Source: Botryllus schlosseri | Lineage: Eukaryota | Assembly (NCBI GenBank): GCA_051294905.1 | Contig: CM119378.1 | Coordinates: 20,460,001-20,524,000, forward strand | Direction of reading: 5' to 3' | Length of the DNA: 64,000 nucleotides | Part shown: piece by piece, positions 1-64,000 of the stretch | How positions within the stretch are numbered: position 1 is the stretch's first letter | Layout of the letters: each line of letters starts with the position of its first letter | The notes under the pieces: model-generated | Seen by the model: only the letters and a program-made list of their open reading frames with translations | The model's database searches: none | What the model was told of the DNA's origin: nothing | Position numbers and translations under genes: made by a program

Positions 1-403
1 CTAGGCGCGCTAAACACGATCGTAGACACCGCGATCACGTGAAACTCGTACATCTGGTCGCGGTACAATAGCTCCGCGTCCACCCGCAATTCCGTGCTGT
101 TCGCTTCCACGCGATCCACGGTATCCCATCTCGTCCACTGCCGCGCGAGTTGCGCCTCTCGCCTGGCGCGCCCCGACCGCACGTTTTCCGCGTCCTCCGG
201 TGCGGGAGTTACGTCATTTCCGTCGTCCGCGTCCGCTAGAAGCATGCGCGACTCTACGACGTATCCTAGCAGGTCTTCGCGTTTGGAGTCCAGGGGCGGC
301 TGCCACATTAAAACCAGGTGTCCGTCCTTGGTAACGTGGTAGTTCAGGCGTCCCGGCGGCTCTATCGTGGGTTGGTCGAAAGGCCGCGCGATGGGGTTTA
401 AAA
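1..403 (-). CDS. tutl: Turtle/IGSF9 exon: FN3 domain 2 (partial, runs off window)
   Basis: Acceptor ttttcgttcag|TT at 404/403, phase 1. Open frame VLNPIARPFDQPTIEPPGRLNYHVTKDGHLVLMWQPPLDSKREDLLGYVVESR...WTRWDTVDRVEANSTELRVDAELLYRDQMYEFHVIAVSTIVFSAPS with FN3 W, Y and YEFHV motifs. Not in ORF track. Confidence 0.9.
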
Positions 404-545
404 CTGAACGAAAACACAATGTTGGCAACGGATAATTTCGAAATTTAGTAACGAAAGTCGGTAAGTGATATTTGACCATTCCCGCGAACTGTCAGAAAAG
501 GGCGCGTAAATAGCTTTCTAATCTCAAAGCTCGCCGATTGCGTCG

Positions 546-561
546 CCGTCAGAGGGCGCCA
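546..561 (+). promoter_or_regulatory. Putative CTCF-binding motif
   Basis: CCGTCAGAGGGCGCCA closely fits the CTCF core consensus CCASYAGRKGGCRS; located in intron 404-929. Confidence 0.4.
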
Positions 562-929
562 AGTGTCCGGGAATAGGAATTGGAGTGAGCTTCATAGGGC
601 CGCGAACCGTCAAATATCGAAATCAACCCAAAACGAAATTACGAGAGGATGCCGCTCAAAACAAAGAATCGGACCTTTGCGAATGTAACAGAGCTCCGCA
701 GAAACTTCAATAGAATCAAGCGTAACAATAAATAAAAGTTTCAACTGTCACGGGCGGTTCTGTACGATCACAAACCCAATTTTGACTGTAATCTATCTTT
801 CGAAAGGAAAGCGACTTCTGTTTGGCAGATCCTGTTCACACAAACTTGATTTCATTGCACTTTACGACAATGCTTGAGGATAGATGAAATATACTACGAC
901 CCTTTGACAAGATAGAGAATCGGTCTCAC

Positions 930-1217
930 CTTTGGTCCTGGCAGTGACCTCCTTCGAAAACTGCCCGCTGCCGAGATCGTTCTCCGACATCACCGCAAAC
1001 TGATATATCGTGTCAGGTTCCAGCTCGCCCACGGTCGCTACCTTGCGGTATCCCACCACGCGATGCGTCCGCCACGAGTGGCCGCCCATGTCGGCGCGCT
1101 TGTACCAGATGATGAAGTACTGCGGGCGGCCGCCGTCGTAACCAGGCTGCCAGGACACTTGTGCGTTGTACTTTGAGGTGACCACTTTTACGTCGGTCAC
1201 AGTGTGTGGCGAGGTAT
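930..1217 (-). CDS. tutl: Turtle/IGSF9 exon: FN3 domain 1
   Basis: tag|AT acceptor at 1218/1217, AAAG|gtgaga donor at 930/929; 288 nt, phase 1-1. TSPHTVTDVKV...WQPGYDGGRPQYFIIWY...LEPDTIYQFAVMSENDLGSG. Confidence 0.95.
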
Positions 1218-1277
1218 CTAAACGGTGTGATTAGGTTGAAGGCAAAGTTGGAAAAGTAGACGTTTTTCAGCTCTTTC

Positions 1278-1930
1278 GAATTAGATTAGAATCAGTATTA
1301 TAGCTACACACTTCTTCCGAATTAGTCTACAATTAGCTACAAGGTTCTTCCCGAATTAGAATCATAGCTACACAGTTTTTTTCAAATTAAATTAGAACTG
1401 GAATTATACACACACAGTTCTTTTTTTCAAATTACAGAAGAGTTAGACCTACAGTTTTTTTTTTCAAATTAGACTACAATCAGCCACATAGTTTATCTCC
1501 GAAGTAGATTAGATTAGAATTAGAATCATAGCAACAAAGTTATTTTCCAAATTGTGGTAGAATTAGAATTGGAACTACAGTTTTTTTTCCAAATTAGAGA
1601 AGTAGATGTACATATTTTTTCAAATTATACTAGAATTAGAATTATAGCTACTAAGTTTTTACCAAATTACATTAGAATTGGAATTATAGCTACACAGGTT
1701 TTCCAAATTACAAAAGAATTAGTATTATAGCTACAGTTTTTTTCCCCCGAATTAGCGTAGAATAAGAATTATATCTACACAATTTTTCCAAATTACATTA
1801 AAATCCGAATTATAGCTGCACAGTTTTTACCGAATTAGATTAGAATTGGAATTATAGCTGCACAGGTATTACAAATTACAATAGAATTAGTATTATAGCT
1901 AGTTTTTTCCACGAATTAGATTAGAATTGA
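1278..1930. repeat. Degenerate minisatellite (TTAGAA-rich units with 'tatagctacacagtttt' cores) filling most of intron 1218-1943
   Basis: More than 10 visible imperfect ~40-60 bp units. The same motif forms one end of dispersed repeats at 17800-18150, 23685-24100 and 51055-51430. Confidence 0.85.
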
Positions 1931-1943
1931 AGATGTTACTCAC

Positions 1944-2115
1944 AGCGTACGTAGACCATCGCGTCCGCGCGTACTTTCCTAACAGGGTTGCTTAGGACGC
2001 ATTGTAGTTTGCCGTGGTCGCTTTTCACCACGCTCCGAATAGTCAGATTGCCTTCTTCGACTGATATTCGTTGGTCGTCCGGTGGAATTGCGACTTCTTC
2101 GCCCAATTCATCAAT
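1944..2115 (-). CDS. tutl: Turtle/IGSF9 exon: second half of Ig5
   Basis: tttctgcag|ATT acceptor, CGCT|gtgagt donor; 172 nt, phase 0-1. IDELGEEVAIPPDDQRISVEEGNLTIRSVVKSDHGKLQCVLSNPVRKVRADAMVYVR. Not in ORF track. Confidence 0.92.
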
Positions 2116-2644
2116 CTGCAGAAATAAACGAAGGGCGTAGAGTCAATTGATAACGAAATCCACCCAGTGTTTAAGGTCGTTACTTCTATAGTTCAAGTTG
2201 CGAGTTTTAAAAAGTGAGTAGTTCTAGTTCTAGTTGCGCATTGTGAAAATACAGTAGCAAGTCCGTCTCGAACCCTCTCAACCATAGATAATAAAGACGG
2301 GCAATCGATATTGAGGCTTCGGAAATATTAGCTCCGTCTAGACCACAAAATATGATATACACACTACAATCAGTTTATACGCTCAGTCGGCGCGGCATTA
2401 CTGCATATTTTACAATATATTGGCAACGCACGAGTTCAGATAACTTCTGATTTAAAAATAAAAGTGGAATCCACGGCGGATGCATCTAACTAATATTTCG
2501 CCAGTCGCAGTCTTATGCAACAACGAGAAAGTATTAATTATCATTGCTTTTTGTTGTCGAATAGGCCATTTATCCTAAATCCCGTACAGAAAGACGTTAA
2601 AATATGGACGCAAAATCGCGAGTTATATTCTTAACAAACGGAAT

Positions 2645-3087
2645 ATGACTCGACTCGACTTGGGGAGTCAATCCGTGTATTGACTCGGCTTGTACTCGAG
2701 TCAATCCGTGTATTGACTCGGCTTGTACTCGAGTGATTACGCATGACACGGACCGTATGACTCGATAATCGGACGGCCAAGAGCGACATTATCACACTAT
2801 TGGTATTTCGTATATTAGCGCTGGTACTTAAAAATGCGACCACAAACTGTTAAAAGTGAGGAAAATTAGTATATTATGAATGAGAAGCATTCGATAACAC
2901 CAAGCAGAGATGTAAAAAGTCGGTTTAACAAGACTGCAACTCGAAACTGAACAGCCAACACTATAACTTGGACTCGTACTCGAGTCATAACACTATGACT
3001 AGGACTCGACTGGACTTGACTTGATTGAAAACTGCAAAAGTGAGATTGACTTGTGACTCGGGAACTTTTACCATGGCTACAGCCCTG
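2645..3087. mobile_element. GACTCGAGTC-rich non-autonomous element (hAT-MITE-like), partial
   Basis: Repeated gactcgagtc/gacttgac motifs and a terminal 'cagccctg' at 3080-3087. Related sequence at 25490-25745 (opposite orientation) and 63880-64000. Internal perfect 33-bp tandem duplication at 2665-2730. Confidence 0.6.
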
Positions 3088-3686
3088 CGTGCAAGTAATC
3101 AAAACCTACTTGAAGTACTTCTTCACTGACAACCTGTCGTACAACGACGCGTCGCCGGCCATACCTCGACGAAATTCACCTCTGAATTACGAGGTGTCCA
3201 CAAATAGCAATTAATTATTAACGTCTCACAGAGGGCACGCGTAACGCCATAACATAGATAAACTTTACTCCAGAAAGGTCAGAACCAGCTATTTTTAAAG
3301 CAGCTTGCCATTCAACCGGCCTGAAATTTCGTCGCGTTAAAGTCTCCGTTGGGGATCGATACGACCAGAGACGGTCAAAGTAGCCATAGTCGGTAATCGA
3401 GTAGAATTAAATTTCTACTTGATAGTGAAAGCAGCGATTGTCGAGTAAGCAAAACACGAAATATTCCTAGCATAAGATACTTCGGAACATAACAACAAAA
3501 ATCAATTACGAAGACAATTCGAAACTGCATCCAGGGGATACAGAAATTGGAAGGTCCGAAGACACTCGGGCAGCTCGGAGAAGTAGATTTGATTGAAGGG
3601 GTGAATACATTCCAAAAATGCGTCTTCGCGACTAACGCATAATGACTGACAACACTATAAATTTCCGAAAATGTTTTCGGTTACGG

Positions 3687-4345
3687 CAGGCGTGGGCAAA
3701 CATTTTAGCTCACGGGCCGCATTCATATGAATCTATTCGCTGGCCGCATTATATAAAATTGAGATATACTAAGCCAAAATTCAATATTGTTATTTGATCA
3801 TATACAGTGAACGACGACATAAAAATAATATATGTATTTATATATTTATAATTTCATGATTACGTACACGCGACAGAAATATTGCCGAGAATTTTACAGC
3901 TCATCGTCTTCATTGTCAAAATTAGGGATGGAAGTATAGGTTGTCTCGATTCTTAGAACTGGATGTAAATTCGAGTCTGTGAGCAGCGACCTGTTCATAG
4001 ATTTTCTGATTCTATGTATGGTTCAACTCCAGGACGCACAATGCTGACAGCATCATAACCATGTTACCTTGAAATACGCTTATAAAACATGTAAATATTA
4101 TAAATATAAATACTTATGCAAACACAAATAAAGAATCCATCTAACACACCAGCGAATCGGTTTTTCCAAGAACAGCACGACAAATAATAAACCTGCTCGT
4201 GTTGTCAATCTGAAATCACACTCGTGGTCCGAATATACGTCATTTACGTTTCTCTTTCTGTGATGTTTAGCAATTGACACCTTTCAAAATGCATGGCCCT
4301 CGAGGTCGGGCTATCGCGCCATCAATGAAATGAAGAATATACTAT
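3687..4345. mobile_element. Degenerate hAT (Charlie/Buster/SPIN-like) derivative, copy 1
   Basis: Starts CAGGCGTGGGCAAAC (Charlie-like TIR) and is colinear with 12252-12908. Minus strand 3894-3998 encodes MNRSLLTDSNLHPVLRIETTYTSIPNFD, resembling the C-terminus of Buster/GTF2IRD2-type transposases. Confidence 0.65.
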
Positions 4346-4507
4346 GGTAAGAATATAACTTATCAATATCATGTTGAAATATATTAGGAAAAAGTTTACT
4401 CAGGTACCCAAAAAGTAATTTGAGTTTTAGTACGCATTTTATCAATACTACCGCAAAACGGTGTTGCGTGCCGCATGCATGTTCCGGTGAAAACGTGATA
4501 AGCTTAC

Positions 4508-4765
4508 CTTCACCCAGGTGATATACAGCGGCGGGTCTCCCGTTCCGTTGCAGGCCATCGTCAGAGGCTTGCCTATCTCGGCGTAGTATTCCGCCCGTGG
4601 TTTGCGGGTGAATTTGGGGGCGTTGTACACGACCAGGCTGAATTCGGTGCTCCTGCCCTGCGTTCCCAGGCTGTTGTAGGGCTCGCAGCTGTACCGGCTA
4701 GAGTCGCTCTCTCGGACAGGGTCGATCACGAGGCTACCGTTTTCGCCCAGACTGAGTCGGTCATC
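4508..4765 (-). CDS. tutl: Turtle/IGSF9 exon: second half of Ig4 + first half of Ig5
   Basis: ttttttcattag|GAT acceptor, AAG|gtaagc donor; 258 nt, phase 0-0. DDRLSLGENGSLVIDPVRESDSSRYSCEPYNSLGTQGRSTEFSLVVYNAPKFTRKP...MACNGTGDPPLYITWVK. Confidence 0.95.
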
Positions 4766-5081
4766 CTAATGAAAAAAATGAGGCTTAACAGCGGGTAGCC
4801 AGAAGCAGTCAGAAACGTAGGACATCTTCTTTTTGAGAGTGCACAAGTAGGTTTTGAATGTCAGTGACGAAGTACTTCAACTTTTTAGATATTGGGCTGC
4901 TGATTCAAATTGTATAATTTTGGCAGTAGCAATTTCTACATTTATTCACTGAGTCAGTAACGAAGTACTCCGACTTTATCGAGTAATCAGTAGATTGTGA
5001 GCTATACTGATTCAAATGGCTACTGATCACTGACAATTTGACAAAATGTTGAAGTCACAGCCACAGCATACAATATCGAAC

Positions 5082-5224
5082 CTTATCAACGCTCAAAGAG
5101 GTCCCGCTTCTTTGCCACGTCGCGATCGTAACGGCCGGCACAGCATCGGCGGGACAAGGCAAATTCACGCGCAGTCCAAGACCGGCGTACATCACGGCCG
5201 GCATCTTTCTCACGCGCGCCGGAA
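5082..5224 (-). CDS. tutl: Turtle/IGSF9 exon: first half of Ig4
   Basis: tttctttttgcag|TT acceptor, AAG|gttcga (weak) donor; 143 nt, phase 1-0. FPARVRKMPAVMYAGLGLRVNLPCPADAVPAVTIATWQRSGTSLSVDK. This frame is not in the ORF track. Confidence 0.88.
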
Positions 5225-5289
5225 CTGCAAAAAGAAACGACGGATATGACGTCAGAAACAGAAAAAGGCACTGCGGCCAGACTTCAGAC

Positions 5290-5645
5290 TAGTAGAAACT
5301 AGTGGATTTTAAAATACGCAACTTCAGCTAGAACCAGTGCTATACTCACTGTTCAAATCTCACAACTAGAACTAGAACTAGAACTAGACCCTATTAAAAA
5401 TCCCGCAACTAGAACTAGAACTATTGTTCTCTTTTTAAAATCCTCAAATAGATCTAGAATTACTCATTTTTTTAAATCCGCAACTAGAACTAGAGCTGCT
5501 CATTTTTCAAAATCCCAAGCTAACTAGAATTACTCGCTTTTTAAAATGCGCAACTAGAACCAGAACTAGAACTAGAAATCTAACTAGAACTAGAACGATA
5601 ACTACCCACTTTTCAAAATTCATAACTAGAACTAGAACTACTCAA
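5290..5645. repeat. (ACTAGA)n array interspersed with 'ttttaaaatccgca' units, probably a MITE remnant
   Basis: Directly visible hexamer repeats; reverse-oriented fragment at ~2195-2250. Confidence 0.8.
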
Positions 5646-5706
5646 ATATCAGTATCTAGTTGACTGTCAAGCAACCAGATACGGTAGTTTGTACTTCCGC
5701 ACGTAC

Positions 5707-5885
5707 ACTTGACTGTGAGCGTGGCGTTCGCTATGCGAGAATTCCCGTAGCCGTTCACCGCCCGGCACCCGATCACGCCTGCGTCAGGCACCGTAACGTC
5801 GAAGGTGAAGGTACCCTCGCGATTCAAAGCTCTGAAATCCACATCCTTGTCTGATGACGTCATCGGCAGACCGTGATGGAACCAC
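5707..5885 (-). CDS. tutl: Turtle/IGSF9 exon: second half of Ig3
   Basis: tttgccag|G acceptor, AAGT|gtacgt donor; 179 nt, phase 2-1. WFHHGLPMTSSDKDVDFRALNREGTFTFDVTVPDAGVIGCRAVNGYGNSRIANATLTVK. Confidence 0.92.
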
Positions 5886-5943
5886 CTGGCAAATTTCAGA
5901 ATTTTAATAAAGGCAAGGTCATTCCCACACAGCTATCATGTGC

Positions 5944-6070
5944 AGCCCGGCGGTTCCCAACTGTTTTCGCTCACCAGCCGGTATAATTTCGAAACAAATT
6001 TTGCGGGCCAGTGAACCTTTAAAGATCAAAATTAACCTAAAATGTAATTACGACAAAGGTATATGCAACT
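5944..6070. mobile_element. hAT/Charlie-like terminal fragment
   Basis: 'cggttcccaactgtttt...gcgggccagtgaacc...aacctaaaatgt' matches the reverse-oriented copy at ~35545-35655, which ends 'aaaaaggttgagaaccactg'. Confidence 0.5.
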
Positions 6071-6205
6071 GAAAAGCTAATATGGGAAACTTCAACTTAA
6101 TGAGAAATTTTGTGTGCATTTACGATGTTGAGCGTGATATCGGTGGTTTCAATAATAATATTGAGGCTAGTTCTTAGTCGAGAGCAGATCATTCATTCCA
6201 TAATA

Positions 6206-6445
6206 CCACACGATGCAGAAAAATACGTTCTCAATTTCTCAATTAATCTAAAATTAGATGTTTCATTTCTGCATTATATTGACAATCGTTCGATTTTGCA
6301 ATTGAGATGTATAATATATTTGCCGGGACGGTAGGGAACTTGATATCGCGTCCCGCGTCAAATTCCCTATCTCAATTTCTATAAGCAAGAAGTTGGAGCC
6401 TAGATCGATTTGCAACTTAGGAAGGTATTTTTCTGCATCGTGTCG
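6206..6445. mobile_element. 240-bp MITE with 19-bp inverted repeats, flanked by TA (Tc1/mariner-type signature)
   Basis: ACACGATGCAGAAAAATAC (6208) ... GTATTTTTCTGCATCGTGT (6443); TA lies 2 bp outside each arm. Confidence 0.65.
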
Positions 6446-6844
6446 TACTAGAAAGTATATACTCAACATAGGACTTAGCGTACGTCACAACTCGCAATGC
6501 TGGAAGTCCTGTACCAAAATGTTTGCAAGTGACCTGCGAGTCATTTAAGACCAGTGATATATGAAAGATAAAGAGAAGTCTTAAAGCAGAATTCGTTCCA
6601 TTTCGACAGTAGAATTTAGCGACATTTGACAGTATAATCGAGGCTAGCAGCCAGCAAAGTGATAGTTCTTTCAAGAGTAACGAACCTTTAAATCCAGTCA
6701 GTGGTTTTTACGGGACTTTGTCTTGCAAAAACATCAATGAGTTTGTCGCAATTATACTTTTTAAGCTAATCCGATTTTTGAAGGTTAACCGGTCCCCATG
6801 CCTATATATGGTTGAGAAATACTGCACTACAGTGCTTCACTTAC

Positions 6845-6950
6845 TCGTAACGAATATCCCTCGGATATCCAACGGCCCTGCACGAAAACATGACTTGCTC
6901 GCCGTCTCGGACAGTCGTGTTTTTCGGCACTGTAACCAGGGTCGGGGCGG
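6845..6950 (-). CDS. tutl: Turtle/IGSF9 exon: first half of Ig3
   Basis: ttacag|CC acceptor, GA|gtaagt donor; 106 nt, phase 1-2. AAPTLVTVPKNTTVRDGEQVMFSCRAVGYPRDIRYE. Not in ORF track. Confidence 0.92.
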
Positions 6951-7234
6951 CTGTAACGACACGATGTTCATATTAGATATCACATAATACCCATCAGGTC
7001 ATAGTACCCAGTGTAACCACTGTTTTATCTGTACTTGCACTGCTTGCCTAAGTGTGTAGGGCTTCTACTTCTCATGGAGCACATTTTTTGACAATAATAC
7101 TGATAATTTGCAATTTGTATTTTGTAAAGTAGAAAGGGATCGGTTTATATCGCCTTTACAGCTGAAATCGTCATAATACCTTGCAAAATACCCTATGGAT
7201 CAAAATAACCATCTCACAAGTACGCGGCATATAC

Positions 7235-7364
7235 CTTTAATGTGTACAGTGGTCGCGGTTTCGATCAGAGACGCGACATTCTGCGCTCGGCAAGTGTACA
7301 CGCCTTCGTGGCTTCGTTTCAGCTCGGATATCGCCAACCGGCCGTCGCTCATACGCACGCCGTC
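7235..7364 (-). CDS. tutl: Turtle/IGSF9 exon: second half of Ig2
   Basis: tttcacag|GAC acceptor, AAAG|gtatat donor; 130 nt, phase 0-1. DGVRMSDGRLAISELKRSHEGVYTCRAQNVASLIETATTVHIK. Confidence 0.93.
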
Positions 7365-7599
7365 CTGTGAAATCAACCGCGATTTTGAGTCACAAGAGTA
7401 ACGCGAAGCGTTGTATACTCTACTTTGCAGGGGACTGAATCGAGACCTTTCTGTGGACGCAACGCGGGGGCTAACGAATTTCAAACAAGACCTTCAGTTT
7501 AAATTGGATTTCGAAAGACATCTCCAACTCTTATTTTTTAGGGGTCTGGAGGGGCCGCAGCCAACCTCCCCCGTGGTGTTTGGTTGCGTTGTGTCTTTG

Positions 7600-7860
7600 G
7601 ACACAGCGAATCCATGGTTACTTCAGGTTTATATTTTCGTTGCTTATTTTACCCATTACTGGTTTCTGGTGGTTAGACATAGACAGAGAACCGTTGTGGG
7701 GAACCGGAGTGCCCGGAGAAAACCCCACTAGGTAATATCCGCTGACACAAATAGGCTTTGAGGGGTTCAGGTCAGATTCATTGTGGGAAGCGATTATTCT
7801 GCGATGAAATAAGATAGGTTCAAGATACAGTTGCTTCAAAATATCGGTCGACAACCATCT
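7600..7860 (-). mobile_element. Degenerate tRNA-derived SINE with 'TTTTCTCCGGGCACTCCGGTT' core
   Basis: Reverse complement carries ggggttttctccgggcactccggttcccc, resembling the conserved V-SINE-type core, preceded by a decayed tRNA-like head. Confidence 0.6.
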
Positions 7861-8622
7861 AAAAAAATTTCTCTGCCCAGAAACGTTCACATACGTATCT
7901 TTGAGTGGTCACCAGGACATCATTCCAGTTAGAGGTGATCGAAAACGTAATCGCATTTCTCGACAAAGAGTAGCGATTTGGGATAATTGTGAGGATGGAT
8001 TACTACCGTATGACGGAAATCTCCTTCCATGCACATTAGTAGACATCTTTTTCGATGCTGAATTATGGGTAAACGAGGTTTGGACGCTGTAACGGCGAAA
8101 ACTCTAAATTAAGTATTAAAACATTTTTTTTCGTTCATGAAATATTACTCGTGGCGTGAAGGCGTGTAATGAGAGCGCTCATTCATTTGTGTCATACGAT
8201 TTCAAATTCACAGCAGATGCGCGGTAGTCCGGCGGTAGAAAGGCAATTGTGCATCGAGTTAGAACAACGTCTAATTATGAGTATATAGGGCTGCTGATAA
8301 ATGAAGCGTGTGAGTGGGTGTAGATTCATATCGACGGTGACAAGCTAATAGAAAATATCATTCAGCTGCGTCAGAAACTCTTCGGAAAGGTCAATTCGTA
8401 GGTCTGGTGAAAATCCAGTGCACGAGTGATTTCAGATCGAATCGAATATTAGGATTCGAGTCGAGTATTCGAGAATCTCTCATTATGAAGCCATAACAGT
8501 ACATATATGTGACGTGGGAAGTTCATGTATGTACCATTTATGCGACCCCAAAGAAAATATTGCCAGCTCTATATTACATTGAAGATGATTCGACGGTATA
8601 TTGTCGACCATAGCTATGTCTG

Positions 8623-9185
8623 TAGGGTTGCATTTAAAACAAATGGTTGTTTAAAACACTTTTTTTAAATCATGTTTGAGTAAATGTTTTAAACATAGGC
8701 CTTTTAAAAAATTGTTTCTTTTTAAGTTGTTCAATTATACCAGAATTGTGTAAATACTTTCAAAAAAAAAACAAGTTGTACAAGCATACGGACGATTACC
8801 ACCCAATATCACCCACGTATACGATATGGGATGGTTGGAACCTCCGAAATAGTCGGTTCAACAGCTATATAGTAGTAGTAGTAGTATAGATATATATCAT
8901 AGGTACGAAATGAATGTTCGGAAGATGGTGAACGCCGGCTGCAAAATGCTGCATGACGACATAGTCCTGGTTAAAGATATTTTTGGTCCGTATATGACAG
9001 GGGTTGGAAGCCTATTTCGTCAATGGAGCTATATTTACCCTATATTTACAATAGTCAATGTCAATCTAATATGACGTCACAGTTGAATTTTCGTGACGTC
9101 ATGTCTTGAAAAAACATGTTTCAAACACGGGACTTGTCTTAAACATGTTTGTTTTATATTGATTTTAGCTTTTAATGCAACCCTA
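8623..9185. mobile_element. hAT-type MITE (TAGGGTTGCATT...AATGCAACCCTA), copy 1
   Basis: 12-bp TIRs with subterminal AAAACA repeats. Imperfect TSD-like ctatgtc on both flanks. Colinear with 13513-14047. Confidence 0.8.
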
Positions 9186-9422
9186 ACTATGTCATTGGAC
9201 TTTTGGACAATGCTGCTGGTCGGTCACGATTTCACAGAAAAGACGTTCCAATTATCGTATGTAGATCCGTACGTCATGTTTTGAAGCTGTGACGCAACCA
9301 ATTGAGGTTTGAAGGCTTCCAGGATGGAACATGAGAGTATTCCTGTTTATAATATAGTTCTTCGTCGAAATGAGTGTATAACGACAATTCAATAAACGCC
9401 ATATATCTGGTAGTCCATATAC

Positions 9423-9565
9423 CTGTCCGTTTTTCATTGGATATCCGTCTTTGAGCCAGGTAATGAGCGGAGCTGGCCGGCCGGACGCGACACATCGAAG
9501 ATGTAGAACTTGGCCTTCTTCTTTGATGCGTTCTCGCGGCGGTGTAATGTTGAACATGGGTGGGA
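9423..9565 (-). CDS. tutl: Turtle/IGSF9 exon: first half of Ig2
   Basis: tcttcttttttcag|TC acceptor, CAG|gtatat donor; 143 nt, phase 1-0. VPPMFNITPPRERIKEEGQVLHLRCVASGRPAPLITWLKDGYPMKNGQ. Confidence 0.94.
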
Positions 9566-12251
9566 CTGAAAAAAGAAGACAGTTTTAGTTCATAAATTCA
9601 GTGTGTTTTAAAGAAAAGTAAGTTTTTATTCGTTTCTATCATAAAATAAAACGAATAGAACGTTTCGTTGATCGGAACCCTTTTTGGCAGATAACGCCGC
9701 AAAATTTGAACGTCTGCCAACAGGTGAGGAGCAAGCATTCGGGTTCAATTCAGTTTAAAACACAAGATTGCGTTGAAATGAAAAGATGAGTACGAGTTTA
9801 TACGACTTGGAGATATCTTACAAGAAAAAAAAAACTTTGGCATGAAACATGTAAATAAGAGGTCGTAAACTGAATTTAAAAACACTGATTCGAAGATTCT
9901 GGCGGAAATTGAATAGGAGTAAGATTTAAGATTTAGACACGGAATTTTTGATGATTTTGAATTTTCCATTTCCGGAACTGGACATAATAAATAAAAATAG
10001 GGTTTGGTTTTCGAATCAGAACACGATTTGGATTTGACAAATTCACATCGCAGCAAATCACTGAAGCCTGTGACTAGCTTGAGCACCCCATGGTCTACCA
10101 CATTCTCCACAGCGGTAGTACCTTACAGTAATTTAAGAAGTTGCTTCGAAGGCCACGAAAATACCGCAAACATCCGGGATAACCACGAAAATTTGTCAGA
10201 ACAATCACGTGGACAAAAACACAATGATGATTTCCAGGCTATTCAGCACGCTCTTACAGTGTGTGTACCGCGACATAGCACCGACGAATCGGAATGAACG
10301 ATCGCGTTACCTGTACTGTCCGATTCTCAACCGTTACACGGTTCCCAACGATTCTCTAATAAATTCGAACCGGCCAACAAGGTGAACCGAAGACGAAACC
10401 CTTAACGCTTAAAAACTATCGAAATTGTTCAGGAATTCGCAGGCAGGCCACAGTTACAGTAAATCGATCTTGTCAATAAATAGACCCACAAAAGCGTCGC
10501 GGTTTTCATTTACAAATTCCCGTCACACCGACGCATGCTTTGCGCTTCATGCGCAGGACCTGCGTATTTTATTCGCCTCAGATTGACGGGCCTATTGCGA
10601 GTCAAAAGCCGTGAAATTATCCGAAAACGCGTGGGAGATACACTGCTCTGTCAGAGTGACAAGTCTGTAATTACTTTGGGTTTATAATATCATGCACAGT
10701 ACAATTAGGCATCGGTGGTTGTGAATATACGCACCAATAAGTGATGTCACTATCATCAAAACAATATTAAATTTCCTAATATTTGTTACTGTTAAAGACT
10801 GGAACCATGATTAAAGTGCATAGCATACACTCGACACTATTATGACCAATCAAGTGATAGTCATAACAAAATAGATAACTTTAAGATATTCTGGTTACCA
10901 GCCCAGAATTACTTGTTTCTGATACTCAAGTGGTCTCGAATAGTAGATCTTTAGATCTCTACTCGCACCGATCAGGAGGTTTTGTTCTTCAAGACATTGA
11001 CACTTCTACCCCAAAATAGTTGCTATTTGTTCCAACTTTTGTAGTATGGTATTATTGAATGAATGTGGAATATTTTATAAGTGAAATCGTGTTAACCATT
11101 GGGTAATATTAATCAGTAGATGAACCATTGGTCTTTATCGTTAGTACAATCGTCTTCACGTATGCAATGCATACAGCGTGTCGTCAGTTCTCAAATTGAC
11201 AGTCATAACTAACTACTTTTAGAAACACTTTCAGAACTATCAGACACTGATGTCAAAATTTAATTGCGAGACATAAATGTGTTAATCAACTATGCGATAT
11301 GCAAATATCCGTACGTGTTACAAATTCCACCTTGCGCACATTCAAATTACAGGTAATTCAGTACCCTAGTCGTGAGGAAACATTGCCGTAATAAAATGCT
11401 CCGCGCCACATAAATACGGTGAACCCGTATCCCATCATCGCACCCACAGCGATAGGAAAGTAGTTTCTTTTTCGGCGTGAAGTAATTAGTATTTGTCGCA
11501 GACGCTATCGAAAATTAGGATACCATGGGATAGCGAGGTACAATAATAATGATGCATCGGGATTTAAAGAATGCTACAGATGTGTAAGAAGCGATCCAAA
11601 TACCAAGGTTCTCGTTTTGGCGCCATAGCTACAGCCAAGACCGTCGCGGTCGTAACCAAATTCCAATTCGCACCTGTTCAGTGTTCACTTGGGGAAATTG
11701 CAGTATTACAGTCAATCCGAGCTTGTGTGGCCCCAACATAATCCAATGACGAATGACCGACCGACTGTTTTAGTTCGTACATTACTACGTAGTGTAATTT
11801 TATGGCCCTTATTACTTGTAAGTTTGACTAAATTTGGACCTCTTTAAGAATACACGGTAGGCATAAGTAGGGGTGTTAAGTTAGTTGACGAGTGTGTACT
11901 GCCAAGGTACGAAGGCGCTGGTAATTATTATAGTGTGAGTTTATAGCGCAATTTACATTATAGTAATTTCGTGATTATAGGGGCGTTCCAGATATGGGAT
12001 ATCGTTTACGAATTGAAATGACAGCATAAAAACTATGAAACACGTCATAATATTCAGAATTCAGAGATCATTGGGCGGGCGTAAATATTGCCCCCTGATT
12101 TATTATCTTCAACTCCCCAACTACGGTAATCAGCTTGATATACTGGATATCGCTCGCGTCAGTTCTTGTGAGATTGTGACTTAACGTTAACGTGAGCCGC
12201 CTTGAAGACATCACAGGAATCTGCTTAAACAGCCAGGCCTACCACCTATAT

Positions 12252-12908
12252 CAGGAGTGGGCAAACTTTTGAGCTCGCGGGCCGCATTCGACATCTGGAT
12301 CCATTCCCGGACCGCACTATATAAAATTGAGATTATAAACCTAAACGCAGCATTATTGGTATTTGATTATATAGCGAGGACAAAGAGATACTATATATGC
12401 TTATTTAAAACAAACCAAACATTGCTTTGATGATATCGTTCACGCGTCAGAAACAGTGGCGACATTTCATAAGGCTGGTCGACCGCAATAACCAATTTGT
12501 CAAAACTATAGAGAAAAAAGTCGGTTGTCCAGATTCTGAAAACATGATTGAAATTTAAATCTGTGATCAGCAATCTGTTCATAGATTTACTACTTCCACT
12601 TTTGGTTCAGTTCCAGGACACACAGATAAAATATCCATATAAAATATAAATATCCTAATTCTACGCATACAGAGAACGAATCTATCTAAGACACGTGCGA
12701 ACCGTTTTTTTTTATAAGCACATCACTGCAATAATTAAAACTGGAGTGGCCAATCTGAAACCACACCCGTGATCCGAATTATGTCAATCTCGTTTAGGAT
12801 TTCTGTCATGTTTAGCAGTTGAAACCTTTCAAACTGCGTGGGCCTTGAGATCGGGCTGTCGCGCCAGAAATAAGACATAAAAAATAATACATGAAGTATT
12901 TACCTGCG
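12252..12908. mobile_element. Degenerate hAT (Charlie/Buster/SPIN-like) derivative, copy 2
   Basis: Starts CAGGAGTGGGCAAAC and is colinear with 3687-4345. ORF 12391-12582 (-) MNRLLITDLNFNHVFRIWTTDFFLYSFDKLV resembles the transposase C-terminal motif RSRLTDxNLxxxLRIxTT...FDKLV. Confidence 0.65.
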
Positions 12909-13512
12909 GACAGTGGTTCTCAAACTTTCTAAGACACCCCAATCAGAGGGACCTTGTACTAGCTTTTCAGTTTGTCAACCATATTCCGGGCAGACAGTGG
13001 ACTGATCTTAAAGCCCATCGCTGAAATATGGCGTGGGTATCGACCATGCGCGTATAAAGTTATGACTCATTTTCTTATCACCAGAGATATAGCGCCACTG
13101 AAGATACCGCAACGGTAAATCCAAACAAATAACTTACAACCAACAACAACCGCCACTGTCATTATCTACCGAATTTGATACTGGTGCGATACAGGTGAAC
13201 TTAATTGAGAAGAATGGGGACCCGTCGCGTATGAGTCAGGAATGAAATCTGCCTGCACAAACAGTCCCGGTCTATAATTCTTCAGAACCGAAATTACAAT
13301 GGCAACACGGGCCAACTTTAACGAGCCACGAGAATCGATGTGACATTTGTTTCAAAGCGAATCGATGGAATGCAGATGCAGGTGCTACACGGCTTTAGGT
13401 TCTAGTATCGCACGACGCTGCCAATGTATTCAGTTGGGAACTCGTAAAAATCGTGTTTAAAAACAGAGATTAGCAAGGTCGAACATCGTGTACAAGTACA
13501 TAGACCACCGAT

Positions 13513-14047
13513 TAGGGTTGCATTTGTAGCAAATGGTTCTTTAAAACACTTTGTTTAAAACATGTTTTAAACAGTGTTTTAAACAAAGGACTTTAAAGAA
13601 ATGTTTTTTCAAGTTGTATAATTATGCCTAATTGTGTAAAAGCTTTCAAAAAAAACATGTTGTATGAGCCTGCGGATGACGATTACCACCCTATATAACC
13701 GACGTATACGATATTGGATGATTGGAACCCACGAAGTAGTCGGTTCAACAGCTATAGTACGTAGATATAGATCATTGGTACCATGACGATGAACGCCGAC
13801 CGTAAAATGCTGCAATACGATGTAGTCCTGGTGAAAGATATATTTGGTCCGTATCTGACAGGAGTTGGAAGCCTATTTACCCTATATTTACAATTGTGAA
13901 AATCAATCCACTATGACGTCACAATTTAATATGAGTGACGTCATGGCTTAAACAAACGAAAAAAAACAGTAAAAAACATATTTTAAACAAGGGCCTTGTT
14001 TTAAACATGTATGTTTTAAATTGATTTTTGTTTTAGACACAACCTTA
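13513..14047. mobile_element. hAT-type MITE (TAGGGTTGCATT family), copy 2
   Basis: Colinear over ~530 bp with 8623-9185 in the same orientation; right TIR decayed (cacaacctta). Confidence 0.8.
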
Positions 14048-15489
14048 CCCAGGATTATATAGCGAGCAGAAAAGTCGTGTGTGATTTAACACGATAATCG
14101 CGGATTTGTGCAAGGAAAATACGTCGAAGCGCCGATGAAAGATACCGCCGTTCCGAAGAACAGAGATTTTTTGAGTATTGAAATTATTTTTTCGATGCTA
14201 TTTTCCACTGTAAACCTCGATTAGCCGTTTCGACTCCCGCCGCATACGAAACCTATATGGTACAAAGCTATATAGGCATATCTATATATCTATATAAAGA
14301 TTTTACTGACCATACCTATTTCACTGTAGTGTGTAACAACGCTGTGGGTTGATCAGAACAGAACGTCAAAATTGGCAGATATATTCACCAGTGACTTCTG
14401 ACGCAACGCGACCAGAACGCATCGCTAACGCACGCCACGTTCGCAAATCTATTATCGTTACAAAAGTTCGACACCCGAGTCATTTAGTAGCGAAAGATGA
14501 GCGGTTAGGTCGACTAAGTAAATCTCCTTAAGAGTCGCCCCCATGAAATATTCATTCGCGACGCTATTGAATTTCGCACAAAGTTTAACCGCGCCGCGCA
14601 GGTAAGTTTCGGTGATTCACCACCTACAAAAAAGGTGACGATACTAACACGCCATTGGAAGCAGAAACCCAGTACTATCCCAGGTAAATTGGTGTACTGT
14701 CGGAAGAGGCTGCCACCATTCATCAATCATAAGTTGTATGCCGGTACTAATTATTCTGAACGAGCCAAATTAACGGTTATATTTATGCAGCTGGTGTTTC
14801 ACATTGCCGGTGATGCCTCTTTTGAAATTGCTCACGATTTACGCACCAAGACTTGGTGGGCTTTACGGCTCTAAAAGGATGAAATCTAGTTGAAAACTAC
14901 AGGTTACGACCGACGCAATTAAGTCACCCGAAAAGGCTTTATTGTCAGTGGCTAATAATGAAGTCGTGTCCCGAGAACTGCAGATACAATCACACAGCAG
15001 AGGTCGTGGGTGCTTGCATATTTCATAATATACACCGTACTGAAATATCGATTAGACAAGACAGGCAGATATGCGCGCCGGGATAAATAAGAACCCGCTG
15101 GGGAAACTTATACGCTATCTAAGCCCCGACGCCAATAATGTTGGGGTATGGTATAGTAATTTCTTGTTTGTATTCGGGTCTGTTCATTGATCAGGTTATG
15201 ACTGCTGGAACATGTTTCGATAGTTATAGGTACGCTATTTGCGTCAATACAGCATTTCATAACGTATGGTAATAGCTAATAGCAGAATAAATCAGTGTTC
15301 CCCACAGCTTCGAGAAGATGTTTTGATCCCCATCCATACCATGTTCCGACCATATTCCGCGTAAATAATGATCGTAACAGGTGGACTGATCGTGATCAAT
15401 GATCATGCATAAACTGTAGCACTATACACGGATGGCCCGGTGAGCATTTTGGCTACGACATAACGCATAGGCACCAATACAAATGGTCA

Positions 15490-15542
15490 AATGGTCGATT
15501 CCGATTCCGATTCAAATACTCGAATCATTTTGCTCAGCCCTA
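15490..15542. mobile_element. hAT-like terminal fragment (reverse complement TAGGGCTGAGCAAAATGATTCGAGTATTTGAATCG)
   Basis: TAGGGCTG terminus with subterminal GATTCG repeats, typical of hAT MITE ends. Confidence 0.45.
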
Positions 15543-15581
15543 GTTGCAAACAACACATTGCAGTAATGAAAATTTACTCAC

Positions 15582-15651
15582 CAGGTTCAGCCATGACCGG
15601 AATCACAACGAGTACAAAAATGTAATAGTTTAGCATCGTCAACAGTGGCAT
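15582..15651 (-). CDS. tutl: Putative alternative signal-peptide coding segment (for an Ig1-less isoform)
   Basis: ATG at 15651 with in-frame upstream stop. MPLLTMLNYYIFVLVVIPVMAEP has a hydrophobic core and small-residue cleavage region, and ends at a consensus donor CTG|gtgagt in phase 1, which matches the Ig2 acceptor at 9565. A possible acceptor (cacttacag|) lies at 15765/15764. Confidence 0.55.
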
Positions 15652-17546
15652 TGCAGTATCCAGCTTGAATATTTACAAATATGTATCACAACGCAACGGC
15701 CTTGCCTGGTCTTTACCGCATTGCGTTCTGTGACAACAGCTAACTAATATTCGAAAATCTATTGCTGTAAGTGTGAAGCAGAACCTTCAACGGAACAGAA
15801 CATCCACGTTAGCGCGTGTTGAAATTGCTGTCGTCCTGAGGTAATTAAACATTATTACTACTACCAGCATAATCAGGATTAGGTTTATTATGTAATAGAG
15901 CTACTCAGATACAGCGAATATGATTTGCAGAACCGGTTTACTATACCTTCCTACGAGATAATTTTAATATGAGGATGGCGGCAACAGTATGCTAACGAAA
16001 GACATGTAGATGATGTAGTACATTATGAAAAAACAAAATCAAATTGACACATTAATTAACTCTCTACGCTACACTCAGATTAGTCGTAATACCAGATTAT
16101 CAGCGCATCAGCCTATTTCAACTATCAATAAAAAGATATTTTGGTTGAAGGCAAATGATATGTTTTTTCGAAGCGCTGAAAGGATTATACTGAAAACTAA
16201 AGTTACCTCAAGACTCTTAGTGGAATACCATTTCTAATGCCATCTACTCTATTGTAGGAGTAAGTTGACTCCTGATTGCTACAGCTTTTAAAAAGAAGTT
16301 GTCGAAAAGCTCAATAATTCCGGAGAAGCTGTCCATCGAAATGCCTCATTGCACAGCGATATTTTTCTGCATCGCGTGGTGGGATATGATTTTCATTCCG
16401 CATGAAATAAAAGTAACTTTATTGCCATATGCCTCATATACCTGTATAGGTACGGCTATCTACGGTCAAATGGTATATATATAATCTGAAACTAATGTTA
16501 CACACCTCACCCTGCCATTTCTAGATATTAGTACACTACCAAACCGCACCGCAACCAGCACTATATGAAGATGAATTCGCCTAAACCGAGAGTTGTGAGT
16601 CCATCCCGACCAGATGGCACGCAAAAACTATTTGCAAAAAATTAAGAACATCTGCCGTGTAAGATATCCCCAAATTGATGAATCAAATCCGTCGAAGTCT
16701 AGAAAATCATTCCCGCGCGTATAACCCACGGTTTTAATAACTCAATCCAAGTGTTTCCCTAAGTCAAAATATCTAAAATACGCGTCTGATCGATAAATCC
16801 AATCGGGAAGGGGAGGACTCCTGTGGGATACAGGATTAACAAGTGTATACTACCGCTGAACACAATAGCATCTATAAGTAAATATTGAGTTAGCTCACAA
16901 AATCGAAATTTTCGAAATTCATACGCGGCACCAAATCGATTACAGAGGATATATCAAAAATTAATATTAAATTCAACTTAACACTCGAGCTTCCAAGATT
17001 AAGCCGGGACTATAGTCGAAGTTTGAGTTATGGTATTTTAATGAGACCGTATTGGGACTTGACGAAAAATCTCGAACTAGCTTGCATTTCGTTGCGAAAT
17101 TTCACCAGAATTGGCGGAACATTTAATTTGATATGTTTTAATTCGAGTCCCGGATTCTGGTATTAGAATTGCAGAGCTGCAATGCACAGAACTTCAATAT
17201 ACAATTGAATAGTATATTCATATTGAAATGAACCCGAATATTTTCAGCTGACACTCGTCAGGGGTAGTCGTCAGCAACTATAGTAGAGAATTGGAAGAAA
17301 CATTGTATATGAACAATCGTATCCCCAAATACGACGTCACCGGCATGACATTTCGAATAATCGGTGCGAAAAGATCGCTAAGCTCAATGTACTGTTTTTA
17401 GATGATACACGAGCTTCTTTCTTAGGCACAAACTAGGTTGGCTCATTAGAATTAACGAAAAAGACCAGCCCTAGACCTGCTTCATAAAATACTAATTGCT
17501 TCAAGTGCGTTTCGTGATTTCAGCAGGGCCCAGCCGGTTATAAATT

Positions 17547-17708
17547 GCAAGTCCAACAACAGTCACGATACCTACATAAGCTCGCAAGTCCAACAACAGT
17601 CACGATACCTACATAAGCTCGCTTGCCTTGCGTAACTTAGACCAAACTGAAACGTCTTAAATTTTTCTGCGTAACTTAGACCAAACTGAAACGTCTTAAA
17701 TTTTTCTG
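17547..17708. repeat. Two adjacent perfect tandem duplications (37 bp x2 and 39 bp x2)
   Basis: gcaagtccaacaacagtcacgatacctacataagctc at 17547 and 17584; tgcgtaacttagaccaaactgaaacgtcttaaatttttc at 17629 and 17668. Confidence 0.95.
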
Positions 17709-17799
17709 AGTGTAGAAAGACAATGTCGCGCGCCCGGGCGCACGCCGTCTACGAAACTAGTTTCAAATGCCATCGAACACATTGGGGTGGGACAATGGA

Positions 17800-18150
17800 C
17801 AACTGTAAAATTTTCAGCTTTTCAAAAATAAATTAGAATAAGAATTATGACTATACAGCCTTTTTCCAAATTAGAATAGTATTAGAATTACAGCTATACA
17901 GTTTTTTCCAAATTAGATTAGAATTAGAATAATAGCTACACAGTTCTTTTCAACTTAGATTATAATTAGAATTACGGAATTCGCGAAAACTATGAGATTG
18001 AATCAAGCTCAGTTCGTAACAAACCGGAATTCATTCTCATAATGCAAGAGATTGGAAATGTATGCACAGCAAACAGCAAGCTTGGTTCGTTTCGCACTAT
18101 AGAGTTCTCCTGTAGCATTTTGATTAGAATTAGAATTAGACCGGCATTTC
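17800..18150 (-). repeat. Dispersed repeat with TTCTAA-rich end (family also at 23685-24100 and 51055-51430)
   Basis: Reverse complement shares 'gaaatgccgg...aatgcta(c/t)aggagaact.t.tagtg.gaaa' with 23728-23880; similar segment at 51055-51300. Confidence 0.6.
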
Positions 18151-21100
18151 GTTTTGTCCCGTTGTAATATAATGTAACCGCAAGATTATGTACAACGCCC
18201 CCTGGAAACCGGTTCTTTCTCCGTACGCGCGAGTTAACATGACATTATTACCACTTGGTATTTAAACATTTCTTGTGATTTCCGACTGTGGATGAGATAC
18301 TTATTGAAATTCAGGTTGCGACGTAGAACTTGTAACTTATAACATTTATGTGCCACTTTTAACGCATTCTGTATACCGTATTTGAAGAGTAAGGTAAGGT
18401 ATCTAAAAATGGACTTAACGATCGAACTTCCTGATATATTACCATTACTATACAACGTGTCCATCCGCTTATTACGGTATTGCTTGCCGCTACAGTAAAG
18501 GCGAGTACCTAGTAGAAACGGCAATAAACCTCACTCATGACCTCGTCCATACTAATTAGCAACGACGGCACGCGAGCAAACGTATACCAACAGCGAATTA
18601 TGCAAACATTTTCGAGATTGGGTCACTTACTACATCAAGCTTCCTCGTAGTATTTCAGGTCAGTAGTTTTCTATTCAATTCAAATCTGAAACATCGATTC
18701 CAGTCGAGCGTAAGAAAATATCCCATCTGACAACGTAATAGGCTACTCAATGTCGTACTCGGAGGAATCAATAATGATCCACTGCAGAACTTATGAAATT
18801 CAAACTTGAAAATGGTGCGAAGTGCGAGAAAATTCGCATGAAACTGTCATCCACAGACTAAATATCCTCAACCACTGCTGGCTTGGTAATCACTCTGCCT
18901 GGGCCCTAGACTACCCAGTCAATATAGGAGAGGTTGATTCGGAACAGACAAATATAAACACCATACCGTACCTCATCACATGAAGCCTTGAGTAGGCCTC
19001 AGCCATACCTGCGAAACAGCGTCATTAGACACAACAAGTCCCCCAGCTGAACTCCCTACCACATTGATACGTTGACTTGCAACCATGCCTCATTCGGCAA
19101 CTATTTAGTATTTACTATACACATCATGTGAAGCAAGCCACGCTCATTGTAAACCTCACTGCAAAAATCTGACGCTATCGACACTAACTGCGTAATGTTT
19201 ATCGCTTCTTGCAACATTCAGGCGTTGTGCTCGCAAGAACCTTGTGCTACTATGCATGTTAAACAAGCAAAGCCTGGCCTTCAGACAGAGAACGCTCAAG
19301 CTTCTAGTAAAGAACAGAGTACAGACGTAGTATTTAGTTTCGTCGTGAAACCAGTATAGTGTAGCATGATCAACTATTGATATGCGTAGGCTACTTGATT
19401 GCAACAGTATAAACTCTGACACCTTGGCTTTCATTTCAGCGCTCAATATTTGGGATTCCGAAGCTCACTCACAGAAATACGGTATTTATTTACATCTTAA
19501 ACCTGTCAACAAAACTAATGCTGTTCTGACAAAACGCAGATTGTGACGTAGTAGTCGTACCTATTTCATGACCTCGATTGACGTTGACAGTTGAAACGCT
19601 AGGTTTTGGGGCTAGCGTTTGGCACATACATTCGGCTTTGAGCGATTTCTGAGCACTGCAAACCTTGCAAAAGGCGCAAAATGTAACAAGCACACGCTAA
19701 TACAAAATAACATTTTCCACGCGCACCCACGCAAGCGCGCAATCAGTTTAATCCACTTATCGCGAGACAAAATTGCCAATAGGGTCGGATCTGGAATTAA
19801 TTTACACACGTGCTTGAGTATTCGATTGTTTCTGCCAAAGACAACAGATTAGGGATTGGTCAGGTCAGATAATAGGAAAAACTAATAAACTTCTTAAGAC
19901 GTTAATTCAATATCGTAACAACCCCGCAAAATTTCGCGTGAACGCTGTAAGCTGTAAGACTGTGGCTGTATGCTCCTGTACATTGTGCAGTGGACACTGT
20001 ACGTACAGTGTACGACGTACGTACACTGTGTCACTCTCGTATATTAACTAGTAACTACTGATCATCAAGGCTCAAATCTTCAGTAAATTCAACGGAACTG
20101 AGTTGGTAAGGTTGCTCGGAATCTTACAAGTCCTGTTTAACTGAATGCAGTAACACAGATCGATCTGGGCCTGTTTTGCTATACTATTATTAAAAACGAA
20201 TTAGCCTACCCCTGTTAAGTTCTGATTGGCATTAAACATTCACACGCTCAGCCTGAAACGACCAGCCATAAAAGGTGATCACACAGAACCCACAGGGCGA
20301 CATCCTAACTCACTGCAGGGGTTCATGATCCATTTCCGTTCGTAATTTCATCCGTTTCAGCTGACGCTGTCAGGTGTACAGCACGGGTCGCGATTACCAT
20401 CGCCAATTCTTCGTGGAAATGATACCCGGAGATTCACACGGTCAAAGGAGTAAGCCGGCAATTATAACGGGAATAGCGGAGTTTTATATGATGGGGCGTG
20501 CCGGCCGTCATCATTAAGTCCGACATCAAAGGGAGATAAAGTGGGTATCGCCCAGGGATGAGAATATTTATATATACAATATACTTCGGATGTATGCAAT
20601 GACAGCGGCGCACGGCATTTAGACCGCGACTTGAATTAATTTAACACTGTATCTATCTATAGATGACAGTTTGTTAGTTTGTGGTACTTCATCAAATTCG
20701 AAACCTGAACTGCGCATCTTACTAGACCGGTTGTTGGGATGGAATATTGTCGATCTAATGAATACATGTAGTGAGTAGTGTAATACATATTACCAGACAT
20801 TGACTGAGGCTTTTCCAGATATACTGTCTTAGCTGAATTGGCGATAGCGGCAGATCAAAACGCCAAAATATCCATATCACAAGACGCGTCACTCGCGTAT
20901 ACGCCGCCATACACCACATTGGGAAACATAAAAAAAGCATACATAAATCCATCTCATCAAGTCTGCACTGTCATATTTTCCTTACAGTGTACTGTACAAG
21001 TTTTAACAGGTAAAATTGTTACGCCTTATCGAGACTCCGTCACACAAATAAAGATATGCAACGCTTTAAGCACGGTTCGCCATGCTTTGCTCACTAAATT

Positions 21101-22164
21101 CTCCTTCTCACATAGTATCTATACGGCTGAAACAATCGTTGCTCTGGTCATAGTTGGTTACTAGTAAGAAGTGGTAGTGCAGCACACGAAAAATCACCAA
21201 AAAAGACACCTGACATAGCATTGTGTACAGTATACCTTCTCATTAACAACTTTATTGTTTGGCTAATTAGGATTTATAGTGAGCAATAAGTTACTCTGAT
21301 GGCAGCTTAGTACATTGTAAAGCATTTTAAAAGTGCTGGTACGTCGATAATAAGCCAGTGTGTGTCCAGTACGCTGAACTGATGAAAGATCACACCTGAT
21401 GACTTGACGCGTGATTATTACATATTCCATAGTTATAAAGCAATACCCTCATTTTATATAACAAGCAGGTTTGTGGCACGAACAAAACTTGCTCCTGTGC
21501 ATGCTAAACGCTATTATTTACATACTAGATTTAACAATGCTTTCTATCTTTGAAACTTGCAGAAACATAATGATCGAATCCCACGAATCTGCGACCTGCT
21601 GCCTCAAAGACGCTATCTCCATTTAATTAAATTGAAGTCTTCCAGGCACACGTCAACGGAACAAGGACGAAGACAAGCGACATTGTCGTCACGCCCGCGC
21701 AGGATAATGAAACTATCCGAGATCCTTTGATCGACCTATCAACCCTTTCTTTTGGTGGACATGGCCGGGGTTTCTGAAATATTAATATCTATACACGATT
21801 ATTAACATTCATTTCGAGAATACGTATTACTGCGAGAAACGCGTTCGTGGGAAAGAAAGCCGTGCTATCCCGGTATATTCCGAGTTGATAATCCCCTGAG
21901 ATTTGGCTTCGGATTATTTGTAATTAGAGATTTTGGGCCGGTTTTTACAGTTCAAAAGCAGGGGTGGTCAGTAAACTAGACTTACTGCTTTTTGGGGTTA
22001 CTCAAGCGTTTTCAGACTGCTCCCGGTCCCACGTGTCAGTTTTTGACGCAAAACTACTTATATTTCACACTGCGACTTTTGTAAAGTCGATAGAATACAG
22101 TTCGGGGCGGATTTCTACTCAAAACAAGTACAAGCAGTGGGGTAGCAGTCACGTGGCGGTTCTG

Positions 22165-22320
22165 GCTCTTCGCCAGGGCGGCAGGCTGCAAGGGGGCGGC
22201 AAAATGAGGCTGTCCAGCGCACACAGCACGGAGATAATAATTCTGGAGTCGACCTCGGTCGGATTCGAACCCGCAACCCATTGGTGTTGCCGCTTTGGAT
22301 TATACCACTACGCTATCTTG
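22165..22320 (-). mobile_element. tRNA-derived SINE (Pol III A and B boxes)
   Basis: Minus strand: A box TAGCGTAGTGG (22305-22315) and B box GGTTCGAATCC (22261-22271), followed by 'gactccagaat' also seen in the copy at 30170. No complete cloverleaf. Confidence 0.7.
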
Positions 22321-23684
22321 TCACACTATTACACTTTTGTCTGAAACTTTATCTTAACCATTGGTGTTTCAATTGCGAGCTGCGAGAGGAGTTTCTCTGA
22401 GCGCAAAATGATGAAGTCGTATATATACTTTCCATATCATGAACGGCGATCGGCTGTCGGCTCTATGAATTCTTTCCACAGAAAGAGACTATAAGTCCAA
22501 AAACTTGATTTTAAGGATATTATGGCTGATTTTGCTTCGGCGAAAGTTCGAAAAGTTCAATTTTGAGGCGCCTTATGTTGGCGTAATACATATATCTTCT
22601 CCCTTTTTTGTCATTTATTTTTGGCCTTTTGCCTTCTTTCTCAAGCAATCTGGAACTTCTGAGACGTAGTACATTATTTGTACACATCTTTATCGAAAGA
22701 TTTCTTGAACATGGAACTACTTTAAAGGAAAGCGGGGGGCGGCAGCAGCATATGCTCCCCCGCAACCGAGTAGAAGTAGCAATTTAACAGTCATGTAAAA
22801 ACTACGTCACGTAGAAGTAGATAAAAAAGCAATGATAGTTACTCAAGTCAGTATAGTTTCAAAAAGTGGATTTGGTCGACGGTTCGCGTACGTTTAGCAT
22901 TTAATGGAAGGGAGCGACTTCCGCAATTGCAATGTGCATCTTGGCGGCTAACGTTAAATAACCCAGGACGCTACAAATAGGTGACATTGTCGATGTTGTC
23001 GTAACTATGTTGAGCTACCGTGGTACAAATGCTTTTTCGCCCAGTTGTAATGACAATTTTACTCAGAAACATGATTCTTCCTAGTCTCGAAATTTTAAGT
23101 GTAAAAAGTCTTTTCACCTAAAAAACTGTAAACAGAAGTTGAAGTAGTCGAAGAGCATGTCCATTTTGTGCAAGAAGTACAAATAAGCAATGACTCTTCG
23201 AGCACTCGAGAAAAGTATAAGTACTGCGTTACTAACCACTGCTGAGTGCGAGCGAGAATTTTACAAAACTCCTCGGCAAATCCTACCCGCGAACACCCGA
23301 CCGGCGTGAGCGGCGCGAACAATATCGAGAATTTCCGAGTCTAATGATTATGAAAGAGCTTTTCCCAGGCGCTCCATTGCATTATTAATGCGTCGGCATG
23401 AAGAGAAGCGGCTCTCGTTACGCGAGCGCGAAGTTCTAGCCGCAGTTTCTGCAGCTTTCAATTAATTTAGCAATTCGAATCCATATACAAACGCATCAAT
23501 TTTTAAAGTGAATATGCGCGCGGATGCATCGCGTCCATATACGTACGCTGATATGGGAATGTGTATTTCTGGAGCAATTTTTTGAAATGGACAATTATAC
23601 ACAAAATGCGATCTCCTGCATTAACGCTGACATTTATAGTGCAGGTATCATAATTAAAGGCTGGACTACCTACAACAGACCTGG

Positions 23685-24100
23685 ACAACTAGATGATTTT
23701 AGTTCTATAATTAATCTAATTAAAGTGAAATGCCGGCAATCTAATATACATATAATTTCAGAAATGTTTCTTTGCTTTAATTTTAATCTAATTTTTGAAA
23801 TTTTGTTCTGTCCTGATTCCATTATAAACTTTTTCCTTGTATTTCTGTAAATGCTATAGGAGAACTGTGTAGTGAGAAATGGTTCATGCTTGCTGAACAG
23901 ACATTTGCTATTCTCGTGAGAATGAGAATAAACTACGGCTTGATATGAACGGAACTTCATTCAAATATCCACGTTTTTACGAATTCAGTAATTCTAATTT
24001 TAATCTAATTTAAAACAAAACTGTGTAGCTATAATTCTAATTCCAGTCTAATTTTGAAAATCCGCTTCTGTAATTCCCATTCTAATTCTAATTTGGAGAA
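23685..24100 (+). repeat. Dispersed repeat with TTCTAA-rich end
   Basis: Begins 'ggacaactagatgattttagtt', as does 51055; ends in ctaattctaa repeats related to the 1278-1930 array. Confidence 0.6.
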
Positions 24101-25489
24101 GCTGTACATTTCCTAGTTGGCGAAGTCTAGCACACTACGAATACTCATTTGTGAACTACATTGCCGCCATCAAGCCCGTATGTGTATTGATTTTGGCGTA
24201 TCGTGGCAAGCCCGTTAACCAGTAAGTATAGAGTTATGTAGAGTTGGGATATATTTAGGATCTGCCGCAAGGGACATTATGAGCAGCTTCGACAATTGCG
24301 AACCACTTGGTTGTGATTTATAGCAGGCGCGTCAAACTCAATTTTGACTAGGGTCACGTCAGTATATTGGCTGCTGTCAACGGGTCAGATAGCGATAACA
24401 ATAGAAACTGCTTGATTTCGTGAGAAAACAAACATGGACAATGGCTTTACTGCAGGGTCCTCTGACAGCGGCCGAAATACCTTTCCAAATTGTGCCCCTT
24501 ACATATCTCACCGTTTTGCGTTATATATAACAATGCAGTAACAAAACTGTATTTTACAACAATGCCGATAGGTAGAAACGGGCGAACCTGGTTTTTGATA
24601 GATTTATCTTGTATCTATACTCAAGTTGCGAACGTCAAATCCGGAGACAGGATATTCTTAGACTGATTTCAAGATGGTAAATGTGGAAAATGTAATCTTT
24701 GGTCATATCATAATCTTGATGTATAAATTTTCAAACCATCATGGCTCTCGTGGTCATTTGCATTGATCTGACGGGAAACACATTTGACCGCCGGGCATAG
24801 AGTCTGACACTCTCGACCTAGTACCCAAACACCACATACGCCAGATATAATCGAATCACAATTAAATCCCTATACCGTTTTGTGCAATAAAATGTCCTAA
24901 TCGATAGAAAGTATTCAAATTCAATCACCTTCTCAAACAGTCAAAAATTTATCCCAAACACATATGAATCCGTCAATAGAGTTTGGTTTGACCATCTAAA
25001 ATTGCGATCTCCGTATATTTCCAGTTAAGCCAGTCAATTAAAGATCAAAGTATGGAAGCTTTTACACTAATCCGACAGTCTTCCAGAGGCACCCGAAGTG
25101 TACGTACATGGTTATTAGGATCAAACCGAATTGAACGCCATGAAACTCTACCCGTGAGTACAAAATAACGATGTGAGAGGTAGGCTTACACTACACTCTC
25201 ATGCAGAAGCTAAAATGATCGTAATTAAATTGTATAATCGTAAACTCGTAACTCCAAAGCCAAGTACGCAAGAAACCATTCCTATTAGCACAATCAGTAG
25301 TGACAACAAAATGGAGTAGACGTCGCTCTTGCAGATAGCAGACGGTATTGTTTTCCTTTCCAAAACAAATGTTGTCTTGAACATAGTGACATCATATCGA
25401 ATCTATGATGTCACGGCATTGTCTAAATTGATTTTATACTGATGTCACCCATATGACTCTGCCGATATCTAATAATCATCAATTACCAA

Positions 25490-25745
25490 GATGTAGTAAC
25501 CAAGTCACAAAGTTCCGAGTCACAAGTCAATTTGACTTTTATCGTATGGACTCGCGTCAATCGAGTCAATTTGGGCCTATTGTTCAATTGTCTGTCCTGA
25601 TATACAAAACTTGAATGAACCATGTAGAATGTGTCAAGTCGTATGAATCGAGTCATGCGCAATGACTAGAGAACAAGTCGAGTCAATACACGAATTGACT
25701 CGAGTGAAGTTGAGTCAACGAAAAATCGCGACTCGAGTCATTACA
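25490..25745. mobile_element. GACTCGAGTC-rich element, partial, opposite orientation to 2645-3087
   Basis: caaagttccgagtcacaagtcaa matches the reverse complement of 3047-3070; gagtcaatacacgaattgactc matches the reverse complement of the 2665 unit. Confidence 0.6.
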
Positions 25746-28178
25746 ATCTTGCTAATTACAGATACCGCATGGGCTGAGTCATTATAAAGATTTATACACT
25801 CTTGCTTCTTACACTGCAACGTTAATCTTTTCCAGAAAGCCATCATAAACACGCAGTCTATACCGCGCGACATACTTCTCGAAGAAATATTGCAACGTAC
25901 GCGCGTCACCTATACCAATAATTATAACGCGAAAATAGCAAGCCTTCAAAATTAAATATTCTGGCGTCACTGGAAAGCTCCACAAACGCCACAACACAGT
26001 CCTAATAGAGCGGCAGGCCTACACTGTGAATGAGTTTTTTTCTCGCACAGCTATACGCTATATCTCACGGTATGGCGTCAAGTTGGATATCGATATTTTT
26101 CTTTGTTACGCTCAACTAACGTCCTATTCGAAGTCATAAAAGCATAGTACACTGAAATTCAAAAAATCAGTCCGCTAGTTCAAATGCGAACCGTACGATA
26201 TTCGTCATGTGCGATATAGAGATCCACGCCGTTTTGCCGTACAATTTTGTGCAAGCGTGCAGCGTCATTTGCGTTTACCCAGATACATCCGTAGGTCCGT
26301 CTCGTGTCGCCAGTTATATATAGATCCATAATTTCTTCACAGTTCAACAAGGGGTAAACTCACTAAACTGTACTACACTACATTGAATAGTTGTACTCAT
26401 ACCCCATACTATACTCCTTATCGGTACTATTTGTAGTATTTGACTATGCATCAAGCCTGGTTAACAAAACAAATGTTCCATTTTGATACTGCACAGTGCA
26501 CACGATCTATCAATGTATACTTATACAATACTGCATTAGACATAACCTTGTGGTAGCACAATAGCAACTCTCCCAGATAGCGCGCCTACTCCCGGTGAAG
26601 TCGTCGTATAGAAATAATCGATTTCTACAATTCTGCATTATTGTACAACTTAAATTGAAGCGATCCACCTTCTATTGTACCCTGTTCATCTGTACTATCG
26701 AGAATATAACCACTCAGTACACGCAACGCAACACTTTGCCATATTCAAGGGCCCGCAAATGTTACACATGTTCCCCCGTATACTCATTATCATGAAGGAT
26801 AAGAAAACAGCTCCCTCGACACGCTACACCGACGGGGAACATGGTTTCAAGGTCCAATCAAGTGTCACATCGAGTGCAGAGTACAATCAAGCCACGCTAA
26901 TCGTGGCCTGTTCAAACATTATCAAAACGTCCGTTTTGAAAAATCACATATTAGTTTATAAACGCAACGATAATACAGCGCCGAAGTGTACAACGGCTTC
27001 AATTGCGACAACGGGTTTTAATTGAAGTCCAAGTGCGTGCAATGTATTTGATAGAGTGGATAATAAACCTTCTAAAAAGTATTGCTAAGCAGACACGTAA
27101 TTGAATCAATTCACATCATAAAAAACGTCGAGACCAAAGAAAAGCAATAACTAATCGCCCTTGAGTAGGTCTTTAATCGGCGTCATTTTCGAATTACTTT
27201 TGAAAGAGCCAGGGACTAATTGAATTATCATCGATGGCGTTCAAGCGGTGCAATACGGAAAGAAATTAAAGGCGACCTCTCTATTCTTGCTGCGAACGTG
27301 TGTACGAACAGTCGGGCTTGACTCATGGATGAAAATTTGTGTACCAGCCTACGATACTCAAATGAAATATGCATGACTTTTACTAACAATAATAATGACT
27401 TGAAACAATTATTGTTAACCCGAACAGCGCTGAACACCCAAAAAACGTGCTTCGTGACTTGAAAACCAAATTCTATAAATCAGGGATAAAACTTCGATTT
27501 TACTGCAGATGGAAAGTCATAACATCGTTTAACGCAAACCCCGAACTTCACGATAGGGGACATCTGGAAAAATGAAATAAATCAAAGTAATTCCACGATG
27601 AAATTATTTTCGTATTCAATGCCAATAAAGATAATCGGTTTCTAATTCATCCATTTCAAGTTTACCTCGATGTAATTATTAAAAACGTACAATTGAATCA
27701 TCTGATTTTCTGAAGGTTCTTGCATGTGACCTGTTACTATACAGTCACTCTTTAATATGATTCTGTTAAAATTATGTATTTTAAAGTTTTTTTGCCTTGA
27801 TGTTTCATAGTAATAGTAATCAACAGGGTGTGGTTAATAAACTACGGGCTCGTAAGCTTTATAAGATTTTGAAAGGGTACATGAACTGAACCGACCGCAA
27901 AGGCGATTCCGCACCTAGAGACCGAACGATTCAAACGCACAGTATATATTTCCAATTTGTTTTACGTCTCGACAGAAATTATGATAAATCAATACTTTTC
28001 CCTCATACTCGCAAATATATTCACAACAATGGACGGATTGTATCAATTCCAAACCGCATATACATACAGGGTAGCAATAGAGATTGTTACTGGAATATAT
28101 GAATCAATACTTCGCCGGACTTCTTTTTGCTCTGGCTGACCTGGAACGCGTGTCTGGGGATTTGTAGCCGCCTGTAAC

Positions 28179-29887
28179 GGGTGCCTTTATTTTGTACATG
28201 CAAGCTAATGAAAAGCTAATGAAGCTAATTAAGCTAATGAAAAGCTAATTGAGCTAATGAAAAGCTAATGAAGCTAATGAAAAGCTAATGAAAAGCTAAT
28301 TAAGCTAATGAAAAGCTAATTAAGCTAATGAAAAAGTAAGCTAATGAAAAGCAAGCTAATGAAAAGCTAATGAAGCTAATGAAAAGCTAATTAAGCTTAT
28401 GAAAAAGTAAGCTAATGAAAAGTAAGCTAATGAAAAGCTAATGAAGCTAAAAGCTAATGAAGCTAATAACTATGCTGTAGCACGGGGGCCTTTCGACCCA
28501 CCTGGCGGGAGCAGACCTTTTAACGTGGCCCATTCATTTCAAAGGGGAGTTTGGACTTTGAAAAATTTCGAGCTCGCCTATATTTTAACGTGAGCGACAT
28601 AACTGCCGCACTTTGCCGCGCGTCGCATACCCCAAAACATGCGGCCCTATAGCAAATCACCTATACTTGCTCGGATCGGTCCCAGATTTCGTGTGAGACT
28701 AGTCGTGGGGGGTGTTTGGCCGCGAAATTTTTTAGAAATTTTCCGATTTTCCGATCGGTGCGATTTCTTCACAGGACTCAACTAATTTTGTTGTGAATCC
28801 ATCATCTGGATATTCGATTCCAAATAGGGATTTCTGATTCATGATTACAATAGTGCCTGTTCAGATTCAGACCGACCAGTGGTTGTCAAAATTTTCAACC
28901 TCGCGGCACCCTCTGTAAATAAAAAATAGTCCGTGGCATCCTGGCACAGTGCTTCTCGACCTTTTTTTCGCTAACGGCACCATGCAAACCGGAAGATTTG
29001 ACGGTACCGACAGACATACAGAGGTGGCCCGATCGAGACAAAAGAGGTACCGGCGCGTGCTACAGCGTGCGCCGTTTTGACCGATAGCAGAAAATCGGGA
29101 ATCGAAAAAAATTAAAAAATTATGAAATTTCTGAAAAATCGACCGGGCCCCGAATCGACCGAAGTCCAACTTCCCTATCCTTTAACATGGGGACGAAATT
29201 GAAAACAAGTGTAAGTCTGAAAAAATTTTCGGAAAATTTCTTAAAAAATTTATCGTGCATTTGGAATCGAATATCCAGATGATGGATTCACAACAAAATT
29301 AGTTGAGTCCTGTGAAGAAATCGCACCGATCGGAAAATCGGAAAATTTCTAAAAAAATTCGCGGTCAAACACCCCCCACGACTAGGCTCACACGAAATCT
29401 GGGACCGATCCGAGCAAGTATAGGTGATTTGCCATAGGGTCGCGCGTTTTGGGGTAGGCGACGTGCGGCAAAGTTGCGGCAGTTATGTCGCCCACGTTAA
29501 AGTATAGGCGAGCTCGAAAATTTTCAAAGTCCAATCTCCCTTTTAAAATGCATGGGCCACGTTAAAAGGTCTGCTCCCGCCAGGCGGGTCGAAAGGCCCC
29601 CGTGCTACAGCATAGTTGTTAGCTTGATTAGCTTTTCATTAGCTTTTCATTAACTTACGCGTACGTTTCATTAGCTTACTTTTTCATTAGCTTAATTAGC
29701 TTTTCATTAGCTTGCTTTTCATTAGCTTACTTTTTCATTAGCTTAATTAGCTTTTCATTAGCTTAATTAGCTTTTCATTAGCTTAATTAGCTTTTCATTA
29801 GCTTTTCGTTAGCTTAATTAGCTTTTCATTAGCTTAATTAGCTTCATTAGCTTTTCATTAGCTTGCATGTACAAATTAAAGGCACCC
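28179..29887. mobile_element. Foldback-type DNA transposon (non-autonomous), 1709 bp, ~640-bp modular TIRs, 8-bp TSD CCTGTAAC
   Basis: Left arm 28179-28825, right arm 29258-29887. Termini GGGTGCCTTTA...TAAAGGCACCC. Outer domain of AAGCTAATGA(A) tandem units, non-repetitive inner domain of ~350 bp, 432-bp spacer. CCTGTAAC at 28171-28178 and 29888-29895. Confidence 0.95.
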
Positions 29888-29984
29888 CCTGTAACCCAGT
29901 TACGCTAAATACCAATTCTATAGGAGTCAAATGCGTTTGAATGAACTGTATTTGTTTATCGCGAGGAAAGGAGTCATATTTTGT

Positions 29985-30225
29985 GTTATGTTTTGATATT
30001 CATGGCCTTTCGACTACTGTGGTAATTGGTTATGATTCCATATCTGCAGATGTGTGTCACGGCCCACCTCAAGGCATTTTTAATACATCACTTGTAAAGA
30101 TCAGATGGCATGGATGAGCCTAGATAAACCTCCGACACTTGGGAAGGGATTCTGGACTCGATCTTGATGGGACTCGAACCCGCTACCATGCCATGTGTAA
30201 AAAGCACTAACAATACTCGCGGCCG
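29985..30225 (-). mobile_element. tRNA-derived SINE, plus a second headless body copy at ~30400-30585
   Basis: B box GGTTCGAGTCC (30170-30180, minus). Body 'gagcctagataaacct..acact' and 'tattcatgg..tt.tcgacta' recurs at 30400-30585 with an A-rich (AAAAC) tail on the minus strand. Confidence 0.65.
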
Positions 30226-30865
30226 CGGGTTATGTTTTTACTACTTCCTCGACAACTTATAAAAGATAGTTCTGAATTTTGTAAAGTAGATAGTTGCTTT
30301 GGGGTTTGTTTGCATCACCGTTTTGTGATACATCGTCATAACAACTGGGTGAATATCCTATGTATCGCGGTGATCGAATTTATATTCCAAAAATTACGCC
30401 TTGTTTTGTTTTGTGTTATTCATGGTGTTTGTCGACTATACTGGTCATTTAGACGAGGCCAATCGTCTATATTTCAATTCCGTATCTGCCGACTTGTAGC
30501 GCGGCTCACTCCTCGGCTTTTTCAAGGCATCGCTTTCGCGGATCAGATGCAGTAGGAGGAGCCTAGATAAACCTACAACACTCACACCTATTTTTAGTGT
30601 CACTATTAGTTATTCCGAGATAGATACACTTCGCAATTTCGTAGATTGAAACTTCCGATTTACTGCGATGGGCATGCGACCCCTAAACCGAATCTAGGTT
30701 TAGAAAATACTTACAAAATACGTTTAAAACCTTCACATTCTACTTCTACTTGTACTTGCAATAATTTTGACATGTCTTGTGAACCGCTAGTAACCTGGAC
30801 GTAACTATAAATTTATGACATTACGTCTAGTCGTCTACCTATAATTGTGCATTAATACTGACTAC

Positions 30866-31874
30866 TAGGGATGGTGTGAACCTCTGAAAGGTTCAGGTTC
30901 GTGTGAACGCGAACCTTTTTGAAAGGTTCTGTGTGAACGCAAACGTGAACCTCATGACGTCACGTGACGTCATATTGCTAATTCGAGCCCTATATTTCAG
31001 TGAAGTGATATATTAATGCAGGCCTACGTAGCTGCCCGATACCTATAGCGACGACTTGGGCCACATAATGCCACAATGCTGAAGTACATACTGACTTTTT
31101 AAATGTCGCCAAATGTATCAACTGGGGCAATCAAACGAAATAATAATCCCATAAAATCAATATTTTCCGTCGCTCTGCCAACAATTTCGACGAGGACTTG
31201 CATGGGAATATTAGCTTACGCGTGAATGGTCTAGGTCGGACAGTATATTCGGCGTCTGATAGTTGCTGCGTTGATATTGAGCAGAGTGTAAAACGGGCTT
31301 CTATACTTCCTACCGATATTACCCCATTAACAAGTTATGCAGCAGTGACCAACACCCTAATTTCACGGAATTGGTTTTTATGATACAATAAACATTTGAA
31401 ATCGAGATCGACCCCGCACGCTTGCTACATTTTTTATACAATAGACAACGATGTCAATGTCATTGATTGATTGAATAAGCATCATTCCGCGATTACCTAC
31501 TTGTAGCGTATTTCGTTCTTGATGTTGTGTGAGTGCGGGCCAAGCTCACAGCAGAGAGTCACTAAATATTCACAAACGGAAAACTGGATATTTCGAGCAA
31601 ACTTTTATAACAAAGCAAGTAAAATCTTTGAGATTGTCAATGTGCATGCTCGTTAAGTGTTGATTTTTTATTCTGCCAGCCTCATGCATAGAGTGGCCCG
31701 CAGTTGCAATTCAATAAATTTCAACTAAGATATTATAATGACGTGAAAATTGTGATGTATGAAAAAGGTTCACAGTGTAGAACCTACCAAGGTTCGTTGG
31801 CGAACGTGAACCTCTAAATTTCCGAGGCTCACACACAGAACGCGAACGTGAACCTCACGTTCACACCATCCCTA
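30866..31874. mobile_element. Non-autonomous hAT element, 1009 bp, TIR TAGGGATGGTGTGAAC, TSD CTGACTAC
   Basis: 16-bp perfect TIRs (Ac-like TAGGGATG), subterminal GTGAAC repeats, identical 8-mer at 30858-30865 and 31875-31882. Confidence 0.92.
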
Positions 31875-32005
31875 CTGACTACTCTTAACTACATATTATG
31901 CGAGTTTATGAATCCATGTACGTGTGAACATCCGAAACTTTGGGACGTGAACTTAGAACATGTGACAGATCATCAACCAGCATGCGGGTTGAAGTTAGGT
32001 TCAGG

Positions 32006-32384
32006 TAGGCTTACCATACGTCCTCTTTTAAGAGGATTCGTCCTCTTTTTTGACTTTTTTGAAAGTGTCCTCGGAGGACGCCCTTTTGTCCTCTTTTTTG
32101 AGATTTTGTCCTCTTTTTTGAAAATTTAGGCAGATTTAGAGCAAATTGCGAGTGATATGCCGTATATTAGCACAGAAGTGAAGCTCCGGCGGGTATTTCG
32201 GAGTGAAAAACGGTGATTTCAGCTCTGAGCAGTAGTGAAGACCTTTTTTTTTTTTTTTTTTTAGTCAACCGATCACAAAGTGGGAAAAATTAACCGCTTT
32301 TATGAGAATTTCACTCCGGTTTTGCATGTTGCAAATTTCTGAAAAAGTGTCCTCTTTTTTGAGATCCAAAATATGGTAAGCCTA
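32006..32384. mobile_element. hAT MITE, 379 bp, TIR TAGGCTTACCATA, TSD GGTTCAGG
   Basis: 13-bp perfect TIRs, GTCCTC repeats, identical 8-mer at 31998-32005 and 32385-32392. Confidence 0.92.
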
Positions 32385-34449
32385 GGTTCAGGGTTATAGT
32401 GTCGGCAATATTTGGCAATAAGTCACCTCAGCGTTACATGCTACATTGTCCCATGCAAACCTGTAGATGTTCATTGTGTGCCCTGCTAAATTATCGGGCA
32501 ACCGAGTTTGCAACTCCCATATCAACCACATATGGATTAGGCGAGGCATGGGCTTGACCATAGAACCAAATCCTCGGCTGGCAGATATCGACCAGTACAC
32601 TGCTCAGGCCTTAGACTATATGACTGGATCTGGAACTTGAAACTAATGTAATGACCCAGGTTAAAACAATAAATCCACCAATTTGTATGCGTATCAGCTT
32701 TGAGCAGATAACTCAAGTTGATACATACACAGCGGGGCTTATCTAACCTGACAATTACCGCCGTAAAGGATACGCACTAGTAACGAATTCCACCGTTAAC
32801 GGCAAATTCTCCGCATTCATGAAGTGTCAAAATGATAGTTTTTTCATGAGGATTCTTAGTCTGAATGTTCGAAAGCCTACTGCCCTTTGGCAACGACGAG
32901 AAGTGCGTTTTTCATCGCATCACGTTTTGATCGAGTTGTATTCAACCATAACACTTTCAAAGATTTCAACGCAGCGTTTTCACACCTCTGTTCTATACGT
33001 GTATGGGGATGATGTCAGTTTCACAGTCAAGTGCCGTAGTTTAGTTTGTCGTCGACGAGGCTGTTCACGCGTCGTTGGAAAGTAATTTGTTGGACGCATC
33101 TGTCCAACAAGCCACTCGTGTTAGTGTTGAGTAGCCTATTGACGGCGTTGTAGTGAAAAAATGACTTCGATCGAGGAGACTGGCGTGGGTCGAAATTTGT
33201 GAGATCCGGAGCTACTTGCCTGCGCTCTAAATATGATGCGGTCTCAAATAGAAGTTGAAGGTGTGAAAAAAACTGGAAAATCCATTTTCTTAAGACACCC
33301 ACCGTATTCGAAATACAGCCTAAAGATTTACTTTAAACTTCAATCTTTAATTCGAAACCACTTAATATTGTAGAGCGCAGTCTTCGTGGAGAGCGGTATT
33401 CGTGGCTATAGACATTCAGGTGTATATTGTCGGAAGCATAATTTTATAACAAGGATCCAAGCGAAACTTGTCAATACTACTCGAAATATGTGATTTGGGT
33501 TTTCATTAGAGTGCAACTGATAAGTCCAATAGCAAAGAGACATGCGCAGATGTAGAATCTGTTATACTTTTGTTTTAGTAGGCCGTGATCCACTTCAAAT
33601 TTCTAGTTAAAAATTGAACTGGACAGCTGTCAGTAGCAAGCTCACTGGCACGACCTAGCGGACGTCAATTTGCAAGGCTTGTTGATTGATTAATTAGAGA
33701 GAGGGGCGATATCACATACAATTCGTTTGGTGTTAATCACCGATTCTGACAGTATACGCACCAATAGAGATAAAATGATAGTATAACTGCATTTCTATAT
33801 CCCCCGAGTGAATGTATTATAGTTGTAGGCCAGGGTTGGACTTAGTTTGATTGAAGTCGTTTCGACTCCTTCCTATCTTTTCATTGTATCGCAATCTTGT
33901 GCTGTTTAATCTCATTATATTCTCAATAAACTGAACTGAAACCAAGTATACTATTTTCAAAAAAATCGAAGAGTGTAGATTCAAAATATGACCTTTCATC
34001 ACGGATAAGGCACTGTAGCCTATCCGAGCAAGAACAGAAGTTTACCAATCCTTGTACAGAAGCAGTCTCCGACCCATTCCGCATCGGCTTATATCTCATT
34101 TCGAAAGTAAATTACATTGGCACATGTTTCGAAAAAAGTAATAATACAGCTCAGAGAGTTTTACTAGAGGGCAGTATTAATATGAAAAATATTAGCCAAC
34201 GGTATTAAACACCAACGCACTAAAAAGACAACTGATTCGGCTATGACTTAAACTATACTTGCCTTTGTTAATAATTTGCAGAAGCCTTCATAACATTGCT
34301 CAACGGCTTTATTTGATAGTGATATTGATATCGTGATACTGTTATTTCATGTCAAACATAATAAATTAAAACCAACCGCACACACGATATCAGAACTGAT
34401 CAGATATAGTCAGTAACCAATACTTTTACTTTTTCCGAGTATATTCAAG

Positions 34450-34595
34450 CAGGGATGGTGTAAACCTCTGAAAGGTTCAGGTTAGTGTGAATGAGTTCCT
34501 TTTTGAAAGGTTATGTGTGAGCGAGAACGTGAACCTCATGACGTCACGTGACGCCATAATGCTAATTCCAACCCTACATTTCAGTGAAGTGATAG
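34450..34595. mobile_element. Truncated left end of the 30866-31874 hAT family
   Basis: CAGGGATGGTGTAAACCTCTGAAAGGTTCAGG...catttcagtgaagtgata is colinear with 30866-31010. Confidence 0.85.
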
Positions 34596-35824
34596 TTCAA
34601 TGTGCACTGTGCAGTGTAGTCTGTACACTGTACAGTGTAACCATAGTGTCATATATGGTGTCGACACAAGCAAATCTCACCACCAAATCATTACCTTTCT
34701 TTTTATCTGGAATGCTCTATTACCAAGCCTAGGCCAATAAGGCACTTGTCAGGAATATAGGAGTTTTAACGGAACAGTGACGTTCACGTTGGAATTAGGT
34801 TTATCATTTTTTTTTATCACCACTCGGATTTCTCCGAGTGCCAGAGACCTTTTGCCTCAGAAGCAATACAGTGGTATCATTGCCGCGACGCCAGCTGCAT
34901 GAGCTCTCCCACTCTCGCTGCGCAGCAGCTCTTTTGCTCTTGAGCTACTCTCCCGTTTCGCCAGACAGCATTGTTGCGTCCCAATGCCAATCTCCATAAC
35001 AATAAAAACTTCGAGACTGATTGTGGGGGTTCCACGGCCGCGAGCGGAATAAAATTTATATTTCCGTAATCAGTGCAGAGTCAGCTTTCGATTGATACCC
35101 GTTTTACCAAATTCAATGCTCGGCAAGCCGGTCAGAAATGACCGTCAAATTGCCTGTAGCCAAATGGAAATTGTGACGTGAATCAATTTCACTGAGTCGT
35201 GAGATTTGCTTGTATCGACACCATATAGGACACTATGCTGCAAGTTTTGTACGAAACCTTTTGAAAAGAAGCCTACAACTCCTTTCGGATAGGTTATATG
35301 CGAAAGCTACGGTAACATTTAAATACGACATCGCAATTAAGCAAAACTTTGCAATATAGTTAGGGCTATAGCAAACAAAAAAGCCGCATTTATTTTAAAA
35401 CTTTACCGAACAATCACAATTAGTGGTCTTTAACAGGACTTGGCGAGCTTCACCTTAGCAGGAACAATACAACCGCGAATAAATATCTACAAACTAAAAT
35501 GCAGCATTAAATGAAGTTTCCAATAATACGTTGAGGTGCATAATTATACCGTAATGACATTTAGGTTTAATGCTGATTTTTCATGGTTCACCGGCCCGCA
35601 ACATTTGATTTGAAGTTTTGCCGGTCCGCGGCGTCAAAAAGGTTGAGAACCACTGGGTCATAATCAATGTTCAATGTAAAATTAAAGGTAGTTTAAAAAC
35701 ACACAAATTGAGTTGAGAGTGCAAGCGACAAACCCCACTTCAATACTCCGAAAAAGTAATGTACTTCGCTAATGGGCATTTCTGCGTCTAACTATCTTCA
35801 ATAGAGGCAGGACAAAATATTCAC

Positions 35825-35998
35825 CGTTTACAACCAACTGGACCCAGGTTCCATTCACGTACGGGGCGCTCTGTTGCCCAGCGCCGGTTTGTCTTGTAAC
35901 GCCCAGAAGATAGACTTTACAGTTGTACCAACCGTCGTCTTGCGCCATCACCAGATGGATGGAGAGGTCCGAAGTGCCTGTCCTCAACGCCATTCGAC
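35825..35998 (-). CDS. tutl: Turtle/IGSF9 exon: second half of Ig1
   Basis: cag|GT acceptor, AACG|gtgaat donor; 174 nt, phase 1-1. GRMALRTGTSDLSIHLVMAQDDGWYNCKVYLLGVTRQTGAGQQSAPYVNGTWVQLVVN, with Turtle-like NGTW motif. Confidence 0.93.
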
Positions 35999-37997
35999 CT
36001 GTTATGAAACGGATATTGATGTATCAGCTGATGCACCAAGGTTAGGAACGTGACTACAGAATGAAACGGGGAATGCGGGAAATTGCGTTCGTATAATGCT
36101 ACTGCATTTACTGCGATCTTGCAATATCGCTTAAGCCTTAATTTCGATGTATATATTGAGAAGAAGTCATAGATTGTATAGCTACGGCCGGTATAAGTCA
36201 AATTTACATTACATATACATCGATTTTTCAGATAAAAGCATCAGCATCAGCATTAGCACTATTAGCATCGTTTGATTGTTGACTACTTCCAAATTTAATA
36301 AGAGAATGTTACTGTGAACATTCTAGCACAGATGCGACTGACATCCCAACCCACTGAACATGCGGCATACGGCGAGTCACTGAACATGCGATCTTGTATG
36401 AAACGAATACCCTAATTTAGAACACGGGCACAGTGCCGTGTATATTTCAGCAATTTTTTTGCAGCATCGCGATATCCCATTTGTTTGCTACGTCGATCTG
36501 TGTCTGCCATCTCGCTACATTATTGTTGAAAGAGTTCCCCTCCTAACCCTTGTAATTTTCAGACTTGCTACGCCACTGTCAAGTGTCCCACGCCCGTAGG
36601 TGTTTGGTTCACGGTGCATGGCGAACTTGTTTTGCCTTACGTGACCCGTGAATAGAATCATTATATATTCCAGCTCATGCGAGCCTGACTGACGAACTTC
36701 AGTTAATCACTCTACACATTGTGGTTGTGCAATTCACTGCTGCAATTTGTTACAGTGTGACGGTATAGCCGAAACGCACAATGTTTCGTCGCCACGGCCT
36801 GTCATTGCTGCTTTATATGGATGTGAATGGGGGTTTACAAATACAAGGTTTCCTTAAAAACATACTGTCAATGTCAAATTACAGCAAGGGAATGCGAGCA
36901 GTAGCAATCAATGCGTTTTATATGCTCTATACAACTCGCATCCTTTAAGTAGAGTGACAATTACACAATACGAAGTCATGCAAAAATGCGAGGCGATCAC
37001 AACGAATCAGTCGTCTACAAACAATTATTCATTATAGTCAGCTGTTCTCAATCAGCATATCGATAAAAAGCCCAGGGTGGGCAACAACCTATCTACCATT
37101 CCAATAACAGATAATCAGATCGAAATAATTGCCAAGTATCGAAGAGACTCTGTGAAGCCGTATCGAAATAGATTCTATGCCAAGTCTAGTTTGTTGATAT
37201 AAAAGCAACCAGGTTAACCCTGAATGAATTAGGCAAGACGATATATAAAGTATTTACATGAGATAGTCGGCAGGTATTCAAGCCTTTTGACGATAAAAAT
37301 AACCGTTTATTTTAGGCGCCAGATAAGTGTCATAGGTATGTGAGAATAGAAGAGTCACAGGACGAGTACGGATTAATAATAAACATATTACATATAGTCG
37401 AAATCGGAGTCTCATTTTAAAACACGGATTCAATATGGTCTTTTCTTGGCGAAATCCTCTAAATTTATAGCATCCCCTCGACATATTTCGCTTACTTACT
37501 GTTTAAATGACACTATATAAATCGTGAAAACCTGCAAATCTGAAAATTGACAGGGCCACTAAGATCATAGATGTAGCCTATGTAACATGGAATTTCAAAA
37601 TGTACGCTTTTCATTCAAGCATTTCGTACATCTAGTTCACACGATAACACATTCCATGCAAGATAACGGGATATTTCACATATATCCGGTTGTTTCGAAT
37701 CAATATTCTGGTATAGTGCTACTATTCTTCAGCACAATGCAATCCGTATACGCATCACACGAACACATACCATACCTTCGGACATAGACTGCACTCTCCC
37801 TATAGAACACATATGGTTAGTCAATTACATATCTGGTGCTTTACATAGAGCGCAAGTCCAATTGCATAATCATATTATTGAAATGGAGCAAAAACCTGAT
37901 AATCGCCTTGCATTTATTTCAATGTGGATGTTAGACTAAAGATAACCAGCATCGGACATAAATGATTCTACTTTGTAAATCAGAATTCTGAAATCAC

Positions 37998-38166
37998 CTT
38001 TGAAAGATTCGTCGATATTTGGAGAATATGGCCCGATCTTGATGAAAACCGGCGATCCCTTGTCTTTGCGAAGCCACACGACTACTTTGGTTGGATCCGG
38101 GCGGTGATGACCCTCTCCGCATGGCAATACAGCTCTGTCTCCTTCATTGACTGTTACCACATGAGC
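37998..38166 (-). CDS. tutl: Turtle/IGSF9 exon: first half of Ig1
   Basis: Acceptor ccag|GCT (phase 0; alternative tag|AT at 38174 is phase 1), donor AAAG|gtgatt. AHVVTVNEGDRAVLPCGEGHHRPDPTKVVVWLRKDKGSPVFIKIGPYSPNIDESFK. Confidence 0.92.
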
Positions 38167-41100
38167 CTGGCCATCTAAATTGAGAAAAAAATATTTAAAA
38201 AACCCAATATTTTAATTTCATTTGCGTCAGATTATAAATGACGTTCAATCGATGATGTTTCGAAAGTAGTCATTTATTCACCTTATCTCGTATAATGAGA
38301 CTGCTTAATTGTCCTAACTTGCACTTAACAAATTTCCGTGATTCTTATTGGAAAGTTTGAGTAACGACCGTTCAACGAAACAGCCTATATGTTACGTACT
38401 ACGCATTTATTTAAGCCGCAGCGACGTGAAGTATTATATGAATAAGATCTCCGGTAGGGGACACTGCCGAGTCGCACCAAGCTGAGTGAAAACAGCGCGC
38501 GAAATATGAATTCCAAGTTATCGTACATGGGCATGAGCTGAGCTCTGAACAGCCACTGCAATCAAAAGCTTGAGCTGCATCCAGAAGTGGTATATATTAA
38601 ATGACAGAATATCACAACTGACCGACCAATGCGAATACAGGCAATGTTAACATGTTTCGTACGATCTTTATCTACACGTTTTTGAGACACTTATGATCAA
38701 TAGTGCTTGATTTTCAACTGTCTACGTCTAGCCGCATCGCGGCGGAAGTAGAAAGCGCAGTTTTCAACACACGCGGATAAAATCAAAAATATACTGCTTC
38801 TCCAGTATAATTTGCTTAAAATATCACTCACTGGCTCGTTTCAGATGTAACTGCAAATATTTGAAGTACCTATAGATCTAGTCTGGCAAAATCATCCTCC
38901 AGCAGTCGAACCATGCCGGTTACGAATTAGAGCATCTTATTGGTCGCAAACTAGGCCCATACCTACTAGAAGTTTAGCAACAAGCTGTTATAAACTACGA
39001 TAATGATTCGCACCTTTCGTGCAGACCCGGATTCTACGATTTAAGAATATTTTAGTTCCGTAATGCAACTTGTGCAGTCGCGTGCCACTTCCACTGCGAA
39101 CAGTGCTGTTCTATCTCTGTGCTCGATTCGTCACACCATTGTCGAAAGTCGACCCGTGATTGGGAGCACGACTTGGAATCGGATAGAGCAGCGAATTCCA
39201 CATATATATTGCAAGTAATCGCAAATTGATAATGGCTTTCCGATGTAATTACGGAGAGCAATATCCTTTTCAATTAACCTGCCAATCAAGCGATGGACAG
39301 ATAAACGCAATAGCCTCTACTTTCTTTCCCTCATATAGAATGAAAGAAGAAACTATATACTGCGATATTGCCCGAATAGGGTCTGATCGAAATCCGTTAA
39401 CATACGTTTTACCAACGAATGCAGTCCAGAATTTACAACAATTGTAACGAACGCATTTTGCGCCAACATCTTGACAGCATCACAAGTTCTATTGTCATTA
39501 CACGACGTCGTTTACGCAAGCTTGCTATTATTTTTGTGTATCGTCACTGTAACAACATACAGGGTTAAGTCCCCCAAGCCGCACGTTTTGATATGATTTT
39601 ATTTGTTTCCATTTTAGAAAGGAGAGTACCTTAAAATACGGCCTGTTGGAATGTACCTAAGCCTTTTCCCATATACGTCCGTACCGGCCAACCGGATACA
39701 TATTTCCATTTTATATCTCAATTGCAAAATTCAAGTACATGAAGGTTTGTTCAGTAATTAGTGACTTGAAATATCATATTCTAAGATGATGATAGAAATT
39801 TAGAAAGTATAAACAGAGTTCATGGCATGTTTTGGAGTTACCGTACGTCACAATGCTTAAAGTGTTACTCCACACTGTTTAAAAGTAGCCTATGCTAAGA
39901 CCAGTATCACGTGAAACCGAGAAGAAGACTTCTAAGACAAAATATAACGAAATTCCATAGTGCAATTTGACGGTCTTCCAGTAAACGGCAGCCATAGTTT
40001 TTGGTTATTACAGGACATCGCCTTGTACACTTCAATGGAACCATGTACATAAAACACATGTATTATCATAAAGGCAGTAGCAAGTTTCTCATTTTGTTAA
40101 TAACTATGCAGGTATCGTTGTGCCAGTGATGTTGTTGTAGGTTTCGAAATCATAACGCAAGCTAAAAGGGTCGAGAACCACCGCTTACAGACAATCGACA
40201 AAGGTCTAGGAAGGTATGAACCCTACAACAAAATATGCGTCAACGAGCGATTCAATTCTTCCAATACATCTTTACCTGTACGACACTCGAGTATCGAATA
40301 GGGAATCAAAGTCGGCGAAAGTCCGGCATGCTCAAGAATCGATACGACAGTAGCAAATGACTCATCGACGGTGATACCTTAATCCGAAATAGTAGATGGG
40401 GAAACGCGCCGGAGTGGGTCCGAAATCCTGCGCTTCTGCTTTTAGGGCGGAATCTGGAGCGTAAAATCAGCAGTGGACAAAGCCGAACGCCACTCGACTA
40501 CTTTGGTGATTATTGCGTGGAGATCCGGAGACCCATTATATGAGTGGAGATCAAAAGAAGGTTCTTCTTCGTTTTTATGAAGTCATAAAATCCATAGATC
40601 AAAACCCCTCATTGTAGAAAGCTATCGTTTACGTAACTACTGGACAGTGTCCATAATTCGCGAGCAAGACAATGTGTCGCGATATGGTTGATCAATGGAC
40701 TCGCGATATCCGAGTAACTGTAAAAATGGCTTACACTTTAACGTACCCATAATCAACATGAATTACGGTTGCTCAAATGGCTGGCAACGATAAATAGATT
40801 TAATATGTGCTAAATTGCCGGACAAGCGATAGAGAACAGGGAGTCATTGAAATGAATATGGGCATCGCCAGTGACGACCATTCGTGGTTAACGATTATTA
40901 TTATTATCTGACTATTACCCAACAGTTTCTTCAGTGTTACTGGCTTTCAACCACTTATATTCCTTAAAGGGGCACTCCGCTCTAAATACGACGTGGTCTC
41001 AAATTAAAGATAGGGAAAAATATTTTGGCCTCAGCCAATTTCTTCAGAAATCCACCGTTGAGGAACTGCAGCTAATCGAGAATTACAACTACCCCCATTC

Positions 41101-43302
41101 CATACCAGTTGAATAAATAAATTTTTATGGTGGCGGGGCTGCAGTCTCCGCTGCTCAACCCGTTGCGAATTTGCTGGCATCATATTTGCATCTGCGCTTG
41201 CTCGACCCAGTCAAATGGCGTGGAATGAGGAGGAGAATAGTTGGAGTTTTCTTTTAGCTCCAGCAAGCTACTATTACGGTGGATTCCTGAAGAAAATGGC
41301 TGCGACCAAAATTGTTCTCCCGATTTTATCTTTCATTTGGACCACATCATATTTTAAGCGCGATACCCCTGTAATATAGTTTGAAGTCAAAGGAGTGCAC
41401 GATCACAGCCATACTGGAATGCAGTTCTTCCGTACCACACATACGTACTTTTATAGTAAGTAATGCATTTCGTAGCAGTGCTGCATCGTCCAACTTTGAG
41501 TTACTCGCGGCTATGCATATACTTACCTTAATCAATATGGTAATCGAAGGGTTCAGAGTAGATTCTTTAAAAAGTGGTCAATTCAACATTTTATCAAACT
41601 GGACTGGGTTTGCTACGTCCGCACTACTTATTACAGTGCTACTGTCCAGACAAGTGCAATATCAGTATCACGATATGCAACGTTTGCAATAAAATCGCTT
41701 TGGCGTGATCGCATGTATATGACCAACATGTGCAGGCGGTGGTTATATGGATCAATCAGAACAATATAGGAAGGCTTAATAAAGGTTTGAAAATACTATG
41801 ATAGCGCAAACTAAAGCTATTCGCTCTACTGGTTGCTAACGAATACCCCTGGCGAGTGTCAGTCGAAAATATCCGGGTTCATTTCAGTATGAATATACTA
41901 TTTAATTGTATATTGAGCTTCTGTACCTACAAGAAGCTCTTGCAATGAGTATGTCTCGTATTAATAGACTGTGGCTGTGGATGACTTGCGCATCCCAAAA
42001 CCAACGGCGCCCCGCCACGTGTCACCGAATCGCCCATTCGGAAACGTCTCATCGAGTGTGAAAAGATTCACAACGACAGAGGAAATGGTCGGCGTGTATT
42101 GTGATTCGCAATGAGACATTGTCCGTGTAATCACATCGACTTCCTGGTAGTACAATGTAGACTTTGTCGCTTGATACACGGTACGAGACGTTGGCCACGT
42201 TTTCGGTGGGTTTGTGATGATAGCCGTATTGTGAGGGATTACGTTATCAACAACGGAAAGGTGGTATATAGCCGCCAATTTTTCGGGGATCTCGTCACTG
42301 ACCACCACTGATTTCGCCCCATACCGGCGTCACTCGCAGTGTCTATAGTCAGTCGCACTATTTGAAATACCTTACTTATTGGTAGTTCGACGTGACAATG
42401 TCATTTTAAAGCCTAAATTCAAAAGACGTGCAACCCAAGTTTATTAAAATAGGAGGAACATGTCAACAGGCTCAAACTAAATATGATAACGAATCAAGAT
42501 ATTGCTAAAAACGGATAGCTTTTAATACAGGTCTAACAAGAAGTAGCGTGCAAGATTAAACGACAGTGGCGGAATGGAAAAATAAAAATCCAAAGGATAA
42601 ATTGAGAGAATGGGCCGGATTCCAACTACGCAGGGAGACTCTAGTTGTCGGATTTACAATCCAATCGCATAAGAAATAACACGCATACCAGACCGCAATT
42701 AAAGGTAACTGTAAACCCACAATAACAAGATAGATGTTGTCACATAGCGTTAAAAGGTATTTCAAATAAGAAAAGTCCTGTTTCTACGGATGTGGTGTTG
42801 GTAGAAAGTTATATACACAACTAGAATAATGTGTACATCAAAAGATCTCCGCGCATACAAACAGAAGCGGGCTTTGATGTGAACGCCTGCGTCGCGTCGA
42901 AACTCAAAACAAGTGGATTTGCAGCATTTGAAAAGCGCGCCACACACCAGCCCGTCTCGACTTATATCGCATCGTGAGAAAATTCGCTGTTCGCTTGAAT
43001 GAAATTACTTGGCGTGTTACGTCATCAACGCATCACGTGTCGGGTTTCCACGGGTAGGGTGTACACATGATACAATCGAGACTTCCATTTTGGGATTCGA
43101 CTGGTTGACGTTAGATACACAGTGCGGTAACAGTCATCGATTTGTGGCAATGTAATTTCATTTAAGATTCCTGAGTTCTCGGAATCTTATCTCCACTAAA
43201 GCGATAATCCCATCAACTTATTTACATTACGCTTTCTCTGCAAATTTCGATTAAATGTCGCCAAAATAAGGTATTCAGCCACCAGTAGGTATGAGGCATT
43301 CG

Positions 43303-43343
43303 AACGTGTGTTTGATTCGATTAACGTGTGTTTGATTCGATTA
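43303..43343. repeat. Perfect 20-bp tandem duplication
   Basis: aacgtgtgtttgattcgatt x2. Confidence 0.9.
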
Positions 43344-44408
43344 GAGCCAAGTGTTTTGTATACAGGAAATGAATGATACATTCGTAATAAACACTATTTT
43401 TTCGGCTGACACTCGTCAAGGGCAATCGTCATCAATTAATAGAGAATTTGAAAGAACTTTGAGCATCAATTCTTCACTAGTTGCTAACGATTAGCCCAGA
43501 CAAGTTTCAACCGAAATATTAGGGTTTGTTTTGATAGATTATATCCGTCAAGAGTATCTTCACATACCGGAATGGGGGATTGATTGTTATCGTGAAACAC
43601 GATCAAAATAACTATAGTAACGATAAATAATAAGGATAAGCTGCATTCGATTCCTCTCACGGCAAGAATATTAGATTCGGATGTGACGTCACTTGGTGTA
43701 GAATGCAATAATAATAATTTAGAATGCAGTATAGAACGTTTTCATATTGACATGCAAAGTTCATAGTCCACCTTAAACTTATCCTTCGCCATAATGATGC
43801 AGATGCTGTCCGTAACTATTGAAAACTAGCCATCAACTTGCGTTGGGTTTACTTTTGAATCTGTGTGGAGTATGTGACTTTTAAGATATGTATTCTTGCA
43901 ATAGAAGTCGTTATGAAGGTAATATTAAAATCCAGCAAAGAGCGAAGTCGCATTTCTTTCATAATAAACCCAACAGTCAAAATCGAACTTGCCTTGTAGA
44001 AACTTCAATAGAACCACGCACGACAAATGTGTTAACCAAAATACTACGTAAAGGCAATTCCTCATTAAATTAACGCGCCTATTCTTCGTTTTGAGTTGCA
44101 CCCTTTTGATTTTAATTTTCAAAGTTCATCGTTCAGCAAAAATTGTTTAGAAATTTCACGGGTCTGCAAAATTTGAGAAACACCGTACTATTATACGCCT
44201 TTCGTTTACGTCGAAGCTATCGTGAAAGCGGTACGAGTATGAAGCTTCGTTACAGCAGAGGCGTGGACAGGAGGATAATTTGAATGCGTCGACTCATTTT
44301 TGTAATGAAATGATTCCACAATCTCATCGCAGGGCTACTCACTTTGTACAATATAATGACAGCTGCCCAATTCGAAATGTATTAGCGGAAGGGAATTCTC
44401 TAATAATC

Positions 44409-44768
44409 GAGGGTTACCATATGTTCTCCTTTAGGAGGATTTGCCCTTCTTCTTCAGGTTATTCAAAATGTCCTCTGAGGACGCCTAAATGTCATCCTTT
44501 TTGGCAATTCGTCCTACCTTGCAGCTTTTTCAGCTAGGATAATGGAAAGATTCGACTGAAAATCGGCATACATGACGCTAAATGGCAAATACGGACGATC
44601 CAGCGGGCAATTCGGGAGTAGATCGAAAGCAACGACCTTTTTTTAGTTACTCACCTAATTTTCAACAAAAATAGCGAAATCGGCTGTTTTCAGTCTTGAT
44701 CAACTAACTTTTCTGATTTGGTTGGTAAAAGTGTCATCCTTTCCCGATTTCAAAATATGATAACCTTA
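44409..44768. mobile_element. hAT MITE, 360 bp (related to 32006-32384), TSD TAATAATC
   Basis: gAGGGTTACCATAT...ATATGATAACCTTA decayed TIRs, similar gtcctc/gaggacgcc left end, identical 8-mer at 44401-44408 and 44769-44776. Confidence 0.8.
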
Positions 44769-47700
44769 TAATAATCCGATTACGGTCAAGTTCATTTCCG
44801 CATTAAATCCCACATGGGCAAAATCATTTCCCCTGTGGAATCAACGGTATTCGGTGGCTTACTTATAACTAAAAGACGGCGACAGTTCGAATCAATCATT
44901 GGAATGACTTTTATCAACCACACTTGACCACTGTTTTCTCAATCACGAAACTTCTGATTGGACGTCGATCGCGTCTAAGAACGCACGAATAAATCAACGC
45001 GATATCCTCCCGATACTACATCCCGCTGGACCATTGATTATGATCGATTTTTGTAATTGATTTCGTACATATCACCCCGCTATGAATATGCTGTCGACTG
45101 CGATATAATATGATAGCCAACGGCTAGGAAAGAGCATAAAATCTTCCAATAAATGCAGTATTATATATTCTGTGGCACATATTTTATAGGGCTATAATTC
45201 ATTAATAGGGCAGCTATTATATCATGAATAACTGCTACACGCTGAGGCTGATATATATTCCAAAGCCTGGTAGGAATAATGATGAAGCATAAGATTTGGT
45301 ATCTTTGCAGATAGCAATCTAATCATGGTAACTCTCTGATTCTATAACATTAGACATGCCAGTGTTCACAATGGATGTTTATACGAAGGTATACAAAACA
45401 AACGTTACAGCTTTGGGTCAAGTCCGCTACGTTTTCTCAGACAAACTCATTTAAGATCCAAAGTTCAAGCGGTCGAGACCGTGACGAAGACATCGGCAGG
45501 TTAAATGCTTTCAGATGGAAATCCTTTCCCGAATGCGATCTTGAATATCCTTAGTGTATATCTGGATTGAGACCCTATGTCGTAGAATAACTCATGGAGT
45601 TTTAAACCCAGAACGGCTTTATTCAGAAGTGGCACAAGCTGTAGGCCTATCGCCTGTGCGTCGCTACTGAAGTAGTATGAAGAGTATCACCATGAATTTC
45701 TACTCAATAACAAGTAGAAGTATCAATTTCCAAGACATGCCAGAACTACTTCAAGGGGAATTTCAAAACGAAGGGTGCAAAGCATGGATGGGCAACATAT
45801 ACGGCCCGTGACTCGATTTTGAGCGGTCTGCAGACAGTTTCCGGTTCTACGTAATAATGTGGCCGCGACCACAGTCTGCCGCAATCCCCCACCATTACCT
45901 TACTACGTCAAATTAACTGTACGGGTCTACGAGCAAACATTTTCAATCATATACGCATTACCAAGACAAAGTCGCATTCCAATCGAACTGCTGCTCGCGT
46001 ACAGTCTTTACCAAGGGTTTGTATGTCCGACATATAGTCAGATTTCAAAGAACTTGTTGACAACTTTGATCGACCATAGATGGCTCATTTTGACTTCAAG
46101 AGCTATAGAAGTACACTAAATACTGTTTTGGTCCCTGTTCCCTATGCGGTAAACTCAAAGCTTGCATTAAATATGATTTATTCCTTGTATAGTTAAATAA
46201 ATACGCGGTTAATGTATCGATTCAGGAATCCGGCTTCCAAGTACATCATGTCTCCATAACAGGCCCGCCGACTGGAGAACTTGCCCGCTTCTGGTCTAAA
46301 ACCTACTCAAGGAAGTATAGTAAAAAAAGATCTCATCGAGGGATCGTATACTCTAGCCGTTAATCTGGGGTGGATGTGGATACTTTCGAAACACGAAGAC
46401 GTACCCTCGTGACTAACGCATAAAGACCAATAACCCTTTTAGGAACATATATAATTTTCAATAATATATTCGGTTAAGAGGACACGGTGGTTATTTCACT
46501 CATACTCGTGATGCAAACTTAACGCACATGTTTATACGTTTCAACACCCAAAGAGTAAAAGGTAATTAAGGTCGCCCACAAAGTGTCCAAGTAAAATTGG
46601 TGGTAGTCTAGAAGAGTAACGACTTGAAGTAGTGGTTCAAGTAGCCTATACTAAACATATAATTCAGTACTCCGAAGTAGATATATTTCTTTACTGACCA
46701 CCTATTTAACATGTAGTCGAAATATTCGTTCGTCCCCGTTAGAAATACCTTACTTATTTCCGAAACCGTCAAACACAGTCCGTTTTCTAGGGAGTTATCG
46801 GAGAATTTCGAGTATTTTACAAATATGTAATCAGCTGATGCACTACTCATGCCGCCGTACGTGAGCGAGCCGCTTAGGAGGACCAATCAGTTGCGCTCCA
46901 TCAAACTTTAACAAAATACCTTGTGGTTTCACCTCGCCTATACAAATCCATTCAAGTTGATTGGACTTTTATCCGTTCCTTACTATTGTTTCGTGATCAT
47001 ATACGAATGCCTACTTGGCGATAGAATATCACCTGGCACGTAGGTCAATGGGGTTCTGGTATAGTGGCGGTTATTCATCATTAAGTTAGGTGTATGGATC
47101 CGGATTTTGAATTACAACCTGGAGTGGCCGTTTTCCAGAAGTATTAAAATGTAAAGGTCGAATAATTATTTTCCTTTCGTGCTTTGGTTTGCATAGAAAA
47201 TGAGGTTTAAGCAGCGTGTACTCGCCTTTGAGTACACGCTGGTTTAAGGCCCATTGGCCTAACAAACGTATGTGTGTATTTGCATTATTGGGTATTCGCG
47301 GCATTAAAATTAGACATCGTTAACGATATAAAGCAGGCGTTTGCAACCCCTTTTTTACTCATGTCTTAATGTACGTTATTAAGTTTGCGCCGACGTATAC
47401 TAACCTTCAATGAAAAACACCAAGTTTCACCTACACAATAGATTAATTAAATGAAAATTCACACACATTTACCGAGTACTAGGATACAGTTGATGGTTTG
47501 GGCTGAGAGTTCTACATGAATGAAAATGTCGAACGCATTGTGGTGAACTCAGTAGTTACTTAGCACAGTTTTTGGATATTATGAAGACACTCTTGACTCT
47601 TATGTGTTCATAATAACATAATTTCTGATATTAATGCATACCACGCAAGCTCCATATCCCATTGAAAACAGTGCCATGGCACACAGCACGACCATTATAA

Positions 47701-48628
47701 AAGGTCCTGCTAAAAGCTTCGGAGAAATGCATCTGCATGATTATTGCTGTTAACAAAATCCATTATTTGCAGGCAATCCATACAATACCACATGCTATGA
47801 ACCGCTATCAAGCACAAAATCTGTGTGTTGTACGAATTGCAGCGAACTCGACCCGGAATGTGGCGACAGTTTCATATACATTTCATGGAACAGAAGACAA
47901 CACAGAACCAAACAAATGAGTGTTATGAATCCAACGACAGTTAGACTTCTTAACAGGTTTTCGCGGTTACTTCTCTGCATCGCATAAGGCTGTGGGTGAA
48001 AAGAATGTGTAGATAAGGAGGAAAGCGAAGCTAAAGCGCCACCCAAATATGGGCTTTAATATTTCATGACCGGGTGTATAGGCGCACTTGTAAAAACAAA
48101 ACAACTATAATAGACAGGCGGATCGTAGATTTTCCAAACAACCAAACACAAATACGTCGTCGGGGGCGAGGTAGACAATGAATTTGCCCCGAGAGAAAAG
48201 TGAATCACCATCTCTATCTATATTTGATGAGATCTGGCGCAGATTAGAAGCGTACATTAAAGCGAAAGCTGCAGTAATGTCTACTGCTCGTATCCTAAAA
48301 TAACGCGTCCAACAAGACTTGACGTTTTAATAATCATATAACTAATACTTCGAAGTTTGTTTGACCCACAACCAGCAGCAACACTGTGACCAAACAGTTG
48401 CCCGACATCATCCTGATAATGATGTTGGATATTGATAATAATAAATATTAAAAACAATAAATAGCTAACATGTAGGTTGTTCGAACATATTATTAGAAAC
48501 GGAAGTAATCGAAACGGCATGCCGTTCACAATTCATTAAATCCATTCAATTCGATGCAGTCCTATCGAAATTATCATCATACTCTAGGTTATTACTTCCA
48601 GATTGAAAGAAATTAGGCAAATTTTAGC

Positions 48629-48703
48629 ACTAACGTCCCTTACATCTTACAATACAATTACAACTTACTAATGTCCCTTACATCTTACAATATAATTACA
48701 ACT
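48629..48703. repeat. 38-bp tandem duplication (2 C/T mismatches)
   Basis: actaacgtcccttacatcttacaatacaattacaactt followed by actaatgtcccttacatcttacaatataattacaact. Confidence 0.9.
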
Positions 48704-49134
48704 GTATGCTTCAAAATCGACAGTAAAATTCCGGTGACGTCAGATTTTGTGATTCGATTGTTGATATACAATGTTCGTTCCGATTCTCTGCCAGTTGCTG
48801 ACGGTTATTATCCATGATGACTAGTCAAGTTTCTACAACTTTTGCAACTTTTTTACGGCTTCCGGACGCTTCCTAAATACTCAGAAGCTATGTAGCATGG
48901 TGTTTTAAGCTGTTTATCCTCTACTGCTATTTTTTGCAACTTTTCTCCTTTTTTTCATGCAACTTTTTGCCACTTTTTTCAACTTTTCTTCTTTTTTTTC
49001 ATGCAACTTTTTGCCACTCATTTAGATTTTCCATGTAACTTTATTTCGATTTTTTATGCATCTAACTTTTTACGGGAAATATTTCACACTATATGTAGAT
49101 GGATGGCTTAATTATTTGCAGAGGTGGTCAACGT

Positions 49135-49342
49135 ATAGTCACTCAAGAAGAAGCAGGAGTGGCGGTTCCAAAGTAAGTAAGTAAATAGGTATTCTACGCC
49201 TGTTTTTGCCTAAAAAACTGAAAACTGCCAAGTAGAAGTAGAAGTGGTTTAAAATCCTGACCACTTGATAAGTAGTGCGAGTAGGCAAAATCTACTTCAA
49301 GTACTTCAAAAAGTAGAAGTACTTCGTTACTGACTACCTCTG
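49135..49342. mobile_element. AAGTAG/AAGTAC-rich MITE end (family fragments also at ~3105-3130, 4858-4975, 22765-22860)
   Basis: Ends aagtacttcgttactgactacctctg; the reverse complement gtcagtaacgaagtact occurs at ~4952 and a variant at ~4860. Confidence 0.55.
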
Positions 49343-50598
49343 ATTATATCACTGTCGTTTAAATTTGAGGTCCTTTCTGATTTGACATATACATTCAGGC
49401 TAGACCAGCACCCAAAATTATATCATCACTGGGTCAATTTTTTCAGGCTATTGATATTGTTGAAGTCGCCAACACTGAGTTTTGCTACAGTGCCTTGGAT
49501 GGATCGATTCGAGTATCTCATACCCCTATAAGTTCACGGATCTTGCCCATAAATGCAACTTATTAGTGCAACTTTTGTAAAAAATAAGTGCAACTTTCCA
49601 CAAATTTGACTGCAACAAAAACTTGCCCTTTTGATGACTGTTAGCCGAATATATTCGTGTTCATTTCTTTACAAAGATACTATTCAAGTAAAGCGATAGT
49701 TCGATATGGATTATGTTAAAACACGTAACACGCAATAGGCATGTGCAATTTCCCAAAGACGCCGGACGCAAAGCCTTTCGCAAAGCTTCTGGGATAAAGT
49801 AATTGAGCGACTATGTACACACCACATCTTATGCTATATAGTCCTTTGGAAGTTAGTAGTATACCAACTTTGGGAGCTTTCAGAGTGCAGTAGCAGTATA
49901 GGCATCCCGGAATGCCGATAATACATAGGAGTCGATCCCAATATCCAAGCATAAATAAAATACACCCATCTCAATACGACATCAGATGTATCGGAAACCA
50001 CCAAAATGGCATAAAAACTTACTTGTGGCAACTGGAATCCACAGAAGTACGGCTGCAATCCAAACAAAGTAAAACGCATTGGTGGTAACTGTCTTGCAGC
50101 TTTCCATCGTCCGACATCGATAACGCACCCGCTTCGACCGTTTATCAAAAACCGCTACGTTACTCTACAGTATCAAAGTTCATGGTATTTTTGATAACAT
50201 ATTATTCCAATGTCTGTGAATGATTAGAAAAATTATTAGAATCGGGCGATTACGGCATCAAATCCGTAATATTACACTGCGCAGTGTAAAGTTAGCGGGC
50301 AATGTGTATTGCGTTGAGCAGGAAGAATCAATCATTAGGACAATATATAGCCTAGACACCAGCACCTGAGTATGGACTCGCTTATATATATGCGAGTGTG
50401 TATATGTCAAAAATTGTCAACTGCTGGAGCCCAAGTCAGATACCACAGTATCGACGCAATTATCACGGACACGCACATACATCAACATATGTCCGAATCG
50501 GACTCACATAAAGACACTCATCAGAATATTGACAATTATTGTTGTTTAGAATTCTACAATACCGTCCATCGTAAAATACAATGTCGCATGGAGCATAC

Positions 50599-50721
50599 CA
50601 ATTCTTGCCGGTAGCAGGCACGCACTTGATGGACTATAAATAGAAATACAGCGGCCGTGTAATATGTTACCAAAGATATATTTGATTCTCGCGGCAAACC
50701 GCGGTGATGGTAACGTCGCAT
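50599..50721 (-). CDS. tutl: Turtle/IGSF9 first coding segment: signal peptide (exon probably 50599-50781 including 60 nt 5' UTR)
   Basis: aaaatATG at 50721. MRRYHHRGLPRESNISLVTYYTAAVFLFIVHQVRACYRQEL has a basic n-region, hydrophobic h-region and VRA|C cleavage-like site. Donor TTG|gtatgc, phase 0, fits the 38166 acceptor. Strong upstream acceptor ttctcttatttcggcttcccgtcgtcacattttcttcag| at 50782/50781. Confidence 0.65.
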
Positions 50722-51054
50722 ATTTTGAGCGATACCCGGCACAGTCGAATGGATTAATTGGGAAATATCTAGCACAGACGGCTGAAGAAAATGTGACGAC
50801 GGGAAGCCGAAATAAGAGAACTTTGAGTCAATGCCACTTGACACTAACTTCACCTCTACCGATCTCTTCGGGTACGAAGATATTGGCGACACAACCTACC
50901 ACCAAGACATGACTGAATACACTCAACAATATCCATCGATATTAGAGTGAAGATAGCGTGTTGGTGAAGTAGGAATCGGTATTAAATAATTGGAACGTAT
51001 TCGAACGCATATCACTACGAATCACTCAGCGACATATTATAACATAACAGAATT

Positions 51055-51430
51055 GGACAACTAGATGATTCTAGTTGATTACATAGACTAATCAGAGCGA
51101 AATCTAATCCTTATCCAATTTATCAAATTTTCTGTGCTCTAATTTTAATTCTAATCTAATTTCTGGTTTTCTTGATAATACTACAGGAAAACGGAATAGT
51201 GTGAAGCTAGCCCAAGTTGGTGTACATTGCACAAGCATATGTCATTCTCGTGCTTATGGTAACGAACTGGGATTTGCTATGAAGTTAACCCTAATTCAGA
51301 ATGTTCAACTTAATTTATCGTAATTTTTTATTCAAGTTACAAGATTTTGGTAATTTATGAATTCTAAACATAATTTAAATTGCAAACTGTATTGGCATAA
51401 TTATAATTATAATCTAATTTGATAGAGCTG
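51055..51430 (+). repeat. Dispersed repeat with TTCTAA-rich segments
   Basis: Begins 'ggacaactagatgattctagtt'; colinear with 23685-24100. Confidence 0.5.
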
Positions 51431-54339
51431 AAAATTTTAAAATATTCCGACGCGGTACCATAGCGTACACTTGAAACCAGCCAGCTGATTTGCCTGATAT
51501 GCACCTTGCACTACGATGGAAATGTGTGATATAAATGTTTAAATAACAGGATCTCTTTTACAGTACAGGATGCGGTTCGGGATAAACCCACCGTACCTTC
51601 GCGGTGAAGTGGCTGCGCTGAACGCTGCGCAAACAGCCCGTTCACCAAGGATGACGATTGAAGGACTTCGATATTTGTCTTATATCCCTCTCAAAAGACG
51701 CGTGAGGGCAGTGTGAAAGTAAACCGCGGAAGGTATCCAAACACACTTTGTTACATATTAAAGAGCAACGCCACTCGCAACAAGATTAAACTCAACGCAC
51801 GCAGACCTGGAACAGATACATTCCGACATATGAAGTCATTACTCCACATTGCAGAAATGGGTATTGGATTTGATCAAAAATGGATAATTTCGTTCCTAGC
51901 AACGGGTGATACGTTTTGCTATTTTAACTCTCTACAGATTTATCATCACCATGCACTAGTTAGCGTGAAGATATTTGACTTCACAAAAACCATGCAATAT
52001 TGATAGCAATAGCAGTTTGCACAAATTCATCCGAGGGTCGGTGGTACACACGCTGCAGTCATTATAATTAATGTTATGCACGATGATTTAAGCGCTTGAG
52101 CCCGAATTAAGTATTAACTGCAATGAGTCGAGTCGAATGAGTGACTTATTTATTGAGTAGTAAAATTACACGACCCTTGTCACTTGTCAGTACGAGTTAA
52201 CGACAAATTTATATAGTTTCGATACCTTCTTCCATCTGTGAGAAGCAGTGAAACCTAGATCGGTTATTACACCACAGTATATTCAAACCATATACAGAAA
52301 CGACATTTTTGTGAAGCAACATCCTCACAAAACGCAATGAAATAGCTATAGTCGAAACATATTCAATTGGATTCTTTTTTTTTGTGATAGCCACATGGTA
52401 CAACTTTCAAACCATTTATAGTCTTGGTAAAAGTGATAATCGAACATTAGAATGGACTCCAAATTAAGGGCCATCCCACTAATTAAATAACTCCGGAGCT
52501 TCGTATTGAAATTACGTTATGCACGCTTTCATGGGATATATCATAGTAGATAGACGACGGCAAGAATTGACATTAAAACAAAAGACATACATTGCAGTTC
52601 TAGGATAGTTATGAAGAGAAAGTTATGGCACCACAACGCATCCGTACTACACACTCGTCTGCACCGCCTTTTCTACTGCACGTTCATTGCGAAATGGTAT
52701 ACTCTATCGGTTACCGAGGCAATTTATTTTGAAGCTATACTTGAGTTTTTTCGCGACCCGAGACATGCTGCCAAGGACAGCTAATCATCTCATTACCACG
52801 GCTAATCACGGAGCACCGATGCTCGTGGGAATTTTCATCAGTGCGTTCGGGGTTGATTGCACAAATGCACATGGCACTTGACAAGGTGTATAGGTGGCGA
52901 TTTCTACACGGATGAAAAAAGAATTATTTTTGGTAATTACGAATGGTCAGCGCGGTCGTGTCCTTGAACTATGATCTAACTCGATCGCCGAACTTTGTCT
53001 TTGATCACGACAATTGATCGCGCCCTCGAAACGCTATTTATCGGTCCGCCGTGCTTCGAAGCGCGGTTGCAAATAACAGCTGATAAAATTTCGGTGTATG
53101 GACTTATGTGGGTGACGGTTTAACAATCGACTTTTGTCTGGGAACGACGTACGAACATGCCATATACCTGGCCATATACGCGTGTGAAGAGTCCATTTTT
53201 AAAACATAATTGCGATCGCCATTGGATACTGAAACTTGAATACTAAATTTCAAACGTACTACCAACATTCAGATAGAAACAATGGCGATATGAGGAAAGC
53301 ATTGCCGATGATTCTGATATGTTACCGGTGTCGTGTCCTATCATAATCGTACGCTTTTATAAAGAGGAGGTCATGACGTGATAACTATTAACTAACCACC
53401 AATGAGTTCTTCTATTATTCCGGTTTCCTGGGAAAAAGAGCTTGCTTTCTATACGCTTTCGATTTGGAAAAGTAGATTCGGAAAAGGTTTGCATCAAGCA
53501 CGAAAATTGTTATGGAAGCACCACGCATAATCCCCTGCTGTACACGGAAACTAAATATATATTCGGGGGCTTCACATATTTTGTGGCATCTCAAGTCTCG
53601 AAGATAGCCTACATCAGGGGTGTCAAACATACGGCCAGACCATTCCATCCGTATGGCATGCATTATCCTCACTGCAAATTCATTTTAATTGCCAATAACC
53701 TATACTGATACAAACATCTTGCTCTTTCGTGACGTTTTGTTGGTGTTTGTGGAAAATATCAAAATATGGAGATATAGTAAGATCAATCAGGGTGACTTCG
53801 TAGTCAGTGTCACCAAATTAGTTGAGTGGTTTGAAATAAAAACTGCTGAAGCATGTTTCCTAATTTTTTCCAATGGAGGGATTGAAACCTCGCCACGAAG
53901 TCCATTCTATCATGTGATATACATAACCGCGATGAGATGCTAGATAAAAATGACTATAGACTGGACGTGATATGTTCATTAAAATATCTTTTTTTCATTA
54001 TGGGGCCATAAATGTTGCGATCACACCAAAAGTGCCCTCAGAAAAGTTACGCGTTAATATGACATCAACCTCCATATATCTTTGTGGAAAGAGATTTCCG
54101 GCATTCGTTCATATCAAATCGAAGACGCTGATATTTAGGACCACGTAGGCGTACTTCAAGAAATACAGCTGCAGAGTTAGCTTTGAACTAATAAAATTCT
54201 ACTCAATTTCTACATAAATAGTACGATGTTGTTATCAAGAAAAGTCATTTTGTTGCTGTTTATCACAAGCCTACATTTCATATTTGCACAAGACAGATGA
54301 AAGTGGCACTATATTAAGTTAAAGTTGAACAACTAAAAC

Positions 54340-54410
54340 TTGAGGGGGTCTGCGAGGGTCCGTGGCAGTCAAAAGGGGTTCGCGAAGCCAAAAAGGGTGA
54401 GAACCACTGT
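54340..54410. mobile_element. hAT/Charlie-like right terminus
   Basis: 'ggggttcgcgaagccaaaaagggtgagaaccactg' is the reverse of a CAGTGGTTCTCA TIR; similar ends at 12911, 35640-35655 and 40165-40183. Confidence 0.5.
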
Positions 54411-57400
54411 TCTATATAGTCAGTCAGGAAAGACAAAGCCTACTCTTTTCGCTATACATGCATATAAGTTCAGATTCACAAACCATCAGTACTTTGGAAA
54501 TAGCAATGCGATCCTGTGGACATTGGAAAGGAAAAAAACGCAGACACCAATTTTGGCCTCACAGCATATAGATCAGTGATTGCCAACCTGGGTTGCAATG
54601 AGGTGCTTGTTCATGAGAAATTTACTGACATATAAATGACAATAATACATTGACTTCATCTCTATCGTATAGTTCGTAGGCAGCTATTAGTAGATGATGT
54701 ATGCGAAAGACAGCAATATAGTCATTGGATGAATTGTTATATATCGTTGTTACCGTATTTTATAAAGTATGAACTCCCCTTTCGCGGTTATTGAAGCTAC
54801 AATATTGAGTTTGCTGATGCGTTTACATACATGTAAATACTTTGAATTTCAATGATATTGATTGGAATATTCAGATGTGCGGAGCTAGTGTCCATTGAGT
54901 TCAAAAGGTTAGGAACACAGATATAGGTCCACTGGTTAATGGCTACCGAAGTCACACATCTAAAAACAAAGTGTCCCTCAATACGGCTTAGCGGTGTATG
55001 TATACAGCATGTTACGCTTGAAAGATCTCACCGTACGAAATAATATTGTCTTTATAATCTCTTTCTAAATAAAAACGTACTCGACAAAAAATCCTATTAT
55101 TAAAATCACCCATTCAAAGTTGGCATGTTTCAGTGACAATCAAGTGCGCAGAGGCAACGCACCTACAAAATAAATCAAACTCTCGCGCCAGGTCGTTACG
55201 GGTGATATATGTTCGACAATCGCCAGCAAAAACATTGTTCAAATGTTGACTCGCCTGCCGAACGTCAATAGCGCTGGCCGCCGAACCGTAAATCTTCCTA
55301 ACGGGATCGTGATATCGTTCAATAAAATCAACCGTCAAAAATAATCCTAGATTGTGTTGCTGTAAAATAACGCGCGTACGCGTAGGCGACTGTAAAAACA
55401 CGGCTCCTTTAAATATCACGAGAAAAATGATATATCTCAATGAGGACCGTGTACGCGACAGAGATACCAGGATCGTCTTTTAATGGGATTCGAATCCAAC
55501 GCTGTTATATTAAATGGAATTTTGATCCAATATACGAATCCTGTTGTCGTCTTCAACCTGATTGATCCAAAAATCAAGCTCAGGGCTGAGCTGTAAGCAT
55601 TAATTGCCCATGTAGTTCATATTTATTTTGATTATTACTCCTCAATGCAATTAAGTAGCGTTACCATACGCCCTCCTTTAGGAGAATTTGTCCTCCCTTT
55701 ACAGTAGGCTATATCGCTATCCTTTCAAGATTTAACAAATTACCCGTTTTTTTTTCGTCCGATACTATAAATTTTGTGATTTGTAAAAATGTTCTTACTT
55801 CCTGATCTCAAAATACGGTACCCGTACCTACATCAAGTATGCTATTAAGAATTCTTAGAAATTGTGAAACCACGGCTGTCCAAGTTAATACATAACCTCA
55901 AAGTAAACGAACATCAAATCACTTTCATGGACTTGAAATTTTCCGGATTCTTGCCCGGTTATAATCCAAAATTCTGATCCTACACATCTCTAGTACATGC
56001 GTAAAAATTACCCAGCTCACGCTTTACAACCGGTCAAACATGGTGATGCAATACACGAAAGGGGTGCGATAATGCTGGTAATTGATAACGGGAAAATATA
56101 ACGCGCTATTGGTTCCATAGTCGCAGCTACGCGTCCATTAGCGACCGAGGGTAACCAGAACGAAATGTACAAGAGGCCAGAAATGCTTGTGGTTGAAATG
56201 AATTTTGGCAGCAATTGAAACATTGCAATTCCGTTGCGGTCGATAACGACCGGTATACGCGTCTTGAAAGTGTGGGCACGCGTAGATCAATAGCAATAAA
56301 TGCGTTTTCTGGATAAACTGATTCGGAATAAAGTATACATCGCAATAAATTACACATGTCTTAGCATATCAAAGACAAAAATAACTTGCAAGATGATCAT
56401 TCTCTGCATACTATATATTCCATTTCTTGTACGCGAAATAACAGGTATGCAAGTTACAATTCTGTCTCGCGTAATATGCTTGCGTCCATTACGCGTGAGA
56501 AGATACACAATTGTACATTAAAGTGAACTATAGCCTACGATTTCAGTGCCATTATAACTGCACGAGTCGGTGAGAATTGTCGAAATATTGCAAATTTTTA
56601 TAACGGGCACGTCGCATATATGGGATCATAAATCCTACAAGCAAACTGCCCACTGACTTTTGCAATGATGGAGAGGTATATCCCGATAGAAAGTTACAAT
56701 TTACGCAGCAGGCGTGAGGTACCCGCAATTCAGGTTAACTGAGCAATCAACAATACGGTCAAGAGTGTTTTATTTACTCTTGACAAACAGTTCGAATATA
56801 CGGTCCGAACGGAGGATTCTATACTATCGTCAGCTTGTAAATTTACCGCCCTAAATCTCATAAACTATAAAACGCTACTAGAGAAGTATTAACGAACGCA
56901 GAACGTACTAGGTACCATCACTATAGCTATATATAAACTAAGGCTATTGCATTGATCATATTACTGCAATTTTACAGCGTATTGCGTGCAATGGACGGTC
57001 CACTGCATCAAATTCAATTAACCGGTGATGAAATCTCGTGAAGTTACACAACTATACATACTTATGACTTCCTACTGTCAAGATATACATTAACTAATGA
57101 TAATGTGAAATCCCTACCGCAAATGCCACTGCGACTCTGCCATTGCATTACGCAAGATATGTTAATGCCGGATTATCCTGCTTTAAAGCAGTACGTTTGT
57201 GTATTACGGCAACGAATCCGGACGTAATACAGTATATAGAGCAGTCAACAGTCTTATACTTTGCCAGCCGTAATAGTCATGATATAAGAGCAAGCATACC
57301 CCCATAATAGATTCCTCTCATACACAGAAATTCACTATAATGCAGGATTTACATGATCGTATCTGCCTGGTCGTTGATGATTCAAAAAACTATCACGTCC

Positions 57401-59832
57401 AATACCGCCACATCGTCTATCAGCAACACCTTTGACGGCAGTTGATGGCATTCGATGGTGAGTTGTAAAGAATTCATCCTGCATGCGCATCTCCACGTAT
57501 TTAATATAATATAGTTTCCTGGTATTATGTGTGTACTAGCGTATCGTCGAATTATACCTGGATAGGTGCTGCCTCTGATAGACGTCAATTAATTTGCGAA
57601 AAATTGAGAAGATTAACCCCTGACTTTTATAATTACCCTACTGTCGTATACAAACGCTCGCTCCCTGTAATGCGTAAATAATCTACGTTAATGATTTACC
57701 CAGGGTATATTGTCATATATCGTATGAATCACAAGGGTCGGCGGATCCAATGATACATACATACGCTGGATAATTTATGATATATCCACGCAAGGTATAC
57801 TTAAAAACGACACGCTGCTGTTGTATCTGCCCTAGAATTACAGTCGTAGACGCGCAAGGGCGACGCAGTCGTGACTCTCCGCTCAATCTGGCTTGCTTTC
57901 TCTCATCAACTTCAACGGTAGCGATTCATTTGATAATGCACATTCTACATATCTCTTATCCTCACGTCAATATTCAACGGTATTGATTGTATGACGCACT
58001 TGAACTTATGGCGCATTCATTAGACGTATGAAGATCATGGAATTTAGCCAGGCACGCTCGTCAATCACACAAATTACTTATTTACATTCATATCGCATCG
58101 AAAAATGCAACAGTTCTATATCAGTTACTCCACTAATCTATAAATTAAAGTAATCGGCGGGTGTATTATACGTAGGAAGATAATGAAATTGAACCTCCGC
58201 AGACTTGTTAAACACACAATTCTCTGCGTTGCATTCATATCGCATCACAGCAACAGTATGCTATCCATTGGTCCAATAACAATCTATAAATTAAAGTAAC
58301 CACAACTCCCATGATTCGCAGAAGTTTGCTGTCGCGCGAACGACAAGTCCATAGCGCAATATTACATCTCAACCAAGGCCCCTTTCACTTCGCGTTAGTC
58401 GCATTGACCGATGAGTTCCAGTCATTGTGACGCGATTCCGTTTACCTTCTGTACCTTCCGTTTGTTTTATGCCCCTTTCAAGCTCAGATACGCAACGAAT
58501 CTCAATATTTTGTCATCTGAAAGTCAACAAAGCCTGACTCACAGCCGTCTCGAGTCAAGAACTGGAAGAATACCCGATCCAGTAGCTGGCATAATACATT
58601 GACTCATGCAATCTTAGTGTTGATAACAATAGACAAGGTAAATTCGAGACTTTAGCTACTAAAGATGACTTGACTTATCGAATCTGTCGCTGCCCTTTGA
58701 CATCTTTTCACATCCAATCTCCGAATGCAAACATCAAGTCAAAACGATTACCAACTGCTACTAACCCTACAGTACTGTCTGCATGCTTACAGTAATCTAA
58801 TGTTTGGCTGTCACATGCGCTTTTCCCAAATCGTGGACATATTCGGAAGAACAACCGCGAAGTGAACCCTATTTCTGATGGCCATACCAGTATTTTCGGA
58901 ACCCTTGCCAAGTGGAAATTGCCGTGGGTTATTTCTGGAGTATAGGGTCGTTGTAGGATGGTAACTGTGGTCTCGAGTTTAGAACGCAAAATCGATAAGA
59001 AACATTGACATCGTCGATAGAAATTTGACGAGACTATACAGTCCTGGCGAGAAATTCGATGGTTTTTGTCGGATAAGATTACGAAACGTACGAGGTAGAC
59101 CCAGATTTCGACTCCGCAGATATGCTGAATTAATCCGATCCGATAATGTGTAACTATCATTTTAAACGACTTGTATGATATTCATATATCTGCCAGTTTC
59201 AATGTAAAATTCCCGACAATGACACGTATCAAATAACTTTTTCACTCTCTACCTCATAGTACATACTTATACAATAACTGCAGCGGGATCATCATATACT
59301 AGCAAACTCGTGTCACTTTAGTAGCAATTTCACAGTGGCACATATAAACAATTCTACGCCACTGTATCATTTTACTCCAGAATTTCCGCAACTGTTTTTA
59401 AACGCAGTAAGCCCATGTGCAGTATTGCCTATTTGGTCATTGCACGTCCAATAATGAATCCACAACTGATCTTGATATATCTGCTCCTTAAAATAACTTT
59501 CACCTTGAAAATGACAAACGTCATCACCCTTACCCAATACATTACAGGAACAGCTCCATGTGATTAGCGCTTGGACGAAAGTATCTCGTACGTTTACAAG
59601 AGTTAATTGCAGAGATCGAGATTGACTGTCAAATTATATCTTCTATAACCATCCCATTATGCACGGAGTGTGAGCGGCAATTTACGATAAACCAGAATAA
59701 CTAACAAGATCATTAGGCAGTAATCAATTATAGGCATTTCTTAAGCGCCTTATAGGCGCGGTTCATTTGGAAGTCCGATGGGAAAAGCAATGCGCGAGAT
59801 TGCGTTGGTAAAGGCGAAGAGTGAAGTTGCAA

Positions 59833-59848
59833 CAGCGCCACCGCATGG
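59833..59848 (-). promoter_or_regulatory. Putative CTCF-binding motif (weaker)
   Basis: Reverse complement CCATGCGGTGGCGCTG matches the 3' half of the CTCF consensus, with mismatches in the 5' half. Confidence 0.25.
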
Positions 59849-60730
59849 GTATTGGGTATTGACCGATTTTGTTCACCTATCAAGTCTTATTGATACATAG
59901 CTTACTTATAATTCCTCATTGCTTCGGCTGTTGGGTCAAGATATTGGAAAGTTGACTGGGACAGCCACTCTAGGTAGGGTATGAAGTCACTGGTTACCCG
60001 ATACTGTCTAAACCTGGTACTTTAACCATAAACTGTCTCTTGTAGCCTGCTTATGACCATGTAACTTGATTCTCAGAGTGTCCAGTTACACTAGAACTGA
60101 TTTTGCATTCACCACGCTTCAGCTGAGCTAAACATCGTAATATACATAACATACTCTCCCATCTGCAAGTTTTACTCAATACTGGGAGGGGGTAAGGTAA
60201 AGCCACTACGTCATAGAACTCATGTATCAAAGATAATAGGTAAAACACATCTCCATGCCACTTCTACAATCCTACACGAGACAGATGAGTCCCAGGCTTC
60301 GAGGCAGCAATACTGGCTTAGGCTTCAAAGTTACTGGTTATATCGAATGTATACCATATTACTCATTCACCCTTTCTGTACAAGTAGTAACAGCAACACT
60401 GCTACTTCGAGAAGAGTAAGATATGAGACTCCATCGACACTCTTGCCCGCTACCTTACACGATAGTTGGTGGCAGGGATTTCATGTTGATTCCCCAATAA
60501 TGACACATCCAATAACCAGGTAGTGTAATCTTCACAGTTCCTCCACACTATACATGGGCAGACGACACGTAGCGACAGGAAAGTTTTTGCTTATAACAGA
60601 GTCTCTATCTTCCAGACTTTACCAAAGTGTCAACCGCGTGGAGATAAGACTTTAATCTGAGGATTGTCCAACTGAGAAAATCTCACGGAGATGTCGGGGT
60701 TGCTGTTTCATGTCGCGGTAGACGCGTCAC

Positions 60731-60746
60731 ATGACGTCACTTCCGC
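60731..60746. promoter_or_regulatory. Overlapping ETS-CRE composite promoter element
   Basis: ATGACGTCACTTCCGC = reverse complement GCGGAAGTGACGTCAT, matching the ETS-CRE (GABP/CREB) motif CGGAAGTGACGTCA of proximal promoters. CpG-rich context; TATAAA at 60794-60799. Confidence 0.65.
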
Positions 60747-60819
60747 AAGACTCTATGTCACTGGCGAGATACTCGTCACGTCGCGAACTGCGATATAAAT
60801 CTTCAAGAACATTCGTAAC

Positions 60820-60885
60820 TGATGTTTGTTAAAATCTGTCTGTCCCAAAGCAGAGAGCGATGAGCGAAACTTAGGCAAATTCCAG
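60820..60885 (+). other. Candidate non-coding first exon of a plus-strand transcript
   Basis: Lies ~25-30 nt after TATAAA (60794) and ends at donor CAG|gtatga (60885/60886). Contains only short ATG-stop uORFs. No downstream coding exon recognised in the window. Confidence 0.4.
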
Positions 60886-63879
60886 GTATGAAATAAACAT
60901 TGTGCCATGAAACCAATTAATACAAAATGCATTGTAATTAAAAAAATCGAATCAAATTCTCACATCTTTGAAATTCATAACATAAGGTTCAGACCGAAAC
61001 ACCCGTATAAACGTATACAGTATATGATCTGACTTGCCTCAACCAAAGTGAGACTTTGATATTGCAACCAAGGCAGATTTTCTTCAAAATTAACCCAAAC
61101 TATACTTTCGAATCTGGCTATGCTATGCGGAAAATGAATCTATGTGCATGGTCTGCCTAATTGTACGCCCAGGTAACATGCATTGCAAGGAACTGCAGAT
61201 CCAATCATGTCAGGTCCGGATAAAATCCAATGCGGTTAAAATTCTCCAACATCTTCTCAATATATCTCAAAGCTAATAACGTTCTAGCTAGACGATTACA
61301 TATAGTACGCAAAATTACGAGATAGCAGAATGGTGCACATGAAGAGAGCCCAAATTAGGGAAGAAATAAGACATTCTGCGAATGCCATGCAATATTTTAA
61401 AAAGACTCTCATCATTGGACGTGAAATATCATAATATGAACGGAGATTCCCATCGTGTTATCATCTCAACTAAATATGAAATGTAAGATAGGCTTTTTCG
61501 TACCACGGAGAATTCTCAAAAATTCGAATTTGCATATCGCAATACAGGTGGCCTCAACGGCATATAATGAGACGGTAGTTATCCTATATCGGAGAATACT
61601 CCTATTATAGTTGTGGGAATAATGCTCCGCTAACAAGCTGCTGTTTTTTTTTTGTACGCGGTACCTTCATAAAGTCTGAATTTGGATACGGTAACTGAAA
61701 TGTTATTATCTACCATTACTAGGGAATTCGCGACGTCATCATTGTCTCCTGCGTTTTATTAAGAGGACATGAGATTACGGGAACATTTATGATATAATTT
61801 TACAGCAAATGGGACTTGTTATGAGATGACGTCACTCTAAGGTTACCCGGATCGTGAAATATTACCCCGCACGGCCCGTTGATCATGAACATTTCTATGA
61901 AATGACTGCATGGTTGCTGTGATATAACGTAAATATTCAATTCGACATTTCACCTTCACAATTGTGACGATTTCATATCACTACCAGGAGTCCTTGTTGA
62001 ACGTCTTCTTTACCAGTTAATGTCTTATTCATGCATTACCTGCTATGTAAATATTCCATGCAGTCCAGAATAAATATATATTGATTAACTTAAGCATGTA
62101 TTCTATACCACATCCAACTTTCATTCATCGATCCGTGATGATTATAGTGGTAAACATACGAATATATTGCATCTCGTCCAGATAGAATTTATACCAACAC
62201 GATCTGAATCTAAACAGGTATCACGGGCTAAGTCTGAGGTACAATTTGAAACAGGGGTATTTGACCCATCTTGAAATATAAACAAAACGACTATGCATTT
62301 CTTTTCTTGTGATCTAGAAAAAATATGACATGCTCGCTGGTTTATGCATCCTGACCTAGAAGTTGCATTGATTTAGCTGCTGGCGAAATCCAAACTTGAT
62401 ACATATTAATGATAGAATGGCGTAAATAAAATCTTATACAGCACAAGTATTACGACTGAAAAAGGTACACCTCTATACCTATTGCTTCAGATTTATAAAT
62501 AAAAAAAACCGTACAAATGTTCATAGTAAACTGAATACCTAGGCGCTATCGGCAGTAATATATTAATAGCCTATACCCTGCAATCGCGCTGACCAAGACA
62601 TATCTATCTGATGCAGTGGCGGACATATTTGGAACACACATCTACTTAGCAGCGCTGCCCTAATGAAGTTAATACTCCATAATGTAGTTTATATATAGCT
62701 GGTAAACTGCAGATACTAAGCGAGACATACTTAACTAACTTAAATGGGAAAATAACCCAAGTATATGAAGAGTACACATCTTATATTTAAGTACATATCT
62801 ACCGAATGTTGTTGCATGTTAGAAGTCCTATATTGTCGGTCAAATTTCAGTTTTTTTTTAGCGTTTCATTCGTCAATTGTAACAACATGAAAAAATATCC
62901 AAATCCTCACAACAACATATACACAGGCTGCGATGATCCGTTCAAACAAAGTCATCCTGACGAATTAACAATCGTTATCTCATACGTCAGTCATATCTGA
63001 CGAAAAAAAGTCAATCCCCAATATTCAAAGATCGATTCGCAAAACCACTTTGATATTCATCGCACCCGTAATTAAAATACATTGGCTCCTACCCCCACAA
63101 CGCATTCGCTCGCAAAGCGCTTATAAGTTAGATGAATCTGGCGTAAATCAGGAATCGAATTTATGCGCATAGTGAACATGAATTATGGAAAGTCAAGTTC
63201 ATTTAGTATTCTCCCGGGTAGGAGGGATTGATATCTTGATATCGCAATAATTGGCGCATACCATACGCTTTCCCGCGAACAAAAGACGAGGTATAGCATA
63301 ATGATAACGTCAAAGATATGTCTAACGCTATGATCTATATTACATACCGCCAGCCTTATAAATATTTCTGTAAGATATCACGTTGGCGATACAACGCAAA
63401 GCAAAAAAGTTGGTTGATGTTGCAACGAGCCCTCATGCCGCACGCTGTAAGCAGCTACTACGATGGCACTACACAATGATACACATTAACACCGATGTGT
63501 ATATAACAGGCGAGAGTTGTCTGTAATCAATTATGATATCTTATTCATTTGACCCGGTGTGTTTCACACATGTGAATTTATACATTCGAGATATCTACTG
63601 ACTATACGCGAGGGGCACAGCTGTAAATCACAATCATAAACATGTAGCAATTGCATACATCATTCAATTGTATATTGAAGTTCTGTACCTCCAAGAAGCT
63701 CTTCAAACGTAGCAATCAAACATACTAACCAGAGATCGGCAATCTTTTCAACTCTGAGGACTGGTTTCAAAATGGACCATGCTGCGCAATTGTCCCATGA
63801 TGCAGCTCGTCATGTCAACGTGTCGAGAACGTATACTGAACGTACAAGATTTGGTCGAGACCGCTTACTTGATTGCTTG

Positions 63880-64000
63880 AAATTGACTTGAAAATTTGTT
63901 ATCGAGTTACGAGTGAATCCCCATTTTTGAAATGCCGAATCAAGTCAAGTCACCTTGAAGGCTGACTCGAGTCAACCCATGAATCGAGCCGTTCCAGTAG
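63880..64000. mobile_element. GACTCGAGTC-family fragment at window edge
   Basis: caagtcaagtca...gactcgagtcaacc...gaatcgagcc motifs as in 2645-3087 and 25490-25745. Confidence 0.45.

What the first reader, a model, noticed from the sequence alone, without database searches (positions are those of the whole stretch)
15582..15764. 'Stop-restart' exon in the Ig1-Ig2 intron: second signal peptide that could split the receptor in two
Seen: inside the 26.3-kb intron is a 183-nt unit with an acceptor (cacttacag|, 15764) and a consensus phase-1 donor (CTG|gtgagt, 15582). Read in frame from Ig1 it adds AIDFRILVSCCHRTQCGKDQARPLRCDTYL (4 Cys) and stops at TAA (15673-15675). Twenty-one nt later an in-frame ATG (15651) starts MPLLTMLNYYIFVLVVIPVMAEP, a signal-peptide-like leader that splices in frame onto Ig2 (V-PPMF). 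A minimal out-of-frame uORF (ATG CGG TAA) is at 15713-15721. Established: Drosophila turtle makes both membrane and diffusible isoforms, and N-terminal Ig domains usually mediate adhesion. Inference: either (a) an internal promoter makes an Ig1-less receptor with different binding, or (b) cassette inclusion gives a bicistronic mRNA encoding secreted Ig1 plus a re-initiated Ig2-5/FN3 receptor. The main signal-peptide exon (50599-50781) is also 183 nt, which may be coincidence.
Basis: partly seen in the sequence, partly recalled or inferred. Interest (0 to 1): 0.8.

Follow-up and report, generated by a model that had tools for sequence, protein, structure and literature searches.

The report
Second signal-peptide exon, Ig1-less receptor
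Inside the big intron of a sea-squirt turtle/IgSF9-type adhesion-receptor gene sits a small alternative start exon with its own signal peptide; it most likely makes a receptor lacking the first Ig domain, as already annotated in other sea squirts, so it is a real but fairly ordinary feature.

Summary
The acceptor (15764), the in-frame TAA, the ATG at 15651, the 23-residue hydrophobic leader and the phase-1 GTGAGT donor (15582) are all there. The leader splices open-frame onto the Ig2 exon (9565).

The genome is a stolidobranch ascidian, not an insect. The gene is the ortholog of Styela clava LOC120330818, in a tunicate clade sister to vertebrate IgSF9/IgSF9B.

Decisive evidence is comparative. 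Five annotated tunicate genes each have an isoform whose own signal-peptide leader joins exactly at the Ig1|Ig2 boundary. They are two in Styela (one the direct ortholog), two in Ciona and one in Clavelina. In all five the leader exon maps inside the Ig1-Ig2 intron.

A scan for such exons expects 0.02-0.05 per intron by chance. It found two in the window, both on the gene strand in phase 1.

So reading (a), an Ig1-less isoform from an internal start, is supported. Its 5' end may be made by spliced-leader trans-splicing at the "acceptor".

Reading (b), a bicistronic stop-restart mRNA, has no support. It would need re-initiation after a 175-codon ORF.

RNA evidence here is inconclusive: zero reads in three runs with no control exon, and one colinear contig.

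The parts
15582..15651 (-). Coding part of the alternative leader exon: ATG (15651-15649), 23 codons MPLLTMLNYYIFVLVVIPVMAEP plus 1 nt (phase 1)
   Evidence: Peak 9-residue hydropathy is 3.42, with V-M-A at -3/-1.
15576..15581 (-). Consensus 5' splice site GTGAGT after CTG
   Evidence: found by the donor-anchored scan
15652..15764 (-). 113-nt 5' untranslated part of the exon, if the AG at 15766-15765 is used. It contains the in-frame TAA (15675-15673) and the mini uORF ATG CGG TAA (15721-15713).
15765..15800 (-). Candidate 3' splice site (cacttacag|) with a moderate pyrimidine tract (about 65% Y). Proposed as an SL trans-splice acceptor, or a cis acceptor for an upstream non-coding exon. Its use is not shown.
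   Evidence: One X1 contig runs through it unspliced.
15648..15858 (-). Stretch held as one colinear 211-nt contig in run X1 (kind guessed RNA). It is the only near-perfect unique contig seen in the 6 kb laid.
   Evidence: table 8; word shares 0.33 and 0.56
15884..15890 (-). TAATAAA, a TATA-like heptamer 26-32 nt upstream of the contig's 5' end (15858). A post hoc and weak promoter hint.
   Evidence: sequence; contig end
9423..9565 (-). Ig2 first exon (phase-1 acceptor ttttcag|TCCCACCC), the splice target of both the Ig1b exon and the leader exon
35825..35998 (-). Ig1 second exon (RMALRTG...WVQLVVN, phase-1 donor G|gtgaat)
37998..38174 (-). Ig1 first exon (phase-1 acceptor tttag|AT; ...VTVNEGDRAVLPC...ESFK)
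50023..50107 (-). Likely true signal-peptide exon of the Ig1-containing isoform (MESCKTVTTNAFYFVWIAAVLLWIPVAT, A|gtaagt, phase 1)
   Evidence: same phase and donor as exon 1 of the Styela ortholog

Best explanation
The 183-nt unit is an alternative 5' exon of an ascidian turtle/IgSF9-family receptor gene. Transcription starts inside the 26.3-kb Ig1-Ig2 intron. The exon supplies a short 5' UTR, its own ATG and a cleavable signal peptide. Its phase-1 donor joins the Ig2 exon, so the product is a full-length receptor (Ig2-Ig5, FN3 repeats and whatever lies downstream) without the N-terminal V-type Ig1 domain.

The stretch that reads in frame from Ig1 up to the TAA is simply untranslated leader.

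Shown here: the sequence features, the open spliced frame, and the same isoform architecture in five annotated tunicate relatives.

Inferred: that the exon is expressed in this species, and how its 5' end is made. My split is about 40% SL trans-splicing at the 15764 acceptor of a short outron, 35% a plain capped first exon starting upstream of 15858, and 15% cis-splicing from an unseen non-coding exon. It is also inferred that loss of Ig1 changes binding.
For: (1) Anatomy is confirmed. The spliced leader-Ig2...FN3-1 frame is open for 496 codons, with canonical AG/GT at every junction.

(2) Rarity: only two such hydrophobic ATG-to-GTRAGT phase-1 units occur in the window. Both are on the gene strand, and the other is the likely main signal-peptide exon. 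Simulations expect 0.05 per 64-kb strand. The same scan on 224 kb of tunicate loci gives two unexplained hits over six strand-phases.

(3) Orthology: the window protein is 49% identical over 630 residues to Styela clava LOC120330818 and groups with it at 100/98 support. All tunicate genes form one clade sister to vertebrate turtle homolog A+B.

(4) Five annotated genes each have an isoform with an unrelated 18-45-residue hydrophobic leader joined exactly at the first residue of Ig2. They are that ortholog (isoform X3, MAQWINLFYLLFLINNFVSTLAAKS-SPPVL), Styela LOC120331031 X3, Ciona LOC100182555 X3, Ciona LOC100184924 X3 and Clavelina LOC143462683 X2.

(5) In all five loci the leader exon maps inside the Ig1-Ig2 intron. 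The introns are 17.1, 45.5, 4.2, 4.7 and 8.4 kb, and the exon lies 0.3-22 kb upstream of Ig2. A phase-1 GTAAGT donor was read for both Styela genes.

(6) Both tunicate paralog groups carry the leader exon. Parsimony therefore puts its origin before their duplication.

(7) Run X1 holds one contig over 15648-15858, while the unique intron sequence around it has zero depth.

(8) About half of Ciona genes are SL trans-spliced, and only at acceptors without an upstream donor partner (PMC1488885). Outron length peaks near 100 bp (PMC4691747). Earlier notes on this genome report the ascidian SL.
Against: No read or contig joins 15582 to 9565. Three 2026 bulk RNA runs, each sampled at 6-13%, show zero depth on the exon. 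I could not lay a constitutive exon as a control, so this says little.

The single X1 contig is colinear with the genome across the proposed acceptor, so use of that acceptor is unproven. X1 is only guessed to be RNA, and the contig depth is 2.5.

There is no detectable sequence similarity between this leader or its flanks and the Styela ortholog's leader region or intron. Conservation is positional only.

The isoforms in other species are database predictions. I found no paper describing them.

SignalP was not available; the signal peptide rests on hydropathy and the -3/-1 rule.

The protein search for spliced fragments found nothing.
Confidence: 0.78

Rival explanations
1. Chance unit. An intronic ATG, a hydrophobic run and a GTGAGT happen to line up in phase 1, but the unit is not used as an exon in this species. 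The ancestral leader exon may have been lost here or may lie elsewhere in the intron.
For: No junction reads. No sequence similarity to the Styela leader exon.
Against: Expected number is only 0.02-0.05 per intron. It lies on the right strand, in the right phase and in the right intron, as in five annotated relatives. It has the strongest hydrophobic core of all leaders compared. No other candidate was found in the intron.
Confidence: 0.13
2. Poison cassette. In transcripts from the distal promoter the acceptor at 15764 pairs with the Ig1b donor. The exon is included, the TAA ends the frame after 175 codons, and the mRNA is degraded by NMD or yields a secreted Ig1 fragment. No functional restart occurs. 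This could exist alongside the main explanation as a minor side product.
For: The acceptor and donor are both present, and the frame from Ig1 stops at 15675-15673. In trans-splicing animals an acceptor that has an upstream donor is cis-spliced (PMC1488885).
Against: No 35825>15764 junction was seen (not informative). The pyrimidine tract is weaker than at the gene's other acceptors. No annotated relative shows the leader exon as an internal exon. This reading alone does not explain the ATG, signal peptide and phase-1 fit.
Confidence: 0.06
3. Bicistronic stop-restart. One mRNA encodes secreted Ig1. After the TAA, ribosomes re-initiate 21 nt later to make the Ig2-FN3 receptor.
For: The geometry exists on paper. 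A loosely similar case in a stolidobranch is Botryllus fuhc: neighbouring secreted and membrane genes, with rare transcripts that link them (PMC3691228).
Against: Re-initiation after a 175-codon ORF is inefficient by established knowledge of eukaryotic translation. Relatives achieve the Ig1-less product from separate transcripts that start at the leader. There is no read support.
Confidence: 0.03

Closest known systems
Annotated Ig1-less isoforms of tunicate turtle/IgSF9-family genes: Styela clava LOC120330818 X3 and LOC120331031 X3, Ciona intestinalis LOC100182555 X3 and LOC100184924 X3, Clavelina lepadiformis LOC143462683 X2
   Same: Same gene family; the first is the direct ortholog. The leader exon lies inside the Ig1-Ig2 intron. 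The hydrophobic leader is 18-45 residues long. The junction falls at the first residue of Ig2, and a phase-1 GTRAGT donor was read in both Styela genes.
   Different: The leader sequences are unrelated at the sequence level. Those isoforms are pipeline predictions in other species. Here no annotation or junction read is available.
Alternative promoters with SL trans-splicing in ascidians (Ciona: PMC1488885, PMC4691747)
   Same: An AG acceptor about 110 nt upstream of the start codon with no donor partner in an internally initiated transcript. The possible 94-nt outron (15858-15765) is near the modal Ciona outron length.
   Different: No SL-bearing read was obtained here, and the only contig crosses the acceptor unspliced. 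SL use at this site is an inference.
Drosophila turtle isoforms (PMC2739522)
   Same: Same family. One gene gives several products with different properties (five isoforms, two diffusible).
   Different: The fly isoforms described there are distinguished as diffusible or membrane-bound. An N-terminal Ig1-less form with a second signal peptide did not appear in the passages I read.
Botryllus schlosseri fuhc secreted/membrane gene pair (PMC3691228)
   Same: A stolidobranch locus first read as one gene making a secreted N-terminal product and a membrane product. Rare transcripts link both parts.
   Different: There the locus is two adjacent genes 227 bp apart with no SL detected. Here it is one gene with an internal start exon 20 kb into an intron.

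Membership tests
Turtle/IgSF9 family receptor gene | Ectodomain of five Ig domains followed by two FN3 domains, colinear with family members | tested here: met
   tblastn of family proteins maps Ig1-Ig5, FN3-1 and part of FN3-2 in order on the minus strand. The assembled 618-residue frame is open and 49% identical to Styela LOC120330818. The transmembrane and cytoplasmic parts lie outside the window.
Turtle/IgSF9 family receptor gene | Phylogenetic placement inside the family | tested here: met
   Tree: the window gene groups with Styela LOC120330818 (100/98), inside a tunicate clade (100/100) sister to vertebrate turtle homolog A+B.
Alternative first coding exon (own start and signal peptide) | ATG-initiated ORF open to a donor whose phase fits the downstream exon | tested here: met
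   23 codons plus 1 nt, GTGAGT donor, phase-1 acceptor of Ig2, and 496 codons open.
Alternative first coding exon (own start and signal peptide) | N-terminal signal peptide | tested here: inconclusive
   The hydrophobic core IFVLVVIPV has mean hydropathy 3.42, with V-M-A at -3/-1. There is no basic n-region, as also in the Ciona and Clavelina leaders. SignalP was not available.
Alternative first coding exon (own start and signal peptide) | Transcripts that join the exon to Ig2 and lack the Ig1 exons | tested here: inconclusive
   zero depth in three subsampled RNA runs, no control exon, and one colinear contig in X1. A 6-kb limit kept both junction sides from being laid together.
Alternative first coding exon (own start and signal peptide) | Conservation of the feature in relatives | tested here: met
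   Same intron and same junction residue in five annotated tunicate genes, with phase 1 read in both Styela genes. Primary sequence is not conserved.
Alternative first coding exon (own start and signal peptide) | Transcription start site upstream of the exon | not testable with these tools
   No CAGE or TSS-seq data were available. The only hints are the contig 5' end at 15858 and a TATA-like heptamer at 15890-15884.
SL trans-spliced 5' end | Reads carrying the spliced leader joined at the acceptor (15764) | tested here: inconclusive
   No reads on the exon, and the X1 contig is unspliced at the acceptor. That the genome uses SL trans-splicing comes from earlier notes (unchecked) and from ascidian literature (PMC1488885).
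Bicistronic stop-restart mRNA | Short upstream ORF permissive for re-initiation, and an Ig1-to-exon junction | tested here: not met
   The upstream ORF would be 175 codons. No 35825>15764 junction was seen, although the data are thin.

The most novel reading that the evidence does not exclude
The Ig1-less form is an ancient, tunicate-wide second product of IgSF9/turtle genes that predates the split of the two tunicate paralog groups. One acceptor serves two fates according to promoter choice. Transcripts from the internal promoter leave it unpaired, so it receives the spliced leader and yields the Ig1-less receptor. Transcripts from the distal promoter pair it with the Ig1 donor, making the same exon a stop-bearing cassette. 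Promoter choice would thus set both the receptor's N-terminal binding domain and, through cis versus trans splicing, the yield of the full-length form.
Probability: 0.2. Interest if true: 0.55.

Novelty: new member of a known kind. Interest (0 to 1): 0.35.

Why it matters
N-terminal Ig domains often carry binding specificity in Ig-superfamily adhesion receptors. A regulated Ig1-less form would give ascidian neurons two receptors with different partners from one gene.

The same exon architecture is annotated in both tunicate paralog groups and in three genera. That points to a conserved function that, as far as my searches went, has not been described in a paper.

It is testable in Ciona by reporter electroporation and isoform-specific knock-out. 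For genome annotation, it is a reminder that in trans-splicing animals an intronic unit of acceptor, ATG and signal peptide is usually an alternative 5' exon, not a cassette.

Tried and rejected
(1) Junction test by reads. The two sides (9565 and 15582) are 6,018 bases apart, beyond the 6,000-letter limit. I therefore laid 14500-20499 instead. There was no depth on the exon in X10, X12 or X14, and the loose-end table was filled by a repeat at 17186-17280.

(2) Protein search with leader plus Ig2a (71 residues), looking for spliced fragments. No candidate was found.

(3) Word-based search with Styela X3 residues 1-220. It returned only unrelated Ig-superfamily proteins.

(4) Exon duplication idea, that the two leaders in the window share ...IPV.... 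DNA and protein alignments score no better than shuffles, so I rejected it.

(5) Conserved non-coding or coding islands between this intron and the two Styela introns by blastn and tblastx. None were found.

(6) Rfam on the whole window (0 hits) and tRNA scan of 14500-20500 (none).

(7) Self-BLAST of 15200-16200. The region is unique in the window, so the exon is not part of a repeat.

(8) P0124, a vertebrate fragment that looked Ig1-less. I rejected it as translated polypyrimidine intron.

(9) Short members of the P0103 cluster, checked as possible spliced fragments. They are unrelated peptides.

(10) Scoring of acceptors upstream of the orthologous leaders. The script stopped after three loci and the result was not discriminating.

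Full report
**What is there**

On the minus strand the unit reads exactly as described.
- The acceptor cacttacag| puts the first exon base at 15764.
- Read in phase 1 from Ig1, 30 codons end at TAA (15675-15673).
- A three-codon uORF, ATG CGG TAA, lies at 15721-15713.
- ATG at 15651 opens MPLLTMLNYYIFVLVVIPVMAEP.
- CTG|gtgagt follows, with the last exon base at 15582, in phase 1.

I rebuilt the gene model from tblastn hits and splice sites.
- The leader joined to Ig2a (9565-9423) and seven further exons gives 496 open codons through FN3-1. Every junction is AG/GT.
- The Ig1-containing form uses 50107-50023, 38174-37998 and 35998-35825, then the same exons. It gives 618 open codons.
- In cassette mode the frame from Ig1 stops after 175 codons.

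**Is it more than chance?**

I scanned for ATG-started ORFs of 16-45 codons with a strongly hydrophobic 9-mer that end at a GTRAGT donor.
- The scan finds two loci in the whole window, over both strands and all phases. Both are on the gene strand in phase 1: this unit, and 50023.
- Markov simulations expect 0.05 per 64-kb strand.
- On 224 kb of tunicate loci the scan returned four hits. One was an annotated leader exon, one apparently a hydrophobic stretch within the Clavelina gene (not followed up), and two were unexplained hits on the opposite strand.
- The region is unique in the window.

**What organism and gene**

The best relatives are tunicate proteins.
- Earlier notes on this genome call it a stolidobranch ascidian that carries the ascidian spliced leader (unchecked notes).
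- The window protein is 49% identical over 630 residues to Styela clava LOC120330818 and pairs with it at 100/98 support.
- All tunicate genes form one clade, sister to vertebrate turtle homolog A plus B.
PMC2739522 does confirm five fly isoforms, two of them diffusible.

**The decisive comparison**

Five annotated tunicate genes have an isoform that starts with a short hydrophobic leader unrelated to the main one. In each, that leader is joined exactly at the first residue of Ig2.

| Gene and isoform | Ig1-Ig2 intron | Locus |
|---|---|---|
| Styela LOC120330818 X3 (direct ortholog; MAQWINLFYLLFLINNFVSTLAAKS-SPPVL) | 17.1 kb | L002 |
| Styela LOC120331031 X3 | 45.5 kb | L001 |
| Ciona LOC100182555 X3 | 4.2 kb | L003 |
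| Ciona LOC100184924 X3 | 4.7 kb | L005 |
| Clavelina LOC143462683 X2 | 8.4 kb | L004 |

- I fetched all five loci and mapped the exons. In every one the leader exon lies inside the Ig1-Ig2 intron.
- For both Styela genes I read a phase-1 GTAAGT donor.
- The window has the same layout: a 26.3-kb intron with the leader 6.0 kb upstream of Ig2.
- Both tunicate paralog groups have the leader exon, so parsimony places its origin before their duplication.
- None of about 45 vertebrate family representatives sampled starts this way. That sample holds only cluster representatives.
- Leader sequences and intron sequences are not alignable between species, so the conservation is of position, phase and kind.

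**RNA evidence**

It is thin.
- Three 2026 bulk RNA runs, sampled at 6-13%, give zero depth on the exon and on the unique intron around it. I could not lay a constitutive exon as a control, so this does not count against expression.
- An older run, X1 (kind guessed RNA), holds one 211-nt contig at 15648-15858 with two mismatches. It is the only near-perfect unique contig seen in the 6 kb laid.
- That contig runs through the proposed acceptor unspliced. It fits an un-trans-spliced primary transcript or a plain first exon starting near 15858, but also stray pre-mRNA or DNA.
- A TATA-like TAATAAA sits 26-32 nt upstream of 15858. The stretch 15858-15765 would be a 94-nt outron, and Ciona outrons peak near 100 bp (PMC4691747). 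Both points are post hoc.

**Mechanism**

The most likely reading is an internal start that produces an Ig1-less receptor with its own signal peptide.
- In ascidians about half of all genes are SL trans-spliced, and only at acceptors that lack an upstream donor partner (PMC1488885).
- An acceptor about 110 nt upstream of an ATG is therefore what a trans-spliced alternative 5' exon looks like.
- Trans-splicing there would also remove two of the three upstream ATGs present in the unspliced leader.
- The same rule predicts that in transcripts from the distal promoter the acceptor could be cis-spliced to Ig1b, giving a stop-bearing cassette. That may occur as a minor by-product. Nothing supports productive re-initiation after a 175-codon ORF.

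**Side result**

It fits Ig1a only through a second AG eight bases downstream of the first.
- The exon 50107-50023 ends A|gtaagt in phase 1 and fits the first AG. It matches the phase and donor of exon 1 of the Styela ortholog.

**Verdict**

The conservation across tunicate paralogs is mildly interesting and easily testable.

Noticed in passing
A second unit, ATG 50107 to A|gtaagt at 50023 (MESCKTVTTNAFYFVWIAAVLLWIPVAT), is in phase 1. It fits the first AG of the Ig1a exon and matches exon 1 of the Styela ortholog in phase and donor. The 50599-50781 unit may be a further alternative or non-coding 5' exon.
   Followed up: partly
window 17186-17280: A roughly 95-nt interspersed repeat is covered by hundreds of reads and more than a thousand contigs with many different flanks in all four runs. 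Summed word depth is about 46,000 in X1. It has no tRNA and no Rfam match.
   Followed up: partly
L001/L002 (Styela clava OZ123517.1, 11.71-11.86 Mb); L003/L005 (Ciona AP043569.1, 3.95-3.99 Mb): In both Styela and Ciona the two turtle/IgSF9 paralogs lie next to each other in the same orientation. This looks like a tandem pair retained across ascidian orders.
   Followed up: no
Clavelina lepadiformis proteins P0316 (154 aa) and P0203 (1503 aa): The submitter's annotation splits one Clavelina locus into two models. One is an Ig1-only model that reads into the intron, and the other is a separate Ig1-less model starting at the alternative leader. This hints that leader-to-Ig2 transcripts dominate its RNA evidence.
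   Followed up: no
Styela LOC120330818 and LOC120331031; Ciona LOC100182555 (proteins P0306/P0304, P0152/P0153, P0310/P0309): Isoforms X1 and X2 differ by a 16-17-residue insert inside Ig1, between ...F[GEK] and the following [GD]R... motif. This suggests a conserved alternative micro-exon within Ig1. I did not look for it in the window between 37998 and 35998.
   Followed up: no
window 18523-18750: An X1 contig matches here with 8 mismatches and 2 gaps, probably a diverged copy of a repeat located elsewhere in the genome.
   Followed up: no
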